DNA from: Thermoanaerobaculia bacterium
GTDB lineage: Bacteria; Acidobacteriota; Thermoanaerobaculia; Multivoradales; Multivoraceae
Assembly: GCA_963664405.1 (NCBI GenBank)
Contig: OY761158.1
Coordinates: 2,016,001 to 2,080,000, forward strand
Direction: 5' to 3'
Length of the DNA: 64,000 nucleotides
Part shown: in pieces, positions 1-64,000 of the stretch
Layout of the letters: each line of letters opens with the position of its first letter
How positions within the stretch are numbered: position 1 is the first letter of the stretch
Notes under the pieces: generated by a model
The model's database searches: none
Told to the model about the DNA's origin: nothing
What the model saw: the letters and a program-made list of their open reading frames with translations, nothing else
Made by a program: the position numbers and the translations under genes

Positions 1-2
1 CC

Positions 3-191
3 ACCGTTCTGGCGTTGACACCGATGGCGATCGGGGGACAGGGCGCCGAGGCAAACGCACCCCTCGCGCGAGCCATCATCGGTGGGACGCTCAGCGCAGC
101 GGTGATGTCGTTGCTTGTTGTGCCCTGTCTCTACGTCGTCTTCAAGCGCGTACCGAGTAGCCCACAGCCACTGCAGGGAGAGATGAGATGA
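3..191 (+). CDS. RND efflux permease (AcrB family), C-terminal fragment (5' end outside window)
   Basis: Frame from nt 3 reads TVLALTPMAIGGQGAEANAPLARAIIGGTLSAAVMSLLVVPCLYVVF, the typical last helices of an RND permease; its stop overlaps the next start (ATGA 188-191). Confidence 0.85.
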   Translation, partial: TVLALTPMAIGGQGAEANAPLARAIIGGTLSAAVMSLLVVPCLYVVFKRVPSSPQPLQGEMR

Positions 192-1324
192 AGCAACAGC
201 GTAATTCCCGATCGGCCGCCCTCGGCCTGATGGTAACGATGCTCGCCCTTGACGCAGCGGCCGCGCAGGAGCCGGTCACCGTCATCGTCGGCCAACCTCG
301 AGCCACCGCAGCCCGCACGGTCGAGCTGCCCGGCAGTTTCGAGCCTTACGAAGACGCCTTCCTCTACGCCAAGATCACCGGCTATGTCTCCAAGGTTCAG
401 GTCGACATCGGAGACCGAGTTTCGGCCGGCGCTGCGTTGGTCCGGCTCGAAATACCGGAGATGGAGCCTGCCCTCGGTCGTGCCCAGGCGGATGTCCTTG
501 CCGCCGAAGCGGCCTCGGAACAGGTCGCGGCCCAGATCAGTCGCGACAGCATCACCTATGAGCGGCTCTCCCAGCTCAAGGCCGAGGAGCCCCTCGCCGT
601 CACCCAGCAAGACGTCGACATGGCGGCCGCCGATCTGCAGGTCTCTGAGGCCGCCGCGCGTAGCGCCGAAGCCGAGATCTCGGTGGCCGAGGCCAAGCTC
701 GAAGAGCTCGAGGCGATGATGGCCTACGCCGTCATTCGCGCCCCCTTCGACGGCGTCGTCGCCCAACGCCTGGTAGATCCGGGGGCCCTGGTCGTCGCCG
801 GCTCCGACGGCGGCACTCCAGTCCTCGAGGTTGCACGGGAGGATCGACTCCGCCTCGTCCTCGCCGTGCCCGAGTCGCTGGTTGCTCAGACCAACCCCGG
901 CCTGCCCGCGAAGATCACGGTGGACGCCCTACCCGGCCGCATCTTCGAAGCTGAAGTCAGTCGCTGCGCAGGCCAGCTGTCGCAAGACACTCGCACCATG
1001 CGTGCCGAGATAGACATGGACCACAAAGGAGGCCTGCTCCGACCCGGCATGTATGCCACCGTCGCGCTCCAGCTGGGCAGCGGCCCGGGCAGCCTCAGTG
1101 TGCCCGCATCGCTGGTCCATCGCGAGGCGGAGGGACAGTCCTTCGTGTGGACGGTCGAGAACGGCAGGGCGGTCAAGACGCGGGTCGAGATCGTGCGCGA
1201 TGACGGCGCCTCGGCAGTCATCCAGACCGGCCTCGATGCCGGCAGCTCCATCGTGCTCGAAGGTCCAGCCGATCTCGAGGAAGGCCAGCCGGTGCGGGTC
1301 GCCGCGACTGCGGGGGACCGGTAG
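188..1324 (+). CDS. RND efflux periplasmic adaptor (membrane fusion protein)
   Basis: ITGYVSKVQVDIGDRV lipoyl half, coiled hairpin, IRAPFDGVV, LRPGMYA; lies between permease and TolC. Confidence 0.92.
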   Translation: MKQQRNSRSAALGLMVTMLALDAAAAQEPVTVIVGQPRATAARTVELPGSFEPYEDAFLYAKITGYVSKVQVDIGDRVSAGAALVRLEIPEMEPALGRAQADVLAAEAASEQVAAQISRDSITYERLSQLKAEEPLAVTQQDVDMAAADLQVSEAAARSAEAEISVAEAKLEELEAMMAYAVIRAPFDGVVAQRLVDPGALVVAGSDGGTPVLEVAREDRLRLVLAVPESLVAQTNPGLPAKITVDALPGRIFEAEVSRCAGQLSQDTRTMRAEIDMDHKGGLLRPGMYATVALQLGSGPGSLSVPASLVHREAEGQSFVWTVENGRAVKTRVEIVRDDGASAVIQTGLDAGSSIVLEGPADLEEGQPVRVAATAGDR

Positions 1325-2664
1325 TGAGAACTATGCTCGCTATTCTCCTGCTGGTCGCCGCCTCGGCCAGCTCGGGCCAGGAGGATCTCGACCGTTTCGT
1401 CGTCGAGATGAACCTCCAGGAAGCAATTGGATCTCTGGAACGGCAGCCGATTCGCCTCAGCGAAGCGCTCGACGAGGCCCTCGAGCAGAGCATCGAGATG
1501 GCCCTAGCTCGAGCCGACGCCCAGAGCGCTCGTGACAGTCGATGGGCGTCGGATGCTTCGCTCTTCCCCTCCGTCGAGGTCGGTCTCTCGGCGAGCTCCA
1601 CCAACGGCCGGGTACAAGGCAGCTTCGGCGAGCTTCGTGATGTCGACTTCAACACCCGCTACCGAGGGGCCGCTTTGGTCTATCGAGCGAACATCGCGGC
1701 GAGACTCAAGGAGGCTTTCGCGTACCGACAGAGCGTGCAGGCCGCCCAATTCGACCAGCTCAATACCGAACAGCGTCTGATTCTGCGCGTTGTCGAGCTT
1801 TACCAGGACCTACTCCTGGCCGGCGTCGCAGTCGACATCACTCACGACGTGGTCGAAGGCAGCGAGCAGTTTCGAAGACTCATTCAGGCGCGAGCTTCCG
1901 GTGGCCTGGCGATTGGCGCCGACGTAGCTCGTGCCGAGGCGAAATTGGCGGTAGATCGCCAGGAGCTGATCCGCGCCCGCAACGAGTTGGTGAAAGCGAG
2001 CACGCGCCTAGCGGTGGTGCTCAGGCGTGACGTCGATGTTCTACTCGTACCCTTTGAGGATCGCTTAGCTCCGTCTTCGTTCGCCAAACCCTCCACTCTG
2101 GACCCACTGTCGAGGCCCGATGTTCAAGCGGCGGATCGACGAGCCGAAGCCGCCGGACGGCTCGTATCGTCAGCCAAGTGGGAGCTCTATTCTCCCGAGC
2201 TGCGAGCGGAGCTCCGGGCGTTGGAGATCGGTGAGAGCACCGACAATCTCGAAGGCGGTGACGAGAGCGCCGCCTTGGTGCTGTGGAACCTGTCGCCGGT
2301 AGCTTTCGGCCACATCCGCGAGCGCCGAGCGGAGGAGAGCCGGGCCCAGTTGGAGCTCGCCGAGATCGAAGATCGCGCAGCAGGAGAGATCCGTCGAGCG
2401 GAAGAGGATCTTGCCGGCGCACGGGATCGCATTCCCCTTGCCGGCGACGGATTCCGTGCCGCCAACGACACACTCAGACTCAGCGAGGCCCGCTTCAGGG
2501 CCGGCACCGCGATCGCACTAGAAGTTCTCGACGCCCAGGATGTACTCGCGCAGGCGCGCTTCAACCTCGCCCGCGCGATCATCGACTACAACTCGGCCCA
2601 GGCTCACCTGCTCGCGGCCTCCGGCACGCTCGATCGCTCCTCGATCCTAGCCAACCAGGATTAG
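1324..2664 (+). CDS. TolC-family outer membrane efflux protein
   Basis: Signal peptide, two OEP-like repeats, RFRAGTAIALEVLDAQ and YNSAQAHLLAASG; translationally coupled to the adaptor. Confidence 0.88.
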   Translation: MRTMLAILLLVAASASSGQEDLDRFVVEMNLQEAIGSLERQPIRLSEALDEALEQSIEMALARADAQSARDSRWASDASLFPSVEVGLSASSTNGRVQGSFGELRDVDFNTRYRGAALVYRANIAARLKEAFAYRQSVQAAQFDQLNTEQRLILRVVELYQDLLLAGVAVDITHDVVEGSEQFRRLIQARASGGLAIGADVARAEAKLAVDRQELIRARNELVKASTRLAVVLRRDVDVLLVPFEDRLAPSSFAKPSTLDPLSRPDVQAADRRAEAAGRLVSSAKWELYSPELRAELRALEIGESTDNLEGGDESAALVLWNLSPVAFGHIRERRAEESRAQLELAEIEDRAAGEIRRAEEDLAGARDRIPLAGDGFRAANDTLRLSEARFRAGTAIALEVLDAQDVLAQARFNLARAIIDYNSAQAHLLAASGTLDRSSILANQD

Positions 2665-4319
2665 AAGAAGAGCTGTACCCACTCTCCGTCGAACTCCGCG
2701 AGGCGCGATCGGATGGGTCCTTGGATCGGCTCCCCAAGCCCCTTGCGCCAACTGTTGACCGCCGCCTCCAGTCGCTTGACCACCTTGGGGTTCTCTTTCG
2801 CCAGATTCGTCGACTCGCCGGGGTCCGCATCGAGGTCGTAGAGCAGCGTCACTTGGCCGAGAGTGGGCTCTGTCGACCAACCGTCGGCGGGAGGGGTCAA
2901 TCGCTGCCCAGCATTGTCCATGTCCGCAGGCCTCAGGTCTGTCCGGTTGTGCTTGATCAGTTTCCAGCGCTTGTCTCTGACCGCGAGGGTGGGTCCCGAT
3001 CTCCAATAGAGATACTCGTGCGGCCTCCCCTTTCGCTTACCCTCGACAAAAGGTAGCAGGTTGACGCTGTCCTCGGTCTTGACCTCTTTACCAGCGGCCG
3101 CGGTGAACGTAGCCAGCAGGTCGAGTGTGCTCACCGGCTCGGAGTAGACCTTTCCCGAGGGGAGCCGGGCCGGCCAGCTCATGATGAGGGGCACCCGCAC
3201 GCCACCCTCGTGGTGGTACGCCTTGAAGCCACGGAGCGGCGCGTTCGAGCAGGCACCACGGTTGGAGTCGGTACAACCATTATCGCTGGCAAAGACGATC
3301 AGAGTGTTCTCGAGCTGATCGATGGTCTCGAGCGCCGCCACTACGCGGCGTACGCTTTCGTCTAGCGAGGAGACCATAGCCGCAAACACACGGGTCCGCT
3401 GGTCCGCGACGTCGCGGTAATTCTCCAGATAACGCGCCGTCGCCTGCAGGGGCGTATGCGGTGTCGTGTGACTGAGATAGAGAAAGAACGGCTCATTCGG
3501 GTGGCCTTTGATGAAGTCGACGGCCTCGGCGCTGAAGACGTCGGTCAGATAGGCCTCGACCTGCACTTCGTCGAAACCGCGAAGCACTTTGTTGCCCCGC
3601 TTCGTCGGCCCGGATTCCCCACGCAGAGAACCGTATTCAACCCCCGGCTTTCGCGAGTCGATAAAGATGCTGCCCCCCTCGAGCACACCGAAGTACTCGT
3701 CGAAGCCGCGACTCATCGGATGGTAGGGCCTGGGCTGGCCCAGATGCCACTTGCCGACCATGCCGGTGGCGTAGCCCAACGGCTTCAACCGGTCCGCAAG
3801 GGTGCGCTCCTCGAGTCGTAGACCGACCGAGCGATCGCGCCCCACCGGGTTGAACTCCCAGCCATGGCGCTGCTGATGGCGCCCGGTGATCAGGCCCGCG
3901 CGCGACGGGCTGCACACCGGATGACTCACATACCCCTCGGTGAATCGAACACCTCTGCGGGCCAGGGCATCGATCGCGGGTGTCTCGTTGATCTTGCTGC
4001 CGTAGATGCCGACATCCCCGTAGCCGAGGTCGTCAGCGAGAATCAGCACGATATTGGGCGCGCGATCTTCTTGGAGCCCCGCGAGGGGGGCCACGGCGAG
4101 GACGCCCACCGAAAGGGCAACCAAGATGGGAAGAGACTTGGGCCATCTAGACCAGCGTTTCCAAAGTTCGCGCACAGATCTCGGCCCCTTCTGCCCGCTG
4201 GCGGCGTTGCGCCTCCTCGATATATTGCCCAATATGCCTGCGTCGGCGCGCCTGGCCAGCGAACAGAATGACCTCGAGCTATTGCACACGAACTTTGGAA
4301 ACGCTGGTCTAGTCATCAT
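2661..4319 (-). CDS. Secreted Cys-type sulfatase (paralog 2) with a 54-codon in-frame palindromic insertion near the N-terminus
   Basis: PNIVLILADDLGYGD, CSPSRAGLITGR formylglycine motif, GKWHLG. Start set at ATG 4319 (GGGGAG RBS upstream), not 4472; GTG 4175 is an alternative start. Confidence 0.9.
   Translation of the reverse strand: MMTRPAFPKFVCNSSRSFCSLARRADAGILGNISRRRNAASGQKGPRSVRELWKRWSRWPKSLPILVALSVGVLAVAPLAGLQEDRAPNIVLILADDLGYGDVGIYGSKINETPAIDALARRGVRFTEGYVSHPVCSPSRAGLITGRHQQRHGWEFNPVGRDRSVGLRLEERTLADRLKPLGYATGMVGKWHLGQPRPYHPMSRGFDEYFGVLEGGSIFIDSRKPGVEYGSLRGESGPTKRGNKVLRGFDEVQVEAYLTDVFSAEAVDFIKGHPNEPFFLYLSHTTPHTPLQATARYLENYRDVADQRTRVFAAMVSSLDESVRRVVAALETIDQLENTLIVFASDNGCTDSNRGACSNAPLRGFKAYHHEGGVRVPLIMSWPARLPSGKVYSEPVSTLDLLATFTAAAGKEVKTEDSVNLLPFVEGKRKGRPHEYLYWRSGPTLAVRDKRWKLIKHNRTDLRPADMDNAGQRLTPPADGWSTEPTLGQVTLLYDLDADPGESTNLAKENPKVVKRLEAAVNSWRKGLGEPIQGPIRSRLAEFDGEWVQLFF
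4147..4312. repeat. MITE/REP-like palindromic element, family A copy 1
   Basis: Perfect 24-bp inverted repeat CTAGACCAGCGTTTCCAAAGTTCG (4147-4170 / 4289-4312); G4150..C4309 = 160 bp flanked by TA; core ~87% identical by eye to 56039-56140 on the opposite strand. Confidence 0.9.
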
Positions 4320-4338
4320 GCGACTCCCCCTTGTAAAG

Positions 4339-4956
4339 TCACGGCGACGAGGCTCGGTCCAAGGCCTCACGAAGCGCACGGGCTCGCTCCCAGGCCGGGC
4401 CCGGCGACTTTGGTGTAGCGTTCTCGTAGACGGGTTGGGCATGCAGACAGCCGAAGACGGGGCCCTCCGCATTCAAGACTTCGTGAACCTGACTCGCCCA
4501 CGCCTCGAGATCGGAAAACTCGAATACCGACTCAAAGCCGCAAGTGCGAGCCATCTGCGCAAAATCCACCGCCCTGCCACCGCGAAGCGCGGCAGAACCG
4601 GGCGTATCCTGCGCCCCGGTGACCTCGTAGACGCCGTTGTCGAAGAGAAGCACGATCAAGTTCTTCGGCCGCTGCGAGGTGATCGTCACCAGCGAACCCA
4701 GATTCATCAGCATCGATCCGTCCCCGTTACAGACGACAACTCGCCGATCCGGCTGCGCCAGAGCCAACCCCAGCCCCACCGATGTCGCCTGACCCATGCT
4801 CGAGGGGACATAGACCAGATCGAGCGGGTGGCTGCCGAGCCGCATCCACTCGCGGGCGCAGCCCATGGTTGTGACCACGATCTCGTCGCGTCGAGCCGTG
4901 TGCAAGACGCCGATAACCTCGGCCAGCGGCATCGCACCACGCTGCGCGGCAGTCAT
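4339..4956 (-). CDS. ThDP-dependent decarboxylase beta subunit (sulfopyruvate decarboxylase ComE-like)
   Basis: SMGQATSVGLG and GDGSMLMNLGSL...DNGVYEVTGAQ ThDP motif; ~205 aa; ATG 4956 overlaps the stop of the alpha subunit (ATGA). Confidence 0.8.
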   Translation of the reverse strand: MTAAQRGAMPLAEVIGVLHTARRDEIVVTTMGCAREWMRLGSHPLDLVYVPSSMGQATSVGLGLALAQPDRRVVVCNGDGSMLMNLGSLVTITSQRPKNLIVLLFDNGVYEVTGAQDTPGSAALRGGRAVDFAQMARTCGFESVFEFSDLEAWASQVHEVLNAEGPVFGCLHAQPVYENATPKSPGPAWERARALREALDRASSP

Positions 4957-5438
4957 GCCTTGCCCTCCGCGATCAACGCGACACCGGAGCGGCCCTCGTC
5001 CCTGCAACTTCGGTAGAGCCCGGCGATCTCGGCAAATTGCTCCGGTGCTGCGATCAGGCGGTACTCGAGCTTCCAGGCGTCGAGGATCGGCTCGGTGAAG
5101 GTGAGGCAGGTGTCGCCTGGCAGGGTGTCCTGGCTGAGGTAGCTGCGATAGCCGACGATCGCGAACAGCGGCAGCCGATAGTCGTGGAGCAGATTTCGCA
5201 GCGCGTCGCCTGACTCGAAGAGTCCGGTGCACTGAATCATCACCACCGGGCTCGCACCGCCCATATATAACCCGGCCGCAACTCCCCAGGCCTCGCCTTC
5301 GCGGCAGACCTGAATCACCTGGACCTGGGTCTCAGTGATCTCGCTCAACCACGGCCCCAGAGTGCTGTCGGGGATGGTGACGACATGAGTCACCTCGAGC
5401 TCTTCCAGCAGCGTAGCGATCTGGGCTCCTTCAAACAC
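4953..5438 (-). CDS. ThDP-dependent decarboxylase alpha subunit (sulfopyruvate decarboxylase ComD-like)
   Basis: VTIPDS, CREGEAWGVAAGLYMGG, IQCTG: PYR-domain motifs of ComD / phosphonopyruvate decarboxylase alpha; 161 aa; coupled to the beta subunit. Confidence 0.8.
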   Translation of the reverse strand: MFEGAQIATLLEELEVTHVVTIPDSTLGPWLSEITETQVQVIQVCREGEAWGVAAGLYMGGASPVVMIQCTGLFESGDALRNLLHDYRLPLFAIVGYRSYLSQDTLPGDTCLTFTEPILDAWKLEYRLIAAPEQFAEIAGLYRSCRDEGRSGVALIAEGKA

Positions 5439-5450
5439 GGTCGGAGTTCT

Positions 5451-6971
5451 CTAGAAGAAGAGCTGGACCCACTCTCCGTCAATCTCAGCGAGAGTCGATC
5501 GAATGGGCCCCTGAATCGGATCCACCAAATCCTTACGCCAAGTATCGAGCGCCGCTTCCAGGCGCTCGACCACCTTGGGGTTCTCTTTCGCCAGATTCTT
5601 CGCTTCGCCGACATCGCCTTCGAGATCGTAGAGCAGCGTCAACTGACCGTGAGGTGAGTCGGTCGACCAGCCACCCGCGGGAGGTGCCATTCGCCCATCC
5701 GCCCCGAGATCGGCGGGGCGGAAGTCGGTCCGATTGAACTTGATCAGCTTCCAGCGGTGGTCTCTCACGGCAACAGTCGGTCCCGATCGCCAGTAGAGAT
5801 AGTCGTGGGGTCGGCCCGCTCTCTTACCCTCGAGATAAGGCAGCAAGTTGACGCTGTCTTCGGTCGTGATCTCCTTGCCCGCGGCCGCGGTGAAGGTCGA
5901 TAAGAGGTCGAGGGTGATCACCGGCTCTGAGTAGATCTGACCCGCGGGAAGTCTCGCCGGCCAGCTCGCGATAAAAGGCACCCGCACCCCACCTTCGTGG
6001 TGATAGCGCTTGAAACCCCGAAGCGGCTCGTTCGAGCACGCACCGAGGATGTAGCCCGCACAGCCATTGTCGCTCGAGAAGACGAGCAGAGTGTTGTCGT
6101 ACTGGTCGATGGCCACCAGAGCCTCCACCACTCGGCGCACGCTCTCGTCCAGGGAGGCGACCATCGCGGCATAAACGCGCGTCCTCTGGTCGCTGATGTG
6201 GCGATAGTCCTCGAGGTAGCGCGCGGTTGCCTGCAGAGGTGTGTGCGGCGTGGTGTGGCTCAGATAAAGAAAAAAGGGCTCCTCGGCGTGACCCTTGATG
6301 AAGTCGACCGCCTCGGCGGTGAACACGTCGGTGAGGTAGCGCTCGACCTCGACCTCGTCGAACCCCCGAAGCACCTTATTGGGACGCACCGTCGGCGCCG
6401 GCTCGCCACTCAGAGAGCCGTACTCCACCCCCGGCTTGCGGGAGTCGATGAAGGTGCTGCCGCCCTCGAGCACACCGAAATACTGATCGAAGCCGCGGCT
6501 CATCGGATGGTAGGGCCTCTTCTGTCCCAGGTGCCACTTGCCGACCATCCCGGTGGCGTATCCCATCGATCTGAGGTGATCGGCAATCGTGCGCTCTTCG
6601 AGCCGCATGCCGGCGGAGGCATCGCGTCCGGCGGGGTTGAACTCCCAGCCGTGCCGCTGCTGATAGCGGCCCGTTACCAGCCCCGCCCGCGAAGGGCTGC
6701 AGACCGGGTGACTCACGTACCCCTGGGTGAATCGCACACCTCCAGCCGCTAAAGCGTCGATATTGGGGGTCTTGATGGTCTTGCTACCGTAGACACCGAT
6801 GTCGCCGTAGCCCAGATCGTCACCGAGGATCAGCACGATGTTGGGCGGTCGGGTCGCCTCAGCGGGTGCTTGCGCCGCTGCCCCCGCGATACCGAAGGCG
6901 GGACCGATGGCCAATGCAGTGAAGACGAGAGCCGCGCAGCGAAGGAAGATGCGGACCGAGATCAAACCCAT
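5451..6971 (-). CDS. Secreted Cys-type sulfatase (paralog 1)
   Basis: Signal peptide, PNIVLILGDDLGYGD, CSPSRAGLVTGR; colinear with paralog 2 to the shared C-terminus DGEWVQLFF. Confidence 0.93.
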   Translation of the reverse strand: MGLISVRIFLRCAALVFTALAIGPAFGIAGAAAQAPAEATRPPNIVLILGDDLGYGDIGVYGSKTIKTPNIDALAAGGVRFTQGYVSHPVCSPSRAGLVTGRYQQRHGWEFNPAGRDASAGMRLEERTIADHLRSMGYATGMVGKWHLGQKRPYHPMSRGFDQYFGVLEGGSTFIDSRKPGVEYGSLSGEPAPTVRPNKVLRGFDEVEVERYLTDVFTAEAVDFIKGHAEEPFFLYLSHTTPHTPLQATARYLEDYRHISDQRTRVYAAMVASLDESVRRVVEALVAIDQYDNTLLVFSSDNGCAGYILGACSNEPLRGFKRYHHEGGVRVPFIASWPARLPAGQIYSEPVITLDLLSTFTAAAGKEITTEDSVNLLPYLEGKRAGRPHDYLYWRSGPTVAVRDHRWKLIKFNRTDFRPADLGADGRMAPPAGGWSTDSPHGQLTLLYDLEGDVGEAKNLAKENPKVVERLEAALDTWRKDLVDPIQGPIRSTLAEIDGEWVQLFF

Positions 6972-7120
6972 TAGTTCTCCTTTTCAACACCGTCCGAGAG
7001 CCTGCTGTAGAAGCGTCAAGCGTGTCACGATCGCTCAGGCTCAGCAATCGTCCCGCCACTCGAAGTCGGCGCGACGGGCTTGCCCCCGCTCCGTAAAAAT
7101 GCACAATAGGGCACACTGAA

Positions 7121-8089
7121 ATGCGAGCCATACAAATCCAATCTCTCACTGGCCCGGAAGGTCTGGCCCTGGTCGACCTTCCGGAACCGGAGGCCGACGG
7201 CGGCCTCCTCATCGACGTTCATGCGGCAGGAGTCTCCTTCGCCGACCTCCTGGTCTCGCAAGGGCTCTATCAAATGACCCAGCCTCCCCCGTTTGTGCCG
7301 GGAATGGAGGCCGCCGGTATCGTCCGCCAGGTGCCTCCAGACAGTAACCTCTCGGTCGGCGACCGGGTGTGCACCCATGGCACAGGGACCTTCGTCGAGG
7401 TGATCCGGGCATCTCCCGAGCAAACTTTCCGGCTCCCCGACAGCATGAGCTTCGAGCAGGGCGCCGGCTTCATTCTCAACTTCCAGACTGCGATGTTCGC
7501 GCTGAGGCACCGCGGCGGCCTAGGCGAGGGGGAGACCGTACTCGTCTTCGGCGCCTCGGGTGGGGTTGGCACCGCGGCGATCCAGGTGGCCAAGGGTCTG
7601 GGCGCGGCCCGCGTCATCGGGCTGGTCTCGACCCCGGCCAAGGCGGAGATCGCGAGCGCGGCCGGCGCCGACGACGTGGCCTTGATCAGCGACAAGTGGA
7701 AGAACGACGTTCTCGAGCTCAGCTCCGGCGTCGATCTGGTCTACGACCCGGTAGGGGGTGACTACTTCCTCGACGGTCTGCGCTGCCTGAAGCCCAACGG
7801 CCGATTGGTGGTTGTCGGCTTTGCTGCCGGCTCGATTCCCGAGGTCAGGGTCAACCGTCTACTGCTCAAGAACATCGCTGTGGTCGGCGCCGCTTGGGGC
7901 TCGGCGATCCAAATCGATCGATCGTTACCGGGGAGGATCCACGACGAGCTGATGCCTCTGATCGAAAGCGGCGCGATCGACCCACCGGTAGGACAATCGC
8001 TTCCCCTCGAACAGGCCGCCGATGCCCTTCGCCTGTTTCAAAAGCGCGAGGCCGTCGGCAAGGTCGTGCTACGGGTAGCCGCCGACTAG
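7121..8089 (+). CDS. NADPH:quinone oxidoreductase (MDR / zeta-crystallin family)
   Basis: PFVPGMEAAG, GASGGVGTAAIQVAK, VVGFAAG, GKVVL. Confidence 0.92.
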   Translation: MRAIQIQSLTGPEGLALVDLPEPEADGGLLIDVHAAGVSFADLLVSQGLYQMTQPPPFVPGMEAAGIVRQVPPDSNLSVGDRVCTHGTGTFVEVIRASPEQTFRLPDSMSFEQGAGFILNFQTAMFALRHRGGLGEGETVLVFGASGGVGTAAIQVAKGLGAARVIGLVSTPAKAEIASAAGADDVALISDKWKNDVLELSSGVDLVYDPVGGDYFLDGLRCLKPNGRLVVVGFAAGSIPEVRVNRLLLKNIAVVGAAWGSAIQIDRSLPGRIHDELMPLIESGAIDPPVGQSLPLEQAADALRLFQKREAVGKVVLRVAAD

Positions 8090-8598
8090 ACCGGCAGCAC
8101 TGCCAGAGTCTCTTCGACCAGCCTCATGATGGGAGGAGCCATGCGCTCGGTCGCACCCACCAAGGCACCACCGAGCCCGAGCTCGTCATCCGCAAGCGCC
8201 AAGATCCGTCGGTTGGGAATGGCATAGGGCGCCGCTTGTCGCAAGGCCCTCGCCGAGAGATCCGCATCACCGGTCTTGAGGAAGTGGGCGATCAAAGCCG
8301 TCGCGGTCGAGCGCGAGATCCCCGCAAAGCAGTGCACCAAGAGGCCGCCGAGATCAGGATCCCACTCTCGAGCGAAGTCCACCAAGTCGCGAACGTCGTC
8401 CCCCTCCGGCAACACCCCGAATCCGTCCGGCTCGGAGATATCATGCACCGCCACTCGGAGGTGGCGCTCGGCCACGATCTCTCGCGGGCGTATCGGCTGA
8501 AACTCAGGTTGAATGATCGAGATCAAATGTGTCGGCTCGAGCTCGCGAACGTAACGCGGCATATCGAAGAGACCGCTGATGTAGATGTGGCCAGGCAT
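8086..8598 (-). CDS. Protein-tyrosine-phosphatase-like protein
   Basis: CX5R loop HCFAGISRS and downstream PNRRI motif. Confidence 0.85.
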   Translation of the reverse strand: MPGHIYISGLFDMPRYVRELEPTHLISIIQPEFQPIRPREIVAERHLRVAVHDISEPDGFGVLPEGDDVRDLVDFAREWDPDLGGLLVHCFAGISRSTATALIAHFLKTGDADLSARALRQAAPYAIPNRRILALADDELGLGGALVGATERMAPPIMRLVEETLAVLPV

Positions 8599-8624
8599 CG
8601 AGCTGGAAGGGCTTCGTCGCCACG

Positions 8625-9923
8625 ATGAATCTCGCGAGCGCGATTCTACTTTGGGTGCTCATCTCCGTGCTGGGAGGGCCGGTCTTCCCTCCTGTGCTTG
8701 GCGCACAGGACAGCCCTGCTGAGAGGAGCGGCGGGGCGACCCAGACTCCTGCCAAGTGGACGCTCAGCTGGGACGGGAGTACGAAGCTCGACAGTGCAGA
8801 CGGCCGATTCGAGCTCGAGCTCGGGGGGCGACTGCTCATGGACTCCACCTGGATCGAATCGCAGGAGCTGAGCTCCGAAGAAGACTTCCGCTTCGAAGAC
8901 GGCGGCGAGATCCGCAGTGGGCGCCTGTACGTCGAGGGAACGATGTACGACGACATCGTCTTCATGGCCGAGTACGATTTCGCGGTCGACAGAGAGTTCA
9001 AAGACGTGTGGCTCGGCTTCGACCGCGGGGTCTACAGAGCCCGAGTGGGGCATCAAAAGGAGCCCTTCAGTCTCGGTGAGCTGACTTCCGGGAAATACAC
9101 CGCCTTTCTCGAGCGAGCGTTGATCAGCGCGTTCTCCCCGGGCCGGAACACGGGCATCTCGGTGGACGGCGGCAACGATCGCTTGACCTACGGCTTCGGC
9201 ATCTTTCACGAAAGTGACGACTTCCGCGCCGATTTCGACAGTGATCGCCGGAACATCACCGGTCGCTTCGCCTACCGACCGATCTGGAAGGACGGTGGGA
9301 GGCGGATGTTGCACCTTGGCGTCGCAGCCACCGACAAAGACACTTTCGGCCTCTCCGACGAGTTCCACATAGGCTCTCGCGCCGAGTTCCATTTCGGCTC
9401 CGAGCGTCCGGCGGACACCGGCGGCTTCGCAACCGACGGCCAGCGTTCTCTCGGCTTCGAGCTCGCTGGTGTGGCCGGTCCCTTCTGGTTCTCGGGCGAG
9501 TACATGATCTCGGAGGTCGAACACTTCGACGACCCCGAGACGCCGACCACGACCACCAACCTCGACTTCGGCGGCAGCTACCTGCAGGCGGGCTACTACC
9601 TGACCGGCGAGCACCGGCGCTTCGAGACGCCGATCGGAAGCTGGGACCAGCAGCACCCGAACAACAGCGTAGGCAAGGGTGGCAAGGGAGCCTGGGAGCT
9701 GGCCCTGCGCCTGTCGAAGCTGGATCTCAGCGACCAGAGCATCGATGGCGGCGTGATCGAGTCCGTCACGCTGGGAGTCAACTGGTACTTGAATCCGCTG
9801 ACCCGCATCGTGGTGAACTACATCGCGAGCGACCGCTCCCCCGGCATCTTTCTCGAGCCAGGCGAGATACCCCGCGAGATCTCGGCCGACGCGATTGCCC
9901 TCCGCGCCCAGATCGAATTCTAG
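8625..9923 (+). CDS. OprO/OprP family phosphate-selective porin
   Basis: RSGRLYVEG, VGHQKEPFSLGELTS, FLERA, YYLTGE, GAWELALR, LGVNWYLN, terminal Phe. Confidence 0.9.
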   Translation: MNLASAILLWVLISVLGGPVFPPVLGAQDSPAERSGGATQTPAKWTLSWDGSTKLDSADGRFELELGGRLLMDSTWIESQELSSEEDFRFEDGGEIRSGRLYVEGTMYDDIVFMAEYDFAVDREFKDVWLGFDRGVYRARVGHQKEPFSLGELTSGKYTAFLERALISAFSPGRNTGISVDGGNDRLTYGFGIFHESDDFRADFDSDRRNITGRFAYRPIWKDGGRRMLHLGVAATDKDTFGLSDEFHIGSRAEFHFGSERPADTGGFATDGQRSLGFELAGVAGPFWFSGEYMISEVEHFDDPETPTTTTNLDFGGSYLQAGYYLTGEHRRFETPIGSWDQQHPNNSVGKGGKGAWELALRLSKLDLSDQSIDGGVIESVTLGVNWYLNPLTRIVVNYIASDRSPGIFLEPGEIPREISADAIALRAQIEF

Positions 9924-10063
9924 CCGGCCGTCCAGGGCACCCCACCTCACCGCGTGCTCGTCGCTCGGCTCCTCAACGTACGCCAGAGTACGCCTGGCCG
10001 GCCGCGCCTGCGTCGCCTCGCTCCTGTGTTGCGGCGATCTGGGGCACCCTGAACGGCCGGCAA
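9921..10063. repeat. REP-like palindromic element, family B copy 1
   Basis: Arms GCCGGCCGTCCAGGGCACCCC / GGGGCACCCTGAACGGCCGGC; near-identical to the reverse complement of 42475-42594; begins on the porin TAG stop. Confidence 0.85.
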
Positions 10064-10118
10064 GATTCCGCTCCGAGGGCAGCTTGACTCATGAGTTGCG
10101 AATGCGAGCTGGAGACAT

Positions 10119-11765
10119 CTAGCGTTCGGCCTTTGGCGGCAGACCACCGCCCTCGTAGTAAGCCTGCCAGAGAGCCACTTTTTCGGCGCGAAGGCCGGTG
10201 TCGGTGTGGATGTCATTGCCGAACTCGAGGTAGTTCTCGTCGTCGGCCGTGAACGGTAGCCATCGCGGCAGGTCGCCACCGTTGGGATCGCCACTGTCCG
10301 CAAAGCGCACCCAGGCCTCCGACATCGCCGCCGAGATCCTGCGATCTCTCGGTGTATAGCGGGGCGCGTCGACCGTGGCAAAAACGTAAGGGATCTCAGC
10401 CGCATGGTACGCGCCGAGGATGTGGCTCTGCTCCCCAGGAGGAACGCGCGAAAAGTAGTAGAGGTAGGCGGGGGCACTGCCACTATCGGTCGCACTCGCC
10501 CACGCTTGCATCGCCCAGGTGAAGAGCTCATCGCAGACCAGGTTGCTCAAGGCATCGGCGACATCTCCGTCAGCCGCGGCAGGGTAAAGCTCGAGAGCAC
10601 GCGAGCCATGCTCGCCAAGGCGCTCGCGCACCCAAGTTTCGTAGGCTTGCTTCGACGCCAGTGCGCCGGGCGCGACCGCCGGGGCGATGGCGCTTCCTTC
10701 GTCGGCATTCGACCCGAGCATCAAAGGCACGTCGTTGTGTCGTCCCTGGGCAAAGATCTCGGCGGCGGTCGCCGGGAAGACCCGCCCGTCGATGGTAGGC
10801 AAGGTGAAGTAGTTGGTGAAAGCCGGATCACTATTCCATGCAGCGAGGACCTCGTCGGCGGAGCGCTCGCGCATCGAAGTGAGTGGATCGCCGCTGTCGG
10901 CCTCGAGCGCCTCGGCCAGCCCAACTCCCAGTGCTTCGGCCGAGACGAAAGTGGATTCCGAACGCGGCTCGCCTTCCTCGGCTCGTAATGGAAAGCGATT
11001 GGCAAAGATCGACCCGCTTTGACCGATCGCACGATGAAAGAGACCGCCGGCGAGCGGCGAGGTCATCAGCGCCGAGACACTGAGTGACCCAGCCGACTCG
11101 CCAAAGATTGTGACCCGGCCCGGATCGCCTCCGAACGCAGCGATGTTGCCCCGGACCCACTCGAGCGCCTGGATCTGATCGAGAAGACCCTGGTTGCCCG
11201 AAACTCTATGCTCGGAGGCCGCCGACAGGCTTGGATGGGCAAGAAAACCGAACGGGCCCAGACGATAATTGATCGACACCACGACGGCACCCTTACGTGC
11301 CAGCGGTGCACCGTCGGTGCTGGAGCCGGTGCCGTAGATCAGTGCCCCACCGTGAATCCACACCATCACCGGCCGGCGCTCGCGAGCCTCCGCGGCGGCT
11401 GTCCAAACATCGAGAGTCAGGCAGTCCTCGTCCTGTACGAGATCTTCCCTGGCGTAAAGCTCGATCTCCAACTTCGGCTGCACACAAGCCGGCCCTGCGA
11501 CGGTGGCGTCACGCGTGCCTTCCCACCCCAAAACCGGCTGGGGAGGCGCCCAGCGTAGGTCGCCTATCGGAGGCGCGGCGAACGGGATCCCCCGGTAGGC
11601 GTGCACCTCCCCATCGTCGAAAGCGAGACCACGGATCCGCCCACCGCTGACTTCGATCTCCTCGTCCAAGAGGACGGGGGTGGGGGGCGCAGCCTCGCGA
11701 CAGGCGGTGAAAACCGATAACAGAAGCAGGGAGAGGGCAATGGGTAGACTCGAGAGCGACCTCAT
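10119..11765 (-). CDS. Type-B carboxylesterase (probable lipoprotein)
   Basis: GIPFAAPP, EDCLTLDVW, WIHGG, FGESAG nucleophile, H in GAYHAAE; lipobox-like FTAC. Confidence 0.93.
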   Translation of the reverse strand: MRSLSSLPIALSLLLLSVFTACREAAPPTPVLLDEEIEVSGGRIRGLAFDDGEVHAYRGIPFAAPPIGDLRWAPPQPVLGWEGTRDATVAGPACVQPKLEIELYAREDLVQDEDCLTLDVWTAAAEARERRPVMVWIHGGALIYGTGSSTDGAPLARKGAVVVSINYRLGPFGFLAHPSLSAASEHRVSGNQGLLDQIQALEWVRGNIAAFGGDPGRVTIFGESAGSLSVSALMTSPLAGGLFHRAIGQSGSIFANRFPLRAEEGEPRSESTFVSAEALGVGLAEALEADSGDPLTSMRERSADEVLAAWNSDPAFTNYFTLPTIDGRVFPATAAEIFAQGRHNDVPLMLGSNADEGSAIAPAVAPGALASKQAYETWVRERLGEHGSRALELYPAAADGDVADALSNLVCDELFTWAMQAWASATDSGSAPAYLYYFSRVPPGEQSHILGAYHAAEIPYVFATVDAPRYTPRDRRISAAMSEAWVRFADSGDPNGGDLPRWLPFTADDENYLEFGNDIHTDTGLRAEKVALWQAYYEGGGLPPKAER

Positions 11766-11811
11766 GTCGAAACTCCTTCTCGGCGTAGCGTCTGATTCCT
11801 CAGCGCCCGAT

Positions 11812-13479
11812 TCAACGAAGCGCGAAGGTCGCGAGGATGTTCCCCGAGATCACGGCGACGTACTGAGTCTCGCCCAGCTGGTAGGTGATCGGGGCCATCA
11901 CGATCTGGCCGCCCAGGCTGGCCTTCCACAGCAGATCGCCGGTGCGTGCGTCGAGGGCGTGGAAGTGGCCTTCGCGGCCGCCGGTGAAGAGAAGATCCGT
12001 GGCGGTCGTGAGCATGCCGCTGTCACTGACGTCGAACTGCTCGAACTTCCACTTCTGCTCACCCGTCTTGGGGTCGATCGCCATGACGGCGCCGCTGCCG
12101 ACCTCGTTGGTCCAGTAGTTGATCGGGCCGCGGCGGCCGATCCCGACACCCGGTGCGCCGGGCGCCGGCACCAGAACGTCGAAGCCGCCGCCGAGAAACT
12201 GGCGACCAGGCTCGTAGGTAGACTCTTCCTTCTTGTAGATGGTTGCGTAGTTCTCCCACGCGGCGAAGTAGACGAGGCCGGTGCGCGGGCTGAACGAGGG
12301 TGGATACCAGTTGGTGCCACCCTGGTTGCCAGGCCAGGTGGGCTGGCCCGCCGGCTGAGGTGTCGCGATCGGCCGACCGAGCTCGTCGAGACCGCTCGCC
12401 CAGTTGACCTTGACGAAGGGCGTGCCGGTCAAAAACTCACCGGTGACGCGATCGAGAACGTAGAAGTAGCCGTTGCGGTTGGCCCAGAGCATCAGCTTGG
12501 CCGGTCGCCCCTGCCAGTCGATGTCGACAAGCACTGGGACCTGGACCGCGTCGTAGTCGTAGCCGTCGTTCGGCGTGAACTGGAAGTGCCACTTGAGCTC
12601 TCCAGTGTCCGGGTCGAGCGCGACCACCGAGTCGGAGTAGAGGTTGTCGCCGGGCCTCTGATCGGCGTTCCAGTCAGGCCCAGGATTGCCGATGCCCCAA
12701 TAGGTGAGGTCGAGCTCGGGATCGTAGGAGCCGGTGATCCACACCGACGCGCCGCCGTGCTCCCAGTCGTCGCCCTCCCAGGTCTCGTGGCCTGGCTCGC
12801 CCGGTCCTGGAATGGTGTAGAAGCGCCACGCCTCTTCGCCGGTCTCGGCGTAGTAGGCGACAATGTACCCGCGGATTCCATACTCGCCGCCGCCGACACC
12901 GACCACGACTTTGTCCTTGATGACCAGGGGCGCCATGGTGATGGAGTAGGCGAGCTTCGGGTCCCCCACTTCGACCTTCCAGATCGGTGTGCCGCTCGTC
13001 GCGTCGATGGCGATGAGTCTCGCGTCCAGCGTGCCCATGAAGAGCGTGTTGCCGAGCATCGCCAGGCCGCGATTATTCGAGCCGCAGCAGACCCTCGCCT
13101 CGGTCGACGGCGTGTGCCGGTAGAGCCAGAACGCGCGCCCGGTCTTGGCATCGACGGCCATGGCGTCGTTGGGACGCTGGGTGAGATACATGATCCCGTC
13201 GACCACGAGCGGGTTGGACTGCCAAGCCCCGGCCACCCGATTCTGCAGCACCCACACGAGCTCGAGATCGGTCACGTTCTGCGGCGTAATCTGGTCGAGC
13301 CGGCTGTAGCGCTGGCTGTTGTAGGTCCCGTTGTAGGTCAACCAGTTGTGGGGCTCCGCCGCGGCCTCGCGAATGCGGTCGAATGACAACTGCCCTTCGA
13401 CCCGATCGGTCGCTGCCAGCCCAACAACAAGGGAGCCTAGGAGCAGCAAGTTCGAGACGCGGACTACGGCCATTCTCAT
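11812..13479 (-). CDS. PQQ-dependent alcohol-type dehydrogenase with lanthanide-type D-x-D motif
   Basis: Trp-docking propeller repeats, vicinal CC (VCCGSNNRG), GGEYGIRG, GNPGP, TPNDGYDYDAVQ. Confidence 0.9.
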   Translation of the reverse strand: MRMAVVRVSNLLLLGSLVVGLAATDRVEGQLSFDRIREAAAEPHNWLTYNGTYNSQRYSRLDQITPQNVTDLELVWVLQNRVAGAWQSNPLVVDGIMYLTQRPNDAMAVDAKTGRAFWLYRHTPSTEARVCCGSNNRGLAMLGNTLFMGTLDARLIAIDATSGTPIWKVEVGDPKLAYSITMAPLVIKDKVVVGVGGGEYGIRGYIVAYYAETGEEAWRFYTIPGPGEPGHETWEGDDWEHGGASVWITGSYDPELDLTYWGIGNPGPDWNADQRPGDNLYSDSVVALDPDTGELKWHFQFTPNDGYDYDAVQVPVLVDIDWQGRPAKLMLWANRNGYFYVLDRVTGEFLTGTPFVKVNWASGLDELGRPIATPQPAGQPTWPGNQGGTNWYPPSFSPRTGLVYFAAWENYATIYKKEESTYEPGRQFLGGGFDVLVPAPGAPGVGIGRRGPINYWTNEVGSGAVMAIDPKTGEQKWKFEQFDVSDSGMLTTATDLLFTGGREGHFHALDARTGDLLWKASLGGQIVMAPITYQLGETQYVAVISGNILATFALR

Positions 13480-14249
13480 TCCAGGCCCCTGAGCGAAAGA
13501 AGGTACGCCACAACATGGGAGACTTCTTCCGCCGAGAAGGTACCTTCGACCGAAGGCATTGGCGAAGTCTTGCCATGCTCGAGCTCGACAAGATCGGACT
13601 TGTCCAGCGAGACCAGCCGCTCCTGCTCGTCGATCATCTGTAGGGTGTAGGTGTCCTCGTTGAGCCGCCGTCCCCGGATCGTCCGGCCGTCACGCGTCAC
13701 CGCTCGCACCGGACGATTGATCGGACGCATCGAAGCGGTCGGATCAAGCAGCGATAGCTGCAAGGTCGCCGGCGTCCGAATGGCTCCGATGTCGCTGAGG
13801 TCGGGAGCCGTTAGCGGACCCCGACCGTTGACGCGATGGCAAGTCGTGCACTCTCCCTTGCCTTCGAAGAGCGCCTGGCCGCGCTCGGGGTTGCCGACCT
13901 TCACCGCGACGCCGCTGGGATCGAAACCGGCACGAATGAAAGCGACGATCCCGTCGAGCTCGGCAGAAGACAGATCGAGCCCCGGCATGCCGACATCGGG
14001 AATCCCGGTCGTGATCACTTCTCGAAGATCCTCGTCCGATCGCGCGCGGGGGAAACGTCCGGCGCGAAGATCGACGCCGTCGATGTCGTCGCCGTTGGTG
14101 CCGTGGCACAAGGCGCACTCGTTGGTGTAGATCCGCGAGCCCGCTTCGATGTCCTCACTGCTGTAGGTATGACCCTGGCCTTGAGCCAGAGTCAGCCCAG
14201 GAATGGCCGCAACCAGAGTGAAGGTGGCGAGCAGGGTCAGGATACGCAT
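13476..14249 (-). CDS. Periplasmic diheme c-type cytochrome
   Basis: Signal peptide from ATG 14249; CALCH and CTTCH; GNPERGQALF...APDLSDIG heme-binding domain; overlaps the PQQ dehydrogenase start. Confidence 0.9.
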   Translation of the reverse strand: MRILTLLATFTLVAAIPGLTLAQGQGHTYSSEDIEAGSRIYTNECALCHGTNGDDIDGVDLRAGRFPRARSDEDLREVITTGIPDVGMPGLDLSSAELDGIVAFIRAGFDPSGVAVKVGNPERGQALFEGKGECTTCHRVNGRGPLTAPDLSDIGAIRTPATLQLSLLDPTASMRPINRPVRAVTRDGRTIRGRRLNEDTYTLQMIDEQERLVSLDKSDLVELEHGKTSPMPSVEGTFSAEEVSHVVAYLLSLRGLE

Positions 14250-14302
14250 GATCAGCTTAGAAACCTGGAGACGGGATAATACCCGCTGCGAGGGTCCGGC
14301 CG

Positions 14303-15565
14303 TCAACTCACATTGCGCTTGATATCGCGGAACGGCCCTCTATCCGAGCGATGGCCCTTCGGCATACCGAGAACACGCTCGGAGATGATGTTTCTCTGAA
14401 TCTCGTCCGTGCCACCGGCGATGGAGATGGCCGGTACTGAGATCAGGATCTCGGCAATCGTGCCCTGCTCCGCTGATTCGGCACCACTCAGCATCGCGTC
14501 TGCGCCCGCGATCATCGTATGTACGTGCGAAGCCTGGCGCGCGATCACACTTGCCGCCAGCTTCCCGATCGATCCAGCTGGAATGATCTCCGTTGTCCCC
14601 GCCATCCGCTTCGCCTCGACACTGGCCGAGGCGAGGGCGGCTCCAGTGGACATGCCGATGAGCCTTGCGATCTCCTGGCGGATCGCCGGATCTTTGATTG
14701 CACCAGTTTCCCTGGCACGCGGCAACACGAGATCGACCCGGCCCTCGCGCTGCGGATACCAGGTGTAGGGCTCCGTTGCGATCGCCAGTTCCGCCTTGAG
14801 CTCCTCGTAAACGCGACCCTTCTTCGGCCCCTGGATGCCACCGCCGGTGGGTCGCCTACCGAACCCGCGCCGCTCAAATGACAGAGTCGTCGTGGCGACG
14901 GCCCAGCCATTGCCCTCTCCGCCGATCAGATCTTCGGCAGGAACCTCGGCGTTGGCGAGGAAGACCTCATTGAAAGACTGATGCCCGTTCATCTGCTTCA
15001 GCGGCCGCACCTCCACCCCCGGCTGGCGCATGTTGAGCAGGAAGTAGCTCAGGCCCTGATGCTTGGGCAGATCCCAATCGCTTCTGGCGAGCAGAATCCC
15101 GAAATCGGCGTGGTGGGCACTGGTGTTCCAAACCTTCTGCCCGTTGAGAATCCACTTGCCGTGGTGGAGCTCGGCCCGAGTGCTCGCGCCGGCGAGATCT
15201 GAGCCACTGCCCGGTTCGCTGAACAGCTGGCACCACGTATGCTCCCCCGTGAGTATCGGTCGAAGGTAGCGCCGCTTCTGGTCGTCAGATCCACACGCGA
15301 GAATGGTCTCTGACGCAAGGCGACGCGGCCCGACCTGTGCTGCGCCGACAGCGCCCTTCTCGTTGAAGACGGCCGTCACCGCCGCCGCTTGGTCGGTGGT
15401 GAAGCCGCGTCCAAAATACTCCTCAGGCCAGTGGGGAGCAGCCCAGCCACCATCGACGAGAATGTTCCGCCACTCGATCAGCGAGCGATCGGAGGACCAG
15501 TTCTCGTCGAGCCACTGAGTGACTTCGTTTCTGATCTCCTCGTCGGTCAGTCCAGACCGCGTCAT
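14303..15565 (-). CDS. Acyl-CoA dehydrogenase (long subunit)
   Basis: WCQLFSEPGSGSDLA, NGQKVWNTSAH, FNEVFL, IAGGTDEIQRNIISERVLG; ATG 15565 (TAATG coupling). Confidence 0.92.
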   Translation of the reverse strand: MTRSGLTDEEIRNEVTQWLDENWSSDRSLIEWRNILVDGGWAAPHWPEEYFGRGFTTDQAAAVTAVFNEKGAVGAAQVGPRRLASETILACGSDDQKRRYLRPILTGEHTWCQLFSEPGSGSDLAGASTRAELHHGKWILNGQKVWNTSAHHADFGILLARSDWDLPKHQGLSYFLLNMRQPGVEVRPLKQMNGHQSFNEVFLANAEVPAEDLIGGEGNGWAVATTTLSFERRGFGRRPTGGGIQGPKKGRVYEELKAELAIATEPYTWYPQREGRVDLVLPRARETGAIKDPAIRQEIARLIGMSTGAALASASVEAKRMAGTTEIIPAGSIGKLAASVIARQASHVHTMIAGADAMLSGAESAEQGTIAEILISVPAISIAGGTDEIQRNIISERVLGMPKGHRSDRGPFRDIKRNVS

Positions 15566-16662
15566 TACAGACCCTCCACAACCGTCATCATGCGTTCGCG
15601 GTGCAGATGCGGGGTGCCCAAGAACACTTCCGAGCTCTTCGCCCGTTTGAACCACAGATGAGTGTCATCTTCCCAGGTGAACCCGATGCCGCCCCGTAGC
15701 TGGATTCCGGCCTTCGCGGCGTTCATGTAGGTCTCGCTCGCCATCGCTTTCGCCATGCTCGCCGCATAGGGCTCGCCCTCATCCGCGTCGAGGCAGCGGG
15801 CGGCGTGATGTACCACCGCTCTTGCCAGCTCCAATTCCATCAGCAGATCGGCACATCGATGCTTGAGCGCCTGAAACGATCCGATCGGCCTGCCGAATTG
15901 AACACGCACCTTGGTGTATTCGACCGTGGACTCGAGCAGATGTTGCGCACCGCCGATCATCTCGTGAGCGAGCGCCACACACATCTGATCCCAGATTCGA
16001 TGCAGCGCTTCATCGCTCACCTCCCCGACCTTCTCGCCGGGAGCACTGTCGAGAATCACACGAGAGAGTTTTCGAGTTGGGTCCAGCACTTCGAGCGAGT
16101 CGATGGACACGCCAGGGGCATGTCGATCGACCGCGTAGAGTCCCCGTCCATCCCTGGTCTTCGCAACGACGATCAGAAGGTCGGCGACATGCGCATCCAC
16201 GACGATGCCGGCCGTCCCGGTGAGTCTTCCGTGATCGCTTGCCTGGGTCGATCGCCCGGCCTGATCCGGATCGTTGAGATCGTCGAGCACTAGCGTAGCT
16301 AGCGTGGAACCCGAGGCAATACCCGGCAGAAGCGCTTCCTTCTGCACCTCGGTTGCCGCATTCAATAGAGCAAGCCCTGCCATTACCGGAGACGCAAAGA
16401 AAGGCCCACAGTAGAGTGTTCGCCCCATCTCCTCGGCAACGATACCGAGCTCGATCAGACCGAATCCTGTGCCCCCATATGCCTCCGGGATGTGGATCCC
16501 CCCCAATCCCACCTCGCCGCAAAGCTGCTGCCACACGGCAGGGTCATAGCCCCGATCCGAGGCCATCAAATCCCTGACCGCGCTGGAGGGCGAATTGTCC
16601 TTCAGGGCGCGAGCTACCACCTGTCTGAACAACTGCTGCTCTTTCGAGAACTCTGCCTGCAT
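15565..16662 (-). CDS. Acyl-CoA dehydrogenase (short, FadE27-like partner subunit)
   Basis: RVQFGRPIGSFQALKHRCAD, IQLRGGIGFTWEDDTHLWFKRA. Confidence 0.9.
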   Translation of the reverse strand: MQAEFSKEQQLFRQVVARALKDNSPSSAVRDLMASDRGYDPAVWQQLCGEVGLGGIHIPEAYGGTGFGLIELGIVAEEMGRTLYCGPFFASPVMAGLALLNAATEVQKEALLPGIASGSTLATLVLDDLNDPDQAGRSTQASDHGRLTGTAGIVVDAHVADLLIVVAKTRDGRGLYAVDRHAPGVSIDSLEVLDPTRKLSRVILDSAPGEKVGEVSDEALHRIWDQMCVALAHEMIGGAQHLLESTVEYTKVRVQFGRPIGSFQALKHRCADLLMELELARAVVHHAARCLDADEGEPYAASMAKAMASETYMNAAKAGIQLRGGIGFTWEDDTHLWFKRAKSSEVFLGTPHLHRERMMTVVEGL

Positions 16663-16686
16663 TGCGCCGAGCCGAAGAAGCCGGAT

Positions 16687-18504
16687 TCACTCGGCGGGCT
16701 TGTACCAGATCGGCGAGCTCCAGGCCCGCTCCTGAAGCGTCGCGGCGATGTCGGGATTCGGCTCGATGCCCAGCCGGATCGCATCGAAGGTCGACCAGCG
16801 GCAGGTGGGATTCTCCATCACACGCAGGTAGTAAAAAGAGCGCTGGTCGGGATCGAAATCCGGGTCGGTCCACACCGTCTGTAGCTCGACCGCGCCTTTG
16901 TCGCGACTTATCGAGCAGTCGGCGAGATTCACCCTGGCACCGTTGTCGCCGCAGCGATGCGTTTTCGGGTCCGGCTCGAGGCCGTCGGAGCAGGTGACAT
17001 CGAAGATCTGCTCTTGCGCCTCGCCGTCTTTCACCCAGCCTTTGATGATCTGGGCGCGCTGCAGCCATCCGGCGTGCGGGTCGCGCAAGGCCCAGACCAG
17101 AAAGCTCGGGGCGCCCTTCGCCTCGGTGAGAACCCCGCCCATCGGAACTCCTTGGGCATAGGCCTCGGCGACCTGATCGTTGACGACCGCGAGCTTCTCG
17201 GCGAGGCCGAAGCCGCCCATGAGCCTCACCCGAATCCGCGGTCCCGAGGTCGCAAAGGTCTCGCGACGGCGCATGGCATCGAAGATCGAGGCCCGAGTGT
17301 TCTCTTCCGCCCACACTCCGGCGAGACCGCCGCTGCCGTGGGTCGATGTCCTGGGGGTCCAGAAGCCTTCCCAATCGGCGTCGTCTTCGGGGTAGGCCGA
17401 ACCGCTTCTTATCGCCCGCGCGCGGGTCGTGTCCAGGTTGTCCTCCTGATACCAACCGGCGCTGGTGTGGCTGTCGCTGGAGCCGATCGCACCGAGCTCG
17501 TAGGGGTTGAAGCCGCTGTTCTCCTGCATCTCGAGACCGGTCTTGAGGGCGTCGCGCCAGTAGCCTCCTTTGAAGATCGAGATCGGGTCGGTGTTTGTGG
17601 CTCGGTTGAGGAAGTACTGGACGATCTGGAAATCGGCCCACTCGTCGTTCGGTGACAGGGACGGGTGGACCTCCGAGGTCCCCTTCTGCTGACTGATCTC
17701 GGCGATGGGCTCGTTGCGCATCCGCTTCTCGGCGAAGGCCTTGTCGATCGGCCGGCCCTTCCAGGTCTCCATCGGAAAGGCGCGCCCGTCGCTCTGGTTC
17801 GTATTGTGGGGAATGGCGAGGCCCTCGATACCCCGAGCCCGTTGCTCATCGAGCCAGGTCCACAGATCCTCCGGATCGCCGTCGCGCGAGCTAAAAGGCC
17901 TCGTCGGAACGTTGCTGCCGCGAAACATCACGTTGCGGTGCAGATGTCGACCGCCTTGCGACATCGTGTATTCGTAGCCGATCATCGCAGTGAATTTGCC
18001 TGGCTCATTGTGCCGATCCGCCGCCTCGATGCTCTTCATCCAAGCGTCCTCGATCACCGCGTGGCCGAGAAGCGCATGGTCTTCCTCGATCAGCTGCCTC
18101 ATAGTGGAGATGTTGCTGACCAGCTCCTGACTCGCCGACGGCGGGACCAGCCGATCCGCGTCCGGATGACCATAGGTCGGGCTGGAAGGATCGAGCATGG
18201 CGGCGTGGGCGCCGAGGTACTCGGCGTGATCGCTGACGGCGAGAAAGTCGAGAGGCGGTCCCGAGATTCTCAAGAAACCACCGGCCGGCGTTGGAATCGC
18301 CTCGCCCTTGGCGTAGCGATAGGCATCATCCGGGCCGGTGCGTATCTGTCCGCCAGTGAAGGCGTCGAAGGAGTAGGTTGTATGGATGTGAACATCGCCG
18401 AAGAGGGCCACTCGGGGGGCTGCTGCGGGCTGGGAAAGGGACGCGCCGGCGGCGAGCGTCGATATCACTACCACCGATACGCAATGCATACGTGTTGAGC
18501 TCAA
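16687..18504 (-). CDS. DUF3604 family secreted PHP-like metallohydrolase (copy 1)
   Basis: FGDVHIHT, SDHAEYLG, GYEYT, LHRNV, IPHNTN, SSDSH, ENPTCRWS, ERAWSSPIWY. Confidence 0.88.
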   Translation of the reverse strand: MSSTRMHCVSVVVISTLAAGASLSQPAAAPRVALFGDVHIHTTYSFDAFTGGQIRTGPDDAYRYAKGEAIPTPAGGFLRISGPPLDFLAVSDHAEYLGAHAAMLDPSSPTYGHPDADRLVPPSASQELVSNISTMRQLIEEDHALLGHAVIEDAWMKSIEAADRHNEPGKFTAMIGYEYTMSQGGRHLHRNVMFRGSNVPTRPFSSRDGDPEDLWTWLDEQRARGIEGLAIPHNTNQSDGRAFPMETWKGRPIDKAFAEKRMRNEPIAEISQQKGTSEVHPSLSPNDEWADFQIVQYFLNRATNTDPISIFKGGYWRDALKTGLEMQENSGFNPYELGAIGSSDSHTSAGWYQEDNLDTTRARAIRSGSAYPEDDADWEGFWTPRTSTHGSGGLAGVWAEENTRASIFDAMRRRETFATSGPRIRVRLMGGFGLAEKLAVVNDQVAEAYAQGVPMGGVLTEAKGAPSFLVWALRDPHAGWLQRAQIIKGWVKDGEAQEQIFDVTCSDGLEPDPKTHRCGDNGARVNLADCSISRDKGAVELQTVWTDPDFDPDQRSFYYLRVMENPTCRWSTFDAIRLGIEPNPDIAATLQERAWSSPIWYKPAE

Positions 18505-18550
18505 TGAGCTTCTCCCTTCGAGTATGGAGGCGTTCTAGACAACGCCTAAA

Positions 18551-20275
18551 TCAGTCCGACCCGGGCAGAGCGAAGACCCAGAGCACACCGCCAACGGGTA
18601 TGTAGGTCGACGTGCCGAGAAAACGATTGATGCCCCGGGTGTTGCGCTGAGCGTCGACTCCCCAGCCCGATTGGACGGCGACGTACTGCACACCATCGAT
18701 CTCGTAGGAAGAGGGAACGCCGGTGATTCCCGAGTTGGTGCGCTGCTTCCACAAGATCTCGCCCGTCTTGGCGTCGAAGGCGCGGAAGAATCGGTCGCCG
18801 GTGCCGCCCATGAAGACCAGGCCACCGCCGGTGGTGAGGACCGGCCCCCAGAGCTGGAGGTCGAACTCCTGGGTCCAGACTCTCTTGCCGGCATCGATGT
18901 CCCAGGCCTGGAGCTCGCCGACGTGATCCCAGCCGTCGCGCAACCTCATCTTCCCTTCCACGCCGGTGAACGTGCGACCGGGAACGTACTCGACCTCTTC
19001 GCCCTCCATGGTGGTGCAGGTGTTCTCGTTCGCCGGAATATAGAGCAGGCCCGTCTTCGGATTGTAGGCTGCCGGTGGCCAGTTCTTGCCACCCGAGAGA
19101 GACGGGCAGAAAGTGACTTCCTTGCCGGTACCGGGGGTGTGGTCGGGATCGTAGGAGGGTCGTCCCGACTTCGGATCGATCGACGTGAATGCATTCTGGT
19201 AGACGTAGGGTGCCGCGTCGATGAAGCCGATGGACTTCTTCTTGCGCTCGAGGATCCACAGATAACCGTTGCGGCCCGGATGAACCAGCGCCTTGCGAGT
19301 CCGGCCGTCCCGCTTGACGTCCATCAGGATCGGCGGGTCGACTTCGTCCCAGTCCCAAGAGCCGTTCTGGTGGTACTGGTGATGTCCGCGTAGCTTGCCC
19401 GTGTCGGCGTCGAGCGCGATGACCGAAGTGGCGTAGAGGTTGTCGCCGGGGCGCGTGTCGCCCATCCAGGGGCCGCCGTTACCAGTGCCCCAGTAGGTCA
19501 GATTCAGCTTAGGGTCGTAGGTGCCGGTGACCCACACCGGAGCTCCGCCGGTGCGCCAGGTGTCGCCGGGCCAGCTCTCGTTTCCCGGCTCGCCGGGGCC
19601 GGGGATGGTGTAGGTCTTCCAGACCTCGTCTCCCGAGTCGGCATCGAGCGCGGTGACGAAGCCGCGAATCCCCCACTCCCCTCCGGAGACGCCGACCATG
19701 ATCTTGCCGTCCACCGCCAGCGGCGCCATCGTCATGTAGTAGCCGATGGAGTAGTCCTCCACTGCCTTGTTCCACACCACCTTGCCGGTTGCCGCGTCGA
19801 GAGCGACGACCTGGGCATCCACCGTCGCAATGTAGACCTTGTCCTCCCACAGAGCGACACCCCGGTTGGTTGGGTGCATCTGCTGCAGGTCCTCGGGGAG
19901 GTCGTGTACGTAGCGCCACAGCGGGTTGCCGGTGCGAGCGTCGAGCGTGATGATCCGGCTGCCAGGGGTGGTGATGAACATGATCCCGTCGTTGACGATC
20001 GGTGGCGACTGGTGGCCTTCGTTGGCGCTGGTCGAGAAGGTCCACAGCGGCTGGAGGGAAGCGACGTTGGAGGTGTCGATCTGCTCCAAGGGGCTGTAGC
20101 CCCAGCCGTCGTAGGTGCGCCGATACATGAGCCAGTTTTCCGGCTCCGGTGCGAGCAGCCTCTTCTGGGTCACCGGGCGATAGGCGGGCGCCTCCGCAGC
20201 GACAAGCGAGGAGGCGACAAACGACGAGGTGACCAGTGCCACAGCGGGCAGGACGACTTTAGTGATGGGCAACAT
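18551..20275 (-). CDS. PQQ-dependent dehydrogenase (alcohol-type fold, no vicinal CC, D-x-D motif)
   Basis: ENWLMYRRTYDGWGYSPL, GGEWGIRG, GTGNGGP, WDWDEVD, GVQYVAVQSGWG. Confidence 0.9.
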   Translation of the reverse strand: MLPITKVVLPAVALVTSSFVASSLVAAEAPAYRPVTQKRLLAPEPENWLMYRRTYDGWGYSPLEQIDTSNVASLQPLWTFSTSANEGHQSPPIVNDGIMFITTPGSRIITLDARTGNPLWRYVHDLPEDLQQMHPTNRGVALWEDKVYIATVDAQVVALDAATGKVVWNKAVEDYSIGYYMTMAPLAVDGKIMVGVSGGEWGIRGFVTALDADSGDEVWKTYTIPGPGEPGNESWPGDTWRTGGAPVWVTGTYDPKLNLTYWGTGNGGPWMGDTRPGDNLYATSVIALDADTGKLRGHHQYHQNGSWDWDEVDPPILMDVKRDGRTRKALVHPGRNGYLWILERKKKSIGFIDAAPYVYQNAFTSIDPKSGRPSYDPDHTPGTGKEVTFCPSLSGGKNWPPAAYNPKTGLLYIPANENTCTTMEGEEVEYVPGRTFTGVEGKMRLRDGWDHVGELQAWDIDAGKRVWTQEFDLQLWGPVLTTGGGLVFMGGTGDRFFRAFDAKTGEILWKQRTNSGITGVPSSYEIDGVQYVAVQSGWGVDAQRNTRGINRFLGTSTYIPVGGVLWVFALPGSD

Positions 20276-20838
20276 CAGAGCTCCTTCTGGAAACGGATCG
20301 TGGCGCTGAAGCCGCCGGCAGCGATGAGGACGCCCTCCTCGTGCTTCAAAGGCAGGTAGGGCAGCTTCCGTGGCGCCGGGCCGGACACCACCACCGCGCT
20401 ATCGCGGGGATCGAACTCGGTCTCGTGGCAGGAGCAGAGCATGTACGGCTCCTCCCACATCGAAATATCGCAGCCGGTATGGGTGCAGATCGCTGAGTAG
20501 GCGACAGCTCCGTCGGCCGAGACCTGACGGGTCTCCTCGGCGAGCTGCTCCGGGTCGAAGCGGAGAACGAGGACCTGATTGAGCCGCGAGCCGTCCCGTA
20601 CGACACCCGTGGCAGGGTCTTTCGCGTAACAGGTCACCTGCTCGCTGCTCACGGCGAGATCGTCGACTCGGACCGTCTCCCCCTTCTTCTCACCGAAAGC
20701 GTAGACGAGGACGTCGCCTTCTTGCGGCCGCGCCTTGCGCGCATCCACCGCTGTGTCCTGGGCGCGGGCTCGCCCGACGGCACGAAGGCCAAACCACCAG
20801 GCCAGCGTTGACTTGAAGAGCGTACGGCGATCTTTCAT
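20275..20838 (-). CDS. Tat-exported Rieske [2Fe-2S] protein
   Basis: MKDRRTLFK twin-arginine leader, CTHTGC and CSCH boxes, GPAPRKLP; stop overlaps the PQQ dehydrogenase start. Confidence 0.9.
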   Translation of the reverse strand: MKDRRTLFKSTLAWWFGLRAVGRARAQDTAVDARKARPQEGDVLVYAFGEKKGETVRVDDLAVSSEQVTCYAKDPATGVVRDGSRLNQVLVLRFDPEQLAEETRQVSADGAVAYSAICTHTGCDISMWEEPYMLCSCHETEFDPRDSAVVVSGPAPRKLPYLPLKHEEGVLIAAGGFSATIRFQKEL

Positions 20839-21122
20839 AGCGACGAGCGCGGAGCATATCTCACCGAATGCGCCAGATCGCGACAGCACCTCCTCTCCCC
20901 GGGCGGCACGCGTCGAAGAGACAGAGGGCGTGATGCCGGTGGCCAACTCGCCGAAGGATGCTCCCCTCCGACCGATCAGCTGTTCTGAGCGCCTGATCCA
21001 GGCGAACAGCGGATAAGATCCCGCTTAAGGATCGTTTGCTGCAGAAGCTGATCAAGCCGCTAAGCTGACTCGGGAACGGATGCTCGCTACCGCCGGCCAA
21101 GCAGAATCACTAGGAACGCTTG

Positions 21123-21962
21123 ATGAAAACGGCAAAGGCTCTCTTCTTAGTGATCTTGGTCAGCAACGTCTTGGCAGATGCCCAGGGCCAATGGAAGGCG
21201 CCACGCGGACCCGGCGGCGTGAACCCGGATCTGAACGGTATCTGGCAGGCTTTGAACGAAGCCAATTGGGACATCGAGCGGCATATGGCGCGGGCGTCGA
21301 CGCAATTGAGAGAGGGTCCGATGGGCCCGGTGCCGAGTATTCCTACTTTGCACATGGGCGCGGTCGCAGCGGTCCCGCCCAGCCTGGGTGTGGTGGTGGG
21401 CGGCAACCTGCCCTACAAGCCCGAAGCGCTGGCCAGGCGTGACGAAAACCGGGCCAAGTGGAGCGAGCTCGACCCGGAAGTGAAGTGTTTTCTGCCTGGC
21501 ATCCCCAGAGCCAACTATCTCCCGCAGCCGTTCCAGATCTTCCAAAGCCCGGGGCAGATCGAGTTCGTCTATCAATTCGCAGGCGCCAACCGCAACATTT
21601 TGATGAAAGATCCGGGCCCGGCGCCGGCGGACTCCTGGATGGGCCAGTCGGTGGCAAGGTGGGAGGGTGACACCTTGGTAATCGAGGTGACCTCGCTGCG
21701 CCCTGACACCTGGTTCGATCGAGCCGGCAATCACCACAGCGCGGCGATGACGGTGGTCGAGCGATTCACCCCGATGGGCCCGAATCATCTGCAATACGAG
21801 GCCACGATCGACGATCCCGAGACCTACACCCGGCCGTGGACGATCAAGATGCCGCTCTATCGACGCATGGAGCCCGATGCCATGTTGCTCGATTTCAAGT
21901 GCGTGGAATTCGTTGAAGAGCTGATGTACGGCCCTTTGCGGAGCCACCCGCTGCCTCGCTAG
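21123..21962 (+). CDS. Secreted hypothetical protein ('PDLNGIW...WEGDTLV' family)
   Basis: Signal peptide; PDLNGIW, DPEVKCFLPG, WMGQSVARWEGDTLV, DFKCVE; family typically found next to DUF6152. Confidence 0.8.
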   Translation: MKTAKALFLVILVSNVLADAQGQWKAPRGPGGVNPDLNGIWQALNEANWDIERHMARASTQLREGPMGPVPSIPTLHMGAVAAVPPSLGVVVGGNLPYKPEALARRDENRAKWSELDPEVKCFLPGIPRANYLPQPFQIFQSPGQIEFVYQFAGANRNILMKDPGPAPADSWMGQSVARWEGDTLVIEVTSLRPDTWFDRAGNHHSAAMTVVERFTPMGPNHLQYEATIDDPETYTRPWTIKMPLYRRMEPDAMLLDFKCVEFVEELMYGPLRSHPLPR

Positions 21963-21989
21963 TGACCTTTGGTTGTTTGGAGTAGAGCT

Positions 21990-22421
21990 ATGAGATTCAT
22001 GAGTTTTTCTATCTTGATCGCCCTCCTCTCGTTGGTGCTGCCGCCGTCGGCCAGTGCGCATCACGCCTTTGGCGCCGAATTCGACCCCAACGCTCCCGTA
22101 CAATTGAAAGGGCCGATCGAGCGCATCGAATGGGTCAATCCGCACTCCTGGTTTCACGTCGAGCACACCTCGGAGGACGGCACGAAAACGGTGTGGATGG
22201 TTGAAGCCGGCACGCCGAACACCTTGTTTCGGCGCGGCATCAACAGGAACACGGTTCCGATCGGGACCGTTGTCATTATTGACGGCTTTCAGGCCAAGGA
22301 CGGGGCCAATCGCGCCAACGGCCGGCGCATGACGCTGACGAATGGCGAGACGTTGTTCATGGGCTCGAGCGGCACCGGCGCGCCATCCGATGGCACCGAT
22401 CCGACCGAAGGCCGGCGCTGA
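21990..22421 (+). CDS. DUF6152 family secreted protein
   Basis: Signal peptide ending ASA then HHAFGAEFD; WVNPH; WMVE. Confidence 0.85.
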   Translation: MRFMSFSILIALLSLVLPPSASAHHAFGAEFDPNAPVQLKGPIERIEWVNPHSWFHVEHTSEDGTKTVWMVEAGTPNTLFRRGINRNTVPIGTVVIIDGFQAKDGANRANGRRMTLTNGETLFMGSSGTGAPSDGTDPTEGRR

Positions 22422-22437
22422 TGCAGGAGGCAATGCG

Positions 22438-23565
22438 ATGACGAAACAGTGCTTTTTCCGAGGTTCGATTCGATCTTTCGTAATGCTGGGGCTTGTTGGT
22501 GCGGCCCTGGGGGGTGCCGCCTTCGTAGGCGCCGAGACACCCAGAATGGACAGCGGCAAGCCGGATTTTTCGGGGACCTATGAACTCACCACTTTGACAC
22601 CGTTCACACGCGATCCGAAGCTGGGTGAGACGAAGACGTTCACACCGGAGGAGGTGGAGGAGCTCAAGCGTCTCTCGCATTCGCGCGTCGACCAAGCCGC
22701 GGCGGTGATCGATCCCGATCGTGATGCGCTTGCGGCGCTCGAAGGGAAGGCGCGCGAGGGAGGAGTCGATCGCTCAGGCAGTTTTACCCCAGGTAGTCAT
22801 GACTTCTTCTGGTTCGACTGTGGCGGGCAATACTGCGACCTGTCCCAGGTCAACGGCGAATACCGCACTTCGATCATCATCGATCCGCCGAACGGTCAGT
22901 TGCCTGCCGTCACCGAGGAAGGCAAGGCACGGCGAGCGGCCATGAGATCTCCGGGCCGGCCGGGGAAGTACCCGGGTGAAGCATGGTGGCTGGAAGAAGG
23001 GCTGGATCCCTTTGGAAATCCCGAGGGCATGGGGCTGGGCGACAGGTGTATCTACTCAGGCGTTACGGTGCCCATGCGTCCCGTTGTTTACAACAACATG
23101 AAAACCATCGTGCAATCCGACGATCACGTGCTGATCATGGTTGAGTGGATGCATTGGGGAAGGGTGGTCAGACTCAGGTCCGAGGGGCGCCCCGCCGAGC
23201 ACCTGCCGGAGTACATGCGCTCCCTTGGCGGCGATTCCATCGGCTGGTGGGAAGGGGATACCTTGGTGGTGGAGACGACGAACTTCCTGGCAGGGCCAAG
23301 GGTCCCGCGAGAGGGCTTGCGCGTCGTTGAACGCTTCAGTCCTCACGATGAGGGCAGTCTGCTCTACAACTTCACGGTGTATGACTCCGACTACGAATCG
23401 CCCTACACCGGTGAGTTCGCGTGGCCCAAGAGTGAAAAACGGTTGTATGAGTACGCTTGTCACGAGGGCAACTACGCGATGTCGAACACCTTGCGCGGCG
23501 CGCGAGTGCTCGAGCAAAAGTGGATCGAGAAGAATGGCCCGCCAAAGGCAAGGAAAGCGGAGTGA
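22438..23565 (+). CDS. Secreted hypothetical protein ('PDFSG...YEYACHEGN' family)
   Basis: GGAGG RBS; GKPDFSGTY, SIIIDPPNGQLP, GDRC, GDSIGWWEGDTLVVETTNF, YEYACHEGNY; homologous to 21123-21962. Confidence 0.8.
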   Translation: MTKQCFFRGSIRSFVMLGLVGAALGGAAFVGAETPRMDSGKPDFSGTYELTTLTPFTRDPKLGETKTFTPEEVEELKRLSHSRVDQAAAVIDPDRDALAALEGKAREGGVDRSGSFTPGSHDFFWFDCGGQYCDLSQVNGEYRTSIIIDPPNGQLPAVTEEGKARRAAMRSPGRPGKYPGEAWWLEEGLDPFGNPEGMGLGDRCIYSGVTVPMRPVVYNNMKTIVQSDDHVLIMVEWMHWGRVVRLRSEGRPAEHLPEYMRSLGGDSIGWWEGDTLVVETTNFLAGPRVPREGLRVVERFSPHDEGSLLYNFTVYDSDYESPYTGEFAWPKSEKRLYEYACHEGNYAMSNTLRGARVLEQKWIEKNGPPKARKAE

Positions 23566-23611
23566 ACATCTCCAAGTCGCGCGGCGTCGAGAGCGTCATG
23601 CAAGGTGGACG

Positions 23612-25585
23612 ATGGCGAACGGCGCCTCGATAGCCTGCACGGTAGCCGCTCTGGTGGGCTCCGCCGCCGTCTCCGCCCAGTACGGCGCGCAAAACGGTGA
23701 GTGGCCGCATCACGGCGGCGACCAAGGCTCGACGAGATACTCGGCGCTGAGCGAGATCGACGCCGGCGGCTTCTCTCGACTCGAAGTCGTGTGGCGGTGG
23801 GAGTCGGCCGACGAGCGACTCGGAGACGGCATCCCTTATGAGTCCGGAAACTTCCGATCCACGCCACTGGTGCTCGGTGACCTGATGTACGTGGTGACCT
23901 CCCACGGCCAGGTCGCCTCGTTGAGACCGGACACGGGTGAGGAACTGTGGGTCTACGACCCGAAGAGCTACGAGCGCTCACGCCCGACAGCCATGCCGCT
24001 CATCACCCGCGGCATCGAGTACTGGACCGACGGCGAAGAGGAGCGCATCTTCGTCGCGACGCTCGGGAAGCAGCTGGTCTCGATCGACGCCAAGAGCGGA
24101 CGAGTAGATCGCCGCTTCGGCGAAGACGGCATCGTCGACCTCTCCCAGGACCTGACCTCGCGCCCCTTCGTCGAGCGCGACATCACTAACGGAGCCCCGC
24201 CGATCGTGGTCGGCGATAGCGTCATCGTCGGCTCCAAGATCTTCGACTTCATGCTCAGAAACAACAGTCCGCCAGGACACATCCGCGCCTACGACGTGCG
24301 TAGCGGCAAACTCAAATGGCGCTTTCACACCATCCCGCAGGAAGGTGAAGAGTTCACCGAGACTTGGGAGGGTGACTCGTGGAAGAAGGCGGGCAATGCC
24401 AACGCCTGGGCGCCGTTGAGTGCCGACCCCGAGCTCGGTTATGTCTACATCCCCACCTCGACCCCGACCAACGACTATTGGGGGGGCGAGCGCCATGGTG
24501 ACAATGTCTACGCCGAGAGTCTGGTGTGCCTCGACGCCGAGACCGGCGAGCGAATCTGGCACTTTCAAACCGTCCATCACGGAATCTGGGACTACGACAT
24601 CGCCTCGGCAGCCAATCTGATCGACGTGGTGGTCGAGGGTCGGCTTATCAAAGCGGTGGCGCAGGTTTCGAAGACCGGCTTTACCTACGTCTTCGACCGA
24701 GCGACCGGTGAGCCGTTATGGCCAATTGAAGAGCGGCCCGTAAACAGCGCAACCACGGTACCGGGAGAGAAGCTGTCGAAAACGCAGCCCTTTCCGACCA
24801 AACCGCCGCCCTTCGACCGCCAGGGCATGAGCGGGGACGATCTCATCGACTTCACGCCGGAGCTCAGAGCGGAGGCTCTCGAGGCCACGAGGGACTACAT
24901 CCTGGCTCCGATGTTTCCTCCTCTGATCGTCATCGGCGACGGCGGCAAACTCGCCACCATCGTCATGCCCGGGGCCGGAGGCGGTGCCGACTGGCCCGGG
25001 GCCTCGATCGACCCGGACACCGGCCTTCTCTACGTCCTGTCGCAAACGCGCCCGAGCGGCATGGCCCTGGCCGAGCCGGACCCCGCTCGCTCGGATTGGA
25101 GATACGTCATCAGCCGTTCGCGGCCGGAAGGCCTCCAAGGCCTACCCTTCTTCAAGCCACCGTACACGCGCATCACCGCCCTCGATCTCGGCACCGGCGA
25201 GCTCGCCTGGCAGGTTCCGCATGGTCGGGGCCCCACTGAGCACCCCGCCCTAAAGCATCTGGAGCTGGGGCCTCTCGGGACCTTGGGCCCTCGCGAAGGC
25301 GGCCTGTTGGTGACCAAGACGCTGCTTGTGACCATCCTCGCCAAAGTCGATGAGAGCGCCTACTTTGGCCGAACATCGAGCGACCGAGGGAGGGTAGACG
25401 GCTCCACCCTGCAGGCCTACGACAAGACGACAGGGGAGCTCCTGGCCGAGGTCGACGTCGACACCCATCTGCACGGCGCACCGATGACCTACCTACACCA
25501 GGGCCGCCAATACATTGCGGTCGCCGGCGGCGGGAGCGGGGAAGAGAAGGCGGAGCTGGTCGTCTTCGCCCGTCCTCGAGACTGA
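23612..25585 (+). CDS. PQQ-dependent dehydrogenase, glucose/quinate type (no N-terminal membrane anchor)
   Basis: WPHHGGDQGSTRYS, PPGHIRAYDV, VHHGIWDYD, WPIEERPV, SKTQPFP, KPPY, GAPMTY. Confidence 0.9.
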   Translation: MANGASIACTVAALVGSAAVSAQYGAQNGEWPHHGGDQGSTRYSALSEIDAGGFSRLEVVWRWESADERLGDGIPYESGNFRSTPLVLGDLMYVVTSHGQVASLRPDTGEELWVYDPKSYERSRPTAMPLITRGIEYWTDGEEERIFVATLGKQLVSIDAKSGRVDRRFGEDGIVDLSQDLTSRPFVERDITNGAPPIVVGDSVIVGSKIFDFMLRNNSPPGHIRAYDVRSGKLKWRFHTIPQEGEEFTETWEGDSWKKAGNANAWAPLSADPELGYVYIPTSTPTNDYWGGERHGDNVYAESLVCLDAETGERIWHFQTVHHGIWDYDIASAANLIDVVVEGRLIKAVAQVSKTGFTYVFDRATGEPLWPIEERPVNSATTVPGEKLSKTQPFPTKPPPFDRQGMSGDDLIDFTPELRAEALEATRDYILAPMFPPLIVIGDGGKLATIVMPGAGGGADWPGASIDPDTGLLYVLSQTRPSGMALAEPDPARSDWRYVISRSRPEGLQGLPFFKPPYTRITALDLGTGELAWQVPHGRGPTEHPALKHLELGPLGTLGPREGGLLVTKTLLVTILAKVDESAYFGRTSSDRGRVDGSTLQAYDKTTGELLAEVDVDTHLHGAPMTYLHQGRQYIAVAGGGSGEEKAELVVFARPRD

Positions 25586-25675
25586 GCGCTCGGCAGCCGC
25601 CGTGGCATTCGCGCTCGCAACGGGCGGTCCCCGTTTCCTGGTAGATTACGGCCAACCAAGCCTGGAGGGCGAAAG

Positions 25676-27601
25676 ATGAGATGTATGGCGACATTGGTGG
25701 TAGGAGTATTTCTGCTCGGCGGCTGCGGCGCGGGCGACGAACCGGCAGTCGAAGCACCGGCAGCAGGATCCGCCTCGGAATCGGCGATGGCGCCACCCAA
25801 TCCGAATCGCAACGCCTACTTCGGCGATATTCACGTCCACACCAAGAACTCCTTCGACGCCTTCGCCTTCGGCACTACCGAAGACGCCAATGCCGCCTAT
25901 GAGTTCGCCAAGGGTGCAGGAATCATGCATCCGGCCGGCTTCGAGATGAAGCTCGACCGGCCACTCGACTTCCAGATGGTGGCCGATCACGGCATGTATC
26001 TCGGCATGCTGCCGGCGATGACCGATCCCGACTCTCCGGCTTACAATCACCCCGAAGCCGAAGATATTCGCAAGGGCGGAGGAGCCGAGGCACGGCGGGC
26101 GAACTTCCTCGGAATGTTCCCCTACCTGGCCGGAGAGCCGGGAACCGAAGAGCATCTCAATATGGATGTCGTGCGCGGCGCATGGCAGGAGAACATCGCG
26201 GCTGCCGAGCGGCATAACGATCCCGGCAAGTTCACGGCCTTGATCGGCTACGAATACACTTCTGCGGGCGGAGAGCGGGACAATCTGCATCGCAACGTGG
26301 TCTTTCGCGGCTCCGCCGCTCCGCCGGCACCGTTCACCCGCCTCGACTCCCACAACCCCGAAGATCTATGGGCCACCATGGACCAGTGGCGGGCCCAGGG
26401 CATCGACGCGCTGGCCGTCCCGCACAACTCGAACGGCTCCGGTGGTCGCATGTTCGAGCGCGAGTACTTCGACGGTGGCGCCATCGACACTGCCTACGCC
26501 GAGTTGCGGATGCGCAATGAGCCAGTCGTCGAGACGACACAGGTCAAGGGCACCTCCGAGGCACACCCGGGGCTCTCGCCCAATGACGAGTTCGCCGATT
26601 TCGAGATCATGCCCTACAAGATCGCCACCACGATCATCAGTCAGCCGGAAGGCAGCTACGTGCGCGACGCTTATCGCCGCGGTCTCGAGATCGAGGACGG
26701 CGGGGTCACAAACCCTTACAAATTCGGTCTCATCGGTTCGAGCGATACCCACGTCTCCGCCGGCTCTTTCGACGAAGAGAACTACTGGTCGAAAGTCGCC
26801 CTCCTCGACTCGACACCGGAGAACCGCGGGTCGGTACCAGGCACAGGGGTGAACGCCACATCCGGCGATCCCTCGGAGCAGTCGGACTCCTCCATGCGAA
26901 CCGATGACGGCTCCGGCCGCACCTACCGCGACACCTATTACTACACCTGGGGCGCGTCGGGGCTCGCCGGCGTCTGGGCCGAGGAGAACACGCGTGAAGC
27001 GATCTTCCAGGCCTTCCGGCGCAAGGAGACTTTCGCCACTTCCGGGCCGCGCATTCGGGTACGTTTCTTCGCTGGACAGGGACTCACGACTGAGAGTCTG
27101 GAGGACTCGGACTTCCTCACCAAGGCCTACGCGGGAGGCGTGCCGATGGGTGGGGATCTCTCCGCTTCGGACGTGGGCTCCGCCCCCACCTTCGCCACCT
27201 GGGCGCTGCGTGATCCCCTCGCTGCCCCGCTCGACCGGGTGCAGATCGTCAAAGGTTGGTCGGACAACGGCAAGAGCGACGAGCGGGTCTACGACGTAGC
27301 GTGCTCGGACGGCGCCAGCGTCGACCCCGCCACCCACCGCTGCCCAGACAACGGCGCCAGCGTCGACCTCAGTAACTGCCAGGTCAGCGCGGACTCGGGC
27401 GCGGACGAGCTCAAGGCGGTGTGGACCGACCCGGATTTCGCTGCGAGTCAGCGCGCCTTCTACTACGTACGGGTGCTCGAGAACCCGACCTGCCGCTGGT
27501 CGACCTGGGATGCGATCCGCGAAGGCGTCGAGCCGCGACAGGATGTGTCGGCAGCCATCAAGGAGCGCGCCTGGTCGTCACCGATCTGGTACACCCCGTA
27601 G
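25676..27601 (+). CDS. DUF3604 family lipoprotein (copy 2)
   Basis: Lipobox LLGGC; FGDIHVHT, DHGMYLG, GYEYT, LHRNV, PHNSN, SSDTH. Confidence 0.9.
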   Translation: MRCMATLVVGVFLLGGCGAGDEPAVEAPAAGSASESAMAPPNPNRNAYFGDIHVHTKNSFDAFAFGTTEDANAAYEFAKGAGIMHPAGFEMKLDRPLDFQMVADHGMYLGMLPAMTDPDSPAYNHPEAEDIRKGGGAEARRANFLGMFPYLAGEPGTEEHLNMDVVRGAWQENIAAAERHNDPGKFTALIGYEYTSAGGERDNLHRNVVFRGSAAPPAPFTRLDSHNPEDLWATMDQWRAQGIDALAVPHNSNGSGGRMFEREYFDGGAIDTAYAELRMRNEPVVETTQVKGTSEAHPGLSPNDEFADFEIMPYKIATTIISQPEGSYVRDAYRRGLEIEDGGVTNPYKFGLIGSSDTHVSAGSFDEENYWSKVALLDSTPENRGSVPGTGVNATSGDPSEQSDSSMRTDDGSGRTYRDTYYYTWGASGLAGVWAEENTREAIFQAFRRKETFATSGPRIRVRFFAGQGLTTESLEDSDFLTKAYAGGVPMGGDLSASDVGSAPTFATWALRDPLAAPLDRVQIVKGWSDNGKSDERVYDVACSDGASVDPATHRCPDNGASVDLSNCQVSADSGADELKAVWTDPDFAASQRAFYYVRVLENPTCRWSTWDAIREGVEPRQDVSAAIKERAWSSPIWYTP

Positions 27602-27671
27602 CATCGCGGTCGTTAACGGGCGGTCCCGTTTGCTGGTAGATTGCGGCCCTACCAAGCTTGGAGGCCGAAGA

Positions 27672-29597
27672 ATGAGATGCACAATGACATTGGTGCTAGG
27701 AGCACTTCTGTTCGCTGGCTGCGGCGCGGGGGACGGACCGACAGCGGAAGCTCCCGCACCGGGATCCGGTTCGGAATCGACGATGCCGCCACCCAATCCG
27801 AACCGCAACGCCTACTTCGGCGATATCCACGTCCACACCAAGAACTCCTTCGACGCCTTCGCCTTCGGCACTACCACCGACGCGAACGCCGCCTATGAGT
27901 TCGCCAAAGGCACAGCCATCCAGCATCCCGGTGGATTCGAGATGAAGCTCGACCGGCCACTCGACTTCCAGATGGTGGCCGATCACGGCATGTATCTCGG
28001 CATGATGCCGGCAATGACCGATCCCGACTCGCCGGCCTACCATCACCCCGAAGCCGAAGCGGTTCGCAGGGGCGGAGACGCGGAGCAACGGCGGGCGAAC
28101 TTCCTCGGCATGTTCCCCTACCTCATGGGAGAACCGGGAACCGAGGAGCATCTCAACATGGATATCGTCCGCGGCGCCTGGCAGGAGGACATCGAGGCTG
28201 CCGAGCGGCACAACGATCCGGGCACGTTCACCGCTCTGATCGGCTATGAATACACTTCAACGGGCGGGGACGTGGACAATCTGCATCGCAACGTGATCTT
28301 TCGAGGCTCCGCTGCTCCGCCGGCACCCTTCACCCAGCTCGACTCCTATAACCCCGAAGATCTCTGGGCAACCATGGATCAGTGGCGGGCCCAGGGCATC
28401 GACTCGCTCGCGGTCCCCCACAACTCGAACGGCTCCGGCGGTCGGATGTTCGAGCGCGAGTATTTTGACGGTAGCGCCATCGACATTGCCTATGCCGAGC
28501 TGCGGATGCGCAATGAGCCGGTCGTCGAGGCCACACAGGTCAAGGGGACCTCCGAGACCCATCCGGCACTCTCGCCCAATGACGAGTGGGCCGATTTCGA
28601 GATCATGCCCTACAAGATCGCGACCACGATCATCAGTCAGCCCGAGGGCAGCTACGTGCGCGACGCCTATCGCCGCGGTCTCGAGATCGAGGACGGCGGT
28701 GTCACAAACCCCTATAAGTTCGGTCTCATCGGTTCGAGTGATACCCACGTCTCCGGCGGCGCTTTCAGCGAAGACAACTATTGGTCGAAGGCCGGTCTCC
28801 TCGACTCGACACCGCAGAGGCGCGGCTCGGTGCCGGGAACCGGGGTCACTGCGACAGCACAAGATGCATCGCTGCAATCCGACTCTTCGATGCGTACCAG
28901 TGACGGCTCCGGTCGCACCTACCGCGACACCTACTACTACACCTGGGGCGCGTCGGGGCTCGCCGGCGTGTGGGCCGAGGAGAATACGCGCGAGGCGATC
29001 TTCCAGGCCTTCCGGCGCAAGGAGACTTTCGCCACTTCGGGACCGCGCATTCGGGTACGTTTCTTCGCTGGACAGGGACTCACGAGTGAGAGTCTGGAGG
29101 ACTCGGACTTCCTCACCAAGGCCTATGCGGGAGGCGTGCCGATGGGCGGAGATCTCTCCGCCTCGGACGTGGGCTCGGCGCCCACCTTCGCCACCTGGGC
29201 TCTGCGAGATCCCCTCGCTGCAGCGCTCGACCGGGTGCAGATCGTCAAAGGTTGGTCGGACAACGGCAAGAGCGACGAGCGGGTCTACGACGTAGCGTGC
29301 TCGGACGGCGCCAGCGTCGACCCCGCCACCCACCGCTGCCCGGACAACGGCGCCAGCGTCGACCTCAGTAACTGCCAGGTCAGCGCGGACTCGGGCGCGG
29401 ACGAGCTCAAGGCGGTGTGGACCGACCCGGATTTCGATGCGAGTCAGCGCGCCTTCTACTATGTGCGGGTGCTCGAGAACCCGACCTGCCGCTGGTCAAC
29501 CTGGGATGCGATCCGCGAAGGCGTCGAGCCGCGACAGGATGTGTCGGCAGCCATCAAGGAGCGCGCCTGGTCCTCGCCCATCTGGTTCACACCCTGA
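27672..29597 (+). CDS. DUF3604 family lipoprotein (copy 3, tandem duplicate)
   Basis: Lipobox LFAGC; same motifs as copy 2; ATG 27672 after GGAGG. Confidence 0.9.
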   Translation: MRCTMTLVLGALLFAGCGAGDGPTAEAPAPGSGSESTMPPPNPNRNAYFGDIHVHTKNSFDAFAFGTTTDANAAYEFAKGTAIQHPGGFEMKLDRPLDFQMVADHGMYLGMMPAMTDPDSPAYHHPEAEAVRRGGDAEQRRANFLGMFPYLMGEPGTEEHLNMDIVRGAWQEDIEAAERHNDPGTFTALIGYEYTSTGGDVDNLHRNVIFRGSAAPPAPFTQLDSYNPEDLWATMDQWRAQGIDSLAVPHNSNGSGGRMFEREYFDGSAIDIAYAELRMRNEPVVEATQVKGTSETHPALSPNDEWADFEIMPYKIATTIISQPEGSYVRDAYRRGLEIEDGGVTNPYKFGLIGSSDTHVSGGAFSEDNYWSKAGLLDSTPQRRGSVPGTGVTATAQDASLQSDSSMRTSDGSGRTYRDTYYYTWGASGLAGVWAEENTREAIFQAFRRKETFATSGPRIRVRFFAGQGLTSESLEDSDFLTKAYAGGVPMGGDLSASDVGSAPTFATWALRDPLAAALDRVQIVKGWSDNGKSDERVYDVACSDGASVDPATHRCPDNGASVDLSNCQVSADSGADELKAVWTDPDFDASQRAFYYVRVLENPTCRWSTWDAIREGVEPRQDVSAAIKERAWSSPIWFTP

Positions 29598-29884
29598 TAC
29601 CGGGTCGCAGGCTCTCTTCCTGCGCCGACACGACAGTGGACAGTGCTACGGAGACTGGTCACCAGGAGTGACCTCCTGAAGTGGACGAGAGTGGCGCGAT
29701 TCACCATGGTCGATCTCCTTGCAAAGCCCTCGGCTGGTCGTCTGCGGAAATAACCAGTCCATAAGGTGCTCTTGATAGGGAGGGTTGCAGGCCGTCCTCA
29801 TCCCAGAAAGTGACGCCGGTCACACCCAGACAGCGAGGTCGGAACGCCTGGCGGTGACGGGCGAAGATATAGTTCCTATTCGCG

Positions 29885-30660
29885 ATGACTTGGCTGCCGG
29901 ATAGATTCGCCAGAACGGCCCTCGGGCTGTGTCTCGCCTGTCTCCCGGCTGGTGACGCGACCGCGCAGGAGCGGGCCGCCGAGCCGGAAGTCTTCGCGGA
30001 AACCATCGACGTCAGAGTCGTGAACGTCGATGTGGTGGTAACCGACAAGAACGGGAACCCGGTGAGCGGGCTTACAGTGGACGACTTCGAGCTGCGAGAA
30101 GACGGACGCCCGGTCACGATCGGCAACTTCTACGAGTATGTCGAGGGTCTCGAGGTCACCGAGTCCCAGCCCGACCCCACTCGGGAACAACAACCCCAAA
30201 AGTCGCCAAGAGGCGAGCCGGGCGCGGCGCCGAGCGAGGTTCCGTCAGATCAACGACTCAGCCTGATGGTCTACATCGACCAGTTCAACTTGACCCCGCA
30301 AGGTCGTAGCGCAGTCCTGCCCATTCTGCGAGACTTTCTGACCACGAAGCTCCGCCCCGGGGATCAGGTGATGCTGGCTACCTACGCCAACCGGTCCGCC
30401 GGTGGAGGTCGTCCGACCGTTCACTACCGACACCGCCGCGATCGCCGAGGCCACACTCGAGTTGGCGGAAGAGGTGACTGGGCGTACGAGGACCATGTCG
30501 GAACGGAGCAGAATCCTCCGCGAGCTCAACCGAACCGAGATCACCTACGACGAAGCCATCAGCCAGGTGATGGACTATGCCGACGGAGTCACCAGCGATC
30601 TCTACGCCTCGCTCGAAGGGATTCGCGAGGCGGTCACGATGATGGCACGGAGCCGAGGAT
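29885..30660 (+). pseudogene. Acidobacterial VWA-domain protein, frameshifted and truncated
   Basis: ETIDVRVVNVDVVVTDKNGNPVSGLTVDDFELREDG; the homologous continuation EVVRPFTTD is in another frame from ~30400, and the domain breaks off near 30650. Confidence 0.7.
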
Positions 30661-30708
30661 TATCTGGACATCGCCACTACCCACTACCGAGACTCGGAGC
30701 TGGACACC

Positions 30709-31020
30709 ATGGAGGCGGCGGTTCGCACGGCGTTGGCGCTGACGGACGACATCCGACTCCAAGCTCGTGCCTACGGGCTCCTGGGAGTCGCACTCGTCGA
30801 CAAGCCGGAGAGGACTGCGGAGGATCTGGACGAGGCAGAGCAAGCCTTCAGGCAAGTTATCGCTCTCGTTGGAGACGAGTCCCCCTCGCCGGCTCACTAC
30901 AGCCTTGCGAAAGTGCTCCAAGAGTCGGGTGAGGTTGCGGAGGCGGCGGCGCTCGCCAAAGTCATTTTCGAGGAGTCTCCAGAGGGGCCGCTCGAGCGCC
31001 CCAGCTACGAACAACGACCC
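30709..31020 (+). pseudogene. TPR-like protein fragment
   Basis: ARAYGLLGVAL...EAEQAFRQVIAL...AHYSLAKVLQESG helical repeats with no convincing start. Confidence 0.45.
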
Positions 31021-31079
31021 CTGGGAGGAGATGGTAACGTCCGTCACCCTAAGACGACCTTCACCGCCAAGGAGCCACC

Positions 31080-32153
31080 ATGCTCGATCGCTTCAAAGTT
31101 CCCGATGACATCGCCATCCGCGTGACCGCGGACGACATGCGCGCGACGGTCGAGAACCTCTTCAGGGCGCTCGGCATGCCGGAAGAGGACGCTGTTCAGG
31201 CAGCAGACGTCCTGATCTACGCCGACGTGAGGGGTATCGACTCGCACGGGGTCAGCAACATGACTCGCGCCTATGTGAAGGGCTTCGAGGGTGGCTACCT
31301 CAACCCGACGCCGAAGCGCACCATCACTCGGGACTCGGGCGCCACTTTCACGGTCGATTGCGACAAGGGTCTCGGCCTGGCGGTGGGGCCGCCGGTGATG
31401 GATCTGGCGATCGAGCGAGCCAAACAACACGGAGTAGGCGTTGCCGTCGCCGTCAATGCCGGCCACTACGGGCCTTCCGCATACCACGCCCACAGAGCGC
31501 TCGACCACGACATGATCGGCCTCTCCATGACCACCGGGGGCGTGCAGGTGGTGCCGACTCACGGCGCCGAGCCACTGTTGGGGCTCAACCCTCTCGGTAT
31601 CGCGGTGCCGGCCAATCAAGAGGTGCCCTTCCTTTTCGACGCCGCCATGAGCGGCGTTGCCGGCAACAAAATCCGTTTACTCGAGCGTGTGGGAGGTGAC
31701 GTTCTCCCCGGCTGGGTGAGCGAAGCGGACGGGTCACCGGTAATGGAGGAAGGCCCGGTCCCCGAGGACTTCATGATGCTGCCACTGGGCGGCACTCGAG
31801 AGATCGGCTCGCACAAGGGCTTCGGCCTGATGATGATGGTCGAGATCCTTACCTCCTTGCTCGGCGGCACCGGCGGCGGACCCTTCCGACGCGCCGGCTC
31901 AGCCCACTACTTCATGGCCTACAACGTCGAAGCCTTCACCGACCTCGAGAGCTTCAAGGCCGACATGGACGAGTATCTGAAGCGGCTGCGCGAATGCCGA
32001 CCGGCGCCCGGGAAGACTCGAGTCGTATATCCAGGCCAGCCCGAGCACGAGGCTCAACTGGAACGCGAAGAGCGGGGCATTCCCTACCATCCGGAGGTCA
32101 TCGAATGGTTCAAGGGTATCTGCGAGAAGTACAAGATCGGTCATCAGCTTTGA
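31080..32153 (+). CDS. Ldh_2 family oxidoreductase (malate/L-lactate/sulfolactate dehydrogenase, ComC family)
   Basis: ADVRGIDSHGV, GLNPLGIAVP, MLPLGG...SHKGFGL, VVYPG. Confidence 0.9.
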   Translation: MLDRFKVPDDIAIRVTADDMRATVENLFRALGMPEEDAVQAADVLIYADVRGIDSHGVSNMTRAYVKGFEGGYLNPTPKRTITRDSGATFTVDCDKGLGLAVGPPVMDLAIERAKQHGVGVAVAVNAGHYGPSAYHAHRALDHDMIGLSMTTGGVQVVPTHGAEPLLGLNPLGIAVPANQEVPFLFDAAMSGVAGNKIRLLERVGGDVLPGWVSEADGSPVMEEGPVPEDFMMLPLGGTREIGSHKGFGLMMMVEILTSLLGGTGGGPFRRAGSAHYFMAYNVEAFTDLESFKADMDEYLKRLRECRPAPGKTRVVYPGQPEHEAQLEREERGIPYHPEVIEWFKGICEKYKIGHQL

Positions 32154-32166
32154 GGGGAGTTAGAGC

Positions 32167-33804
32167 ATGAATGGTAACGAGTACATCGCCCGGATTCTGA
32201 AGGAAGAAGGGGTCGAGATCATGCCCTGCTTTCCCAATAACCCGCTGATCGAGGAAGCGGCAAAAGAAGGGATAAGGCCGGTTGCCTTCCGCCATGAGCG
32301 AGGCGCCATCATGGCGGCCGACGGGATCAGCAGAACGAGCGACCGGCAGCGCTTCGGAGTGGTGGCCATCCAGTCCCAGGCAGGGGCTGAGAACGCAATG
32401 GGCGGCATCTCCCAGGCCTACGCCGACAACATCCCGATCTTGGTCCTACCCGGCGGGGTGATGCTGAACCAGATCTCGGTCAAGCCGAATTTCTCCGCGG
32501 TCAGGAACTACTCTGGCATCGTCAAACAGGTCGAGGCCATCTATCGACCCAAAGACATCGGGAACGTCATGCGACGCGCGTTCCATGCGCTGCGCAACGG
32601 CGCGCCGGGTCCGGTCGTGGTCGAGCTGACGGCGGACGTCTGCGCTCAAGAGATCCCGGAAGAAGGACAGACCTACCGATCCCCTACGGCGATGCAACAG
32701 CAACCCTCGAACGGGGACATCAAAGACACCGCGACCGCGCTACTGGGCGCCGCAAAGCCGGTGCTCTGGGCAGGCCAGGGCGTCCTCTTTTCCGGAGCGA
32801 CTCAGGAGCTCGAGGAGCTCGCCGAGCTGACCGGCATCCCCGTTTTCTGCACCATGCCAGGAAAATCTGCCATGGACGAGCGTCACCCCCTATGCCTGGG
32901 GGCGGGGAGCGGTCTCACCACCATGGCGGCGGGAAAGTGGCTGACCGATTGTGACTTGATCCTCGCACTCGGGTCTTCTCTGACCCGTACTTTCTACGGG
33001 CAACGGATTCGTGGTCAGAAGGTACTGATACAAAACACCAACAACCCTGACGACATCAACAAGGACGAGTCGGTCGACATCGGATTGGTGGGTGACACCA
33101 AGCTCACCCTTCTCGCTCTGATCGATGAAATAAAATCGCGCCTCGGAGATCGTGGAGTCGGCGATGCGGACGAGACCAAAGTCGAGATCGCTGCCCTCAA
33201 GGCCGAGTGGTTGGAAGAATGGAAGCCGCTCCTCACCTCCGATGCTGAGCCGATCAACACCTACCGGGTCATTCACGAGATCGACCAAGTCCTCGATCGT
33301 GACAACAGCATCGTGACCCACGATGCCGGCGCGCCGCGAGACTCGATCGTGCCCTTCTACACCGCAACCACACCGCATAGTTATGTCGGCTGGGGGAAAA
33401 CCACCCATCTCGGCTTCGGCATCCCGCTGATGATCGGCGCCAAGATGGCAAACCCCGACCGTTTCTGTCTGAACTTCATGGGCGACGCGGCGTTCGGGAT
33501 GTCCGGCCTCGACCTCGAGACGGCTTCGAGGAGCGGATACGCGATCACGACTGTGCTGCTCAATAACGGCGGCATGGCGACCTACCCCGGCGGCTTCCCC
33601 AACGCCCGAGAGACCTACGGCGTTTCCCACATGCAGGGCGACTACGCGAAGATCGCTGAAGGCATGGGAGCGGTCGGGATCACAGTCAAGAAGGCCGCAG
33701 AGCTGGCCCCCGCCCTGGAACAGGCGAAGGGGCTCAACGCGGAGGGGCAGACCGTTCTGATCGATGTCCACTCAGACATGGAAGCGAAGAAATCACGCTA
33801 CTGA
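32167..33804 (+). CDS. ThDP-requiring enzyme (acetolactate-synthase-like family)
   Basis: RHERGAIMAADG, GKTTHLGFG, MGDAAFGMSG...LLNN; AGGGGAG RBS. Confidence 0.88.
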   Translation: MNGNEYIARILKEEGVEIMPCFPNNPLIEEAAKEGIRPVAFRHERGAIMAADGISRTSDRQRFGVVAIQSQAGAENAMGGISQAYADNIPILVLPGGVMLNQISVKPNFSAVRNYSGIVKQVEAIYRPKDIGNVMRRAFHALRNGAPGPVVVELTADVCAQEIPEEGQTYRSPTAMQQQPSNGDIKDTATALLGAAKPVLWAGQGVLFSGATQELEELAELTGIPVFCTMPGKSAMDERHPLCLGAGSGLTTMAAGKWLTDCDLILALGSSLTRTFYGQRIRGQKVLIQNTNNPDDINKDESVDIGLVGDTKLTLLALIDEIKSRLGDRGVGDADETKVEIAALKAEWLEEWKPLLTSDAEPINTYRVIHEIDQVLDRDNSIVTHDAGAPRDSIVPFYTATTPHSYVGWGKTTHLGFGIPLMIGAKMANPDRFCLNFMGDAAFGMSGLDLETASRSGYAITTVLLNNGGMATYPGGFPNARETYGVSHMQGDYAKIAEGMGAVGITVKKAAELAPALEQAKGLNAEGQTVLIDVHSDMEAKKSRY

Positions 33805-33805
33805 G

Positions 33806-33845
33806 CTAGGCTCCAGAAATGATGGCTATCATTTCCTCCGCCTAG
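33806..33845 (+). terminator. Possible terminator hairpin after the ThDP enzyme gene
   Basis: CTAGG-N5-GAAATGAT ggct ATCATTTC-N5-CCTAG starting just after the stop, followed by TTGCCTTTT. Confidence 0.4.
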
Positions 33846-33933
33846 TTGCCTTTTGGCGCCGAGGACGGCGCACTTCGGCTCTGCTTCCTATTCGCTCCGG
33901 GAAACGGCTCAGAACGAATACTCGGACACGCTC

Positions 33934-34130
33934 CTAGCCTGGATCATTCATGAAGCTCCTACTACGGTGCCGCAGCTGCCCGAATCTACTGCGTTGCGCT
34001 CTGACTGGGCGTCCCCGTCGCGCCCCTCGACGTATTGCCCAATACGCCTGCGGTGCTCTCGGTCGCGACGCCTTGTATCTTCGGGCATCTGCAGCACCTC
34101 GCTACGGACCTCATGAATAGTCCAGGCTAG
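33934..34130. repeat. MITE/REP-like palindromic element, family C
   Basis: Arms CTAGCCTGGATCATTCATGA / TCATGAATAGTCCAGGCTAG; core CCTCGACGTATTGCCCAATACGCCTGCG matches the family A core; right CTAG contains the YaiI-family stop codon. Confidence 0.85.
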
Positions 34131-34606
34131 GGGGTGGCGTCGGTCGAGCCGACAGGACTTTGCCGTCGGATCGATAGAATCGCTCCATCCAGCTGCTGGA
34201 GAAAGCGGGATCGATCGCGCTTACCCAGCGGTGGCGGGCCGCCCGTTCTCTCACCTCCGCTGCGAAGATCCGTCAACAGGTCCCGCGTGGCGACAGCATC
34301 ACCGATGCTGTCTTCAGTGAAGAGCCGTCCGTTCGGTCCGACGACACGAGTACCCAGCTTCAGGCAGCGGGCTGCGAGAGGAATGTCCGAGGTCACGACG
34401 ATGTCGTGACTATCAGCGTTCTCGACAATCCAGTCATCGGCCTCGTCGAGCCCCTGGCGGACGACCTCGAGTGAGATCCGCTGTCCCTCTGGAACCCGCA
34501 TCCAAGAGTTGGCGACGAGGGTCACACCAAGGCGGTGTCGGCGCGCGACACGAAAGATCTCCTCTTTGACTGGGCAGGCATCTGCATCGACGAAGATATG
34601 CAGCAA
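34127..34606 (-). CDS. YaiI/YqxD (UPF0178) family protein
   Basis: IFVDADACPVK, ADDWI, IVVTSDIPLA, GGPPP...DRSRF. Confidence 0.92.
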   Translation of the reverse strand: MLHIFVDADACPVKEEIFRVARRHRLGVTLVANSWMRVPEGQRISLEVVRQGLDEADDWIVENADSHDIVVTSDIPLAARCLKLGTRVVGPNGRLFTEDSIGDAVATRDLLTDLRSGGERTGGPPPLGKRDRSRFLQQLDGAILSIRRQSPVGSTDATP

Positions 34607-34621
34607 ATCAGGATACCCCCC

Positions 34622-35473
34622 CTACTCGAAGACTACCGTTTTGTTGCCGTAAACGAGAACTCGGTCTTCGAGATGCCAACGCACGGCCCGTGCGAGGACG
34701 CCGCGTTCGAGATCGCGGCCCTTCCGAATCAGGTCACGCACAGAGTCGCGATGTGAACAGCGCACCACGTCCTGCTCGACGATGGGTCCCTCGTCGAGAT
34801 CGCGAGTCGCGTAGTGCGCCGTCGCTCCAATCAGTTTCACCCCACGCTGGTAAGCCTGGCGGTAGGGTCTCCCGCCGCTAAAAGCCGGCAGAAAGGAGTG
34901 ATGGATATTGAGGACGCGCGAGGGATAGTGCTCGATGAAGTCGTCGCTGACGATCTGCATATACCGGGCAAGAACCACAAGATCGATGTTGAAGCTCGCC
35001 AAGAGCTCGAGAGCGCGCGCCTCCTGCTCCTGCTTGGTCTCTTTGGTGATCGGGATGTGGTGAAACGGGAGATCGAACTGCTCGGCAACCGGGCGAAGGG
35101 TGTCGTGGTTGCTCACGACGAGCGCAATCTCGCAGGGCAGCTCGCTGGATCGCTGACGCAGGATCAGGTCGTAGAGACAGTGGTCGACGTTCGAGACGAA
35201 GATGGCGACACGCTGTTGGCGCCCCTCATCGGCCAGCCGCCAACTCATCTCGAAGCGATCCGCGACCTCGGCGATGGCCTGCTCGAGAGAGGCGCGATCG
35301 GTGCGTAGAGCCGCTAGGTCGAAGCGGATGCGCTGAAAGAACATCCCGACCTCGAGGTCGGAGTGTTGGTCTGAATCGAGAATGTTCGCGCCGTGGCCGT
35401 ACAGAAGCTGGGCCAAGGTGGCGACGATGCCCTTTTGATCGGGACAGGAGACGAGAAGTGTGGCGTTTTCCAT
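34622..35473 (-). CDS. purU: Formyltetrahydrofolate deformylase
   Basis: ACT domain SCPDQKGIVA, VLARYMQI, NIHHSFLPAF, GVKLIGATAHY, DEGPIVEQ, GNKTVVF. Confidence 0.96.
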   Translation of the reverse strand: MENATLLVSCPDQKGIVATLAQLLYGHGANILDSDQHSDLEVGMFFQRIRFDLAALRTDRASLEQAIAEVADRFEMSWRLADEGRQQRVAIFVSNVDHCLYDLILRQRSSELPCEIALVVSNHDTLRPVAEQFDLPFHHIPITKETKQEQEARALELLASFNIDLVVLARYMQIVSDDFIEHYPSRVLNIHHSFLPAFSGGRPYRQAYQRGVKLIGATAHYATRDLDEGPIVEQDVVRCSHRDSVRDLIRKGRDLERGVLARAVRWHLEDRVLVYGNKTVVFE

Positions 35474-35487
35474 GGAGCTCCCGGCAA

Positions 35488-35547
35488 GGAGGTGCGCCGA
35501 ACGGGCATTCTCCTCCGGTGCCCCGGAAGAAGCAATGCCGCACCCCC
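35488..35547 (-). promoter_or_regulatory. Nested hairpin in the purU 5' leader
   Basis: On the mRNA strand: GGGGGUGCG/CGCACCUCC, GCAUU/AAUGC and UUCUUCCGG-GGCA-CCGGAGGAG; TATATT -10-like box at 35576-35571. Confidence 0.45.
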
Positions 35548-35767
35548 CGAGATACTTTTAGCTATATGACAATATACAGGGTCCGCATGTGGGGATTCGG
35601 ATCCCGCAACCCTAGGAGCGTGTCCGAGAATTCGGACAGGCGAGTAGTTCTTAGGGGGGGATGGGCCGGAAAGCGGGCCGGAGGCCCGTTTTCCGGGGCT
35701 AGCTCGGGCTACAACCCTGCGACTGAGGAGAAATTCGAGAGAGGCTCAGGAAGCACGAGGAAGAAGA

Positions 35768-36274
35768 GTGATGAAGGAGCTGCTGTCAGTTTTCCGACTC
35801 CTCGCCCTCCTTGCGGGCGGCACGATTCTCCTCGACGGCGGCCGCCCGCCTTCTTCGGCGCAGAGACCCCAGTCACGCCACGGCGGGACACGGGTTTCGG
35901 AGGCCCAAGAGCCTGTAGCTACAACCCCTGGCCGAACGGCTGCCTCGTCGGCGGGTCAGCAACAACTTCGGGTTTTCCTCGACCCGGTCACCGGTCAAAT
36001 CACCCGCCGGTCCGCAGCACCACTCAGTCTGTCAGCACAAGAGCGCCTGGCCCTGACTCGTTCTTCCGTGGGCCTACAGCCTCGAACCCTGCCCAACGGC
36101 GGCACAATTCTCGATCTAGAAGGGCGCTTCAGACATCTCCTCGTCTCCACTAGCAACGAGACCGAGAAGCTGTCGATAAATTGCGTCCACAGGGCAGAGC
36201 AGGCGGATGCCTGCCTCCAAGCCGGAGCCGGAGCGGCCAGAGCGAGCGGAGACGAGGAGCGCGATGTGCGATAG
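35768..36274 (+). CDS. Secreted hypothetical protein (post-PEP-CTERM-1-like domain)
   Basis: LRVFLDPVTGQI and GLQPRTLPNGGTILDLEGRF motifs; directly upstream of the PA peptidase. Confidence 0.65.
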   Translation: MMKELLSVFRLLALLAGGTILLDGGRPPSSAQRPQSRHGGTRVSEAQEPVATTPGRTAASSAGQQQLRVFLDPVTGQITRRSAAPLSLSAQERLALTRSSVGLQPRTLPNGGTILDLEGRFRHLLVSTSNETEKLSINCVHRAEQADACLQAGAGAARASGDEERDVR

Positions 36275-38440
36275 GGCACAGGCCCCCCGGAGAGCTCACC
36301 TTTTTTTGTAGCTGCACTCTTGTTGCTCCTCGGCAGTCTTGCCGCCGAAGGTGCCGTACTCACCATCGTCAACTTGGACGGAGCCGGGGAGGGGTTCAAC
36401 GACCCGACGGCGGCAACGCCGGTCGGCGGCAACACCGGCACGACCCTTGGAGAGCAGCGCTTGATCGCCTTCCAAGCGGCCGCCGACATCTGGGGAATGA
36501 CGCTCCAGAGCGACGTTCCGATTCGGGTTCGAGCGAGTTTCAACCCCTTGAGCTGCAGCCCCAGTTCGGCCGTACTCGGTTCGGCCGGAGCCACGGTGGT
36601 TGTCGAGGACTTCACAGGAGCACCTTCCGCAAGCACCTGGTACCCCATCGCCCTCGCCAACGCCTTGGCGGGAGTGGACCTCGCTCCAGGCTCTGACGAC
36701 CTTGGGGCTACGTTCAACAGCTCCATCGACAACAACAACAATTGCCTCACCGGCACCAACTGGTACCTCGGCCTGGACCATCAAGGACCCGGCATCGACC
36801 TCCTGGCAGTTCTCCTCCACGAGTTCGGTCATGGTCTCGGCTTCGCCAGTTACGTTAACGAATCCTTCGGTACCGAGATCGGGCCCCCCTTCCAGCCGGA
36901 CATCTGGTCCTTCTTCATGCTCGACAACAGCTCGGGCCTGTACTGGAGCGCGATGAGCGACAGTCAGCGCCAGAGCTCGGCGATCAACACCGGAAACCTG
37001 GTCTGGGACGGACCGGGCGTCACTCTCGCGGCGCCGGACGTACTCGATCCATCGACAGTTCTTTTGATCAACAGCCCCGGAGGGATCTCAGGCACCTACG
37101 CGGCGCAAAGCGCCTCCTTCGGTCCGCCGCTCGATCTGGTCGGCGCGACCGGCAATGTAGTGCTGGCGGTAGACGGAGTCGGAGCAACCAACGACGGCTG
37201 TGAGGCCCTCACCAACAGCGGGCAGGTATCGGGTGCCATCGCGCTGGTCGATCGCGGGAGCTGCAACTTCACCGTGAAGGTAGCCAACGCTCAGACTGCA
37301 GGCGCCATCGGAGTTCTGGTGGCCAACAACGTCGCCACTGGTCTACCACCGATGGGTGGGAGCGACCCGACAATCACCATCCCCTCGGTCGGGATCTCCC
37401 AGGCCGACGGAGCTCTGATAGTCAGCGAGCTTCCCGGAGTCAATGCGACCATGCGCCTTGACCCAATCGTCAGACAAGGGACCGATCTACTCGGGCACGT
37501 GCAGCTCTATGCACCCAGCCCGGTCCAGCCCGGTTCTTCGGTCGCCCACTACGACGTAGGTGCGCTGCCGAACCTACTCATGGAGCCGTCCATCAACTCG
37601 ACCTTGACCTCCGATTTGGACCTCACCATGAGCTCCTCGCCGACATCGGCTGGCCACTGACTCCTCCCTCGCCAACCCCGACACCGACGAGCGCAGGAAC
37701 GGCAACCTAGTACCCCGTCGCCCTCGGCGACGGCAACCGCAACCGACGTACCGCCGACCGCGACACCGACCCACACGCCCACCCAGACACCGAGTGCGAC
37801 ACCTACTGCTACTGAGGTACCGCCCACCGCAACCCCGACCGATACACCAACCCACACACCGAGCGCGACACCTACTGCTACTGAGGTACCGCCCACCGCA
37901 ACCCCGACCGATACACCGACCCACACACCGAGCGCGACACCTACTGCTACTGAGGTACCGCCGACTGCTACGCCGACTGACACACCGACTCCGATACCCA
38001 GTGCGACGCCGACTGCTACCGACCTACCGGCAACCGCGACACCAACCAACACACCTACTCAGATTCCGAGCGCGACACCCACCGCAACCAACGAACCTCC
38101 CACCGCTACGCCGACTGACACACCGACTCCGATACCCAGTGCGACGCCGACACCGACCGCCACCGACGTGCCACCTACCCGGACGCCCACCGCCACTGAC
38201 GTGCCGCCCACCGCGACACCGACTCCTCCGGACCATCTCGTGCTCGCCAACAACACGCTCTCGGTGCCGGCTGTCCACGAGGCTTGCAGCTCTATCACCC
38301 TCGGGCCAAACCTGTTCATCACGGCAACTGGCACGGGTGTCATTGCGCGGGCTCCTACCATCAGTTTCATCAGCGAAGTGGGGATCCTCAGTGGGGCAGT
38401 AGCGAGTTTCGAAACCTCAATCCCCGCTGGCTGCCTATGA
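36264..38440 (+). pseudogene. Secreted zinc peptidase with PA domain, Pro/Thr linker and small C-terminal domain; three apparent single-base indels
   Basis: IVNLDGAGEGFNDPT, HEFGHGLGF zinc motif, IALVDRGSCNF PA domain. One extra base in the C6/T7 runs (36283-36307) joins ATG 36264 to a full signal peptide. ELLADIGW lies in a shifted frame from 37630, and the original frame resumes near 37706. Confidence 0.75.
37730..38230 (+). repeat. Coding tandem repeat, 69-bp period ([23 protein letters not shown])
   Basis: ACCTACTGCTACTGAGGTACCG recurs at 37801, 37870 and 37939, with more degenerate copies on both sides. Confidence 0.9.
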
Positions 38441-38506
38441 ACCTGCGACAAGGCTCTCACTCGAAACCTTCTTGAGTAGGGTGCGGCGGGGACTCACTGT
38501 CCGGTT

Positions 38507-38710
38507 CGAGCTACCCCGGTTTCGTGGACAGTTAGTTATTTGAGTGATCATACGTTGGCGCTCGATCCGAGCCTGTTGCCATCCTCGGCGGATGGCGGCA
38601 CCAGCGTCCCACGGAAACGCGTAAGGCGTCGACTCGGAGTCTCTGTTTTCGAAGTTCATCGGGCTGAAGTAGCCGATCGACGAGTGCCGACGTCGTCGGT
38701 TGTACAAGTC
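38507..38710 (-). mobile_element. IS3-family remnant (integrase C-terminus and right IR)
   Basis: YNRRRRHSSIGYFSPMNFE; IS3-like IR GAGCTACCCCGGTTTCGTGGACA at 38508-38530. Confidence 0.8.
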
Positions 38711-38745
38711 CCGATCACAGTGATCACAGGACCGAGATTCGTCGG

Positions 38746-38991
38746 GTGCAGTACCGCTGGTACCCGCAATACGGGAAGGAAGTCGTTGTCCAAGGCAAGA
38801 AGAAAGGCGGCGGCGGGGTCTATCGATGTCAAGTCAACGATGACGAGACGCGCGCGAAGCTCGAGATTCCCAAATGGATGTTTGATCGGGAGCTGTGCTC
38901 GGGGACAGGCAACGACTTCGCCCTACGTACGATGGAAAGCGCTTGTCGATTGCTGGCAATTACTCAGAGACACCCGTCAGCAGGACCGTAA
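38746..38991 (+). pseudogene. Small hypothetical ORF, probably mobile-element derived
   Basis: YRWYPQYG...YRC...LEIPKWMFDRELC resembles short ORFs I recall next to recombinase elements; adjoins the IS3 remnant. Confidence 0.35.
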
Positions 38992-39172
38992 CTGACACTC
39001 TCGACGAGCGCATCAAGACCTACACCAATCCCGCAAAGAACCTGGCCAGCGTCGCCGATACCGAAGCCTTTCCCGAGTAGCTCGTACAGCGGCGGCGCCA
39101 CCTAGCAAGGGGCTCTGCCGAGAGCTCGAGCTGTCGTGGGCGGCCCCCCCCCCAGTCCAGGGCGCCTCTGAG

Positions 39173-39499
39173 TCAGCCCTTTGGGAGGTAGGGAATGGTC
39201 CCGGCGACATCGGTGTCGTCGATCACATGGACCCTGCTGACGCTCCCCGCGGCGCGCGCTGCCTTGTATTCGGCATAGGCCGGGTCGTTGACAAAAGCCT
39301 GCAGGGCCTCCGTCGAGGGAAACTCCAGGAGGGCTATGAGTGTCGTATCGAGACCCTCGCCCTCGATAGTGGTGATATTGGCGCTGCGGGCGAGGTACTT
39401 GCCGCCATGCTTGTGAACGATGTCGTGAACATTCGTTGCGTAATCCGGAAGCCAGGCTTCGTCGGTAACCTTGACGTCTGCGATCAAGAAAGCTGCCAT
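39173..39499 (-). CDS. DUF1330 family protein
   Basis: HGGKYLAR, IEG, LEFPS...F..DPAY...AR; AAGGAG RBS. Confidence 0.9.
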   Translation of the reverse strand: MAAFLIADVKVTDEAWLPDYATNVHDIVHKHGGKYLARSANITTIEGEGLDTTLIALLEFPSTEALQAFVNDPAYAEYKAARAAGSVSRVHVIDDTDVAGTIPYLPKG

Positions 39500-39528
39500 G
39501 CGTTCTCCTTCCCTCTTGTCAATGGGAG

Positions 39529-40503
39529 CTACGACTCGGCAACAATCTTACCGAGCACCTTGCGATCGAGCATGTCGCGCATCGCTTGCGGCACTTCTTC
39601 GAGTGAGTAGCGGCGCGATACCAGCGGGCTGAGGGCTCCGGCGGCGGCGTGCGCCTCGAGCTCCTGAGACATCGTCTGGAAAACCTCGGGCTCTTTGGAG
39701 CGCGCGGCGCCCCAAAAGACGCCGACGATAGAGCAGCCCTTGAGCAGGGCCAGGTTGAGTGGAATGCTGGGGATCCCCGCGGTAAAACCGATCACAAGAA
39801 ACCTGCCCCGCCAGGCAAGGGCCCGTAGAGCCGGCTCTGCATACTCTCCGCCGACCGCGTCATAGACGACATCCACCCCGTTTCCGCCGGTGATCTCCTT
39901 AGTCCGGTTCTTGAGATCCTCCCGGTTGTAGTCGATCGTCTCGTCCGCGCCGCGCTCACGGCACAGAGCCAGCTTCTCCTCGGTAGAAGCGGCGGCGATC
40001 ACCCGCGCACCCATCAACTTCCCCAGCTCCACCGCCGCGAGTCCGACGCTGCCGGCGGCCCCGAGAACGAGCAGCGTCTCCCCTGCTTTGAGGTCGCCGC
40101 GAAACCTCAGCGCGTAGTAGCCGGTGCCGTAGGCATAGCCAAAGCCGGTCGCCTGGGCGTAGTCGAGACCTTTGGTCAAGGGTCGAAGCGAAGAGGCCGG
40201 AACCACGATGCGCTCGGCAAAGCCCCCGATGCCACCGCCCCCGATCACGTCGTCCCCGACAGCGAGCCCGCTCACACCCGAACCGACAGCGCTGACCACA
40301 CCCGCAACCTCACCACCGGGAATGAAAGGCGGAGTCGCCTTGAACTGGTAGCGGTCTTCGATGATCAACGTCGCGGGAAAAGTGATCGCGACGGCGCGCA
40401 TATCGACACGGACTTCGCCTTCGCCCGGGCTCGGATCTTCGACCGTCTCTACCACCAGATTCTCCGGCGGACCGAACGCTTTACAGACTACTGCTCTCAC
40501 CAT
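39529..40503 (-). CDS. NADPH:quinone oxidoreductase (MDR family)
   Basis: PFIPGGEVAG, GAAGSVGLAAVELGK, LNLALLKGCSIVGVFWG. Confidence 0.92.
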   Translation of the reverse strand: MVRAVVCKAFGPPENLVVETVEDPSPGEGEVRVDMRAVAITFPATLIIEDRYQFKATPPFIPGGEVAGVVSAVGSGVSGLAVGDDVIGGGGIGGFAERIVVPASSLRPLTKGLDYAQATGFGYAYGTGYYALRFRGDLKAGETLLVLGAAGSVGLAAVELGKLMGARVIAAASTEEKLALCRERGADETIDYNREDLKNRTKEITGGNGVDVVYDAVGGEYAEPALRALAWRGRFLVIGFTAGIPSIPLNLALLKGCSIVGVFWGAARSKEPEVFQTMSQELEAHAAAGALSPLVSRRYSLEEVPQAMRDMLDRKVLGKIVAES

Positions 40504-40563
40504 CTCACCTCGTTTGCAGAGAACTCTCGCCTTTGACCCGAAGAAGGAGGATACCGCAACCGC

Positions 40564-41325
40564 CTAGTCGAGATGGCGCCTCGAGCTCTCGACGTCGCAG
40601 GGGAAAGATACCAACTCGGTGCCCTCCTCCGCTCGCTCCATGGTGACCGCCAGGGTCAAGGGTCGGGTCAGATACTTCGAGTCGTTGATCGTCATCTGCC
40701 CGGTGAGCGTGCGGCCCTCGGCACCGAGTGTGTAGCGCTCGACCACGACTCTCTGGTCGCTGCTCGGCGCATTTCTGCTCAACCCCCCGATCGTGGCGGC
40801 GAGATCGGCGGTCTCTATCACCAGCGTCGAGCCTTCGAACCAGCCGATGGCGTGACCGCCGGCCGTCGGCTCCCCACCCGCTGGATGGGCGCGACTCAGG
40901 AGATCGATTTTTCGGGTGGTGTCGAAGTACTCGTGGCGGATGGTCAATCGATCCTCGCTCAGTTCCCAAACTTGAAGATTCGGCACCATCACGATCGAGG
41001 GTAGACCGGGGGAGACGCTTATTGGCAGGATGATCGGCGGGGTCCATGGCATCGAAGGCAGCCTTACCCTCGGCCGTCATGCTGGCGCGGACCCTGCGGT
41101 CGCCACCGTCGAGACCCTGGGCGAGCCCCCTCTCGCTCCTGGACCCCCGCCCCTTCGGGCGCGTTGGACCTGCCAAACGCCACTGAACCCCCTCGGCTCC
41201 TCCCGAACCTGTGAAGGAGTCGACTCGAGTGCGAAGCTGGCCTCCTGGGCAGCGATCCCAAGGGCAAGCAGCGCCCCAATGCAGACCGCGACCCACAACA
41301 GCACTTGCTTCTGCGTCCTCTTCAT
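40564..41325 (-). pseudogene. Frameshifted secreted protein of the same family as 21123 and 22438
   Basis: Three frames carry successive parts: signal + GFSGVW; TAEGKAAFDAMDPADHP; PGLPSIV...GHAIGWFEGSTLVIET...FPC. Confidence 0.7.
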
Positions 41326-41449
41326 CGTTGCTAGCATCGCACCCCCCTTCGCGATTGAATCGTACACTCCACGTCTGTGTAACGCCTGGTACCGTCCAAC
41401 GCTGAAATCACTCGAGCCCTAAACCCACAACCGTTCTGCAGGAGACCTC

Positions 41450-42457
41450 ATGATTCACTTCGGTGTACTCGGAGCCGCGAAGATCACCCCGAGGGCGCTC
41501 ATCTACCCCTGTGTAGACGAGAACAACGCTGTCATTCGCGCTATTGCCGCGAGAGATCGCAGCCGGGCGGAAAAGGTGGCCGACTGGGCCCAGATCCGAG
41601 AGGTGGTGAACGACTATCAGGCGATCATCGAGCACCCCGAGTGCAACGCCATCTACATCCCACTCCCGATCAGTCACCACCGCGAGTGGACACTCAAAGC
41701 GCTCGAAGCCGGCAAGCATGTCCTGTGCGAGAAGTCTTTTGCCGCCAATGCTCGCGAAGCTGAGGAGATGGCGGCACTCGCCCACAGCAAGGGGCTGGTC
41801 GTCATGGAGGCCTTCCACTACCGCTATCACCCGGTCTTTCAGCGTGCGAAAGAGATCGTCGACTCCGGCGCCCTCGGCACGCTCCGCGAGATCGACGCAG
41901 AGTTCGGCCTCCCTTGGAAGATCCGAGCCGAAGACATCCGGATGCGCTACGAGACCTGCGGCGGTGTGACCATGGACATCGGCTGCTACCCGATCTCCTG
42001 GATTCGGCATCTTCTAGGCGAGGAGCCGGTGGAAGTGAGCGCCAAGGCTGAGATCGGTCCGCCGGACGTCGACCTCAAGCTCACGGCGCGCATGTCGTTT
42101 TCCAACGGAGTCGTGGCAACCGCCATCGGTGACATGACGGGGGAAAAGGAGTCGGCAACAATGAAATTCGAAGTACGCGGGGACGTCGGCGTGCTGAAGG
42201 TCAGAAACCCCCTGGTTCCACAGACCGGACACCTGATCGAGTGGACCGTTGACGGCGAGACGACGACCGAGACTCGAGATCGACGGTCGACCTACGGCTA
42301 CCAGCTCGACGCGTTCATCGCGGCGGTGGAAAACGGTGAGCCGCTCTATACCGACGGTGACGACGCGGTAAAACAAATGCGCCTAATCGACCGCTGCTAC
42401 GAAGCCGCTGGCATGCGACCAAGAGGGGAGAGCCCTACCCGTGGCCAGAGTCCGTAA
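41450..42457 (+). CDS. Gfo/Idh/MocA family oxidoreductase
   Basis: FGVLGAAKI, YIPLP, GKHVLCEK, EAFHYRYHP, GGVTMDIGCY. Confidence 0.92.
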   Translation: MIHFGVLGAAKITPRALIYPCVDENNAVIRAIAARDRSRAEKVADWAQIREVVNDYQAIIEHPECNAIYIPLPISHHREWTLKALEAGKHVLCEKSFAANAREAEEMAALAHSKGLVVMEAFHYRYHPVFQRAKEIVDSGALGTLREIDAEFGLPWKIRAEDIRMRYETCGGVTMDIGCYPISWIRHLLGEEPVEVSAKAEIGPPDVDLKLTARMSFSNGVVATAIGDMTGEKESATMKFEVRGDVGVLKVRNPLVPQTGHLIEWTVDGETTTETRDRRSTYGYQLDAFIAAVENGEPLYTDGDDAVKQMRLIDRCYEAAGMRPRGESPTRGQSP

Positions 42458-42471
42458 CGTCGACGTCAGGT

Positions 42472-42597
42472 TGACGGCCGTTCAGGGTGCCCCAGATCGC
42501 CGCAGCGCAGGAGCGAGGCGACGCAGCCGTACTCTGGTACGGCGGAGGAGCCGAGCGACGAGCACGCGGTGAGGTGGGGTGCCCTGGACGGCCGTCA
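42472..42597. repeat. REP-like palindromic element, family B copy 2
   Basis: TGACGGCCGTTCAGGGTGCCCC...GGGGTGCCCTGGACGGCCGTCA; inverted copy of 9925-10059; the right end is the VOC gene's TGA stop. Confidence 0.85.
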
Positions 42598-43008
42598 GCG
42601 GGCCTCGACGAGCTCGATACTCACTCCGTCGGGCGCCGCCAGGTAGCAGAGCAACGCGCCGGGGTTGAACTCCCAGGGCTCGACCACGAAGGTCGCACCC
42701 TTGGCTCGAATCTCTTCACAAAACGCTCTGAGGTCACCGTAGTAGGTGAATCCGAAGTGGTCCGTGCCCCACTCGTTGTGGCTCGAGTAGTCGTCATAAT
42801 CGCGCATTGGGCGTGTTTTGACCGGCTCTTCACCGGGTCGTTTGCCGCGAATGATCACCTGCATTCCGCCGAGCTCTACATTGATCTGGGGTGCCTCACG
42901 GAGCTCGTACTCGGCGCGGATCTTTCCTCCGAGGATCTCCTCATACCAACGCGCGGTCGCCGCCGGGTCCTCGCTGATGATGTGCACGTGGTCGAACTCT
43001 ATTGACAT
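42595..43008 (-). CDS. VOC (glyoxalase-like) family protein
   Basis: FDHVHI, DHFGF, PDGVSIELVE; GGAGGAG RBS. Confidence 0.9.
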   Translation of the reverse strand: MSIEFDHVHIISEDPAATARWYEEILGGKIRAEYELREAPQINVELGGMQVIIRGKRPGEEPVKTRPMRDYDDYSSHNEWGTDHFGFTYYGDLRAFCEEIRAKGATFVVEPWEFNPGALLCYLAAPDGVSIELVEAR

Positions 43009-43139
43009 CTTCACTCCTCCTGCCGTGAGCCTATCGCCGAAGTCGATCGACCGCGGCGTCGGTACGCCCGATCCTCCCGTCGCAGTGCCGAACCCAATGC
43101 CCTATAATAGCTTTCGAAAACCGACTCGAGGGAGACTGA

Positions 43140-45539
43140 ATGCGGAGGCCTCCTCAGACGTGGATGTGTCGCTGGGCAACCTGCTTGTTGGCAGTCGGGG
43201 GGCTCGTTTCCCCCGCCGGGGCCGAGCCGAAGCCCACCACCGTCTCCCCAGACTCCTCCGCACCGCACCACGCCCTGGTCAATCAATACTGCCTCTCTTG
43301 TCACAACGATAGGTTGAAGACCGGAGGTCTCGCGCTGGAGAGCCTCAACGGGCAGCAGCTGGGCGAGAACTGGGAGACGTGGGAAAAGGTCGTTCGCAAA
43401 CTTCGCGCCCGGCTGATGCCGCCGGCCGGGAGGCGGCGTCCAGAGGAAGCGACCTACCAGGCCGCACTCGCGTCCCTGGAAGCCGCCCTCGATACCCTAG
43501 CCGTCGCGACGCCGAATCCGGGCCGCACGGACACCTTTCGCAGACTCAATCGAACCGAGTACCACAACGCCATCCGCGACCTGCTGGCGCTGGACGTCGA
43601 CGTCGCTTCGCTGCTGCCGACCGACTCAGCGAGCTACGGATTCGACAACGTGACGGTCGGTAACCTCGCTCCCACTCTGCTCGAGCGCTATGTCGCCGCG
43701 GCCGAAAGGATCAGCCGACTGGCGGTGGGGCGCCCCACCCGTGCGGTTGGCGGCACGACGGTGCGCATGCCTCCCGACCAGACGCAGGAAAAGTATGTCG
43801 AGGGATTGCCGGTCGGGACGCGGGGCGGCGCCGTCGTTCCTTACAACTTCCCGGTCAACGGCGAGTACGAGATCAAGATCCGGCTGGCAAGAGACCGCAA
43901 TGAGCACGTCGAAGGACTGCGGCAGCCGCACGAGGTGGAGTTGTTGTTGGATCGAGAGCGCGTCCACCTCTTTACCGTGGAGCCACCTCCTCTGAGTGAA
44001 GCCCACGCCCTCCTTTATCAACCGGCGCAGCAGAACCTCGATGACCATCTCAAAATCCGAGTCCCGGTCACCGCCGGTCCCCACAAGATCGGCGTCACCT
44101 TTCCCGCCAAGCCATGGGTCCTGCTCGAAACGGAGCGGCAACCCTACGAGACCCATTTCAACTACTACCGTCATCCGCGAGTCCAGCCCGCGCTCTACTC
44201 GGTCTCGATCGTCGGCCCCTATTTCCCGGCGGGAAGCGCGGACACTCCCAGTCGGCGAAAGGTCTTCGTGTGCAAGCCGGCGGAGCCCGCCGAGGAAGAC
44301 GACTGCGCCCGCCAGATTCTCGCCAATCTGATGCGCAAGGCCTATCGACGACCGGTGACCGACGAAGACCTGCAGGGGCCCTTCGAGCTCTACAGCGCGG
44401 AACGAGCCAGGGAGGGGTTCGAAGCGGGGGTCGAGATGGCAGTGGCTGCAGTCCTCGTGAGCCCGGAGTTTCTCTTCCGCATCGAACAGGATCCGCCCGG
44501 CCTAGAGCCTGGGACTCCCTATCGCATCAGCGATGTGGAGCTGGCGTCACGCCTATCTTCGTTCCTCTGGAGCAGCATCCCGGACGACGAGCTGCTGGAT
44601 CTGGCGACCCAGGGAGAGCTCTCCGAGCCAGCGACCCTGGAACGACAGGTGAGGCGAATGCTCAGCGACCCTCGTTCGGTCAATCTGGTGAGCAACTTCG
44701 CAGCCCAGTGGCTGCACCTGCGGAACCTCGAGGCGATAAAGCCGGACAAGCGCATGTTCCCGGACTTCGACGACAATCTCCGTCAGTCTTTTCGCCGCGA
44801 GACGGAGCTCTTCTTCGAGGACGTCATTCGTGAAGACCGCAGCGTTTTGGACCTGCTGAAGGCGGACTACACCTTCCTCAATGAGCGCCTCGCCAAGCAT
44901 TACGGCATTCCCCACGTCTACGGCAGCCGCTTCCGTCGGGTGAGCTTCGAGGAAGAGGGCGGACGGGGTGGCCTGTTGCGACACGGAAGTATTCTGGCCG
45001 TGACGTCTTTCGCCACCCGAACTTCGCCGGTTGTTCGCGGTAACTGGATCCTCGCCAACATTCTCGGCGTACCCCCGCCACCGGCGCCGCCCGATGTACC
45101 GGATTTGCCGGCCAAGGCCGGCGGCAAGGAGCTATCGATACGGGAACGCCTTTCGGAACATCGCGACAATCCGGCCTGTGCAGGCTGCCACAAGCTGATG
45201 GACCCGATCGGCTTCGCGCTCGAGAACTACGATGCGGTCGGCCGTTGGCGAGACCTAGAAGCAGGGCTGGCGATTGACGCTTCGGGGGAGCTTTTCGACG
45301 GCAGCCGCTTTGACGGAATCGCCGAGCTCGAAGAGGCGCTGCTCGGTCGCCCAGAGCTCTTCCTCACGACCCTCACCGAGAAGCTTCTCGTGTTCGCGAC
45401 CGGAAGGGGGGTCGAGTACTACGATGGCCCTGCCATTCGCAACATTCTTCGCGAGGCGCAGGGCGAGGACTACCGCTTCTCGTCGCTGATTCTCGGCATC
45501 ATCAAGAGCGCCCCTTTCCAGATGAGGAGATCGTCATGA
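43140..45539 (+). CDS. DUF1592-domain protein (PSD-type cytochrome c architecture)
   Basis: YCLSCH, RRLNRTEY, LASRLSSFLWSSIPD, NFAAQWL, TSPVVRG, CAGCH, DPIGFALENYD. Confidence 0.92.
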   Translation: MRRPPQTWMCRWATCLLAVGGLVSPAGAEPKPTTVSPDSSAPHHALVNQYCLSCHNDRLKTGGLALESLNGQQLGENWETWEKVVRKLRARLMPPAGRRRPEEATYQAALASLEAALDTLAVATPNPGRTDTFRRLNRTEYHNAIRDLLALDVDVASLLPTDSASYGFDNVTVGNLAPTLLERYVAAAERISRLAVGRPTRAVGGTTVRMPPDQTQEKYVEGLPVGTRGGAVVPYNFPVNGEYEIKIRLARDRNEHVEGLRQPHEVELLLDRERVHLFTVEPPPLSEAHALLYQPAQQNLDDHLKIRVPVTAGPHKIGVTFPAKPWVLLETERQPYETHFNYYRHPRVQPALYSVSIVGPYFPAGSADTPSRRKVFVCKPAEPAEEDDCARQILANLMRKAYRRPVTDEDLQGPFELYSAERAREGFEAGVEMAVAAVLVSPEFLFRIEQDPPGLEPGTPYRISDVELASRLSSFLWSSIPDDELLDLATQGELSEPATLERQVRRMLSDPRSVNLVSNFAAQWLHLRNLEAIKPDKRMFPDFDDNLRQSFRRETELFFEDVIREDRSVLDLLKADYTFLNERLAKHYGIPHVYGSRFRRVSFEEEGGRGGLLRHGSILAVTSFATRTSPVVRGNWILANILGVPPPPAPPDVPDLPAKAGGKELSIRERLSEHRDNPACAGCHKLMDPIGFALENYDAVGRWRDLEAGLAIDASGELFDGSRFDGIAELEEALLGRPELFLTTLTEKLLVFATGRGVEYYDGPAIRNILREAQGEDYRFSSLILGIIKSAPFQMRRSS

Positions 45540-46888
45540 TTCTCACCAAGAAGGCCCTACCCCGCCGCACCTTTCTGCGGGGTCTGGGCGCGACCGTGGC
45601 GCTGCCCTTGCTCGATGCGATGGTTCCCTCGATGACGGCCCTTGCCAAAACCCCGGCCAAGCCGGTACGCCGCTTGGGCTTTGTTTACGTACCGATGGGC
45701 TCCAACATCAAGAAATGGGCGCCGCCTGGTGAGAGCGGCGCCCTGGGTGAGCTCTCCCCCAGCCTCAGTCCGCTGGCGTCGGTCAGGGACCACATCACAG
45801 TGATCAGCAACCTGGAGCTGAAGAACGCCTACCCAGGCACTCACGCCACCTCCAACGCCTCTTTCTTGAGCGCGGCCAAGGCGAAGTGGACCGAGAGCAC
45901 GGACTATTACCTGGGCACCACCGTCGATCAGATCGCCGCACAGCAGATGGGTCAGGAGACTCAGCTGCCCTCTCTGGAGCTGGCGATGGATCTGATGGAC
46001 ATGGTCGGTCAGTGCGACAACGGATACGCCTGTGTCTACCAGAACAATCTGTCCTGGTCATCGCCGACAACGCCGCTGCCTGCCGAGGCACACCCGCGGA
46101 TCGTTTTCGAGCGCCTCTTCGGCGAAGGAGGCAGTCCCGAACAGCGTCGAGCCGCTTTAGGGAGGAAAGCCAGCCTGCTGGATTGGGTGCACGAAGACAT
46201 CAGCCGCCTACAAAGGAAGCTCGGGCCCGGAGACCAGGTCAAAGTCAGTGAGTATCTCGACTCGGTTCGTGAGGTCGAGCGCCGGATTCAGAGGGCCGAA
46301 GTGAAGTCCGAGGACAGTCCACTTCCAGACTTCGACCGCCCGGTCAGCGTTCCGGCAGCCTACGGCGACCATGCCAAGCTGATGTTCGACCTCCAAGTGT
46401 TGGCGATGCAAGCCGACGTCACCCGGGTCATCACCTTTCAGCTCGCTCGTGAGTCGAGCAACAGAACCTACCCCGAAGTCGACGCTCCCGATTCCCACCA
46501 CGCCACCTCCCATCACGGCAACCAACCGGAGAAGGTCGCAAGGCTGGCGAGGATCAATCAGTTCCACGTATCTCTCTTCGCTTACTTCGTCGAAAAGATG
46601 GCATCGGTACCGGACGGCGACGGCTCGCTATTGGACCATTCGCTCTACCTATACGGCAGCGGGATGGGCAACCCCAACGTCCATGACCACGTGAATCTGC
46701 CTATCCTCGTCGCCGGCGGCGGGCCGGGAAGGCCGCGCGGCGGACGCCATATCAAATACACCGAGCCGGCCCCGATGGCCAACCTTCACCTGACCTTGCT
46801 TGATCGCGCCGGAGTTCATCTCGACTCCTTCGCCGACAGCACCGGCAAGATCGACACTCTGCTGGGCTCGGTCCCTCTGACCGCTTGA
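45536..46888 (+). CDS. DUF1552 (HXXSHH) family protein
   Basis: LPRRTFLRG...ALPLLDAM leader, SLEL, HHATSHH, DGDGSLLDH; ATGA overlap with the upstream gene. Confidence 0.92.
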   Translation: MILTKKALPRRTFLRGLGATVALPLLDAMVPSMTALAKTPAKPVRRLGFVYVPMGSNIKKWAPPGESGALGELSPSLSPLASVRDHITVISNLELKNAYPGTHATSNASFLSAAKAKWTESTDYYLGTTVDQIAAQQMGQETQLPSLELAMDLMDMVGQCDNGYACVYQNNLSWSSPTTPLPAEAHPRIVFERLFGEGGSPEQRRAALGRKASLLDWVHEDISRLQRKLGPGDQVKVSEYLDSVREVERRIQRAEVKSEDSPLPDFDRPVSVPAAYGDHAKLMFDLQVLAMQADVTRVITFQLARESSNRTYPEVDAPDSHHATSHHGNQPEKVARLARINQFHVSLFAYFVEKMASVPDGDGSLLDHSLYLYGSGMGNPNVHDHVNLPILVAGGGPGRPRGGRHIKYTEPAPMANLHLTLLDRAGVHLDSFADSTGKIDTLLGSVPLTA

Positions 46889-46898
46889 GGAGGTGACG

Positions 46899-48464
46899 AT
46901 GAGCTCGTGTCTACGGCCGATCACCTTCCTCTTGTTGGGCTTGCTGCTCTCGCCGGCAGCTCCAGCGGCCCCGGACGCAGAGCTGGCGGCAGCCGCCGAA
47001 GCGGCGGCCGGACAGAAAGTCCGGAGACTGCTCGAGCACAATGTCGACGTGAACGCCGCTCAGATCGACGGCATGACGGCGCTTCACTGGGCGGCGTATC
47101 ACGACGACCAGGGGCTGGTGGAGGCGTTGGTGAGTGCCGGCGCTGATGTGAGCGCCGCGAACCGCTACGGCGTAACACCGCTGTCGCTCGCCTGCACCAA
47201 CGGCAACGGAGCCATCGTCGAACGCCTCCTTGACGCCGGCGCCGACTCCAACGCCACCCTGCCAGGAGGGGAGAGCGCTTTGATGACCGCCTCGCGCACC
47301 GGCAGGGTCAGGGCCGTTGAAGCGCTGCTGGAGGGCGGCGCCGACGTTCACGCCAAAGACAGCCAGCGCGGCCAGACGGCACTGATGTGGGCAGCGGCCG
47401 AGGGGAACGTGGAGGTCCTGAGACTGCTCATCGAGGTAGGAGCGGACTTCCGAGCGCCGCTCGACTCCGGGTTCACCCCTCTCCTCTTCGCCGCCAGAGA
47501 AGGAAAAATCGAAGTCGTACGCGAACTGGTGAAAATGGGCGTCGACGTCAACGAGGCCACACCGCTCGAAGCGACGAAACGAGAACGCCCCCTGCCAGGA
47601 GGGCGCACCGTCCGGCCCGGCGCCAACCCACTATTGATAGCGGTCACCAACGCCCACTACGACGTCGCGGCGCTGCTCCTAGACGCCGGGGCCGACCCCA
47701 ATGCCGGACCGGGATACACCGCGCTGCACGCGCTCCCGAGGGTCCGCAAAACCGGGGGGGGAGACAATAATCCGTCTCCCGACGGGTCCGGTGCGATGAC
47801 GGATCTCGACTTCGTCAGGGACATGGTGGCCCATGGCGCCGATCTCGACGCTCGGATGACAGAGAGGCCGAGTCTGGCCAACAACAGCTTCAACGAGCTC
47901 GGGGCGACCCCCTTCATGACCGCCGCAATAGTCGCGGACGCCGAGTTGATGAGGACGCTGGCAGAGCTGGGAGCGGATCCCTCCCGGCGCAACGAAGAGA
48001 ACAGCACAGCGCTGATGGCGGCGGCCGGACTGGGGACGCGATCACCCGGCGAGGACGCCGGCACCGAAGAAGAGGTGGTGGAGGCCATACAGGTGGCGCT
48101 GGACCTCGGTGCCGACACGAACGCGGTCAACGACGATGGCGAGACCGCGATGCACGGTGCCGCGTACAAGAACCTGCCGAAGGCGGTCGAGCTTCTCGCT
48201 GCCAACGGCGCTGATATCGAAATCTGGAACCGGCACAACAAATACGGTTGGACCCCGCTGTCGATCGCCCGCGGCTACCGGAGAGGAAACTTCAAGCCGT
48301 CGCCGGTGACCGTTGCGGCGGTGGAGAAAGTGATGCTCGCCGCCGGTGTGAGGCCACCGACGGAGGAAGAGGAAGGGGCCAAGGGCTTCGACATCTACGC
48401 CAAGCCCTACGGAACAGAAGCGACCAAGCCGGCGCCGGGGACTGACGGCAAACCCCTTCGCTGA
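46899..48464 (+). CDS. Secreted ankyrin-repeat protein
   Basis: Repeated G-TALH/TPL...A..GAD.N units after a signal peptide. Confidence 0.92.
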   Translation: MSSCLRPITFLLLGLLLSPAAPAAPDAELAAAAEAAAGQKVRRLLEHNVDVNAAQIDGMTALHWAAYHDDQGLVEALVSAGADVSAANRYGVTPLSLACTNGNGAIVERLLDAGADSNATLPGGESALMTASRTGRVRAVEALLEGGADVHAKDSQRGQTALMWAAAEGNVEVLRLLIEVGADFRAPLDSGFTPLLFAAREGKIEVVRELVKMGVDVNEATPLEATKRERPLPGGRTVRPGANPLLIAVTNAHYDVAALLLDAGADPNAGPGYTALHALPRVRKTGGGDNNPSPDGSGAMTDLDFVRDMVAHGADLDARMTERPSLANNSFNELGATPFMTAAIVADAELMRTLAELGADPSRRNEENSTALMAAAGLGTRSPGEDAGTEEEVVEAIQVALDLGADTNAVNDDGETAMHGAAYKNLPKAVELLAANGADIEIWNRHNKYGWTPLSIARGYRRGNFKPSPVTVAAVEKVMLAAGVRPPTEEEEGAKGFDIYAKPYGTEATKPAPGTDGKPLR

Positions 48465-48483
48465 CGCGCAACGCGCCTCTCCG

Positions 48484-49515
48484 TCACCGCGACTGCACCA
48501 TCGCCCACGCCTTGGCGGCGTTACGCCGAATCCCTGGTTTGTGCGCCAGGTACTGCTCCGAGGACGCATTGCCGTCGAGACCCCGTTTGACGACGCCCTG
48601 AACGATGGCCGCCAGCCGGAAGAAGGTATAGGCCATATAGAAGGTCCAGTCGTCGACCGGTGGACGCCCCGAAACCTCGAAGTAGCGCCCCAGTAGGTCG
48701 CGCTGGGTGGGGATGCCCGATCGCACCAGCTCGTCTTCGCCGAGGTCGCCGTAATACATCAGGCGGCAGTAGGCGAGGTCGCCGTTGGGATGCCCGAGCG
48801 TCGAGAGCTCCCAATCCAAGACCGCGGCTACGCGTGGCTCGGTGGCGTGCACGATGCAGTTGCGGATCGAGTAATCACCATGGACGATGGTAGTCAGATC
48901 ATCATCCGGGATGTTGGCGGGGAGCCAGTCCATCAGACTGTCCATCTCGGGGATGTCCTCGGTCATCGAAGCTCGATATTGCTTCGACCACCGACTTATC
49001 TGGCGAGCGAAGTAGTTCCCCGGTCGGCCGTAGCCCTCACCGAGGCCGACACCCTCGTAGTCGACGCGATGGAGGCGCGCCAGGACCTCGACGAAGTCGT
49101 AGTAGAGCGCGCCGCGGTCCTGCGGCGAGAGGTTGGGCAGGAGGGTGTCTTCGATGACCCGACCCGGGACCATCTCCATCACGAAGAACTCGGTTCCGAT
49201 CACCGAACGGTCTTCGCAGCTGACCAGCATCTCAGGCACGGGTACGTCGGTTTCCGCCAGTGCCTTCATCACCCGATGCTCGCGATCGACCTGGTGAGCG
49301 GAGGGCAGCAGCTCACCTGGCGGCTTCTTGCGCATCACCATCCGTCGGTCGGCGGTCTCGATCAGGAACGTGGGATTGGATTGCCCTCCTTCGAACTGCC
49401 GCACCTCGATCGGTGGGCGGAAACCTGGGAGGTGCCCGTGTAGATAGGCTTCGAGTGCGGCCTCGTCAAACTGATGCGGGCCGCGAACGTCGGTGATCTG
49501 TGCTTCGTCGGACAT
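48484..49515 (-). CDS. Phosphotransferase family protein (ACAD10/11 N-terminal APH-like)
   Basis: QFEGGQSNPT, RKKPPG.LLPSAH, VHGDY, VLDWELSTLGHP; ATG 49515. Confidence 0.92.
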   Translation of the reverse strand: MSDEAQITDVRGPHQFDEAALEAYLHGHLPGFRPPIEVRQFEGGQSNPTFLIETADRRMVMRKKPPGELLPSAHQVDREHRVMKALAETDVPVPEMLVSCEDRSVIGTEFFVMEMVPGRVIEDTLLPNLSPQDRGALYYDFVEVLARLHRVDYEGVGLGEGYGRPGNYFARQISRWSKQYRASMTEDIPEMDSLMDWLPANIPDDDLTTIVHGDYSIRNCIVHATEPRVAAVLDWELSTLGHPNGDLAYCRLMYYGDLGEDELVRSGIPTQRDLLGRYFEVSGRPPVDDWTFYMAYTFFRLAAIVQGVVKRGLDGNASSEQYLAHKPGIRRNAAKAWAMVQSR

Positions 49516-49522
49516 GGTGTTG

Positions 49523-50416
49523 CTAACTCGCAGCCGCAGACTCCGCTTCGAGCTCACGGGCTTCCCGGGCTCGTACCTTCTTCTCGGCACGGTCCACGGC
49601 GTAGAGATAGCCCAGCCCGGTGAGCAGCGCAAAGGAAGCGGCGATGAAAAAGAAGACCGCGTAGCCGAATTGTGCCGCGACGAATCCCGACAGCGCCAGG
49701 CAGGATGAGCCGCGATTCTTCGCGTTTGATGGTCTCGATGAAGTTCGGCCGCTCGCCACGCTCCCGACGTTTCAAGGCCGCGGGCGGAGGAGGCGGCTCG
49801 CGACGCAGAGTCGCGGGGGTGGCCGCCACGATGAGCAGAAGAGCTGCAAAGATCGAGGTCTTTCGCCATCCCCAGGTGTCGATCAGGGCGACGCAGCTCT
49901 GGCCCAGAACTCCGCCGAGGAAGGCCAGAAATACGATTACGGAAGTGCCGACCGTGCGATCGTGATCGCCGAGGCTCTCGGCGGCATAGGCGTCGACGGC
50001 GATGTCCTGCGCCCCCATCACGAAGCCCTTGACGAAGAGGATCCCGACGACCACATACACGGTCGCGACGCTGGGCTCGAAGAACCCGACTGCGAGATAG
50101 AGACTTGCGCCGAGCAGGGTGGTAGGAACGATCCAGGACTTGCGAACACCGAATCGGACACTGCCGTAGTTGTCGACCAGGAGGGCCATCGCCCACTTGA
50201 GCCAGCGCGGGAAGAAAGGCAGCGACAGCAGCCAGAACTGTTCGAGAGGCAGTCCTTGCTGGCGAAAAACAGCGGGGAGGGCTACGGCTGTGAAGGAGCC
50301 AGGGAAGTACTGGCCCATATGGAGCGAGCCGAGCGACAGGAGCTTCGCCCAGTCGATGCCTGACGCTTTCTTCTTAGGCTCCAGGTCGTCAGTCCTCTCT
50401 CGAAACGGACGCTCAC
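49523..50416 (-). pseudogene. AmpG-like MFS transporter with internal deletion and frameshift
   Basis: KWAMALLVD, RKSWIVP, AQDIAVDAYA N-half joined out of frame (~49700) to the last helix segment SGFVAAQFGYAVFF; no in-frame ATG/GTG before TM1. Confidence 0.75.
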
Positions 50417-50499
50417 CTTATCCGCGCTCCCCCGCCGCCGACAAGTCGTACGCGCTGCGACGCCAGACGCGTTAGGCTCACCCACCGGAACGAAAGGAG

Positions 50500-51216
50500 A
50501 TGACAAGGATGCAGCTCGATCAAAAAGTCGCAGTGGTCACCGGTGCGGGTCGTGGCATTGGCAAGGCAATCGCAGTCGCCTTCGCCCGCGAGGGCGCGCG
50601 GGTGGTGTGCTCGGCTCGTAGCTTGGAGGAGATCAACGACGTAGCGGACCAAGTGGGAGGTCGCGCAATCCAATGTGACGTGGGTCGAGAAGATGAGATT
50701 CGCGGTCTGATCGACCAGACTCTGGAGGAGCTAGGACGCATCGACATTCTGGTCAACAACGCCGGCGCGGTTGCACGGCAGCCGGTCCATGAGCTGCCAA
50801 TCGAGGACTGGGACAACGTCATCAACGTAAATCTCCGCGGCGTCTTTCTCTGCACCAAACTGGCCCTGCCATCGATGCTGGAGCGCGGAAGCGGCTGCAT
50901 CATCAATATTTCCTCCGGCGCAGGGGTGGTCGGTCCGCCCAATCGATCGGCCTATGCGGCCTCTAAGCACGGCGTCATGGGCTTTACCAAGACCTTGGTC
51001 GCTGAGTATCTGAAGCAGGGCATCCGATCGCACGTCATTCTTCCGGATGCAACGGTATCCAGGATGCGCAGCGAGGGGTTCCCGGAGGAGGACCCTGATA
51101 CGTTGATTCAAGCCGAGGACATCGCCGACGCGGCGGTCTTTCTGGCCACTCAGAAGCGCACGGCACACACGATGGAACTGAGGGTCAGCCAAGGGCTGGC
51201 GACGAAAGCGCGGTAG
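50500..51216 (+). CDS. SDR family oxidoreductase
   Basis: TGAGRGIG, NNAG, YAASK. Confidence 0.93.
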   Translation: MTRMQLDQKVAVVTGAGRGIGKAIAVAFAREGARVVCSARSLEEINDVADQVGGRAIQCDVGREDEIRGLIDQTLEELGRIDILVNNAGAVARQPVHELPIEDWDNVINVNLRGVFLCTKLALPSMLERGSGCIINISSGAGVVGPPNRSAYAASKHGVMGFTKTLVAEYLKQGIRSHVILPDATVSRMRSEGFPEEDPDTLIQAEDIADAAVFLATQKRTAHTMELRVSQGLATKAR

Positions 51217-51226
51217 AGGAGACTCC

Positions 51227-52033
51227 ATGACCTTCGAGAACTTGATTCTGGACAAACGAGATGGTGTCGCCACCATCACCCTCGACCGGCCGGAGGCCAT
51301 GAACGCACTCAGCACCCAGCTGGGGCGCGAGCTCCAAGACGCGATTGTCGACGTCGAGAATGACCCCGACGCAAGAGTGCTGGTCCTCACCGGGGCGGGG
51401 CGGGCTTTCTGTGCGGGTGAGGACGTCAAGGAGCGCCCCGCCGACTCCGCCGAGATGAAGGCGAGCCAGACCGCTCTCGGCAAGATCAGTCGTGGGCCGA
51501 AGAGCCACCGCTGGTTCGCCGAGACTTTTCGCGGCATGAGCAAGCCGACCATCGCTTCCCTCAACGGCTTCGCGGTCGGGCAGGGCCTGAGCATCGCCCT
51601 CGCCTGCGACATGCGGATCGCTTCGGCCGAGGCCAAGCTCGGCGCCATCTGGACCCTGCGCGGTATTCCTCCGGAGTCGGCCGGGGCCTACCTGCTGACC
51701 CAGTTGGTGGGTCCGGCCGTCGCCTGTGAGCTGATCTTCACCGGCCGCATCGTCGACGCCGGTGAAGCCAAGGAGCTCGGCATGGTCAACCGCGTTGTTC
51801 CGGGAGATGAGCTCGAAGCGGCAACCCGTGAGCTGGCGACAACGATGGCGCAGGGGGCGCCGGTAGCCATCGCGGTCTCGAAGATGATGATCTATCAGGC
51901 TCTCGAGAGCAGCCTCGAAATGCACGGCCGGCTCGACTCTCTCGGACAGGCATACTGCTTCAACACCGAGGACCGCGAGGAAGGGATCCGCTCCTTCCTC
52001 GAGAAGAGGCCGGCTCGTTTCACAGGCAGGTAG
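51227..52033 (+). CDS. Enoyl-CoA hydratase/isomerase family protein
   Basis: LDRPEAMNAL, AFCAGED, GFAVGQG, EGIRSFLEKR. Confidence 0.93.
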   Translation: MTFENLILDKRDGVATITLDRPEAMNALSTQLGRELQDAIVDVENDPDARVLVLTGAGRAFCAGEDVKERPADSAEMKASQTALGKISRGPKSHRWFAETFRGMSKPTIASLNGFAVGQGLSIALACDMRIASAEAKLGAIWTLRGIPPESAGAYLLTQLVGPAVACELIFTGRIVDAGEAKELGMVNRVVPGDELEAATRELATTMAQGAPVAIAVSKMMIYQALESSLEMHGRLDSLGQAYCFNTEDREEGIRSFLEKRPARFTGR

Positions 52034-52199
52034 CGCGGCCTGAGGGTCTGCGAAGAGCTGTCGCAACGATCTGGACTGCACGCATTTGCAGGCTCGTCTG
52101 AGGGCGAGTCGCTGAAGGATCAGTTCCGGCTCTGAGTCGCTATCGGTTAGTGTTCATCGGCGCGCGCCTCGCATACGCGGCGCCGCCGGGAGGTCTCAG

Positions 52200-53435
52200 A
52201 TGAGCACCAAGCTGACACGTCGCCACCTTCTCGCCACTGTCGGCGCAGGAGCTCTCGCCTTCGGCCGGCGCTCGGCTGTGCGGGCCAAAGCCTCACCCAG
52301 CGAGACCATCGGCATTGGAGTCCTCGGCAGCGGAAGCCGAGCTCTCTGGCTGCAAAAGTCGATCGTGGACGCGGGAGGGGCTCGGATCGTCGCGGTATGT
52401 GACGTCTACAAAACCCAACTCGCGAGGGCCCTCGAGGCCGCCGGGCCCGATGCCTTGGCGACTCCCGACTATGAGGAGGTCCTGGCTCGCGACGACATTG
52501 ACGCGGTCATTATCGGCACCCCGGACCACTGGCACGTTCCGATGACGGTAGCCGCTCTCGCCGCCGGCAAGGACGTCTTCGTCGAAAAGCCACTCACCCA
52601 CTCTCTCGAGGAGGGCGAGACGATTCTCGCCGCGGCGATCGCGTCAGACCGCATCGTGCAGGTCGGAACCCAGCAGCGCTCGATGCCGCAGTTCAAACGC
52701 GCCAAGGAAATCATCGACGCCGGCACTCTCGGACGCATTCGCCGAGTTCGGATGACGTGGAATCGCAACGGTATACCCGCGAAGGGAAGGGGATCGTTCG
52801 CCGACCGACCGAAGATCGCACCGGAGGACGTCGACTGGCAGCGCTTCTTGGGCAGCGCCCCGCCGCAGCCCTTCGACCCCTACCGCCTGCGCCAATGGCG
52901 AATGTTCTGGGACTTCGGCGCCGGCCTGCTTGGAGACCTGATGGTTCATTGGCTCGACGCCGTGGTCTGGCTGGTGGGTATTGGCGAGCTCCCCGCCGAG
53001 ACCACTGCCATTGGCGACAGCTTCTTGGCTGAAGGGCTGTGGGAGGCGCCGGACACCATTGCGGCGACGTTTCGGTACCCCAGCCGGGGTATCCACGCCA
53101 TCTTCGAGGCCACTCTCGTCAACCAGCACGATCGCGCCGGGCTCACGATCATGGGAGAGCATGCAACGATCTATCTCGACCGCGGCAGAGTCGAGCTCCA
53201 TCCGCAACCCGGGCGCGACATCGAGCCCGAAGAGTGGTTGATCGACGATCGGGAGCGTGGCTCGGATGCCTACCTGCAACCTGAGGGAACGCTGCGCCAC
53301 CTCGAAAACTGGCTCGAGTGTATTCGCACCCGTTCTCAGCCCAATGCACCGGTCTCTGACGCAGTGTTAGCCGCCGGAGCTGCTCACCTCGGTAATATCG
53401 CCTACCGGGAGAAGCGAATCGTGGTTCGGAGCTGA
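52200..53435 (+). CDS. Tat-exported Gfo/Idh/MocA oxidoreductase
   Basis: TRRHLL leader, TPDHWH, GKDVFVEKP, QVGTQQRS. Confidence 0.92.
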   Translation: MSTKLTRRHLLATVGAGALAFGRRSAVRAKASPSETIGIGVLGSGSRALWLQKSIVDAGGARIVAVCDVYKTQLARALEAAGPDALATPDYEEVLARDDIDAVIIGTPDHWHVPMTVAALAAGKDVFVEKPLTHSLEEGETILAAAIASDRIVQVGTQQRSMPQFKRAKEIIDAGTLGRIRRVRMTWNRNGIPAKGRGSFADRPKIAPEDVDWQRFLGSAPPQPFDPYRLRQWRMFWDFGAGLLGDLMVHWLDAVVWLVGIGELPAETTAIGDSFLAEGLWEAPDTIAATFRYPSRGIHAIFEATLVNQHDRAGLTIMGEHATIYLDRGRVELHPQPGRDIEPEEWLIDDRERGSDAYLQPEGTLRHLENWLECIRTRSQPNAPVSDAVLAAGAAHLGNIAYREKRIVVRS

Positions 53436-53544
53436 GATCCGCCGGAGCCGCTCGCCTGCGGAGGGCCAAGAACGCAGATATCATCCCCAGACAGCTCCCT
53501 CAGAGAGATAACAGGCACAGCGGCCAGGCAACTAGAGGAAGACT

Positions 53545-54750
53545 ATGAATTTCGAATTCAGCGACAAAGTCCGCGATCTGCAGCAGCGGATCACCGACTT
53601 CATGGACGAGCAGGTCTACCCGCTCGAAGAGGACTATCCGAGGCATGTAGAGGAGGCGGGAGGCTGGACCACGCCACCGATCATGGACAGATTGAAGGAG
53701 AAGGCGCGGGAGCTAGGGCTCTGGAATCTTTTCATGCCCGATGACGAGCACGGCGCCGGTCTGAATAATCTCGAATACGCGCCATTGGCGGAGATCATGG
53801 GTCGGGTCGCTTGGGCGTCTGAGCCGTTCAACTGCAGCGCCCCGGATACGGGCAACATGGAGATCCTGGCCCGCTTCGGTACCGAGGAGCAGAAAGAGCA
53901 ATGGCTGAAGCCGCTCTTGAACGGCGAGATCCGTTCGTGCTTCTCGATGACCGAGCCGGCGGTTGCTTCGAGCGACGCCACCAATATCGAATGCAGCATC
54001 AAGCGCGATGGCGACGAGTACGTCATCAACGGACGCAAGTGGTTCTCGTCAGGCTTCTCCAACGAACGGTGCAAGGTCGGCATCGTCATGGGCAAGAGCG
54101 ATCCGGACAACGCCAACCGTTACGTGCAGCAATCGATGATTCTGGTGCCCAAAGGAACGCCGGGCATGACTCTGGTTCGCAACATCACTACTTTCGGCTA
54201 CAAGGGAATGCCCGGCGGGCATCCGGAGATCTTGTTCGAGAATGTCAGGGTCCCGGCTACCAACATGCTCCTGGGGGAAGGCCGAGGCTTCGAGATCGCC
54301 CAGGCGCGCCTGGGGCCGGGCCGCATCCACCACTGCATGCGCTTCGTCGGCTCGGCGCAGAGAGCCTTGGAGCTGATGTGTAGGCGGGCCGAGAGTCGCA
54401 GCGCCTTTGGCGTCAAGCTGTCAGAGCATGGATCGCTGCGCGAGGACATCGCCAAGTCCTTCTGCGAGATCGAGCAGGCTCGTCTGCTCACCCTCAGAGC
54501 CGCCGACAAGATGGACCGCGAAGGCAACAAAGCGTCGCGAGACCTCATCGGCGCCGCCAAGATCGTGGTGCCGGCGATGGCAGCCAGGGTCATCGATCGA
54601 GCGATTCAGGTGCATGGCGCCATGGGCTTCACCGAGGATACCTTCTTGCCAGCGGCCTATGCCCATGCGCGATACATTCGCGTCGGCGACGGCCCCGATC
54701 AGGTCCACATGTCGTCTCTCGCTCGGCAGTTGTTACGCAAATACGCCTGA
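53545..54750 (+). CDS. Acyl-CoA dehydrogenase
   Basis: [47 protein letters not shown]. Confidence 0.94.
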
Positions 54751-54792
54751 GGATCAAGGGCGAGTCATCTGTTCTACGCCTGAAGAGTCGCC

Positions 54793-56010
54793 ATGTTCGA
54801 TCTGCTGAGGAGTCTTAAAGTCGTCGACTTGACGACCATCGTTCTCGGGCCTTACGCCACCCAGACCCTGGCCGACTTCGGGGCCGAGGTCATCAAGGTG
54901 GAGCCGCCGGGCGGCGACATTCTGCGAGCCGTTCGACCGGGCCGCCGCAAAGACCTGGGAGTCCAGTTCCAGAACTTCAATCGCAACAAGCGCTCCCTCA
55001 CGATCGACCTCAAGCAGGTGCGCGGGCGAGAGGTGTTGCATTCACTCGTCGAGAAGTCGGATGTGGTCGTGCACAACATGCGGAGCCGATCGGCCGCGTC
55101 GCTAGGCGCTTCTTACGCCGAGCTGTCCGCCTGCAATCCGAAGCTCGTTTACTGCTATTCGGCCGGCTATGGCGACAGTGGACCAGATCGTGACGCGCCG
55201 GCCTATGACGACATCATTCAGGCACGGTCGGGTCTCGCGACTTTGAACGCGGACGCCACCGGGGCGCCGCAATTCGTGCGCACCATCGTCGGCGACAAAG
55301 TCGTGGGGCTACACCTGGCCATTGCGGTGCTGGCCGGAGTCGTTCACTTCCAGCGGACAGGACAGGGGACCTGCATCGAGATACCGATGCTGGAGAGCAT
55401 GACCGCGTTCCTGCTGGCCGAGCATCTTGCCGGTCATAGCCTGATTCCGCCGGAGGGCGATCTCGGGTACAGCCGGCTCACCTCTCCCAGCCGTCGTCCG
55501 TATCCGACCAAGGATGGTTTCGTGGCGATCCTGCCCTACAGCACCCGGCACTGGACGCGTTTTTTTACGGCCAGCGGCCGAGCCGATCTCGCCAATGACC
55601 CGCGCGTGCTCGATCCCGAGAAACGGAGTGAGAACATCGATGATCTCTATAGCGAAGTCGCCAAGCTGGCGTTGGGGCGTACCACCTCGGAGTGGCTGGA
55701 GTTGATGGCGGAGCAGGACATTCCGTGCGCGCGCGTCAACGGCCTCGCGGATCTCTTTACCGACTCCCACCTGGAGGCAGTGCAGCTCTTCGAGCGAGTG
55801 AGCGACCCGGAGTTGGGTGAGATCCAACAAGTACGATCTCCCTATCAGGTCGATGGGGCCACCTACGGCGCGGGTTCCGCGAACACGGTCGCCCCCTGCC
55901 TCGGCGAGCACACCGACCAGGTTCTCGAGGAGCTCGGCTATTCGGAACAGGAGATTTCAGATCTTCACGCCGAGAGCGTGGTGACGTCGGCAGCCAAGCG
56001 AGATTCCTAG
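54793..56010 (+). CDS. Family III CoA-transferase (CaiB/BaiF)
   Basis: GPYATQTLADFGAEVIKVE, NRNKRS, AYDDIIQA, LGEHT. Confidence 0.94.
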   Translation: MFDLLRSLKVVDLTTIVLGPYATQTLADFGAEVIKVEPPGGDILRAVRPGRRKDLGVQFQNFNRNKRSLTIDLKQVRGREVLHSLVEKSDVVVHNMRSRSAASLGASYAELSACNPKLVYCYSAGYGDSGPDRDAPAYDDIIQARSGLATLNADATGAPQFVRTIVGDKVVGLHLAIAVLAGVVHFQRTGQGTCIEIPMLESMTAFLLAEHLAGHSLIPPEGDLGYSRLTSPSRRPYPTKDGFVAILPYSTRHWTRFFTASGRADLANDPRVLDPEKRSENIDDLYSEVAKLALGRTTSEWLELMAEQDIPCARVNGLADLFTDSHLEAVQLFERVSDPELGEIQQVRSPYQVDGATYGAGSANTVAPCLGEHTDQVLEELGYSEQEISDLHAESVVTSAAKRDS

Positions 56011-56172
56011 CGTGGTGTCTCCGACATGGCTTGCCAAGAGCTCGAGGTCATTCTGTTCGCTGTCAAGGAGCGACGAGGCAGGCATATTGGGAATATGTCG
56101 ACGAGTCGCGACGACGGCAGCGGGCAAAAGGGGCCGAGATATTCGTAAGCCATGTCGGAAACACGGCACTAA
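56007..56172. repeat. MITE/REP-like palindromic element, family A copy 2
   Basis: TA-flanked G56010..C56169 = 160 bp; arms include TCCGACATGGCTT / AAGCCATGTCGGA; core homologous to 4177-4280 (inverted); starts on the CoA-transferase TAG. Confidence 0.88.
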
Positions 56173-56195
56173 CAACTACTTCGAGGAACGATCCG

Positions 56196-56849
56196 ATGAG
56201 TGACGACCCCGCCTTGTTCGAGATGATGCACAGCATGCGCGCGATGCGCCGTTTGAAGCCGGATCCCGTTCCGGACGAGCTCTTGAGGGAAGTGCTCGAT
56301 GCGGCGATTCGGGCGCCGAGCGGGCAAAACACCCAGCCCTGGGCGTTCGTCGTGCTGCGTGAGGAGGCCAACCGGCGGTTCTTCGGCGATCGCTACAAGC
56401 ATTGGATCCACACTCTGATGGGCGATCGTGTACCCGAGGAGAGCGATGATTCTCCGGCGGCGCGCTCGAGGCGCGCGGCGGTCCATCTCGCCGACCACAT
56501 GAGTGAGGCGCCGGTCATCGTGCTCGCCTGTGGAAAGCGCGACTGGCCTTTTGCCGTGCCGAGCGAGAAGCGGGTCGGCAAGGCGCCACCGTCCTACGGA
56601 TCGATCTATCCGGCGGTGGAGAATCTCTTACTTGCTTGCCGGGCGCGCGGGCTGGGCGCCAGCCTCACCACCACCCACCAGATGTTCGAGGGCGAGCTGA
56701 CCGAGCACCTCGGCATTCCGGATACCTACGGTGTCGTCGCGGCCATCCCGATCGGTTATCCGACCGGCCGCTTCGGGCCGGTCCGTCGTCGCCCGGTGGG
56801 GACTGTGTCTCACTTCGACCGCTGGGGTGACCAGAACCCGGATTGGTGA
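56196..56849 (+). CDS. Nitroreductase family protein
   Basis: RAMRRLKPDPVP, APSGQNTQPW, SIYPAVENLLLACRARGLG, IPIGYP; ATG 56196. Confidence 0.92.
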   Translation: MSDDPALFEMMHSMRAMRRLKPDPVPDELLREVLDAAIRAPSGQNTQPWAFVVLREEANRRFFGDRYKHWIHTLMGDRVPEESDDSPAARSRRAAVHLADHMSEAPVIVLACGKRDWPFAVPSEKRVGKAPPSYGSIYPAVENLLLACRARGLGASLTTTHQMFEGELTEHLGIPDTYGVVAAIPIGYPTGRFGPVRRRPVGTVSHFDRWGDQNPDW

Positions 56850-56912
56850 GGCGTTGCCGCTTCGGCTCACCGCTCTTCATGAGCTGGAAATAGCGTGATC
56901 GGAGGACTTCCA

Positions 56913-57917
56913 ATGAAGGTCGATGCACCAGTCCCCGCGGATCTAGCGCGAGTGGGTTCGGAGGCGCAGCGCCTCGAAGCCTTGGGTTACGACGGCTTGC
57001 GAGTAGCGGAGCTCAATCACGACCCTTTCATGCCACTGGCCCTGGCGGCAGAGCACACTGAGAAAATCGAGCTGGTGACCTCGGTTGCGGTTGCCTTCGC
57101 CCGCAATCCGATGTCGATGGCGATCTTGGCGCACGATCTCAATGCCTACTCAGGTGGGCGTTTGGTGCTTGGCTTGGGCTCCCAAGTCAGGCCACACATC
57201 GAGCGCAGATTCAGTATGCCTTGGCACAGGGCGGCGCGCCAGATGCGTGAGTTCATCGAAGCGATGGAGGCGATCTTCGACTGCTGGTACGAAGGCCGGC
57301 GGCTCGAGTTCGAGGGTGAGTACTACCAGCACACCTTGATGCCGGCGACCTTCACCCCGGAGAACACCGAGGGACCCCGACCAAAGATTGTCCTATCGGC
57401 AACGGGCCCTCTGATGACCAAAGTCGCGGCGGAGATCGCCGACGGCATGATCATGCATCCGTTCTCGAGCGAGAAGTACATGCGCGAAGTGACCCTCCCG
57501 GCGATCGAGGAGGGCCTTCGAGCGAGCGGGCGAACCCTGGGCGACTTCACTCTCGACTACGCGCCACTGATCGCAACCGGCGCAACCGAAGAGTCGCTCG
57601 AGCGAGCAGTAGCAGCAGTCCGAGACCGAATTGCGTTCTACGGTTGCACCGTAGCGTACAAACCGGTCCTGGACATCCATGGTTGGGGCGATTTGCAACC
57701 TGAGCTGATCGCGCTCAATCGTGAGCATCGCAAAGAAGAGATGGCGCAGCTCATCCCCGACGAGATCCTAGGTACGCTGGCGATCATCGGCCGTCCCGAA
57801 GTGGTTGTGGACACGATGAAGGCTCGTTTCGGAGGATTGATCGACCGCACCGGCTTCAGCGCTCCCGACCTCTCGGACAACGAGACGAAGGTACTCCTCG
57901 AGCGCCTCCGCAGCTAG
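56913..57917 (+). CDS. LLM-class oxidoreductase, probable F420-dependent (TIGR03617-like)
   Basis: HDPFMPLALAAEHT, AFARNPM, LGLGSQVRPHIERRFSMPW, RIAFYG; GGAGG RBS. Confidence 0.85.
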   Translation: MKVDAPVPADLARVGSEAQRLEALGYDGLRVAELNHDPFMPLALAAEHTEKIELVTSVAVAFARNPMSMAILAHDLNAYSGGRLVLGLGSQVRPHIERRFSMPWHRAARQMREFIEAMEAIFDCWYEGRRLEFEGEYYQHTLMPATFTPENTEGPRPKIVLSATGPLMTKVAAEIADGMIMHPFSSEKYMREVTLPAIEEGLRASGRTLGDFTLDYAPLIATGATEESLERAVAAVRDRIAFYGCTVAYKPVLDIHGWGDLQPELIALNREHRKEEMAQLIPDEILGTLAIIGRPEVVVDTMKARFGGLIDRTGFSAPDLSDNETKVLLERLRS

Positions 57918-58072
57918 TGTAGTGCGTCAATCAGCCACCCGGCCACCCGATAGGGGTGCCACCCTCTCTGCGAAGAAGCGTCCGCTGAACGCCGAGGACC
58001 CGTCGGCCTCAGCCTCCTGCAAGGTGTTCGCCCCCGATCACGTCCTCTACTTTCAGGAGGACCCAGGCACCG

Positions 58073-59008
58073 ATGCGGAAATTCAGAGGATTAGTTGCAA
58101 ATCGCCTTGTCGAAGTCACCACCCGGACGTTTCAGGGTCGCTTCCTACTCAGCCCCTCCCCCGAAGTGAATCGGACCATAAAAGGGGTCATCGGCCGGGG
58201 TCAGAGACGGACCGGAATCGACATCTGTGGCCTCGCCTTCATGTCCAATCACGCCCACATGCTCCTCGTCCCGGAGAGCACTGAACAGCTCAGCGAGTTC
58301 ATGGGATTCGTCAACGGCAACATCGCTCGCAAAGTTGGGCCGCTGCAGGGTTGGCGGGGCAAGCTCTGGGAGCGGCGCTACCAGCACATCATCATCTCCG
58401 ACGAGCCCGAAGCTCAGATCGCTCGTCTGAAGTACCTCTTCTCCCAAGGCACCAAAGAGGGCTTGGTGCGCCATCCCATGGACTGGCCCGGGGTTCACTC
58501 CGCCGGCGCGAGCCGACGAGGCTACCCCGAGATGACAGGGGGCGTGTGGCATGACCAGACGGCCGAAGGCAAGGCTCGAAGATCCGGTAAAATATTGACT
58601 CCCAAGGAGTTCCTCTTCGAAGAGGTGATCCGGCTGAGTCTCGTGCCGTGTCTAAGAGATTGGAACCCAGGGCCGAGGCTGGGGCTCATCGACCAGCTCC
58701 AACACGAGTGCGAACAGAAAGGCCGTCAGCTTCGTGAGGAGACAGGTAGACCTCCCATGGGGCCGAAGAAGATCCTCATGCAGGTCCCGGACTTCCAGCC
58801 AAAGGAGCTGGATCGATCGCCAGCACCGGCCTTTCACGCGGCTTCAAAAGAGGCCTTCCGGAAGCTCAGAGAAGAGTACCGAGAGTTCGTTAGTCTCTAC
58901 TGTGAGTGTGCGGAGAAGCTCAAAGAAGGTGGGCTCGAGGTGACCTTTCCACCTGGATGTTTCCCGCCCCACCTTCCCTACGTCCCAGAGGTTCGAGCAG
59001 GACCGTAG
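58073..59008 (+). mobile_element. Stand-alone HUH/Y1 tyrosine transposase (RAYT/IS200-like) with C-terminal extension
   Basis: EVTTRT, MSNHAHML (HUH), LWERRY, likely catalytic Y in LKYLF, GLV...DWPG; no tnpB adjacent. Confidence 0.82.
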
Positions 59009-59157
59009 CCATCGGCCCGATCGCAGATGAGCTTCGCAGAGCAGCTCTCAAGTGAGAGGCCGTAGAACGGAGCTGCGTCCTGCAATCGCCGTTTTGGCGC
59101 CTCTCGCCTCCCAACGCAACGCAAAAGCCCAAGACCACCGATTCTGACCTTATTTGT

Positions 59158-59218
59158 CGACCTGTGGAGAGAATCTGCGACCTGTGGAGAGAATCTGCGG
59201 CCCCAAAAGGGTCGCAGA
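59158..59218. repeat. 20-bp tandem duplication followed by a hairpin
   Basis: CGACCTGTGGAGAGAATCTG x2 (59158-59197), then TCTGCGGCCC-CAAAA-GGGTCGCAGA (59194-59218). Confidence 0.8.
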
Positions 59219-59398
59219 AGTTCATTCTCTGAATCTCCGTTGAGCGCGGTTTAAAGAGGGTGGAACCATTTTCGACTAGCTTCCGCGCTGCCGGCCTTCG
59301 AGACCCAGAGGTCTCCTATCTCTGTCTTTCGATCAGATCATCAGATCCCTCCTTCGTCTCGCACTGCCAGCCGATTATCGGCGCTTCCTTGCGGACGG

Positions 59399-59448
59399 TT
59401 GACACGGATACCCCTTAGGGGTATATTAGATACCCTCAAGGGGTATCT
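59399..59448 (+). promoter_or_regulatory. Sigma70 promoter overlapped by two CsoR-type operators
   Basis: TTGACA (59399)-N17-TATATT (59422); palindromes ATACCCC-TTA-GGGGTAT (59408-59424) and AGATACCC-TCAAG-GGGTATCT (59428-59448). Confidence 0.88.
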
Positions 59449-59459
59449 GGAACTCTCCG

Positions 59460-59750
59460 ATGATGGACGATCAAACCAAACGCAAGGCCCGTGCGCGGCT
59501 GAAGCGAATCGAAGGGCAGGTCGCTGCTCTCGGCCGGATGCTCGACGCTGATGCGGACTGCGTCGACGTACTCATACAGATCTCCGCCGCTCAGGGCGCA
59601 CTCGCCGGTGCCGGGCAACTAATTCTGGGTCAGCACATCGAGAGCTGCGTCAGCGAGGCCTTTCGCCATGGCGACGAGGCTGAGCGGGCACTCAAGATCG
59701 AAGAATTGATGGATGTGTTCTCTCGCTACGGCCGCATGGAGAGCCGCTGA
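59460..59750 (+). CDS. csoR: CsoR/RcnR family metal-sensing repressor
   Basis: RLKRIEGQV, DCVDVLIQISA, QHIESC: the Cys-His-Cys ligand set of Cu(I)-sensing CsoR. Confidence 0.88.
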   Translation: MMDDQTKRKARARLKRIEGQVAALGRMLDADADCVDVLIQISAAQGALAGAGQLILGQHIESCVSEAFRHGDEAERALKIEELMDVFSRYGRMESR

Positions 59751-60952
59751 TGCTGACCGCGATGTGGAGCATTACGCTCTCTCTGGCGCCTTGGCTGCTG
59801 CTGGGCATGGCGATCGCCGGCATTCTGCACGTAGCTCTCCCCAAGGGTTTCGTTCAGCGACACCTCGGCGGCCGCGGAGGCGTGGCCAAGGCGGTGGCCC
59901 TAGGCGTTCCACTGCCTCTCTGCTCTTGCGGCGTCATCCCCGCAGGGCTCGGCCTTCGCAGAGACGGCGCCAGCCAGGGCGCGACGGTCGGATTCCTCAT
60001 CAGCACACCGCAGACCGGTGTCGACTCCATCCTGGTCAGCGCATCGTTTCTCGGCTGGCCCTTTGCCGTCTTCAAACTAGTCTCTGCGACGGTCACAGGT
60101 CTGGTCGGCGGATGGATCGCGGACCGCGTTAGCGAGCCCACGAAGATCGAGTCGGCCACTCCCCTACCGGCCGAGAGCTCGACCGAGCGGCCCCGCTTTC
60201 CTACCATGTTCGCCCACGCTTTCGACATCCTGCGCTCGATATGGCGATGGATCGTCTTCGGCGTTGTTGCCTCCGCCGCAATTGAAGCCTTCGTGCCCGA
60301 TGGCTTCTTCACCGGTCTCTCCGAGATGGGCACTCTGGTGCCGATCCTGGCCTCTCTCGCGGTCTCGCTCCCTCTCTATGTCTGCGCCACCGCTTCGGTA
60401 CCCATAGCGGCTGCCCTAGTCGCTGGCGGGATGCCAGGAGGCGCCGCCCTGGTATTTCTCATGGCGGGGCCCGCGACCAACATCGCGACCATCGGCGCGA
60501 TCCATCGCGCACTAGGCAGCCGGACCCTCGCGGTCTACCTGACCACCATCATCGGGGGCAGCGTGCTGGCAGGAACTGCCTTCGACTCGGTCCTCGCAGC
60601 CGAGGCCATCGCCCTTCCCCACTCCCACGCCGAGGCGACCTGGTGGGCGGTAGCGAGTGCGGTGGTACTGCTCGGGATGATCGCCTGGTTCGCCTTCAGC
60701 GATCTACGCCTCTTGATCTCCAGGCAACGCAGCGAGTCGGGCCCGGCGGAGATCGAGATCGAAGTGGGTGGCATGGTCTGCGACGGCTGCGCCTCGCGCC
60801 TCGAGCGCGCTCTGCTCGCCGAAGAAGGCGTCGCCGGAGCGAGCGTGACCCTGGAACCGGGGCTGGCCAAGGTTCACGGGGCCATCGCGCGAGAGGCTGT
60901 CGTCGAGACCATCTGTCGCGAAGGCTTCAAGGTCGCCGAGGCCCACGCCTGA
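59750..60952 (+). CDS. ArsP/DUF318-type permease fused to a C-terminal HMA domain
   Basis: PLPLCSCGVIP, FLISTP, PLYVCATASVP, GPATN; C-terminal GMVCDGC. Confidence 0.88.
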   Translation: MLTAMWSITLSLAPWLLLGMAIAGILHVALPKGFVQRHLGGRGGVAKAVALGVPLPLCSCGVIPAGLGLRRDGASQGATVGFLISTPQTGVDSILVSASFLGWPFAVFKLVSATVTGLVGGWIADRVSEPTKIESATPLPAESSTERPRFPTMFAHAFDILRSIWRWIVFGVVASAAIEAFVPDGFFTGLSEMGTLVPILASLAVSLPLYVCATASVPIAAALVAGGMPGGAALVFLMAGPATNIATIGAIHRALGSRTLAVYLTTIIGGSVLAGTAFDSVLAAEAIALPHSHAEATWWAVASAVVLLGMIAWFAFSDLRLLISRQRSESGPAEIEIEVGGMVCDGCASRLERALLAEEGVAGASVTLEPGLAKVHGAIAREAVVETICREGFKVAEAHA

Positions 60953-62168
60953 CGATCACGCCGTCCTTCATCACCAGGGAGAGATCCCGCCCGTTGGAGG
61001 CCAGCAGGCCGAGGTTCTGTAGCGGATTCCCGGCGACCACCACGAGATCGGCCAGAGCACCCTCCCGCACCACACCGATCTCCCCCTCCTGTCCCAGGAT
61101 CTCGGCCCCCACCGCGGTCGCCGAGTGGAGAATCTCGAACGGCGAGAGTACCTCTGCCCGCATCGTGAACTCGGTGCCCTGTCGAGTGTGCATCTCGGCC
61201 AGAAGATCGGTGCCGAAGCCCAGCTTCAGCCCGGCTCGCTGCATCGTTTCCAGCCCTCCATAGGCGAGATCGATAATCGCCTCCATCTTGTCGAGGCTGG
61301 TCTGCCCGATACCCATCGCCCTGCCTTGCTCGCGGATCGCACCCATCACCGAGAAGGTGGGAACGATGAAGGCGCCCCGCTCCTTGACCTCTCCGGCGGT
61401 GCCCTCCGAGATCAGGGTCCCATGCTCGATAGTGCGCACGCCGAGTCGCACCGATCGCAGAACCGCTTCATCGGGATGACAGTGCGCCGCGACGTAGACG
61501 CCCCGCCGCTCGCACTCTTCGACGATGGCAGCAATCTCGGCATCCGAGTATTGACAGCGATCGATCGGGTCGCTTGGGCTCATCACTCCACCCGAGCCCA
61601 TGATCTTGATGTGATGCGCACCCTTGCGGAGCTCTTCGCGAACCGCCTTGGTGCACTCATCGACGCCGTCCGCCAGAATCGAGAGCTCGTTCTTCTGCGC
61701 TCCGCAGAGGCAGAGATCGTTACTGGGCAGGCCGGGACTGCGGAAGTCACCGTGGCCCCCGGTCTGCGACAGCGCCAAACCGCCGTAAAAGAAGCGTGGT
61801 CCCTCGACCCAACCCTTAGCAAGCGCCATCGCCAGCCCGTGGTCACCGCCGGCGATGTCACGCACGGTGGTGAATCCGCAATCGAGGATGTTGGCGAGGA
61901 ACGTGGCCGCGTAGTGCGCGTAATAGGTCGCCGGTCGATCACCGCTACCCAGTCGCACCGAATAGGCGTAGGCATGCACATGGCAATCGATCATGCCGGG
62001 CATCAGGGTTTTTCCGGCGCAGTCAACGACCTCCGCATCGGCGATCCCGATCGGCGCGTCGGAGACTTCCTTGATCCGGTTGCCCTCGACCAGAACGAAC
62101 ATCGGCTCCCGTACTTCGGGGCTGTGGCCGTCGAAGAGTGTGGCGTTCTCGAACAAGACTGTCGTCAT
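60927..62168 (-). CDS. Amidohydrolase family protein (prolidase-like)
   Basis: MPGMIDCHVH, GFTTVRD, TGGHGD, IKIMGSGG, IEHG, FGTD; ATG 62168. Confidence 0.92.
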   Translation of the reverse strand: MTTVLFENATLFDGHSPEVREPMFVLVEGNRIKEVSDAPIGIADAEVVDCAGKTLMPGMIDCHVHAYAYSVRLGSGDRPATYYAHYAATFLANILDCGFTTVRDIAGGDHGLAMALAKGWVEGPRFFYGGLALSQTGGHGDFRSPGLPSNDLCLCGAQKNELSILADGVDECTKAVREELRKGAHHIKIMGSGGVMSPSDPIDRCQYSDAEIAAIVEECERRGVYVAAHCHPDEAVLRSVRLGVRTIEHGTLISEGTAGEVKERGAFIVPTFSVMGAIREQGRAMGIGQTSLDKMEAIIDLAYGGLETMQRAGLKLGFGTDLLAEMHTRQGTEFTMRAEVLSPFEILHSATAVGAEILGQEGEIGVVREGALADLVVVAGNPLQNLGLLASNGRDLSLVMKDGVIVRRGPRRP

Positions 62169-62184
62169 AGACTCTAGTGTCCTG

Positions 62185-63636
62185 GGCGGATTCAACTGGT
62201 CGTCGCAACATCTCGTGATGGAGGTGTTTCGATGGGAGTTGGCAAGTGTCAGGGTGCGATTCGAGCGATGCGTGGCCAGATGCGGTCACCTGGCCGGCCC
62301 TCGACAGCGCGGCGCGAGGACCGGATCCGGTTCTGGGAGACGATCGCTCGTGGGGCGTCCAGCGAGGACGCCGCAACAGAGGCTGGGGTGTCGCCGGCTG
62401 TCGGGTCGAGATGGTTCAGGCAAGCTGGTGGAATGCGACCTATCTCGTTGGCTCCGGTGTCGGGGCGTTATCTGTCGTTCGCCGAGCGTGAAGAGATCGC
62501 CATCCTTCACGCTCAGCATGTTGGGGTACGTGAGATCGCTCGCCGCCTGGGTCGTTCACCGTCGACGATTTCGCGGGAGCTGCGCCGCAACGCGGCGACT
62601 CGCAGCCGTGCCGTAACTTATCGGGCCACGACTGCGCAGTGGCACGCGGAGCGGCGCGCCAGCCGTCCGAAGGTCTCCAAGCTTGCCGCGAACGATGCCT
62701 TGCGTGAGTACGTGCAGAACCGCCTCGCCGGCGTGATCGCAAGGCCTGACGGGGAGCTGGTGCCGGGTCCGGATGTGCGTTGGATCGGCCGTCGGCACGG
62801 CCGTCGCCAGGATCGGCGTTGGGCGAAATCCTGGAGTCCGGAGCAGATCTCGAACCGGCTTCGGATTGATTTCCCCCATAATGAGTCGATGCGGATCTCT
62901 CACGAGGCGATCTACCAAGCGCTCTACATCCAAGGTCGAGGAGCCCTCAAACGCGAGCTCGTCGCGTGCCTGCGAACCGGGCGAGCGCTACGAGTGCCGC
63001 ATGCGCGAACCCGGGGGAGAGGCAAGAAATTTGTAACTCCGGAGATCATGATCAGCGAACGCCCCGCCGAAGCCGGCGACAGGGCCGTGCCGGGTCACTG
63101 GGAAGGCGACCTGATCGTCGGGCTCGAGAGCTCAGCGATCGGGACCCTCGTCGAACGCACTACGCGGTTCACGATGCTGCTGCACCTGCCCCGCATGGAA
63201 GGGCACGGGACCGAATCGAGGGTGAAGAACGGGCCGGCCCTCGCCGGGCACGGCGCCGAAGCCGTCCGTGACGCGATCGCGGTGTCAATCACCACGCTGC
63301 CCGAGCAGCTCCGCCGGTCCTTGACCTGGGACCAGGGCGCCGAGATGGCTCAACACGCTCAACTCCGCGTCGATACCGGCCTCGCGATCTACTTCTGCGA
63401 CCCGCACAGCCCCTGGCAGCGGGGCACCAACGAGAACACCAACGGACTACTACGCCAGTACTTCCCGAAGGGCACCGACCTTGTCAGATACTCCTGCGAC
63501 GACCTCGCCGCGGTCGCGCTCGCACTCAACGGCCGACCCCGCAAGACCCTCGGCTGGAGAACCCCTGCCGAAGTCTTCGATGAGCTTGTACACTCTGCTC
63601 ACCAAGGCAACGCTGCGACGACTCCTTGAACCCAAG
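62185..63636 (+). mobile_element. IS30-family insertion sequence
   Basis: Imperfect 26-bp IRs GGCGGATTCAACTGGTCGTCGCAACA / CGCTGCGACGACTCCTTGAACCCAAG around the transposase. Confidence 0.88.
62232..63629 (+). CDS. IS30-family DDE transposase
   Basis: LGRSPSTISRELRRN, WSPEQI, ISHEAIY, GHWEGDL, TWDQGAE, PWQRGTNENTNGLLRQYFPKG. Confidence 0.95.
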   Translation: MGVGKCQGAIRAMRGQMRSPGRPSTARREDRIRFWETIARGASSEDAATEAGVSPAVGSRWFRQAGGMRPISLAPVSGRYLSFAEREEIAILHAQHVGVREIARRLGRSPSTISRELRRNAATRSRAVTYRATTAQWHAERRASRPKVSKLAANDALREYVQNRLAGVIARPDGELVPGPDVRWIGRRHGRRQDRRWAKSWSPEQISNRLRIDFPHNESMRISHEAIYQALYIQGRGALKRELVACLRTGRALRVPHARTRGRGKKFVTPEIMISERPAEAGDRAVPGHWEGDLIVGLESSAIGTLVERTTRFTMLLHLPRMEGHGTESRVKNGPALAGHGAEAVRDAIAVSITTLPEQLRRSLTWDQGAEMAQHAQLRVDTGLAIYFCDPHSPWQRGTNENTNGLLRQYFPKGTDLVRYSCDDLAAVALALNGRPRKTLGWRTPAEVFDELVHSAHQGNAATTP

Positions 63637-63900
63637 CAGTACGCCTCGAAGGCTTACCAGGATCGGCTGGCTGAGCTGCGGTTTCGCTGCAGCATGTCCG
63701 GCGTCGGAAATTGTTATGACAATGCGGTCTTGGAGAGCTTCTTCGACAGTCTCAAGACCGAGGTCTGGGACCGACCCTTCGAGACTCGTCAGCGAGCTCA
63801 CGACGAAGCGGTTTCTTACCTCGAAGTGTTCTACAACCTGAGACGCCAGCATTCGACGCTCGGATTCCTGAGCCCCGAGGCCTTCGAAGGGGCAGCGTGA
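63637..63900 (+). pseudogene. IS3-family integrase C-terminal remnant
   Basis: QYAS...SMSGVGNCYDNAVLESFFDSLKTE...FYNLRRQHSTLGFLSPEAFE; starts directly after the IS30 right IR. Confidence 0.88.
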
Positions 63901-64000
63901 ACTCACGCGCGACCGGCGGTCGGATCCGAAGGGAGGCTGCGCTCCCCGAACCTCGCACAGCCTCGTCCGAAGCTGACTACCCGAACTGATGCAGAATAGG

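Follow-up and report, generated by a model that had tools for sequence, protein, structure and literature searches.

An apparently recent IS630-type MITE lies in frame in a predicted sulfatase leader, and its peptide recurs in other leaders

Within a 64,000-nt stretch of DNA, called the window here, we found a sulfatase gene that carries a short palindromic MITE directly behind its start. The MITE is placed after codon 3 and lengthens the gene by 162 nt, or 54 codons, none of them a stop. We think it likely that this is a recent IS630-type MITE, carried in frame in the sulfatase leader as a tolerated passenger, with the mature enzyme presumably unchanged. In window coordinates, the gene and the features described with it are on the minus strand (Table 1).

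Table 1. Coordinates of the sulfatase gene, the MITE and related features in the window
Feature	Position	Strand	Remarks
Sulfatase gene with insert	2661..4319	-	552 aa; Pfam Sulfatase PF00884 4e-60; CSPSR active-site motif
Original signal-peptide remainder (h- and c-regions)	4077..4145	-	WPKSLPILVALSVGVLAVAPLAG; now residues 59-81
MITE proper	4150..4309	.	160 nt, near-perfect palindrome, no transposase; aligned with L010, L001a and L004
Left terminal inverted repeat including CTAG	4147..4170	.	24 nt; CTAGACCAGCGTTTCCAAAGTTCG
Right terminal inverted repeat including CTAG	4289..4312	.	24 nt
TA target-site duplication, copy 1	4148..4149	.	inside CTAG
TA target-site duplication, copy 2	4310..4311	.	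in sulfatase codons 3-4 (ACT AGA)
In-frame GTG, alternative start proposed earlier	4173..4175	-	in hairpin stem
Shine-Dalgarno-like GGGGGAG	4324..4330	-	read from sequence; 4 nt before ATG 4319, 7 nt before ATG 4316
Upstream gene, TPP enzyme like sulfopyruvate/phosphonopyruvate decarboxylase	4339..5232	-	stop 19 nt before ATG 4319
Sulfatase paralogue 1, without MITE	5451..6971	-	506 aa
Probable MITE-like remnant	34016..34052	.	38 nt; 87% identical to apical part of MITE
Type-B MITE	56008..56171	.	~107-nt core (87%) in common with the 4147 element; different ~28-nt ends

Results

A near-perfect palindrome behind the sulfatase start

The window sequence from 4147 to 4312 is a 166-nt near-perfect palindrome with TA flanks within CTAG. 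Its two 24-nt arms are 100% complementary and 118 nt apart, and the 21-nt MITE end occurs twice in the window, in these arms only, where 100 shuffles gave an expectation of 0.00. Folded as RNA, the whole 166 nt is taken up by one hairpin (-106.2 kcal/mol, z = -9.5), a stability equalled by none of 200 shuffles. These repeat, shuffle and fold analyses confirmed the first-pass annotation, which had described a 160-bp element with perfect terminal inverted repeats and flanking TA just after the sulfatase start. No transposase-like ORF was found in the 160-nt MITE. Three of its six frames are free of stops, while the frame that uses TAG as a codon is closed at both ends. Rfam gave no match over the whole window at the gathering threshold and none over 4050-4420 at E<=1. 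An outward promoter or an intrinsic terminator within the MITE is not supported, because a promoter and terminator scan of 3900-4600 was empty inside it.

The reading frame continues through the insert

Translation of 2661-4319(-) yields an open 552-aa product that begins with MMTR, continues with 53 residues (PAFPKF...WKRWS) and RWPKSLPILVALSVGVLAVAPLAG, and then enters the sulfatase domain. In-silico excision of 4150-4311 (162 nt) gives MMTRWPKSLPILVALSVGVLAVAPLAGLQE. Both results bear out what had been claimed from the letters, namely that the frame stays open despite the element and that removal of the element plus one TA (162 bp) restores a short leader. On the same strand, the insert-bearing gene is preceded by genes for a sulfatase and a TPP decarboxylase-like enzyme, and it ends this run.

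An AlphaFold2 model built from 37 aligned sequences has a mean pLDDT of 84.5; residues 1-47 score below 50, residues 49-56 and 63-75 form short helices, and from about residue 88 the enzyme is folded with confidence. In this model the insert is predicted to lie outside the enzyme fold. A hydrophobic window (KD 2.93) begins 7 residues past the insert and, with helix 63-75 of the model, marks a putative signal-peptide core behind it. An SRRRN motif in the insert was rejected by eye as a Tat signal because ~25 residues separate it from the hydrophobic core.

The insert is missing from close homologues

Among sulfatase homologues the best match is P0002, a 494-aa protein with 98% identity; it starts MTAFLRTLVTFSIGVLAVVPLSG / MTAFLRTLVTFSIGVLAVVPLSGLQEDRAPN and contains nothing equivalent to the 54 residues. 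It too opens with M-T, and its first ~14 residues differ from those of the window protein. None of the 120 sulfatase homologues listed matched the 55-aa MITE peptide, the best E-value being 2.9, in C-terminal regions. The conserved motif PNIVLIL begins at residue 88 of the window protein, compared with a median position of 38 among the 114 homologues having the motif, of which only one fused 824-aa protein has a start beyond 88. Since neither the 98% orthologue nor the 120 homologues carry the 54 residues, the insertion in the sulfatase is, as judged from these protein comparisons, recent, with an empty site known at the protein level only. The possibility that the segment is an ancestral N-terminus, raised earlier as what would speak against an insertion, is contradicted by the same comparisons.

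The MITE shares its ends with full IS630 elements

A contig search of genomes with a 19-nt piece of the MITE end returned at least 10 loci. Among the matches listed, four loci (one alphaproteobacterial MAG) have the identical 24-nt end including CTAG. In L003, L006 and L009, this end bounds an element of ~1.28 kb, to whose ends the left 24-nt repeat of the window MITE is identical, and each element encodes a 392-aa transposase with 98.7-100% aa identity between the copies. The transposase matches the NCBIfam model NF033545, 'IS630 family transposase' (1.4e-60), and the Pfam domains DDE_3, HTH_32 and HTH_29, and the full IS has 74-76% DNA identity to annotated IS630 transposase genes of rhizobial plasmids. 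The proposed IS630-type attribution is thus supported directly, as the same 24-nt end bounds full IS630 elements with an NF033545 transposase. At L005, positions 1114-1137 form a perfect 24-nt IS630-type end with an interior unlike the full IS, and the 3.6-kb locus contains neither a transposase nor a second arm; this is perhaps a solo end, perhaps a derivative of some other kind. L002, L007 and L008, which lack CTAG, a second arm and a transposase, were treated as chance 19-mers.

Short copies of the window MITE, which the first-pass annotation had expected to exist, were found among the matches listed: L010 (179 nt, 88%), L001a (166 nt, 90%) and L004 (166 nt, 83%), their sources being one Acidobacteriota MAG and one Vicinamibacteria MAG. 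All four type-A copies (the window, L010, L001a and L004) have CTAG on both sides, which is consistent with TA duplication inside CTAG. IS630/Tc1 elements are described as duplicating TA with a preference for CTAG (PMC2170065). A search of a plasmid collection gave no MITE match, and tblastn with the L006 transposase (1e-3) found no IS630 transposase in the window. Several features that characterise an IS630-family MITE were found in the window element: matching terminal inverted repeats, TA/CTAG duplication, small size without a transposase and a protein-level empty site. On this sequence evidence, it is an IS630-family MITE.

A sister MITE with other ends

The window holds a second MITE, here called type B, which coincides with the TAG stop that ends a CoA-transferase ORF (54793..56010), is upstream of a nitroreductase ORF, and is 96% identical to L001 2717-2883. 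One Acidobacteriota MAG contig has at least two type-A copies and one type-B copy. The combination of a single core with two different pairs of ends suggests that MITE families exchange their ends. A third trace, the intergenic segment after a TPP enzyme gene listed in Table 1, is probably a MITE remnant. Nearby, a 55-nt repeat at window 33842-33896 is 85% identical to L010 2706-2760, where in the Acidobacteriota MAG it lies 30 nt from the MITE.

The window has a GC content of 63%, and its MITEs are 88-96% identical to the Acidobacteriota MAG copies. Elsewhere in the window, a 465-aa ORF (62232-63629) is hit by the model for IS30 family transposases (NF033563, 2.8e-73). ORFs 18551-20275 and 23141-25585 are PQQ-dependent dehydrogenase-like with a below-cutoff match to the 'acido-empty-quinoprotein' model; such sub-threshold matches to acidobacterial NCBIfam models, taken with a VWA-domain match, hint weakly that the window is of acidobacterial origin.

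The same peptide occurs in the leaders of other proteins

A search with the gene-frame MITE peptide against 5.8 billion protein clusters, restricted to longer proteins, returned 33 candidates, six of which contain the peptide. In four of the six, it stands directly after the likely start (M-T, M-S-T or M-A) and directly before a hydrophobic core. These four leader cases beyond the window represent three gene families; frame and orientation of the insert are the same in all, and only 2-3 codons separate it from the likely start: P0126 (DUF3604, 693 aa) reads ...EMT-[MITE]-LLAPILGVVVAAALTGAC, P0128 (amidohydrolase, 474 aa) reads MST-[MITE]-CSAKALRPAGWAIALLLAGAVATPAQ, and the homologous TPR-protein pair P0127 and P0129 reads MA-[MITE]-TVLFIVFMLTVA... 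Together with the window sulfatase, they share the peptide at 59-93% identity. Across the five N-terminal cases, the insert has a net charge of +10 to +16 (+12 in the window), and a 12-residue window with a mean hydropathy of 2.3-2.9 begins 1-12 residues past the insert. In-frame coding insertion elsewhere, which the first-pass annotation had proposed to count, is therefore present, as the same peptide in the leaders of P0126, P0128 and P0127/P0129. P0129 has 26 further residues within the MITE peptide relative to P0127, at the same leader site, which indicates that the MITE changed further after insertion while the frame stayed open. Five proteins underlie this recurrence in leaders, which we regard as modestly new.

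In the remaining two proteins, P0122 and P0124, the peptide is at the C-terminal end. A HMMER search with the 55-aa peptide against 1.84 billion representatives at 50% identity gave four matches, of which these two are real and the other two, repeat proteins at 29-32% identity, were rejected. With representatives clustered at 50%, insert-bearing proteins are hidden behind insert-free relatives. As a control we used the peptide of the other open frame (LDQRF...NAGL), which would result from CTAG in the CTA-Gxx phase, by far the more frequent one in ORFs. It was found in three proteins among 25 candidates: a low-complexity protein with no recognised domain, a protein with the peptide 17 residues before its C-terminus, and a third whose C-terminal tail contains it. 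Among the proteins found with either frame's peptide, none has a MITE copy inside a recognised mature domain.

Only one orientation was seen in leaders because three of the four type-A copies, if reversed in the xCT-AGx phase, would bring in a stop. At the DNA level, the L010 copy coincides with the TAG stop that ends a 2-hydroxyacid dehydrogenase ORF, and the L001a and L004 copies are between ORFs. CTAG occurs 51 times in the window, 0.24 of the mononucleotide expectation; inside window ORFs it is almost always in the CTA-Gxx phase or at a stop, and xCT-AGx is rare. A concentration of xCT-AGx sites at gene starts is unsupported from the window, where few of the 51 CTAGs are near starts.

Probable consequences for translation, and other readings of the insertion

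The 30-bp base of the hairpin begins 5-8 nt after the start codons, and this position makes lower initiation likely. With the insert, 26.6 kcal/mol is needed to keep -20..+15 around ATG 4319 single-stranded, compared with 17.7 kcal/mol after in-silico excision, so that the initiation region is costly even without the insert; for the second ATG (4316), the opening cost is 31.4 kcal/mol with the insert and 16.0 excised. According to these folding calculations, the hairpin probably lowers translation initiation, and the size of the effect is uncertain. We infer that translation starts from ATG 4319 or 4316 and that the insertion reduces expression, and we assume that export and cleavage are retained with a 61-residue n-region.

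A more severe outcome is that the insertion is effectively a knockout, either because a hairpin at +5 to +8 blocks initiation or because a basic n-region of 61 residues prevents Sec targeting, with the open frame a matter of luck. The event is recent, as indicated by the perfect repeats, the TA duplication and the insert-free 98% orthologue; the opening cost rises by 9-15 kcal/mol; and a paralogous sulfatase 1.1 kb upstream could cover the function. Yet the Shine-Dalgarno sequence and the ATG are outside the stem, and the same frame, orientation and type of position in four other proteins from three families would be hard to explain as null alleles, particularly as P0127 and P0129 both retain the insert, one of them despite a further 26-aa change inside it. 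We therefore consider a knockout unlikely.

At the other extreme, the MITE family might be more than junk and act as a mobile 'leader module', whose translatable basic frame has become fixed time and again in Sec or lipoprotein leaders of unrelated exported proteins, behind the start codon and ahead of the hydrophobic core. If so, the hairpin on the initiation region and the basic n-region would tune the translation or export of secreted enzymes under selection, an idea that we rate as rather improbable.

It could also be that the MITE lies in the 5' untranslated region and is never translated, the true start being downstream, for example at TTG 4124 or GTG 4109. Such in-frame codons are present downstream of the MITE, and gene callers often extend ORFs across open frames. 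Against this, ATG ATG with a GGGGGAG Shine-Dalgarno sequence stands 2-3 codons before the insertion site, and in the other cases, too, an ATG precedes the MITE border by 2-3 codons, which is unexpected for random upstream starts. A start at TTG 4124 would leave a leader with no charged n-region and no Shine-Dalgarno sequence, and the orthologue P0002 likewise starts with M-T, so we hold an untranslated MITE to be very unlikely. Least probable is that the MITE supplies a new start at GTG 4175, as had been suggested in the first-pass annotation: this codon is in frame with AAGGGG ~9 nt upstream and would give a conventional-looking leader with a basic n-region of normal length (MRELWKRWSRWPKSL...), but it is disfavoured because it is buried in the perfect stem of the hairpin, where -20..+15 costs 48.0 kcal/mol to keep single-stranded as against 26.6 at ATG 4319, and it would be reachable only once upstream ribosomes have melted the hairpin.

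Discussion

The reading we favour is that of a tolerated passenger in the leader. An IS630-family transposase would have mobilised the 160-nt MITE in trans and pasted it into the TA of a CTAG at sulfatase codons 3-4, duplicating the TA. The gene stays open because 160 + 2 = 162 nt is a multiple of three and because the insertion has the xCT-AGx frame and the stop-free orientation. The n-region of the sulfatase's predicted Sec-type signal peptide would have grown by 54 residues, which are strongly basic and unstructured. On export, the leader would be removed together with the insert, and since export should remove it, the mature sulfatase would be as before. Reduced translation initiation would be the likeliest effect of the insertion, which may be too young to have been purged. 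The pattern of leaders and gene ends would most simply arise from a survivorship filter, in which insertions within genes persist only if they are in frame, free of stops and in a dispensable segment; the n-region of a cleaved leader would be such a segment, and one suited to a basic peptide.

In several respects the window MITE resembles known bacterial MITEs derived from IS630/Tc1-mariner elements, in that it is short, lacks a transposase, has IS630-matching ends with TA duplication in CTAG, and forms a hairpin over its whole length. It differs from these in being a new sequence family of GC-rich, probably Acidobacteriota-type, genomes, in that both of its ends derive from one IS end, and in having a sister MITE with a common core and other ends.

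The comparison with Rickettsia palindromic elements (RPEs), made in the first-pass annotation, holds in part. RPEs are described as palindromes of ~150 nt that lie in frame in unrelated protein genes and add a conserved peptide (PMC10969869). Recurrent in-frame insertion of a conserved peptide is common to both, here in few cases, all of them in leaders. The likeness is one of description and amounts to an analogy; the MITE has no match in Rfam, which is not known to include RPEs. In contrast to RPEs, the window MITE shows clear inverted repeats with a TA duplication, and its autonomous partner is known. The in-frame cases found here all fall in signal-peptide n-regions or at gene ends, and the majority of the DNA copies found are intergenic or on stop codons.

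In-frame MITE fusions are already documented, one of them in a signal peptide. A 2024 review characterises in-frame fusions by intragenic MITEs as 'not unusual' and RPEs as the extreme case (PMC10969869). In the Yersinia gene YPO1552, as reported for that one locus, a hydrophobic peptide from the RU-2/YPAL MITE provides the signal sequence itself (Delihas 2007), whereas the window MITE contributes a basic peptide ahead of an existing hydrophobic core, and does so in several genes. The QMITEs of Coxiella are described as overlapping gene ends, where they give stop codons or in-frame C-terminal extensions (PMC5896051), and L010, the type-B copy at 56008, P0122 and P0131 can be compared with these. 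The QMITEs are of another family and host, and signal-peptide insertions do not appear in the portion of the QMITE description compared here. Full-text searches, covering literature outside subscription journals, found no account of MITEs that insert repeatedly behind the start codon and ahead of a signal-peptide core.

Together, these observations offer a clean natural example of how a selfish element may sit inside a gene and leave the product unharmed, in a part that is presumably removed on export. Such leaders also provide a simple test system for how much n-region length and basicity Sec export tolerates. That four insertions, in different gene families, share frame, orientation and a place at leader codons 3-4 points to a rule for the survival of coding insertions by MITEs that target TA/CTAG. 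This rule would be useful for the annotation of GC-rich environmental genomes, in which such leaders give wrong starts and odd N-termini.
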